NCBI GenBank assembly: GCA_965541585.1 | Contig: CBEUCH010000029.1 | Location: forward strand, 1 to 22,665 | Direction: 5' to 3' | DNA length: 22,665 nt | Source of the DNA: an uncultured bacterium | GTDB taxonomy: Bacteria > Zixibacteria > MSB-5A5 > UBA10806 | Translations under genes and position numbers: made by a program | In this document: positions 1-22,665 of the stretch, one piece after another | Numbering within the stretch: position 1 is the stretch's first letter | Layout: the number at the start of each line of letters is the position of its first letter | Notes under the pieces: model-generated | The model's database searches: none | What the model was told of the DNA's origin: nothing | The model's input: the letters and a program-made list of their open reading frames with translations, nothing else

Positions 1-1
1 T

Positions 2-55
2 AGGATTTCTTCGGGAGAATTTACAGGAACCAGAAGAATGGTGCTCTTGAAATAG
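2..55 (+). CDS. 3' end (partial) of a secreted protein with an FlgD/T9SS-type-A-like C-terminal domain
   Basis: Frame from position 2 reads RISSGEFTGTRRMVLLK-stop(53-55). This matches the C-termini of 2141..3373 (RIQAGDFVETRRMLLLR) and 5518..7050 (RIQAGDYAETKKMVLLK). Confidence 0.85.
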   Translation, partial: RISSGEFTGTRRMVLLK

Positions 56-110
56 AGATTGCTTCGTCGTCTCATACGAGTCGTAGGACCTTCGGCCTCC
101 TCGCAATGAC
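55..110. repeat. REP-like palindromic element (GAGATTGCTTCG...CTCGCAATGAC type)
   Basis: GAGATTGCTTCGTCG...CCTCCTCGCAATGAC directly after the stop codon. The reverse complement, GTCATTGCGAGGAGG...CGACGAAGCAATCTC, is a widespread REP/RPE-like signature. Confidence 0.7.
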
Positions 111-177
111 GGAACGAAAGGCGATCACTGTGAATCCCGGCCGCAGATCGGGAACCCGCAATTCCCCGATATTTGGC

Positions 178-205
178 TTGATTTTCAATCGTCCGATAAT
201 ATACT
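178..205 (+). promoter_or_regulatory. Putative sigma70-type promoter of tRNA-Thr
   Basis: TTGATT(178-183)-16 nt-TATACT(200-205), ending 16 nt before the tRNA. Confidence 0.6.
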
Positions 206-221
206 AAAACAGTCAATATAA

Positions 222-294
222 GCCACTGTAGCTCAGATGGTAGAGCAGCTGATTCGTAATCAGCAGGTCAGCGGTTCGATCCCGCTCGGTGGCT
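222..294 (+). tRNA. tRNA-Thr (anticodon CGT), CCA not encoded
   Basis: Acceptor stem GCCACTG/CGGTGGC, D-arm GCTCAGATGGTAGAGC, anticodon arm CTGAT-TCGTA-ATCAG with CGT in the loop, T-loop GGTTCGATCC. Confidence 0.97.
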
Positions 295-511
295 TTTTGT
301 TTTGTGGATATGAAATATCTCCAAGAGTAAAACCTGGTCGGTATGTAGATGCCTGCTTGCTAAATCGGTAGAAATTATATATAATAGAACATGTGGTGTC
401 CCGGGACAGGGTGCGGGCTTGACACAGGGGGACAGGCTAAATCCATCGTGGATCGTTTAGAAGAAATAGAAAAGATTCATATAGATTATTGTGTCAGAGG
501 AGAAGGAGCGT

Positions 512-919
512 ATGGCAAAGGTTTACAGGCTAACCTATTTTGTGGCTAATATTGAAGATGAGCCGGGCACTCTTCTTAAGATCATGCTCAAGCTCAGAGA
601 TAAAAATATCGGCCTATCAGGACTCTGGGGATTTGGAACTAGAGACGGTAAGGGGCAATTGTTCGTGATTGCGAAAGATTCAGAAGTATTGAAGGATGCA
701 TGGGAAGAGGCCGGATTAATTGCAAAGGAGGGAACAGGTTTTTTTGTTAGCGGCGAGGATCGAACGGGGGCACTGATTGAAAGCCTGGAGCGCCTGGTAG
801 AGGTCGGCATCAATATTCATTCAATTGATGCAATTGCAGTCGGTGCGGTATTCGGTTCCTTTATCTGGGTGGATGCCTCAGACGTTGAAAAGGCCGCTGC
901 CGCCCTGGGAATCCCGTAG
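512..919 (+). CDS. Tandem ACT-domain protein (small-molecule-binding regulatory fold)
   Basis: Two ACT-like repeats (IEDEPGTLLKIMLKLRDKNIGL; GEDRTGALIESLERLVEVGINI) and a C-terminal DVEKAAAALG. The ATG at 512 follows RBS AAGGAG (503-508); the ORF track starts at GTG 491. Confidence 0.75.
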   Translation: MAKVYRLTYFVANIEDEPGTLLKIMLKLRDKNIGLSGLWGFGTRDGKGQLFVIAKDSEVLKDAWEEAGLIAKEGTGFFVSGEDRTGALIESLERLVEVGINIHSIDAIAVGAVFGSFIWVDASDVEKAAAALGIP

Positions 920-972
920 ATGTAATTCTTAGATTTTGTGATCCTGATATAGAAAGAGATAAGGATTTTTTC

Positions 973-1002
973 GGCGGTCGGGATCACTCCGGCCGCCTTT
1001 TT
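973..1002 (+). terminator. Intrinsic terminator after the ACT gene
   Basis: GGCGGTCGG...CCGGCCGCC stem followed by TTTTT. Confidence 0.7.
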
Positions 1003-1064
1003 ATATCAGGGAATTGCCTGCATTCTATCTTGAACGGATCCGGGCCGCTTTTAACTTATTTGAG

Positions 1065-1092
1065 TTGACGAGAAAATTCAGATGAATATATT
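1065..1092 (+). promoter_or_regulatory. Putative promoter
   Basis: TTGACG-16 nt-TATATT upstream of 1180. Confidence 0.5.
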
Positions 1093-1179
1093 ACATTAGT
1101 GGCTACAATTGAGGTCTGGATATTGTCTAACCACGGGCCCGGGCAAATAGTCAAGAGAAATAAGAGAGGAATTTGAGCA

Positions 1180-1938
1180 ATGAAAACGGCCATAACTATT
1201 TGCGGAATATTGTTATTATTTTCAACGGGGTATAGCCAGAATGTTCTGATATTCGGTGAGGACTGGGAAAGCGGCATCGTCGATCCGGAGATCTGGACGG
1301 AAGAATATGCGGGGGGATTCATAAATAACGATAGTCATCAGGGTGATAATGCCGCCAATTTTGGAACCAATACAATAGGTCTGGTTACATCCAACGCCAC
1401 CTATTACTTCAGCGATATGCGTCCCGAGATCGATTTCTGGGTAAAGACCACAAGCGAGTATTCTGTCAATAATCATATAGGGATATGGCTGAAAGACCCG
1501 GTGACGGATAATCCCCTCATGGGAATAAGCATCTATCCCGCCTCGGGTCAACGTACATTGGTTTGCGTTCCACCGGTCGGTGAAGGCTACACTATTTCGT
1601 ATCCACTCTCGGAGGACGGCGAGTGGCATCATTATGTGGTGCATATCAATGAAGACGGCACTATTTCATACTATAAAGACGACGGCTTTATCTGGCAAAG
1701 CGACGTTTATGATTGGGGTGGATTTTATGATGAGTTTAAGATCGGGTTTGCAGGCAGATCGCCCAATAATCTGTCGACGCCAACAATGGATGATTTTCTG
1801 CTTTATGACCAAGATGGAGCAAGCGTACCCACCCTCTCCGAATGGGGCATGATGATTATGGGATTGCTTTTGATGGCCGTTGGGACGGTGGCGGTTGTGC
1901 GAAGGAGGAAACGGATTACCATATGCACCACCGCTTGA
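1180..1938 (+). CDS. IPTL-CTERM surface protein with a probable ConA/LamG-like beta-sandwich domain
   Basis: Signal peptide MKTAITICGILLLFSTGYS and a LamG-like motif DGEWHHYVVHINEDGTISYYKD. The C-terminus is VPTLSEWG + TM helix + RRRKR. RBS GAGG upstream. Confidence 0.85.
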   Translation: MKTAITICGILLLFSTGYSQNVLIFGEDWESGIVDPEIWTEEYAGGFINNDSHQGDNAANFGTNTIGLVTSNATYYFSDMRPEIDFWVKTTSEYSVNNHIGIWLKDPVTDNPLMGISIYPASGQRTLVCVPPVGEGYTISYPLSEDGEWHHYVVHINEDGTISYYKDDGFIWQSDVYDWGGFYDEFKIGFAGRSPNNLSTPTMDDFLLYDQDGASVPTLSEWGMMIMGLLLMAVGTVAVVRRRKRITICTTA

Positions 1939-1963
1939 GAATCCGCCATAGTGTTGGAGATAA

Positions 1964-1996
1964 AGGGGCTTTCGAATGATGGCCCCTTTCCCTTTT
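1964..1996 (+). terminator. Intrinsic terminator (shared type after IPTL genes)
   Basis: AGGGGCT-TTCGAATGAT-GGCCCCT followed by a T-rich tract. Confidence 0.7.
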
Positions 1997-2041
1997 GCGA
2001 TACCCGGGCGGTTGAGGGATCGGGCGCGAACATAAAATCCC

Positions 2042-2069
2042 TTGACATCCAAATAGAATCAACTATCAA
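2042..2069 (+). promoter_or_regulatory. Putative promoter
   Basis: TTGACA-16 nt-TATCAA, homologous to 5421-5448. Confidence 0.5.
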
Positions 2070-2140
2070 TATGATTAAATTTAGCAATGGTAGTGCAATT
2101 GCGAGCTAACTTTGGGGGAATTACATTATTGGAGGACATT

Positions 2141-3373
2141 GTGAAAAAGGCCATGATTTTATTACCGGCGATATTATGCCTATCCATCACTGGTCCCGCA
2201 TTTGCCCAGAATGTTGAGTATGTAGGCTCGACGCTCTTGTCCGGCGTAAATGATGTGAAAGTGAGGGGCGATTACGCCTATTGCGCTGATATAGACGGGT
2301 TGATAATTATCGGTATCTCCGACCCCGAAAATCCTACTTTTATCAGTCAGCTTTATTGTCAGGGTCAAGGAGAAGGCATTCACATTTCCGGTAATTATGC
2401 TTATCTGGCTGATGGGGAATCTGGCCTTCAGATAATAGATGTCTCCGACCCCTCGAACCCCACATTTGCCGCAAGCTACGATACACCGGGCAATGCTTAC
2501 GGCGTTTTCGTTTCCGGCAGTTACGCCTATCTGGCTGATAGGGGTTCCGGTCTTCAGATAATAGACATTTCTGATCCAACATCTCCATTATTTGCCGGAA
2601 GCCTCGATACTCCTGGAGATGCTTACGGCGTTTTCGTTTCCGACAGTTACGCCTATCTGGCCGATATGGGTTCCGGCCTTCAGATAATAGATGTCTCCGA
2701 TCCTTCAAGCCCCACAATTGCCGCAGGCTACGATACACCGGGCATTACTTGCGGCGTTTTCATTTCCGGCAGTTACGCCTATCTGGCTGATAGGGATCCT
2801 GGCCTTCAGATAATAGACGTTTCCGATCCTCTAATTCCGATGTACGCCGCGAGCTACGATCCGCCGGGCGCTGCTTGCCGAGTTTTCATTTCAGGCGGTT
2901 ACGCCTATCTGGGTGCCTGGGGATCCGGCCTTCAGATAATAAATGTCTCCGACCCTTTAAATCCGATGTACGCCGGGGGCTATGATACGCCGGGCAGTTC
3001 TTACGGCGTTTTCGTGGCTGGCGATTACACCTACGTAGCAGACAGTTATTCGCTGATAATCTTGCGGTTTGATCCGCAGACAGGTATTGATGATGTAGAA
3101 AGCCTGCCGAAACAGATTGCGCTGAGGCAGAATTACCCAAACCCGTTTAATGCCGCTACAATGATAAAATACAATTTGCCGGAACAATCAGATGTAACCA
3201 TTGAGATCTACGACATCCTCGGCCGCAGGGTTGAGACGCTGGTTCAATCCGAACAGCAGGCCGGGTATCATCAGGTTGTGTGGGATGCTGAAGATGCCTC
3301 TTCCGGCATATATTTCTACCGGATTCAAGCAGGCGATTTTGTCGAGACAAGAAGGATGCTGCTGCTGAGATAA
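2141..3373 (+). CDS. LVIVD-repeat beta-propeller protein with an FlgD/T9SS-type-A-like C-terminal domain
   Basis: GTG start after GGAGG (2131-2135) and a signal peptide ending AFA. About 7 repeats of ~42 aa (YAYLADxxSGLQIIDVSDP...YDTPG). C-terminal QNYPNPFN...IYDILGRRV...SSGIYFYRI...MLLLR. Confidence 0.9.
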   Translation: MKKAMILLPAILCLSITGPAFAQNVEYVGSTLLSGVNDVKVRGDYAYCADIDGLIIIGISDPENPTFISQLYCQGQGEGIHISGNYAYLADGESGLQIIDVSDPSNPTFAASYDTPGNAYGVFVSGSYAYLADRGSGLQIIDISDPTSPLFAGSLDTPGDAYGVFVSDSYAYLADMGSGLQIIDVSDPSSPTIAAGYDTPGITCGVFISGSYAYLADRDPGLQIIDVSDPLIPMYAASYDPPGAACRVFISGGYAYLGAWGSGLQIINVSDPLNPMYAGGYDTPGSSYGVFVAGDYTYVADSYSLIILRFDPQTGIDDVESLPKQIALRQNYPNPFNAATMIKYNLPEQSDVTIEIYDILGRRVETLVQSEQQAGYHQVVWDAEDASSGIYFYRIQAGDFVETRRMLLLR

Positions 3374-3394
3374 GAAGCATTTACCGGAATACTA

Positions 3395-3428
3395 AGGGGG
3401 GAGTCTTACCGGCTCCCCTTTCTTCTTT
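3395..3428 (+). terminator. Intrinsic terminator (shared type after CTD genes)
   Basis: GGGGAGTC-TTACC-GGCTCCCC followed by a T tract; homologous to 7074-7102. Confidence 0.7.
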
Positions 3429-3551
3429 GCTTGAGCCTAATTAACTAATCAATTTCTATTTCCCGGATTTAACTGCCTGCGGCTGATCTGCAGGCCTTCT
3501 CCCGGTAATTGACTTAAGATGGAAATCAAATCTCTGGTTTTCGGAATGACC

Positions 3552-3579
3552 TTGACAAGCGGTTGAATCTCGATATACT
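3552..3579 (+). promoter_or_regulatory. Putative promoter
   Basis: TTGACA-16 nt-TATACT. Confidence 0.65.
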
Positions 3580-3647
3580 ATGGTAGCACACAGATCTTTT
3601 TTGCTTCAGTTTGGCGGCAAGCATAAAAAACTTAATGAGAGGATAAA

Positions 3648-5297
3648 ATGAAAAAGATGTTTTCCCACAATGCAGGCTGCAATATATTGTCAATATCTGT
3701 TACTGATGCCGGAAGAAGCCTCTACGTGTTATGCATCATATTCATAATGCTATCTTTTTTGAGCAATGTGGCAAACGGGACGCAATTGAAACCGCGCCAT
3801 ATTCCTGAGAAGCCGGCCGGTACGGTCCTGGATGACCGGCATGATAGAAACAATATCAGTGTGAAATTCTCAGATGATCTCGATATAGGGATCGGCGTTT
3901 TTGGCTATCCTGTTGATCGTTCCGGTTCATCTTTGCAATCGGATGAAGCGCTCAGGTTATTGGAGGCAATCAATCGAGACGGAGGAGGCTGGTTTCGGGC
4001 CACCGGCGCTGATGAGGAAACCATCGACAAAATGCGAACAACCGCTCAAGATAATCTGAGCCGCGAGATCGCCGACATGAATAATTATTTTATACTTTCA
4101 GTTCCGGACCATGAGAAAACCCAGGATTGGATTAACCGGCTAAATGCCCTGGTAGATATCGAGATGGCTCGGCCGGTTTATTTGCCGCCGCCGCTGCCAT
4201 TGCCGGGAGATTACCAGGATCTTCAGGGTTATCTGGAGCCTGCGACCACCGGCATCGATGCCATCTGGGCCTGGGCATTGCCCGGGGGAACCGGTAACAA
4301 TGTAACCATTTGCGATGTTGAATTAAACTGGAACAGTAACCACAACGATTTGCCAAGCTTTCCATGGTGGGTTCCCCCCGGCTATACCTGGGGCAACTGG
4401 GGATATAATACTGACCATGGAACGGCGGTACTTGGTGAGATGGTGAGCCTTAACAATGGTTGGGGTACGACCGGCGCCGCCTATGGAGCCGGCGCCGCAG
4501 TGGCACCGTCTTATTTGAATAATGCCTGGGTTCCTTACGTTGCCATACAATATGCGGTAACTCAGCTTTGGGAGGGAGATGTAATTCTAATAGAACTGCA
4601 AACCTGGGGTCCGGGCAGCGGTATGGTGCCCATCGAATGGGAGGTGCCCAACTATGCTGCAATCGTGGCCGCAGTTGGGAGTGGCATACACGTTGTCTCA
4701 GCTGCGGGCAATGGTAATGAGGATCTCGATGATCCGATTTTTAACCAGGGCCATGCGCCGTTTTTGCCGGAGAATAACTCCGGCGCCATAATGGTCGGGG
4801 CGGGCGCCGCCCCCGCTGGATTCGGTGGCTCGGATACCGAACGTTCCCGTCTCAGTTTTTCCAACTACGGTTCACGCGTGGATCTCCAGGGATGGGGCGA
4901 ACGCGTGATGACTACCGGTTATGGAGACTATTACAACAGCGAAGGTATCAATTATTATTATACGAACGGTTTTGGAGGAACATCATCGGCATCTCCGATC
5001 GTAGCATCGGCGGTCGCGATCTACGAGAGCGTAATGGAGGTTCAGACCGGTTCAGTCGTCGATCCTGCCACCATGCGGACGGTATTGAAAAATACCGGCT
5101 CCCCTCAGCAGGCGGGGAATTATCCCATCACCCAGCATATCGGTCCCATGCCAAATCTTCGGGCCGCATTGGAAGAATCTCAAGAGGTCCCCACACTCAA
5201 CGAGTGGGGGATGATCGTCCTAGGGTTATTGCTTCTGGCCGCAGGGACGGTATCTGTTATTCGCAAGAGGAAAGTCGTATTTAGCAAAGCTGCTTAA
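3648..5297 (+). CDS. S8 (subtilisin-like) serine peptidase with IPTL-CTERM anchor
   Basis: Catalytic motifs in order: ICDVE (Asp), DHGTAVLG (His), AAGNG (oxyanion Asn), GTSSASP (Ser). N-terminal hydrophobic segment and prodomain. C-terminal VPTLNEWG + TM + RKRK. Confidence 0.92.
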   Translation: MKKMFSHNAGCNILSISVTDAGRSLYVLCIIFIMLSFLSNVANGTQLKPRHIPEKPAGTVLDDRHDRNNISVKFSDDLDIGIGVFGYPVDRSGSSLQSDEALRLLEAINRDGGGWFRATGADEETIDKMRTTAQDNLSREIADMNNYFILSVPDHEKTQDWINRLNALVDIEMARPVYLPPPLPLPGDYQDLQGYLEPATTGIDAIWAWALPGGTGNNVTICDVELNWNSNHNDLPSFPWWVPPGYTWGNWGYNTDHGTAVLGEMVSLNNGWGTTGAAYGAGAAVAPSYLNNAWVPYVAIQYAVTQLWEGDVILIELQTWGPGSGMVPIEWEVPNYAAIVAAVGSGIHVVSAAGNGNEDLDDPIFNQGHAPFLPENNSGAIMVGAGAAPAGFGGSDTERSRLSFSNYGSRVDLQGWGERVMTTGYGDYYNSEGINYYYTNGFGGTSSASPIVASAVAIYESVMEVQTGSVVDPATMRTVLKNTGSPQQAGNYPITQHIGPMPNLRAALEESQEVPTLNEWGMIVLGLLLLAAGTVSVIRKRKVVFSKAA

Positions 5298-5321
5298 GAA
5301 CAAATATATAGAAGTAATCAG

Positions 5322-5354
5322 AGGGGCTACCGAATGATAGCCCCTTTTCCTTTT
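5322..5354 (+). terminator. Intrinsic terminator
   Basis: AGGGGCTA-CCGAATGA-TAGCCCCT followed by TTTCCTTTT. Confidence 0.75.
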
Positions 5355-5420
5355 GTGATACGCCGGGCGGTTAAGGGATGGGGTGGGGCTGGCATAGCCC
5401 CCCTCAGACACAGAAAATCC

Positions 5421-5448
5421 TTGACATCTTATTGGAAATAATTATCTA
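5421..5448 (+). promoter_or_regulatory. Putative promoter
   Basis: TTGACA-16 nt-TATCTA in an AT-rich context. Confidence 0.5.
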
Positions 5449-5517
5449 TATTAATAGATAATCATTAATTGCAGTTGCGATCTGTAACAAGAGTAAACAC
5501 CTCACCGGGAGGATATG

Positions 5518-7050
5518 ATGAAAAGGGCTATAGCTTTCACGTCGGTTTTCGTTGCGGTTGCTTTTTTGCCTGCATCGGCGACCGTTATCAACGTTCCGGG
5601 CGACTACCCTACTATTCAGGAGGGCATTGATGCCAGCTCCGATGGTGACACCGTGCTGGTAGCTGATGGCACCTACACCGGTGATGGGAACCGTGAAATC
5701 GATTTCGGTGGCAGGGCTATAGTCGTGATGTCGGAAAATGGACCGGAGGTTACCATTATCGACTGTGAAGGAGCTGGACGAGGTTTCTACTTCTTTGGAG
5801 GGGAGGACTCAACATCTGTTCTGCAGGGGTTTACGATCACGAACGGCTCAGCCCTCAGCGGCGGCGGGATTTATAATTATAGCAGCAGCCCGACGGTCAC
5901 GAACTGCACGTTCACAGGTAACTCGGCTGATTCGAGAGGCGGTGGGATGTGGATCGAGAACAGCAGCGCGACAATCACCAACTGCACGTTCGCAGGTAAC
6001 TCGGCTTATTATAGAGGCGGCGGGATGTGGATTGAGTACAGCAGCCCGACGGTCACCAACTGCACGTTCAGCGGAAACGAGGCAAGATACGGCGGCGGGA
6101 TGTACAATTCCGACAGTAGCCCCTTGGTCACCAACTGCATGTTCATTGAAAACTCGGCCGGCTACTATGACGGCGGCGGGATTTATAATTCATACAGCGA
6201 CCCGACGGTCACGAACTGCACGTTCAGCGGAAACTCGGCCACCGGTGACTGGAGCGAAGGCGGCGGGATGAACAATTACTACAGTAGCCCGACGGTCACC
6301 AACTGCACGTTCAGCGGAAACGAGGCAAGCTACGGCGGCGGCATGAACAATGATTCAGCCATCCTGACGGTCACGAACTGCACGTTCATTGGAAACTCGG
6401 CTGACTGGGGCGGCGGGATGAACAATTACTACAGTAGCCCGACGGTCACTAACTGTATCCTCTGGGACGACCTCGGGGGTGAAATTTACAACTACGGTAG
6501 CAGTCCTATAGTCACCTACAGTGACGTGGAGGGTGGCTATACCGGTGAGGGCAACATCAACGAAGACCCGCTATTCAGAGATCCCGAGAACGGAGATTTC
6601 CATTTGATGGCAGACTCCTGCGGAGATGTATATAACTCACCCTGCATTGACGCCGGAGATCCTGTGATTTTCGATAGCATGCTTGGTTGTGATTGGGGCT
6701 TGGGAGAATTACGAAGTGATATGGGTGCCTATGGCGGCGCGGGAATTCCGACTAATGTTGATGAGGAGCAGATCCCGGAAATACCGATGCAATTTCTCTT
6801 ATCCCAGAACTACCCCAACCCCTTTAACGCATCAACAGTGATAAAATACACGTTGCCTCAAGCGTCCGATGTAACCGTCGACATCTTCGACCTCCTCGGC
6901 CGCCGGGTTGAGACGTTGATGCAGGGAGAACAGCAAGCAGGTTATAATCAAATCATATGGAATGCTGATGATAAATCATCCGGCATGTATTTCTACCGGA
7001 TTCAGGCGGGGGATTATGCTGAGACGAAGAAAATGGTGTTGCTGAAATAA
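5518..7050 (+). CDS. Right-handed parallel beta-helix (pectin-lyase-like, GGG..FxxN repeat) protein with an FlgD/T9SS-type-A-like C-terminal domain
   Basis: GGAGG RBS favours ATG 5518 over 5515. Signal peptide ending ASA, N-cap VPGDYPTIQEGID, 8 GGG(M/I)...PTVTNCTF repeats, C-cap GNINEDPLF...DFHL...SPCIDAG, and a QNYPNPFN...MVLLK CTD. Confidence 0.9.
   Translation: MKRAIAFTSVFVAVAFLPASATVINVPGDYPTIQEGIDASSDGDTVLVADGTYTGDGNREIDFGGRAIVVMSENGPEVTIIDCEGAGRGFYFFGGEDSTSVLQGFTITNGSALSGGGIYNYSSSPTVTNCTFTGNSADSRGGGMWIENSSATITNCTFAGNSAYYRGGGMWIEYSSPTVTNCTFSGNEARYGGGMYNSDSSPLVTNCMFIENSAGYYDGGGIYNSYSDPTVTNCTFSGNSATGDWSEGGGMNNYYSSPTVTNCTFSGNEASYGGGMNNDSAILTVTNCTFIGNSADWGGGMNNYYSSPTVTNCILWDDLGGEIYNYGSSPIVTYSDVEGGYTGEGNINEDPLFRDPENGDFHLMADSCGDVYNSPCIDAGDPVIFDSMLGCDWGLGELRSDMGAYGGAGIPTNVDEEQIPEIPMQFLLSQNYPNPFNASTVIKYTLPQASDVTVDIFDLLGRRVETLMQGEQQAGYNQIIWNADDKSSGMYFYRIQAGDYAETKKMVLLK
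5842..6465 (+). repeat. Eight intragenic tandem repeats (75-87 nt) encoding beta-helix coils
   Basis: Recurring GGCGGCGGGAT(G/T)...CCGACGGTCAC(G/C)AACTGCACGTTC framework. Confidence 0.9.
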
Positions 7051-7073
7051 GAAGAACCTATGAGAATACTACC

Positions 7074-7102
7074 GGGGGGGTCTTAGCGACTTCCCTTTTT
7101 TC
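7074..7102 (+). terminator. Intrinsic terminator
   Basis: GGGGGGTC-TTAGC-GACTTCCC followed by a T tract. Confidence 0.65.
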
Positions 7103-7220
7103 TTGCCTGCTTTAACGTTCCGCCAAACCCTTCCCATCGGCGAAAGCAGCATGTGGGAAATCTGCGGGCCTTCCCGGCCACAATAGCCCTGTGGAGATAG
7201 CAGAAGGATTAAAATTGGTT

Positions 7221-7248
7221 TTGAAATCCGTCAATGAAGCATTATAAT
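7221..7248 (+). promoter_or_regulatory. Putative promoter
   Basis: TTGAAA-16 nt-TATAAT. Confidence 0.65.
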
Positions 7249-7348
7249 AATAGGTGTTGATGATAATTGGCTTCTTGACGTCCCGGTCCAGTACTTCCAG
7301 ACATGGCCTTTACAAAAGAATACTTCGCAGGGCTAAAGGGGAAAGATT

Positions 7349-8125
7349 ATGAACGGTAAAAGTATATTATTAGCGGCTATTTTCTTGCTGGTCATCCCGG
7401 TATATAGTGCGGTTGCACAGGAGGTGGGTGCATGTTGTTCGCCGGATGGATCCTGCAATGAGATGACCGAAGAGGAATGTTTATCCGGCGGCCGTACCTG
7501 GATGGGTGCAGGGGTGGAGTGTCTCGGGGACGGGAATGGTAATGGGTTCGATGATACATGTGAGGAGCTTCCGGGGGCGTGCTGCTTTACAGACGGCACT
7601 TGCGATAATCTGAGCGGGCCGGATTGCGTGGCGGCTAACGGTATGTATCGGGGGCCTGCAACAGAATGCCTTGGCGATCAAGATGATAACGGAAAAGATG
7701 ATGCCTGCGAGGAGCCGTTCGGTGCCTGCTGTTTCTTCGATGGGTCCTGCGCGTTGGAAGTCCAGGCGAACTGTGTATCAGCGGGCGGTTTTTATTGGGG
7801 AGACGACTCCGAGTGTTATGGTGACGGGAATGAAAACGGAATGGATGACAAGTGCGAAGAGTTGCCGGGTGCATGCTGCTCAGCCGGGGGTTGCTCAGAG
7901 ATGCTGGAGGCGGATTGCATAAATGCCGGCCGTGAATGGATGGGTCCTGAGACCATATGCCTTGGGGACAATAACGGCAACGGAATTGATGATGCCTGCG
8001 AGGATCCGGTGGAGATCCCAACTCTCTCCGAATGGGGGATGATCGTTATGATGTTATTGCTGCTGGTTGCCGGAACGATTGCGGTTGTGAGGAGAGGGAA
8101 GCCGGCTTTGATTAAAAAGATATAA
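7349..8125 (+). CDS. IPTL-CTERM protein made of four Cys-rich 'GACC' repeats
   Basis: Signal peptide ending AVA. Four ~49-aa repeats GACC..DG.C.......C...GG...G....C.GD.N.NG.DD.CE. C-terminal IPTLSEWG + TM + RRGK. Confidence 0.88.
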   Translation: MNGKSILLAAIFLLVIPVYSAVAQEVGACCSPDGSCNEMTEEECLSGGRTWMGAGVECLGDGNGNGFDDTCEELPGACCFTDGTCDNLSGPDCVAANGMYRGPATECLGDQDDNGKDDACEEPFGACCFFDGSCALEVQANCVSAGGFYWGDDSECYGDGNENGMDDKCEELPGACCSAGGCSEMLEADCINAGREWMGPETICLGDNNGNGIDDACEDPVEIPTLSEWGMIVMMLLLLVAGTIAVVRRGKPALIKKI

Positions 8126-8154
8126 TCGATCTGCGGGAATTCGAGTGAGTATTT

Positions 8155-8182
8155 AAGGGCTGCTTTCATGGCAGCTTTTTTA
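8155..8182 (+). terminator. Intrinsic terminator
   Basis: GGGCTGC-TTTCATG-GCAGCTT followed by a T tract. Confidence 0.65.
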
Positions 8183-8298
8183 TTCTGCGTCTTCCGATCT
8201 TCCCTTGCCGGCCGAGGAACAGTGCGGGGTCAAAAAAGACTTGACTATCTGATTATCTGCTTTTAACTTTATAATATACTCTAATTGCGGGGGCGATC

Positions 8299-11200
8299 AT
8301 GAGGCGACAAGTTTTCTTTATCCGGGCATTCATAGGCTTTATTATATCTACTTTGCCTGCCTCGGCCACCATAATCAACATCCCGGGAGATTACCCCACG
8401 ATTCAGCAGGGGATTGACGCCTCCGTTGACGGCGACACCGTATTGGTTCAGCCGGGGACTTACGCAGAGAACATCAATTTCAACGGGCACAGTATTGTGC
8501 TGGGATCGCTGTTTTTGACCACCGGAGATACATCATATATCTCATCGACTGTCATAGATCGTGGCTCACCAGGTTCGGTAGTAAAAATTGAGAATGGAGA
8601 GGACGAATCAACACAGCTTGTAGGATTCAAGATTACTAACGGAACAGCGAATGACGGCGGCGGCATATATTGCCACAGTAGCAGTGGCACAATAAGAAAT
8701 AACATTATAAAAGAAAATGGCATAGGCGGCGGTTTCGGTTACGGAGGTGGCATATACAGCAGAAATTCGAGACTTCTAATAAAAGACAACTATATTTCCA
8801 GCAATTACGCGAACGCCGATGAAGGTACTGGTGGCAGCGCTATATTTTGCCGTTATGATACAGGCACAGTCATAATCAATAATACTATTGTCGAGAACAC
8901 TATAACCAGTATCTGGGGATCTGACGGGGGAGCTATTCTGATTTACTCATCAGATTCCATAACCGTGATGAACAATACTATCAGCATGAATTTCGGGGGA
9001 GGACTGAAAATTGGTAGTTCAAACGTAGAAGTGTTAAACAATATCATCCGGGAGAACACTTTCTATGAGATAGACATTTCAGGAGGTGATGTTAACGTGA
9101 CATATTGCGACGTGCGGGGGGGGTGGCCCGGTGAGGGGAATATCGGTCTCGATCCATTATTCGTAGATTTCGAAAACGGCAATTATCAGGTATGTGCGCA
9201 ATCACCCTGCATAGATGCCGGCGATCCGGATATACTCGATCCGGACGGTACGAGATCGGATATCGGCGTATTCTATTATGATCACATCGAATGTGCTTTA
9301 GGTTATCGCTGGTATGTTGCAACATCCGGCGACGACGAGACGGGCGACGGCTCTCTGTTAAATCCATTCAGAACAATACAGCACGCCCTCAATCGATCAT
9401 TCAATAGCGATACCGTGATTGTGGAAAGCGGTACATATTCAGAGAATATTGTCATAGAAGATAAAAGCATCGTATTGACATCGAATTTCACATTTTCGGG
9501 AGACGAGGTCGACATACAGAACACGATAATTGACGGTGGATCGGTGGGCAGCGTTCTTTATCTGGAAAACTGCGGGAGCGCAATGGAAATCGCCGGGTTT
9601 ACGATAGGCAATGGTTTTTCAGACTACGGGGCGGGGCTCTACTGCTCATATTCCCCTGTAACGATAAGGGATAATATAATAAGCCAGAATTCCGCTTTTT
9701 CAGATGGCGGCGGATTATATCTGAGCCAATCAGAGGCGGTTATTATTCACAATATTATTGATGGCAATACGGCTCAGGTGTATGGGGGTGGCATTGAGTG
9801 TGAGGATTCGGATGCGACGATCCACAACAATGTAATATACGGAAACTCGGCCTACTCAAGAGGCGGAGGGCTTTCTGTTAATGGATCCAACCCGGAATTG
9901 ACCAACAATATATTATGGGAAAACGCAGCCCCGAATAACTCCCAGATTTATTCCTGGGGTTCCAGCTTCCCGGTCATTACTTTTTGCGATATCCAGGGAG
10001 GCTGGGGAGGAGAGGGTAATATTGACATTGACCCGCTGTTTAGAGATTCCGATAATGGAGACTTCCATTTGATGTCTATAGATTGCGGCGATCCCTATAC
10101 TTCACAATGTGTCGATGCGGGGCATCCGGAAACTCTCGACAGCTTTTTGGCTTGCTCCCGCGGTCTGGGAACCATCATGAGCGATATCGGTGCCTATGGC
10201 GGCGGGGATAGACACAGGACTATTATTAACATTCCGGCCGATTATCCCACCATCCAGCAGGGTATCGACGCCAGCCTCGACGGTGACACCGTTCTGGTGC
10301 AGCCGGGGACTTATTATGAGAATATTAATTTTAGCGGGCATAATATAAAACTGGCCTCGTTGTATTTCACGACCGGGGACAGTTCGTATATTTCCAATAC
10401 GATTATAGACGGCAATTCTCTGTATTCAGTGGTGAAATTCGATCATGGTGAAACAGACCAGGCCTCGCTTATCGGGTTCACAATCCAAAACGGGCAGGCA
10501 GCCAAAGGAGGCGGCATAGCCTGTTACGAATCCAATCCGACCATCAGCGATAATATAATCGTTGACAATACCGCTTACGGCTCGATCCCCTCAGCGGGCT
10601 ATGGAGGGGGCATCTATGTTGAGAATTCCGATCCAGTTATCAGCGGCAATGTGATCATCAGCAACGCAAGCATAAACGTCCATGATTGGGGAAGGGGTCT
10701 CGGGGGCGGTATCTACTGCACCGGTTCCAGTCCGGTAATAAACGGAAATATAATCATGGAAAACATCTGCACATACTCTGGATATTCCGAATATAGTACC
10801 GGAGGGGGGATTTACGGGATCGATTCTCATCTTCTCGTATCAGGAAATCTGATATATGCAAACTCTGCATATTCAGGGGCTGGTATATATTGCGACAATT
10901 CCGTCCTTGAAATTACAGGATCCACAGTGGCTTTCAATATAGGCAGCGGGATTGCCTGCTTAAATGGGTCGATCATTACCCTGCTAAATTCGATAGTATG
11001 GGGAAATCACGGGACCGGGGGAAGCCAAAACCTGTTTATATATCAAAGCCCGGAACCTCAGGTACGTTATTGTGATATCGGCGAGGGCTGGGAAGGCGAA
11101 GGGAACATCGATCAAAACCCGCTGTTTCTAAGCCCTTTGAATGGCAATTACAATATATGTTCTCAATCGCCCTGTATTGATAGCGGAGATCCGGCGTTGC

Positions 11201-12783
11201 AGGACCCTGATGGCTCTCGCAGCGATATCGGCTTCTTTTATCCGGAACATCCCGGCTGTTTCAATGGAGACAAATGGCATGTTTCGGTTTCCGGCGATGA
11301 CGAATACGGGGACGGAAGTGAATCAGATCCATTCCGAACCATACAGCACTCTCTCAATGTTGCGCTTCACGGCGATACGATCATTGTGCACAATGGCACC
11401 TATGTTGAGAATGTGATTTTCGGCGGCAAGATATTGCTGCTGGCCTCGGAATATTACTATTCTAATGATTCTCTGGATATCTATGATACGATAATTGACG
11501 GTAATCATGATACTTCAACGGTGATATTTAAATACGCCGAGGATACCACCTCGGTCATCAAAGGCTTTACCATAACAAATGCTTCTGCAACGGGTATTTG
11601 TTGTTTGACCTCAAGTCCTACGATAGTCAACAATAGGATTGTCGGCAATTCCGGATACCTGGGAGGAGGAATTTCGTGTCGTAACAGATCTAACGCCATC
11701 ATCAGAGATAACCGAATCGAAAACAATAATTGCCTTTTGGGTGGGAGCTCTTCCGGTAGCGGTGGAGGGATATTTTGCTACAGTCACTCTATTCCCAGGA
11801 TTGAAAACAATTACATTGTTGATAATATCTCCGCAAACCACGGAGGCGGAATAGCATGTTATTATATGTCGGATGCTTATATTTCCGGAAATTCAATTAT
11901 TAATAACTCCACTGACTATGCCGGGGGCGGTATCAAGTTATTCGAATCTGATCCCAGGATAACAAATAATATCATTGGAGGAAATTCGGGGCATATGGGC
12001 GGTGGCATTAATGCCTTGCACTTTGAGGGGATTTTAAGCGGCAACATAATTCACAGTAATTATGCTGCGGTCGACGGGGGAGGAATGTGGTTCGGGGGTA
12101 ATGCCGTGCCTGAGTTAGCCAACAATACCTTCTATGGAAATGAAGCGAATAGATGGGGTGGAGCAGTATACTGCTATTATGGAAGTCCAGGTTTTGTCAA
12201 TACGATATTCTGGGCCGATTCTGCCCCCGGTGGCGGCCGTGAAATATATGGGCCCGTTACTGCTACGTATAGCGACATCGCAGGAGGGTATGAGGGCCAA
12301 GGCAATATAGACTGCGATCCGGAATTCTGCGATCCCATAAATGGGGACTTCCGTCTGGGGGATAATTCTTGCTGTATCGGCGCGGGCGAAGGCGGTGTCG
12401 ATATCGGCGCGCTTGGCGCCGGATGCGAGCCGTGCGCCTATACACCGGGCGATTGCGACCACAACGGTATCCCCCTCGAACTGGCCGATGTTATGGCGAT
12501 GATAGGAATGTATAGAAATATGGTTGAACCATTTTACACCTGCTATTGTCCGAATCATGGAAGCAACTTCGCCCCTGAGGCCGATCCCAACGGCAATTGC
12601 GTCGCTCTCGAGCTTGGCGACGTGGTCAGGGAGATCGGGGCCTACAGGGGATCTGCCACGGCAGAGGGTTGCATAGATTGCCCGGGATCGCTCAGAATCG
12701 CTCCCGACAAAAAAGAGAAACCGCTGATTGCGCCATCCCTGAAAGCAAAGGCGAAGATAAGTAGAAGTCAAACAGTAGAATAA
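8299..12783 (+). CDS. Large multi-module beta-helix surface protein with a C-terminal dockerin-like domain
   Basis: Signal peptide ending ASA. Four beta-helix modules in A-B-A-B order: A begins TIINIP(G/A)DYPTIQQGID, B begins W(Y/H)VxxSGDDExGDGSxxxPFRTIQH. Each closes with a GNIxxxP..F cap. C-terminal YTPGDCDHNG...ADPNGNC...YRG...CPGS. Confidence 0.88.
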   Translation: MRRQVFFIRAFIGFIISTLPASATIINIPGDYPTIQQGIDASVDGDTVLVQPGTYAENINFNGHSIVLGSLFLTTGDTSYISSTVIDRGSPGSVVKIENGEDESTQLVGFKITNGTANDGGGIYCHSSSGTIRNNIIKENGIGGGFGYGGGIYSRNSRLLIKDNYISSNYANADEGTGGSAIFCRYDTGTVIINNTIVENTITSIWGSDGGAILIYSSDSITVMNNTISMNFGGGLKIGSSNVEVLNNIIRENTFYEIDISGGDVNVTYCDVRGGWPGEGNIGLDPLFVDFENGNYQVCAQSPCIDAGDPDILDPDGTRSDIGVFYYDHIECALGYRWYVATSGDDETGDGSLLNPFRTIQHALNRSFNSDTVIVESGTYSENIVIEDKSIVLTSNFTFSGDEVDIQNTIIDGGSVGSVLYLENCGSAMEIAGFTIGNGFSDYGAGLYCSYSPVTIRDNIISQNSAFSDGGGLYLSQSEAVIIHNIIDGNTAQVYGGGIECEDSDATIHNNVIYGNSAYSRGGGLSVNGSNPELTNNILWENAAPNNSQIYSWGSSFPVITFCDIQGGWGGEGNIDIDPLFRDSDNGDFHLMSIDCGDPYTSQCVDAGHPETLDSFLACSRGLGTIMSDIGAYGGGDRHRTIINIPADYPTIQQGIDASLDGDTVLVQPGTYYENINFSGHNIKLASLYFTTGDSSYISNTIIDGNSLYSVVKFDHGETDQASLIGFTIQNGQAAKGGGIACYESNPTISDNIIVDNTAYGSIPSAGYGGGIYVENSDPVISGNVIISNASINVHDWGRGLGGGIYCTGSSPVINGNIIMENICTYSGYSEYSTGGGIYGIDSHLLVSGNLIYANSAYSGAGIYCDNSVLEITGSTVAFNIGSGIACLNGSIITLLNSIVWGNHGTGGSQNLFIYQSPEPQVRYCDIGEGWEGEGNIDQNPLFLSPLNGNYNICSQSPCIDSGDPALQDPDGSRSDIGFFYPEHPGCFNGDKWHVSVSGDDEYGDGSESDPFRTIQHSLNVALHGDTIIVHNGTYVENVIFGGKILLLASEYYYSNDSLDIYDTIIDGNHDTSTVIFKYAEDTTSVIKGFTITNASATGICCLTSSPTIVNNRIVGNSGYLGGGISCRNRSNAIIRDNRIENNNCLLGGSSSGSGGGIFCYSHSIPRIENNYIVDNISANHGGGIACYYMSDAYISGNSIINNSTDYAGGGIKLFESDPRITNNIIGGNSGHMGGGINALHFEGILSGNIIHSNYAAVDGGGMWFGGNAVPELANNTFYGNEANRWGGAVYCYYGSPGFVNTIFWADSAPGGGREIYGPVTATYSDIAGGYEGQGNIDCDPEFCDPINGDFRLGDNSCCIGAGEGGVDIGALGAGCEPCAYTPGDCDHNGIPLELADVMAMIGMYRNMVEPFYTCYCPNHGSNFAPEADPNGNCVALELGDVVREIGAYRGSATAEGCIDCPGSLRIAPDKKEKPLIAPSLKAKAKISRSQTVE

Positions 12784-12830
12784 ACCGGACCATTTTCCCC
12801 GCATCTCTAATATACATACCCAGAAAAAGC

Positions 12831-12858
12831 TTGACTTTATGAGGGATTAAACTATCTA
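12831..12858 (+). promoter_or_regulatory. Putative promoter
   Basis: TTGACT-16 nt-TATCTA. Confidence 0.5.
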
Positions 12859-12983
12859 TTATTAAGGTAGTTTAGATTATTCTCCACACGTTGCTTCAAC
12901 TGTCTTGTCAATGGGAAGAGCATGTGAGAGTTATTAGTAAAACAATCATATTATTTTCAGGTTCAGCAAGGAGGCTTGTAAGC

Positions 12984-15900
12984 ATGAAACAGTGTATAAG
13001 AATTCTACTTATGGCAACGGTGCTCATATCGGGCCCGTTCTGGCTCGGCTCTACGGCATTGGCCCAGGACCCGTGTATTGCTCCGGACAATGGCAGCGGC
13101 ACGGTCGATCTTCCGGCTGATTGTCCGTATATTGCTCCTCTTGAGCCTATGTATATCATAAATGGACTGCCACCTAACACAACGATTGAGCTGCAACCAA
13201 TTCTCGAGAATTTCATCAGTGTTGTCAGGAATCCGGGAGGCCCCCTAGGCGGTCAGATCCTGCAATTCGATGCGACTCTTGATCTTACTGTGTCGGGCAC
13301 CGGCGATCTTGCAGGTTTTAATCGCCATCTTTTCGTGCCGGTTTCCCTTGAGGTTCACACTGCGCCGCGTAATCCCGGCGATCCGGTACAGCTATTCCTT
13401 GCCGACATGTTTCGACTTACAGGAGAGCTATTCGGCGATCCCGATTTCTGCACGTTCCGGGTCAGGGGGGGTACCGACCATGGTCTGCCGAGCCCGGGCC
13501 AAATGACTTTGACCGATCTTAGCGACGGGACTTTCAATGTCGATAGCTTTTTTGATGTCTCCTATGAGATAGAGTTTGAAGGTTGCCCCGGGTCTATACT
13601 GGAAGATATGAATGGAACAACGGAAGCTACGGTCCTGTTGAAACAGGGTAGCGGCGAAATCCCGGCCTTAGGCGCGTGTTGTAAACCTGACGGTTCATGT
13701 CTTGTATTAACGGATATTTCTTGTCAGAGTATCGGCGGTACTTATTTTGGCGACGACTCCGAATGCTCAAGCGATGGCGACGGTGACGGTTACGATGACT
13801 TATGTTATCCCCAGGGTACTTGCCTGGCGCCGGATAATGGCAGCGGCACGGTCGATCTTCCGGCCGACTGTCCATATACCGCCCCTGATGGACCGATGCA
13901 AATCATTAACGGGCTGCCGCCGGGAACGACGATTGAGTTGGATCCTATTTTCAAGGATTTCATCAATGTTGTCAGGAACCCGGGAGGCCCGTTGGGCGGT
14001 CAGATCCTGCAATTCGATGCGACTCTTGAACTCGATGTGACGGGTACCGGGGATCTCAACGGTTTCAGCCGCTACCTTGCGGTGCCAATTTCATGCGAGG
14101 TTCATACCGGACCTCGAAATCCGGGTGATCCTGTGCAGACGTTTCCGTCCGTGATGTTTCGGTTTGAAGGTGAACTATTCGGCGATCCCGATTTCTGTGT
14201 GTTCCGGATTTGGGCAGGCGATGATTTTAGCCTCCCGAGTCCCGGTTATTTCACATTGACCGAGCTGCCCGGAGACCAGTTCAATGTCGACAGCTTCTTT
14301 GACGTTATCTATCAGATTGAGTTTGAAGGCTGCCCCGGTTCGGTTCTGGACGGTTATGCGGGCACCACGACCGGTGCTACACGTCTGAAGCAAGGATCAG
14401 GTGATGCCCAGACTCCTCCGGTTGGGGCCTGCTGCGGGCTTGATGGTCTATGCGGAGTAACAACAGAAACATTCTGCAGCAATTTGGGCGGTACGTATTT
14501 CGGAGATGACACCGAATGTTCCGGCGACGGCGATGGTGACGGCTACGATGACTTATGCTTTCCGCAAGGTACCTGTTTGGCCCCCGACGACGGCAGCGGC
14601 ACGGTCGAGCTTCCGGCCGACTGTCGATATACTGCTCCCTACGAACCGATGCTTATCGTTAACGGTTTGCCTCCTAATACGACTATTGAACTGGAACCTA
14701 TCCTTATGGATTTTAATTGCGACGATCCGCATGTGCTTTGCTCAATGCCGTTATCACCGGGGGAATGCGAGACTCCGGGTGGCTCGATGGGTGGTCACGG
14801 TCATTGCTTTGAAGCGACGCTTGATCTTACTGTGACCGGCACCGGCGATCTCGCGGGCTTTAATCGCCACCTGGCGGTACCGATAATGTGTGAGGCTCAT
14901 ACCGGCCCTCGGAATCCCGGTGATCCGATACAGTCATTTGCCACCGACATGTATCGGCTCTCCGGCGAGCTTTTCGGCGATCCTGATTTCTGTACATTCA
15001 GGATTACGGGAGGAACAGACTTCGGCCTGCCGAGTCCCGGTCAGGCTACCCTGGAGGAATTGGGCGGGGGCCTTTACAATGTAGACAGCTTTTTTGACGT
15101 CATATATCAGATCGAATTTGAGGGTTGTCCCGGGTCGGTTCTGGATGGTTATAGTGGAACCACCACTGCTATGGTTCGCTTGAAGCAGGGTAGCGCCGAG
15201 GGCTCTGTTACCGGCGCCTGCTGCAGAACTGATAATACATGCCTGGTGGCATCGGAGTCGTATTGCCAGACCATTGGCGGTACGTATTTCGGTGATGACT
15301 CCGAATGTCTGGGCGATGACGATGGAGACGGTTATGATAATCTCTGTTTTGAGCCTGGCACCTGTCTGGCTCCGGACAACGGCAGCGGCACTGTTGATCT
15401 TCCTGCTGACTGTCCATATACCGCCCCTGATGAACCGATGCAGATCATTAACGGGCTGCCGCCTGAAACGACGATCGAGCTGGATCCTATTTTCACGGAT
15501 TTCTTTTGCAGTGAGCAGACAGATTGCTCATTGGCGATGCCGCAGGGTAAATGTGAAGATGCCGGTGGCTCACTTGGGGGCCATTATCATTGTTTCGAGG
15601 GCGCTCTATATCTGGATGTTTCGGGGACGGGCTCTCTCGAGGGATTCAACCGCTACCTGGCGGTGCCGATTTCGTGCGAGGTTCATACCGGCCCTCGAAA
15701 TCCCGGCGATCCTATACAGTCATTCCCCACTGACATGTATCGGTTTTCCGGCCAGCTATTCGGCGATCCCGATTTCTGTACGTTCAGGATAACCGCTGGC
15801 ACAGACTACGGCCTGCCGAGCCCTGGTCAAGCAACGCTGACTGATCTTGGCGATGGGAATTTCAATGTCGATAGCTTCTTTGATGTCACCTATCAAATTG

Positions 15901-16109
15901 AGTTTGAGGGCTGCCCCGGCTCGGTTTTAGATGGATACGCGGGCACTACCACTGCCACAGTCCGTTTGAAACAGGGCGTAGAAGCGGCTCCGCAAGAGAT
16001 ACCCACGCTCTCCCAGTGGGGGATGCTGATATTGGCGTTCATATTGTTAGCTTTCGGGACGGTTGCGGTAATTCGCAGAAGGAAGGTCGAATTACGCAAG
16101 GTTGCCTGA
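12984..16109 (+). CDS. IPTL-CTERM protein with four ~190-205-aa 'DSFFDV' domains separated by three GACC Cys-rich modules
   Basis: ATG 12984 after AGGAGG (12969-12974) and a signal peptide ending ALA. Repeats CxAPDxGSGTVxLPADC...FGDPDFC...VDSFFDVxYxIEFEGCPGS...LKQG start near 13074, 13821, 14574 and 15363. C-terminal IPTLSQWG + TM + RRRK. Confidence 0.88.
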   Translation: MKQCIRILLMATVLISGPFWLGSTALAQDPCIAPDNGSGTVDLPADCPYIAPLEPMYIINGLPPNTTIELQPILENFISVVRNPGGPLGGQILQFDATLDLTVSGTGDLAGFNRHLFVPVSLEVHTAPRNPGDPVQLFLADMFRLTGELFGDPDFCTFRVRGGTDHGLPSPGQMTLTDLSDGTFNVDSFFDVSYEIEFEGCPGSILEDMNGTTEATVLLKQGSGEIPALGACCKPDGSCLVLTDISCQSIGGTYFGDDSECSSDGDGDGYDDLCYPQGTCLAPDNGSGTVDLPADCPYTAPDGPMQIINGLPPGTTIELDPIFKDFINVVRNPGGPLGGQILQFDATLELDVTGTGDLNGFSRYLAVPISCEVHTGPRNPGDPVQTFPSVMFRFEGELFGDPDFCVFRIWAGDDFSLPSPGYFTLTELPGDQFNVDSFFDVIYQIEFEGCPGSVLDGYAGTTTGATRLKQGSGDAQTPPVGACCGLDGLCGVTTETFCSNLGGTYFGDDTECSGDGDGDGYDDLCFPQGTCLAPDDGSGTVELPADCRYTAPYEPMLIVNGLPPNTTIELEPILMDFNCDDPHVLCSMPLSPGECETPGGSMGGHGHCFEATLDLTVTGTGDLAGFNRHLAVPIMCEAHTGPRNPGDPIQSFATDMYRLSGELFGDPDFCTFRITGGTDFGLPSPGQATLEELGGGLYNVDSFFDVIYQIEFEGCPGSVLDGYSGTTTAMVRLKQGSAEGSVTGACCRTDNTCLVASESYCQTIGGTYFGDDSECLGDDDGDGYDNLCFEPGTCLAPDNGSGTVDLPADCPYTAPDEPMQIINGLPPETTIELDPIFTDFFCSEQTDCSLAMPQGKCEDAGGSLGGHYHCFEGALYLDVSGTGSLEGFNRYLAVPISCEVHTGPRNPGDPIQSFPTDMYRFSGQLFGDPDFCTFRITAGTDYGLPSPGQATLTDLGDGNFNVDSFFDVTYQIEFEGCPGSVLDGYAGTTTATVRLKQGVEAAPQEIPTLSQWGMLILAFILLAFGTVAVIRRRKVELRKVA

Positions 16110-16135
16110 TGGGTTAGTCATTCAGGAGAATTAGG

Positions 16136-16163
16136 AGGGGCTGTCCTTTGATAGCCCCTTTTT
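16136..16163 (+). terminator. Intrinsic terminator (IPTL-gene type)
   Basis: AGGGGCTGTC-CTTT-GATAGCCCCT-TTTT. Confidence 0.8.
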
Positions 16164-16360
16164 GCATCTGTTCGATGAGCAAATCGGATCCTGTTCCCCG
16201 AAAAGTGTTTTCATCAGAATTGATGATTTCCTTCAATCACCTGCGCGAGGCCGCCGGCGGGGCCGCAAAAAGATGAACCGCATGCGGTTTATTATTCGCT
16301 TAATCCGATTAACCTGTTGCTACAGTTTCTCTTATTCGAGCGAGCGGTTCATTATTTTCC

Positions 16361-16388
16361 TTGACATTTAGTTGTCAATATCTATCTT
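16361..16388 (+). promoter_or_regulatory. Putative promoter with an overlapping inverted repeat
   Basis: TTGACA-16 nt-TATCTT; TTGACA-N6-TGTCAA inverted repeat at 16361-16378. Confidence 0.55.
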
Positions 16389-16649
16389 AAACTTTAGCAC
16401 AAGGTTGCGGAGATTGGCTCGGCATCCTTTTGGGATTCTTCAATGGGGACAGGTGACGTTGGCCTTGCAGGTTATTTGCTCGCTACTCCCCGACATTTTT
16501 AGTGTGTCAGGCTTTCTAACGATGTTTTGGTGTAAGAAGACGACTTCAAAACTACATATTGGGAAAAGCATCATAAATGAAGGAGCGCTTGCAAGTCGCT
16601 GGATTCAAATTTCAACAATAATTTGTGCTCCAACTGCGGGGAGGAACAA

Positions 16650-18425
16650 ATGAAAAGAGTCTATTCAGTTATTTTGGCGTCGCTGTGCTTGACGGCTGTG
16701 AGTTTTGCGCAGGCGCCTCAGATTGTATCGATTACACCATTGCAAAACGAACTTAATGTGGCTTTTGATGCCGACATATCGGTGACCTTCGACATCGATA
16801 TGGATGAAACGACCATCAATAACTCCACTTTCGTGGCTAATGCCAGATCCACGGGGCCTCATTCAGGCGCGATTGCATATGATGGCCCTACCAAGACCGC
16901 AACCTTTGACGCCCTGGAGGATTTCGAAGACGGGGAGGTGGTTACCGTTGTAATCACCACGGGTGTAGAATCCTCAGGAGGGGTTCCTCTCGATAACAGC
17001 TATGTCTGGTCCTTCACTATTATTGTTGCAGATGGCTCAGGTTACTTTACCCCTCGTTCCGTCCATCCGGTAGGCAACAATCCATCGTCTGTCTTTTCCG
17101 CCGATCTTGATGGCGATGGTGATTTTGATCTCATAACTGCAGACGGAACGTCCGACAATGTTTCGGTTCTCTTAAACGACGGCGACGGCAATTTTGCCGC
17201 TCGTTCGGTCTATCTGGTTGGAGATAATCCCTGGACTGTTTACGCCGCGGATCTGGATGGGGATGGCGACATCGACCTGGCAACAGCGAATATGTCTTCC
17301 AATAACGTATCGATTCTTCCAAACAACGGCGACGGCACGTTTGACCTGCAAGTTTCCTATCCGGTCATGGCCAATCCCTGGCCTGTTTTCGCTGCAGATC
17401 TTGACGGTGACGGCGATATCGACCTTGCCACCTCAAATGCGACGTCCAATAATGTTTCGATACTATTAAACAATGGCGACGGTACATTTGCCCCGCAATG
17501 GGCGTATCCGGCAGGCCCTGTGCCGATTTCGATATTCGCCGCTGACCTCGATGGTGATGGCGACATGGACCTGGCAACAGCGAATTTCGGCGCCAACAAT
17601 GTATCTGTTTTATTAAACGATGGCGACGGCACTTTTGCCTCCCCTACGACATATCAGGTAAGTTCTTTCCCTCGCTCTGTTATTGCCGCTGACCTTGACG
17701 TTGATGGGGATCTCGATCTCGCGGTTGCAAATGGCTCATCCCATACTGTATCGATTCTCGCGAATAACGGAGATGGAACCTTTGTGGCTCAGATTACGTA
17801 TCCGGTCAATACCGCTCCGGCCTCGGTATTCGCCGCCGACCTCGACGCGGACGGCGACCTCGACCTCACGACAGCAAATGCATCTTACAACAGCGTCTCG
17901 GTTCTCTTAAACGATGGCGACGGCACATTTGCCCCGCATTCAGACTATCCGACCGGCACAACGCCATACTCGGTGTTTTCAATTGACCTTGACAATGACG
18001 GGGATCTGGATCTCGCGACCGCAAACTGGGATGATCACGATGTCTCGTTTCTGCGAGGAGGGGGCGACTGCGTATATATTCCCGGCGATTGTGATTACAA
18101 CGGCACACCGGCGGAGCTTTTCGATGTCATCACGATGGTTGGCAACTATCAGGGCAATATACCGCCGGCCTATATCTGCAATTGTGATGCTAATCCTCCG
18201 GGCGATCAGTTCGCCGCTACAGCTGATCCCAACGGTAACTGTAATGCCCTTGAGCTTGAAGACGTCGTGACCGCAGTAGGCGTTTATAGAGGCACGCTGA
18301 CAGCAGCAGGCTGCCCCGACTGTCCCGGTTCATTCAGGTTTGCCCCTGATGGTGACGAGAAACTGTTGGTTACGCCCTTATTGAAATCAGAGATTGAAAT
18401 TGGTGACGATATAATAGTAGAATAA
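16650..18425 (+). CDS. Ig-like (SbsA/Big_5-type) domain + 7 FG-GAP/VCBS repeats + dockerin-like domain
   Basis: ATG 16650 after GGAGG and a signal peptide ending SFA. Ig-like region PQIVSITP...ISVTFDIDMD...YVWSFT. Seven ~49-aa repeats ADLDGDGDxDLATAN...VSVLLNxGDGTF. C-terminal YIPGDCDYNG...ADPNGNC...CPGS. Confidence 0.9.
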   Translation: MKRVYSVILASLCLTAVSFAQAPQIVSITPLQNELNVAFDADISVTFDIDMDETTINNSTFVANARSTGPHSGAIAYDGPTKTATFDALEDFEDGEVVTVVITTGVESSGGVPLDNSYVWSFTIIVADGSGYFTPRSVHPVGNNPSSVFSADLDGDGDFDLITADGTSDNVSVLLNDGDGNFAARSVYLVGDNPWTVYAADLDGDGDIDLATANMSSNNVSILPNNGDGTFDLQVSYPVMANPWPVFAADLDGDGDIDLATSNATSNNVSILLNNGDGTFAPQWAYPAGPVPISIFAADLDGDGDMDLATANFGANNVSVLLNDGDGTFASPTTYQVSSFPRSVIAADLDVDGDLDLAVANGSSHTVSILANNGDGTFVAQITYPVNTAPASVFAADLDADGDLDLTTANASYNSVSVLLNDGDGTFAPHSDYPTGTTPYSVFSIDLDNDGDLDLATANWDDHDVSFLRGGGDCVYIPGDCDYNGTPAELFDVITMVGNYQGNIPPAYICNCDANPPGDQFAATADPNGNCNALELEDVVTAVGVYRGTLTAAGCPDCPGSFRFAPDGDEKLLVTPLLKSEIEIGDDIIVE

Positions 18426-18600
18426 TTTTATGCCAGTTATTGACACTGCAATCCTCGCCGTTCCAAACCGGGGAGTTGCACGCTAAGGAAAAGATGTTCT
18501 GGTTGGAAATAAAAGTCGGGGAGAGAATTATCAGCGTACTATCCCCGTCAAAACTAATCATGATTTTAGCCTCAAACCTGACCTCGGCAAGGAGGAGGAT

Positions 18601-20109
18601 ATGAGAAGATTTCTGGTATCGGCCATAATTGTAACTATCTCCATAAACCTGGCGTTGGCACAGTCCAACAGAATAGTCTTCGGGCCGTTAGTAGGCGATG
18701 ACGCCGGAGTTATAACGGTGCGTGGCGGCGATGCTCTTGAGCTCGAGATGTGGGTCCGTACCGATCCCGGTAATCCGGCCCCGTTTATCGGCATAGCTCA
18801 TGGTCTGTTATCCGAGGATGCGATTATCAGCGAGCGCAACGGCGCCGTGATCGATCCGCTATTCGGCATGCCGAACTGGGAGATGGTCTTTGTCGATGGC
18901 CCATTCGTCCATAATCCGAACGATGCTGTTCCGATCCCTGAAGGATATACCAGCGAAGTGCAGAATGCTCTATTCGTGATATTCCAGCCGCCAGTCGGCG
19001 ACCCCCTGGATACCCAGGGAGAATGGGTTTATTACGGTTCATTCCTGGTGACGGTAAATCCGGGGGCACCCGGCGGCGATATATATTATCCGTTTTCAGA
19101 AGGCTGGTACCCGCACAGCGGAGAGGGGACAAGTTGGGCTTTCGAAACACCCCCGGGAGGCAACGTGGTGCCGGAGCAGGATTATGCTGGCCTGGATTTC
19201 CCGCCGCTGATCAATAAAGTTATCATCGGGCCCCGGGAGGGAGACGATGCCGGCGTATTGACTGTGCTTAACGACCAGGATATAGAAATCGATATCTGGG
19301 TCCAGAGCGATCCGGAAAATCCGGGGCCGATCTATGGAGTTCAACATGGCTTGATTTCCGATGATGTCATCATTGCCGCCCGCAATGGAGTTGTGCTTGA
19401 CCCCATTTATGATATGCCGGACTGGGAAGAGGTTTGGGTTGACGGGCCATTCACTCATAACCCTGATGATGATTTTCCTATCCCCGAAGGTTTTACATGT
19501 GAAATGCAGGGCGCCAGTTACACCGTGTTTAATCCTCCTGTAGGCGATCCTCTCGATACCCAGGGGGACTGGGATTACTACGGTTCGTTCTTGATGACTA
19601 CCAATACAGGTGTCCCGATTGAGGAAACATATTATCCTTTTTCGATGGGCTGGTATCCTGAAAACGGAGAGGGAACCCATTGGTCATTCGAGGACCCACC
19701 CGGAGGCCAGATCATACCCGATCAGAGTTACGGCGGTCTGTTCTTTACACTGGAGGGATGCGAATATGTACCGGGCGATTGCGATCACAACTCTGTCCCG
19801 CTGGAATTGACAGACATTCTTGCCATAATCGGCATGTACAGAGGTCAGATACTGCCGATATACACCTGTCCCTGCCCACCTCATGGAATCGAGTTTCTGG
19901 CAGAAGGTGACCCCAATGGCAATTGTACCGCCCTGGAGCTTGATGACGTCGTAATCGAGATAGGCGCTTACAGAGGAGACGTCACGGTATCAGGTTGCGA
20001 GGATTGTCCCGGTTCGATATGGCTGGGACCGGAAGGCCAGGAAAGCGGGGAGGCTGCTCCATCTCTGAAAACCAGGGTCAAGACCGGTGAGGGATCGACA
20101 GCCGAATAG
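18601..20109 (+). CDS. Secreted protein with two ~182-aa tandem repeats (possibly cohesin-like) and a dockerin-like domain
   Basis: Strong RBS AGGAGGAGG and a signal peptide ending ALA. Repeats start near 18667 and 19213 (xGPxxGDDAGV...WVxxDP.NP...PPVGDPLDTQG.W.YYGSFL). C-terminal YVPGDCDHN...GDPNGNC...CPGS. Confidence 0.85.
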   Translation: MRRFLVSAIIVTISINLALAQSNRIVFGPLVGDDAGVITVRGGDALELEMWVRTDPGNPAPFIGIAHGLLSEDAIISERNGAVIDPLFGMPNWEMVFVDGPFVHNPNDAVPIPEGYTSEVQNALFVIFQPPVGDPLDTQGEWVYYGSFLVTVNPGAPGGDIYYPFSEGWYPHSGEGTSWAFETPPGGNVVPEQDYAGLDFPPLINKVIIGPREGDDAGVLTVLNDQDIEIDIWVQSDPENPGPIYGVQHGLISDDVIIAARNGVVLDPIYDMPDWEEVWVDGPFTHNPDDDFPIPEGFTCEMQGASYTVFNPPVGDPLDTQGDWDYYGSFLMTTNTGVPIEETYYPFSMGWYPENGEGTHWSFEDPPGGQIIPDQSYGGLFFTLEGCEYVPGDCDHNSVPLELTDILAIIGMYRGQILPIYTCPCPPHGIEFLAEGDPNGNCTALELDDVVIEIGAYRGDVTVSGCEDCPGSIWLGPEGQESGEAAPSLKTRVKTGEGSTAE

Positions 20110-20144
20110 GACTTAAGCTAATAATCTTTTTGTGAATAAGAATC

Positions 20145-20172
20145 AGGGCTGTTGACTTCGGCCCTTTTTCTT
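20145..20172 (+). terminator. Intrinsic terminator
   Basis: AGGGCTG-TTGACTT-CGGCCCT followed by TTTTCTTT. Confidence 0.65.
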
Positions 20173-20184
20173 TATAATTGGCGG

Positions 20185-20213
20185 TTGACTCCGGAGTCAG
20201 AGGGGAATATCAT
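20185..20213 (+). promoter_or_regulatory. Putative promoter with a perfect 14-bp palindrome
   Basis: TTGACT-17 nt-TATCAT; TGACTCCGGAGTCA at 20186-20199. Confidence 0.45.
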
Positions 20214-20338
20214 CCGTATCGATGAGCTTATGATGGCTTCCCGGAATGACTCGCTATCGGCTCATCCGATTCTTTGATGCAAGATTACCTGCAATGCTAC
20301 AGGGTTTCTCAGTATGGTAATGTAATACGGGCAGTGAG

Positions 20339-21538
20339 ATGTTAAAATGGATAAAAAACCTATATGGCTCCCGCTGGTATACGTCGTTGATGATCTTATT
20401 CCTGACTCTGATCATCTACATGCTTTTTGAAATAAAAAACAACAGGTTCTGGCTCAGTGATTTTCAGGTATACCACGAAGCCGCAGGCAGGATCATCCAG
20501 GGTGACAACCTCTACCAGGGAGAGATAGATGGTTTTTATAAATACAAATATTCCCCCACCGCAGCCGTATTCTTCATCCCGTTCGGGATAATTCCCCTGA
20601 CATTAGCTAAAGTGCTCTACTGGGTATTTTTGTCCTCTATAATCTGCGTCGGATTCTATCTGGCGTTTTCGCTTATTGAGCCACGGTTCAGGGATGAGTC
20701 TCCCACCCGAATCAATAATCTCGTCCTCATATCGGCATTGATCATGGGGGTGCATCTCGAAAGGGAACTCCATCTCGGCCAGGTGAATCATCTCTTGCTG
20801 GTCTCTTATCTGGCGATTCTTTATCTTCTGCGAGAGAACAAGGCTATCCTCGCAGCGCTGATCTGGGCGGCAGGTATATTCTTAAAGCCGTTCGGATTTA
20901 TCCTGTTACCCTATTTTCTGATCAGGCGCAAGTTCAGGCTAACCGGCTATTTTCTGATTTTTCTAATTCTGCTGGTATTATTGCCGGCTATTTTTGTGGG
21001 TTTCTCTAATCTCCCGAATCAGTATTCAAGCTGGCTCGGCGAGCTATCAACTGAGCTTTCACAGAAGCAGGACCTCATTCAGGAGGGAAATCACACCATA
21101 TTCTCGGTTCTGGCCAGATATACTCCCGTAAGATTTCTGGATTTGACGCCATTATTTACGATGTTGTTTCAGTCGTCTGTTCTCCTCTTGATAGCCGTAA
21201 TCATGGTATTTATGATCCGACGTGGGCAGGGTCATGGCAACGGGATGCTTCTGGAATCGTCCTTTCTGATTGCCTTGATACCGTTGTTGTCGTTTACCAG
21301 CTATAATGCTTTCGGATTTTTAGAATTGGCCGTGATTCTGATCCTGTTTAATATGCGGGAATTATCGAGATGGCAACGCCTGTTTGCCATAGCGGGTATG
21401 ATTCTAATCGGGATCAACATACACGATATAATGGGTCATGAATTATGGGAGTCACTCAACGACCTTTCAATGGTAGCTGTTGGGGCCATTCTCGTCCTGG
21501 CTGTCGAAATATCTATGAGGATCAGGAAAATAGTGTAG
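20339..21538 (+). CDS. GT87-like (DUF2029) polytopic membrane glycosyltransferase, GT-C fold
   Basis: Multiple TM helices. Motifs SDFQVYHEAA...G.NLY...YKYSP.AA.FF.PF, LGQVN and LKPF are typical of the GT87 family. Confidence 0.8.
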   Translation: MLKWIKNLYGSRWYTSLMILFLTLIIYMLFEIKNNRFWLSDFQVYHEAAGRIIQGDNLYQGEIDGFYKYKYSPTAAVFFIPFGIIPLTLAKVLYWVFLSSIICVGFYLAFSLIEPRFRDESPTRINNLVLISALIMGVHLERELHLGQVNHLLLVSYLAILYLLRENKAILAALIWAAGIFLKPFGFILLPYFLIRRKFRLTGYFLIFLILLVLLPAIFVGFSNLPNQYSSWLGELSTELSQKQDLIQEGNHTIFSVLARYTPVRFLDLTPLFTMLFQSSVLLLIAVIMVFMIRRGQGHGNGMLLESSFLIALIPLLSFTSYNAFGFLELAVILILFNMRELSRWQRLFAIAGMILIGINIHDIMGHELWESLNDLSMVAVGAILVLAVEISMRIRKIV

Positions 21539-21783
21539 TTATGAGGCAGGATTGCCTGCTGATGAGGGATTGACTTCTGATTTTCCGCTGATGCCCGAAT
21601 AATCGGAAAAGGAGAATCTCATCGGGGCAATTATGATTCTGGCTCCCGATTTTGGCCGTGATAAAACCGGTCAAGCCCTGGAACCGACGAGGGGGTGAAC
21701 CAGGTTGTTAAAGTTTGAAACAGCTTTTCCGATATACTGATATGGGGCTGTTTAAAAGCTGCTTGTGGAAAGCAAAAAAAGTC

Positions 21784-21910
21784 TTGACAGCGGTAATTTG
21801 ACAAGGTAGTTTAGTAACCGGCTGAAGGGGTTAAGGCCCTGGAAGAGACTTGATAAAAAATGAAGAAACGACGATTTTGGGCTTGACATGATCTTTTAAA
21901 ATAGTATTGT
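21784..21910 (+). promoter_or_regulatory. Tandem rrn promoters (P1/P2-like)
   Basis: TTGACA(21784)-17 nt-TAGTTT preceded by an A-tract, and TTGACA(21883)-16 nt-TATTGT. Confidence 0.65.
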
Positions 21911-21947
21911 ATGAGTCTGCCGACGATAGGAGGCAGGCTTTTTTTGG

Positions 21948-21977
21948 CCCTGCATAGACAGGGAAGCTCTTTGAAAA
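21948..21977 (+). promoter_or_regulatory. rrn antitermination elements: boxB-like hairpin and boxA
   Basis: CCCTG-CATAGA-CAGGG hairpin followed by GCTCTTTGAAAA (boxA-like). Confidence 0.75.
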
Positions 21978-22105
21978 TCGAATAGCGTGCACAAATTCGG
22001 ACCCGTCGATTTAATACGGACCGAAGCTTTGTCTTCGGTCGACATTTTATCTGACGAACAACGAAGGTTGAACGAAAGTTTAACTCGCGTTTGTTTTAGA
22101 GTTAT

Positions 22106-22665
<560 letters not shown>

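Follow-up and report, generated by a model that had tools for sequence, protein, structure and literature searches.

Three genes with a common C-terminal module

The window (the whole stretch of 22,665 nucleotides that we analysed) comes from an uncultured member of the Zixibacteria and carries three forward-strand genes whose products have signal-peptide-like N-termini and are unrelated upstream of their C-terminal ends (Pfam: beta-helix; Big_5 plus FG-GAP; no family). These products were predicted to end in one and the same unit of 116-118 aa, which the translations bear out: 12433-12783, 18069-18425 and 19759-20109 encode 116, 118 and 116 aa, respectively, each followed by a stop codon, and the three cores share 55-59% identity, far beyond chance. 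Each module consists of a Cys-rich core and a tail (Table 1).

Table 1. Features of the three genes and their modules
Feature	Position	Strand	Basis
Secreted parallel beta-helix protein, passenger, 1494 aa, module at end	8299..12783	+	PF13229 E 5e-43
Cys-rich dockerin core (predicted), copy 1, 83 aa to last Cys	12433..12681	+	Translation, AF2 model
Tail copy 1, 33 residues past last Cys (PGS + 30), predicted largely disordered	12682..12780	+	
Secreted Big_5 + FG-GAP propeller protein, passenger, 591 aa	16650..18425	+	Pfam
Cys-rich dockerin core (predicted), copy 2, 85 aa	18069..18323	+	Translation, core alignment
Tail copy 2, 33 residues, acidic variant	18324..18422	+	Translation
Secreted 502-aa protein, predicted cohesin-cohesin-dockerin, adaptor-scaffoldin-like	18601..20109	+	Predicted fold
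Cohesin-like domain 1, 58% identity with domain 2	18664..19209	+	No Pfam/NCBIfam match
Cohesin-like domain 2, predicted cohesin fold	19210..19758	+	AF2, Foldseek, structural search
Cys-rich dockerin core (predicted), copy 3, 83 aa	19759..20007	+	Translation, core alignment
Tail copy 3, 33 residues	20008..20106	+	Translation
Terminator-like hairpin then T run, 3' of third gene	20145..20165	+	Pattern match only

The original prediction also held that the unit has seven conserved Cys and exactly 30 residues after CPGS. Both regularities hold for the window's three copies, with Cys at positions 1, 8, 37, 39, 56/58, 80/82 and 83/85, and with P5, E9, P15, L17, K18 and the terminal E conserved in the 30 residues. 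Neither extends to the genome, in which 43 ORFs match the module at E<1e-10, as C-terminal copies: the seventh Cys (in GDC) is present in only 21 of the 43, and the exact length in 6, three of them the window's own.

A predicted dockerin core with six invariant cysteines

The AF2 model of core copy 1 (mean pLDDT 83) contains helices at residues 17-27 and 61-71 and superposes on the clostridial dockerin 2ccl_B (Z 9.4, rmsd 1.4 Å, 61 residues aligned). The top 14 rows of a wide structural search with this model are dockerins, unrelated rows reaching a Z of at most 2.3; the best Foldseek rows are dockerins as well, yet none at E 0.001. ESM Atlas returned weak matches for the module, with one cluster containing 11% Dockerin_1. 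None of 35 genome copies matches PF00404; they fall below the Pfam gathering cut-off and represent, by score, a dockerin-fold variant and not a member of that family. Among six family-level homologues, two score above the PF00404 cut-off and three more match below it. Single-sequence and genome-only profile searches retrieved no solved structure; only a family-wide profile of 49 rows did so, matching solved dockerins at E 1e-5.

Columns invariant in the 49 family rows are six Cys, G6, D7, D19, D51 and D63, the seventh Cys lying outside this set. The core has the repeat that characterizes dockerins, namely two loops GD/AD-x-x-x-N-G...D with invariant Asp, each followed by a predicted helix. From the predicted fold and the bridging through sequences of family members, the core is predicted to be a divergent dockerin, and we infer that it would bind Ca2+. 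Co-presence of Cys across 343 domains is strongest for the pairs C39-C83 (phi 0.79), C56-C80 (0.75) and C1-C37 (0.53), and the six invariant Cys probably form these three disulfides. The disulfide-stabilised dockerin variant proposed initially is thus supported by the predicted fold, by sequence bridging and by the pairwise loss of Cys. The dockerin query matched 22 of 31 relatives.

With type I dockerins (PF00404; 2ccl_B, 4fl4_A, 6kg9_A), the module shares a loop-helix unit present twice, with Asp at positions 1 and 12/13 of the loop, and, as in clostridial and ruminococcal cellulosomes, a C-terminal place on many secreted proteins. It differs in its low identity (about 15%), the six invariant Cys, the one-residue longer loops, the longer inter-repeat linker, the optional Pro-rich basic tail and a host with type IX secretion (T9SS). 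In the Ruminococcus flavefaciens ScaA dockerin, contacts between the termini form an intramolecular clasp that stabilises the Ca2+-bound fold (PMC3821032). Here, the putative disulfides together with the CPG end would have an equivalent function; the ScaA clasp is a non-covalent Trp-Pro stack (PMC3821032), whereas the links here would be covalent and the tail beyond them is predicted to be disordered.

Cohesin-like domains and putative T9SS anchors

The third protein offers a candidate partner. The five AF2 models of its cohesin-like domain 2 ranged from pLDDT 45 to 80 (best 79.5). The domain matches 3ul4_A in Foldseek at E 1.1e-5, and aligns with 4uyp_A and 6kgc_A over 142-143 residues (Z 13.1, rmsd 2.6-2.8). 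In the structural search the top 12 rows are cohesins (Z 10.9-13.1), and pilin domains reach Z 10.7. PF00963 matches none of the 19 cohesin-like domains, and in 14 homologous proteins it gives only two matches, below cut-off and at residues about 300-377, away from the matched N-terminal domain. The dockerin and cohesin assignments in the window rest on models and profile bridging; the repeats of 18601-20109 are predicted to be cohesins missed by Pfam. The original prediction had overlooked this predicted identity.

A signal-peptide-like start, two predicted cohesins and one predicted dockerin make up the entire third protein, which gives it the predicted composition of an adaptor scaffoldin: secreted, non-catalytic, cohesins plus dockerin. 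Non-catalytic cohesin(s) with a dockerin, or a cohesin with a surface anchor, define scaffoldin roles, as in R. flavefaciens ScaC (5lxv) and Acetivibrio cellulolyticus ScaB/ScaC (4uyp) (PMC12484212). Unlike these proteins, anchored by SLH or sortase motifs, those described here would be anchored by a T9SS C-terminal domain (CTD), and their predicted cohesins are about 10% identical, longer (183 aa), in up to three tandem copies only and accompanied by many single-cohesin paralogues. The genome contains 22 genes with a cohesin-like domain, of which 12 end in the Cys-rich dockerin and 10 in a T9SS tail. Another genus of this family possesses a diverged cohesin-like set of its own, in which the same dockerin or T9SS endings recur, and likewise a separate dockerin type.

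The beta-helix body is 42% identical to a T9SS-tailed paralogue and 40% to an IPTL-tailed one, and the FG-GAP protein has a paralogue with a T9SS tail that shows 58.6% identity over 461 aa. The cargo of homologues includes peptidases (PF00082, PF01364, PF00246, PF00112, PF01433) and adhesin-like repeats. Type IX components are present: SprA and the PorV family score above cut-off in 31 of 31 genomes, PorU was found in the window's genome (G000), and TIGR04183 matched all 150 candidates scored out of 187. The T9SS CTD is a domain of about 70-80 residues; its models, TIGR04183 included, match neither modules nor tails, and the CTD motif occurs in none of the 43 carriers.

The reading that we favour, and hold to be probable from models and sequence comparison, is that the core of about 85 residues is a dockerin braced by three disulfides, which would plug secreted passengers into T9SS-anchored cohesin-like domains, the tail being an optional, probably unstructured accessory and not a required sorting signal. 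Proteins combining a cohesin with a T9SS tail would act as surface anchors, those that join cohesins to a dockerin, 18601-20109 among them, as adaptors multiplying the docking sites, and the beta-helix, FG-GAP and peptidase proteins as cargo.

Docking and export could instead be a single step, in which the dockerin itself is the export tag: passengers would bind a cohesin-T9SS carrier in the periplasm and cross SprA as a complex, or be recognised by a PorV-family paralogue. No module carrier has a T9SS or IPTL ending (0/43), yet T9SS-tailed paralogues (E<1e-20) exist for 28 of 40 passenger bodies, and the genome encodes ten small proteins made of a cohesin-like domain and a T9SS tail, 20 PorV-family matches and a main cohesin-like array ~12 kb from sprA. 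Against this, passengers could leave instead through the products of three secretin-containing type IV pilus / type II-like gene clusters, and by eye none of the listed PorV-family loci is adjacent to the window's genes. We regard such piggyback export as unlikely, and give the same low weight to its fuller version, in which the Cys-stapled dockerin hitch-hikes through SprA and the tail is a removable mask timing the docking; if true, type IX secretion would operate here in a new mode, linked to the assembly of cellulosome-like complexes.

A further question is whether the cohesin-like family is the partner at all. Pfam-detectable cohesins occur in the genome on four T9SS-tailed proteins and may therefore be the module's partner; the cohesin-like profile matches in only 13 of 31 relatives, missing many that are rich in dockerins, and the Ca2+ loops of this genus are one residue longer than in most family members. 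The module could accordingly be a dockerin-fold Ca2+-binding cap that binds Pfam-type cohesins only, has a periplasmic role or self-associates. We consider this very improbable, as cohesin-like and dockerin types diverge in step from genus to genus and occur fused within single proteins, and as a cohesin-type start motif directly follows 13 of 15 internal dockerins. Complex prediction for cohesin-like domain 2 with dockerin copy 1 scored 0.13 against a mark of 0.32, with controls not folded, and is counted neither for nor against the pairing.

For Ca. Stygibacter (Cloacimonadota), a cellulosome-like complex was inferred from genomes of an uncultured anaerobe; its peptidases (S8, C25) end in dockerins, and its cohesin-bearing scaffoldin has a C-terminal domain for surface attachment (PMC8542988). 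That system has one 3,755-aa scaffoldin with InterPro-detectable domains and CBMs (PMC8542988); the one predicted here would instead be spread over dozens of small adaptor and anchor proteins, its cohesins being invisible to Pfam, its dockerins rich in Cys and its tail optional. In the literature searched, we found no paper on dockerins, cohesins or type IX secretion in Zixibacteria. If the docking reading holds, a large uncultured phylum builds cellulosome-like surface assemblies from domains invisible to Pfam and NCBIfam, and anchors them by type IX secretion, not by sortase or SLH. It raises the question of how ~40 signal-peptide proteins per genome, devoid of a T9SS tail, reach T9SS-anchored partners. 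Lineage-specific, disulfide-locked and small, such dockerin-cohesin pairs could serve as orthogonal parts for designer cellulosomes.

An optional tail under purifying selection

The 43 genome copies divide into 17 with almost no tail, 10 with a truncated one and 16 with a full one. Genome paralogues have tails of 1 to 34 residues, and the 139 representatives retrieved with a tail-free profile have tails of 1 to 45; the genus mode is 33. A fixed length of 30 residues is rejected. The original prediction of a fixed-length export or processing signal, in effect a third sorting system, is unsupported by the genome-wide comparison, because lengths vary freely among paralogues, an outcome that the prediction itself had named as refuting, tail-less copies retain the conserved core and the tail lacks a hydrophobic or membrane helix (in 46 full tails, best 15-residue Kyte-Doolittle mean 1.23, average 0.31). 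Some points do favour that prediction: whenever core and tail share a reading frame, the tail closes the protein, it lies outside every Pfam and NCBIfam model, and it shows some selection at the protein level. ESM Atlas gave no usable match for the tail. In copy 1, pLDDT block means over residues 91-116 are 65, 48 and 45.

The tail has been lost repeatedly through stops and frameshifts. The FG-GAP gene has an intact tail in its G001 orthologue and, in that of G002, a frameshift that cuts it to 19 residues; copy 3 is full-length in both congeneric orthologues. Tail class is the same in 36 of 44 orthologue pairs, and mapping the full-tail label on the core tree needs 17 changes, 8 of them forced by well-supported branches. 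In 4 of the 62 non-full genes examined, the DNA of the tail is still present after an in-frame TGA or a frameshift. Four-residue forms have a TGA stop in 14 of 18 cases, where 34 of 46 full tails have AGA/AGG; full tails themselves end in TGA in only 3 of 46. Programmed TGA read-through is unsupported, since the lesions are heterogeneous and most short genes have no tail remnant.

Where intact, the tail is under moderate purifying selection, with a dN/dS of 0.34 (0.29-0.41) against 0.61 (0.46-0.82) for the neutral control over 14 non-independent pairs; constraint is strongest in the first 8 residues (0.26) and the PxLK region (0.23), the end giving 0.67. A PxLK-like motif is found in 39 of 46 full tails and a terminal D/E in 33. 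A simple electrostatic role fits poorly because 7 of 46, the window's FG-GAP tail included, are net negative.

This constraint, together with the modal length and the short forms that often end PGSR, PGSGR or PGLRR, would suit a signal that is cleaved off or recognised in some of the dockerin proteins, as would the absence of a library model: a pro-peptide cut away behind the Arg of G-x-R, which would make processed long forms resemble the natural short ones, or a mask delaying cohesin binding until after export. We find this quite improbable. Of the 43 copies, 27 lack the tail or have it truncated, and single orthologues have lost it. Nonsense changes of one base at Arg and Leu codons account for the short ends, and after correction (threshold 0.0003) no core column is associated with presence of the tail, the best p being 0.011. 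Sister-family tails (1-36 residues) have PxLK in 0 of 24. Sortase, exosortase and rhombosortase signals (PEP-, IPTL-, GlyGly- and MYXO-CTERM) consist of a motif that precedes a transmembrane helix with basic residues after it. They are portable and borne by the whole sorted class, unlike the present tail, full in 16 of 43 copies. IPTL-CTERM (TIGR04174) and the T9SS type A CTD (TIGR04183), both in the window, occupy the same C-terminal slot on paralogous passengers; the tail, in contrast, has neither membrane helix nor Ig-like domain, matches neither model and is dispensable. Since it is absent or shortened in most copies, and since plugs and sockets are both predicted, the system is likely to dock proteins onto T9SS anchors in cellulosome-like fashion, the tail being optional and no new export signal.

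Within the docking reading, the tail most likely originated as a Pro-rich linker between an internal dockerin and the next cohesin. A motif of two hydrophobic residues then Pro at positions 3-14, defined post hoc on sequences already seen, is found in 8 of the 15 internal linkers, against 2.6 after shuffling; among tails, it is present in 28 of 40 from the family (shuffle 9.0) and in 23 of 46 from the genus (shuffle 6.5). The first half (G-R-L-L-P-like) may lie against or space the dockerin, and the basic P-x-L-K-x-K half may bring a modest gain in stability or surface retention; with an advantage of this size, some genes would retain the tail and others lose it.

A role as a DNA element is rejected, third codon positions varying most (0.48 vs 0.32 and 0.27); by eye, the downstream DNA shares only terminator-like hairpins. 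The tail is not a stand-alone portable tag either, no intact G000 gene having it without a core. Up to E 0.6, a tail profile built without G000 rows matched the 16 carriers that have a tail, two remnants that follow a stop or frameshift, and an orphan frame of 37 codons beside a decayed gene.

The Cys-rich C-terminal module

The module is a real feature, a variant of the cohesin–dockerin kind. Translation of 12433-12783, 18069-18425 and 19759-20109 confirmed that the same unit of 116–118 residues ends each of the three window genes, with exactly 30 residues after the CPGS motif in all three copies, as originally noted.

Copies of the module in the window
Gene	Position	C-terminal unit	Basis
Beta-helix-repeat gene	8299-12783	116 residues + stop	translation
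Big_5 + FG-GAP gene	16650-18425	118 residues + stop	translation
Third gene, without family match	18601-20109	116 residues + stop	translation

Contigs from an independent sequencing run cover the tails of the FG-GAP gene and the third gene, with no indel among the changes listed; in the FG-GAP tail, three of the five changes listed are silent. A homologue with 58% identity carries the NCBI name candidate division Zixibacteria, which makes the organism probably a member of this phylum. The window, contig C29 of its genome (G000), additionally holds four IPTL-CTERM genes and two genes with a type IX secretion (T9SS) tail.

The Pfam dockerin model PF00404 matches none of 35 copies from the window's genome (G000), and two of six family-level homologues pass its cut-off. 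A 49-row family profile matches solved dockerins at E 1e-5, and the core model (pLDDT 83) superposes on 2ccl_B over 61 residues (Z 9.4, rmsd 1.4 Å), with 14 dockerin rows ranking above every unrelated row in the structural search. The predicted fold and these profile matches thus bear out the reading of the core as a dockerin variant. All seven Cys claimed as conserved are present in the three window copies, but across the family six are invariant, together with four loop Asp, the seventh being found in 21 of 43 G000 copies. Cys losses across 343 domains come in pairs, the clearest being C39–C83, C56–C80 and C1–C37 (related domains not being independent), from which three disulfides are predicted.

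At E ≤ 1e-5 the profile has matches in 99 of 121 genomes from the phylum, strong ones only in the window's order. Among representatives, the Cys-dockerin is internal in 15 of 154 copies, and after 13 of these 15 come a Pro-rich linker and a cohesin-type start. At its beginning the tail resembles the beginning of this linker, a likeness in sequence that suggests the linker as the tail's origin.

Three G000 proteins of ~110 residues (C3:21132-21494, C6:206744-207097 and C6:207926-208276) pair a signal peptide with a Cys-dockerin and contain nothing else, and are possibly caps or competitors for cohesin sites. One dockerin of the window-genus type lies on contig C16 (loci L004 / L110) of G010, a genome of another genus whose remaining copies are of a different type, either through horizontal transfer or through mis-binning.

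Length, sequence and loss of the tail

A profile built from the three window units (E < 1e-10) matches 43 G000 ORFs, with the module C-terminal in every one; 40 of them pass a crude and loose signal-peptide test, compared with 347 of 881 control ORFs. Counted directly in these 43 copies, the residues past the last Cys number 1–5 in 17, 9–15 in 10 and 28–34 in 16, and exactly 33 (CPGS + 30) in six, including the window's three. In each congeneric genome, the best 30 loci divide into short, intermediate and full forms in the same way. Among 116 database homologues, retrieved with a tailed query that is biased toward tailed matches, ≤6 residues are found in 45, 7–27 in 19 and 28–34 in 52 (33 in 29). 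A family profile lacking the tail allowed 139 of 150 representatives to be scored, giving ≤7 residues in 64, 8–26 in 39, 27–40 in 35 and 45 in one, with exactly 33 in five. The tail length, proposed to be fixed, therefore varies both in the genome and among representatives, the proposed value being the mode in the genus and no rule. Long tails in other genera of the family reach 31–38 residues, partly related in sequence; sister-family tails span 1–36 residues with PxLK in none of 24, and in more distant families most copies viewed end within a few residues.

The 46 full tails carry a PxLK-like motif in 39, a terminal D/E in 33 and a net positive charge in 37; a hydrophobic helix was looked for in them and none was found. 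Residues 101–116 of the AF2 model average pLDDT <50, and the check for an existing family model covering the tail returned no match in Pfam or NCBIfam.

Within the genus the tail is ancestral; it is under selection where present and has been lost repeatedly, the loss being visible in the genes. Recognisable tail DNA past an in-frame TGA or frameshift persists in 4 of 62 non-full genes, one being the G002 orthologue of the window FG-GAP gene; two more strong matches are intact 27-residue tails. Four-residue forms have a TGA stop in 14 of 18 cases at the position where 34 of 46 full tails have AGA/AGG, compared with 3 of 46 full tails ending in TGA. On a core tree (105 cores, 85 columns) with many unresolved forks, the full-tail label requires 17 changes, at least eight forced by well-supported branches, and 36 of 44 reciprocal-best orthologue pairs have the same tail class. 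Intact tails have a dN/dS of 0.34 (bootstrap 0.29–0.41; 14 non-independent pairs), their own cores 0.195 and a simulated neutral control 0.61 (0.46–0.82). Cores of tail-less pairs are still conserved (pN 0.13), with synonymous sites near saturation. Given the variable length and repeated loss in the genome-wide comparison, the proposal of a third sorting signal is unsupported; the tail would be a linker-derived accessory of small benefit.

A short tail-like frame at G000 C30:11571-11684 (L178:2572-2685), intact and equipped with an ATG and a Shine-Dalgarno-like sequence, adjoins apparent decayed dockerin-gene remnants, as if the tail had survived longer than the remainder of the gene.

Probable cohesin-like partners and type IX secretion

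The two repeats of the third window gene match no domain library. The best model of repeat 2 (pLDDT 79.5) matches cohesins in Foldseek (E 1.1e-5), and in a wide structural search cohesins fill its top 12 rows, reaching Z 13.1, with pilin domains starting at 10.7. From this predicted fold, these repeats are the likely partner of the dockerin in the window. G000 holds 26 cohesin-like domains in 22 ORFs, of which 12 end in a Cys-dockerin while the other 10 have a T9SS tail. It additionally has Pfam-type cohesins on T9SS-tailed proteins; cohesins of this type lie at C13:48159-51234. The cohesin-like profile matches in 13 of 31 genomes; another genus (g6) has a separate diverged set, also with Cys-dockerin-type or T9SS endings.

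In every one of 31 genomes, SprA and PorV-family genes score above their cut-offs, and G000 has PorU and at least 150 T9SS tails. A T9SS-tailed paralogue exists for 28 of 40 passenger bodies, including all three window genes, and none of 43 carriers has two kinds of ending. The carriers would be exported by Sec, the dockerin would form disulfides and depend on Ca2+ for folding, and passengers would dock on T9SS-anchored cohesins, directly or via adaptors such as the third window gene. To cross the outer membrane, they may piggyback through SprA or leave via any one of three secretin clusters.

We found no publication on dockerin, cohesin or type IX secretion in Zixibacteria, and nothing relevant on dockerins together with C-terminal protein sorting. 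The nearest published case is a cellulosome-like complex inferred for Ca. Stygibacter (PMC8542988); a Chlorobium cohesin–dockerin pair has also been described (bioRxiv 10.64898/2026.03.19.712371).

Other genes of the genome and the window

Tandem cohesin-like genes at G000 C16:42371-59295 (L177), ~12 kb from sprA (C16:24023-29938), alternate dockerin and T9SS endings, and their 14-residue tails extend to the start of the next gene. T9SS genes bearing cohesins and dockerins flank a 7,588-codon ORF (G000 C13:51430-74196) whose end combines a Cys-free dockerin with a Pro/Gly-rich tail that starts like the module tail. The PorV shuttle family is unusually large, with 20 matches in G000 (nine over cut-off) and 13–23 in relatives.

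In the window, a subtilase S8 protein (3648-5297) has an IPTL-CTERM, where relatives' S8 proteins bear a Cys-dockerin instead. In IPTL-CTERM proteins at 12891-16109 and 7349-8125, DxDGDGxDDxC comes after repeated GACC...C motifs; this makes a second Cys-rich Ca2+-loop repeat, and Pfam matches only the IPTL end of these proteins. A tRNA gene (222-294) lies near the contig start; at the contig end is a 16S rRNA gene, represented by its 5' part (22106-22665).
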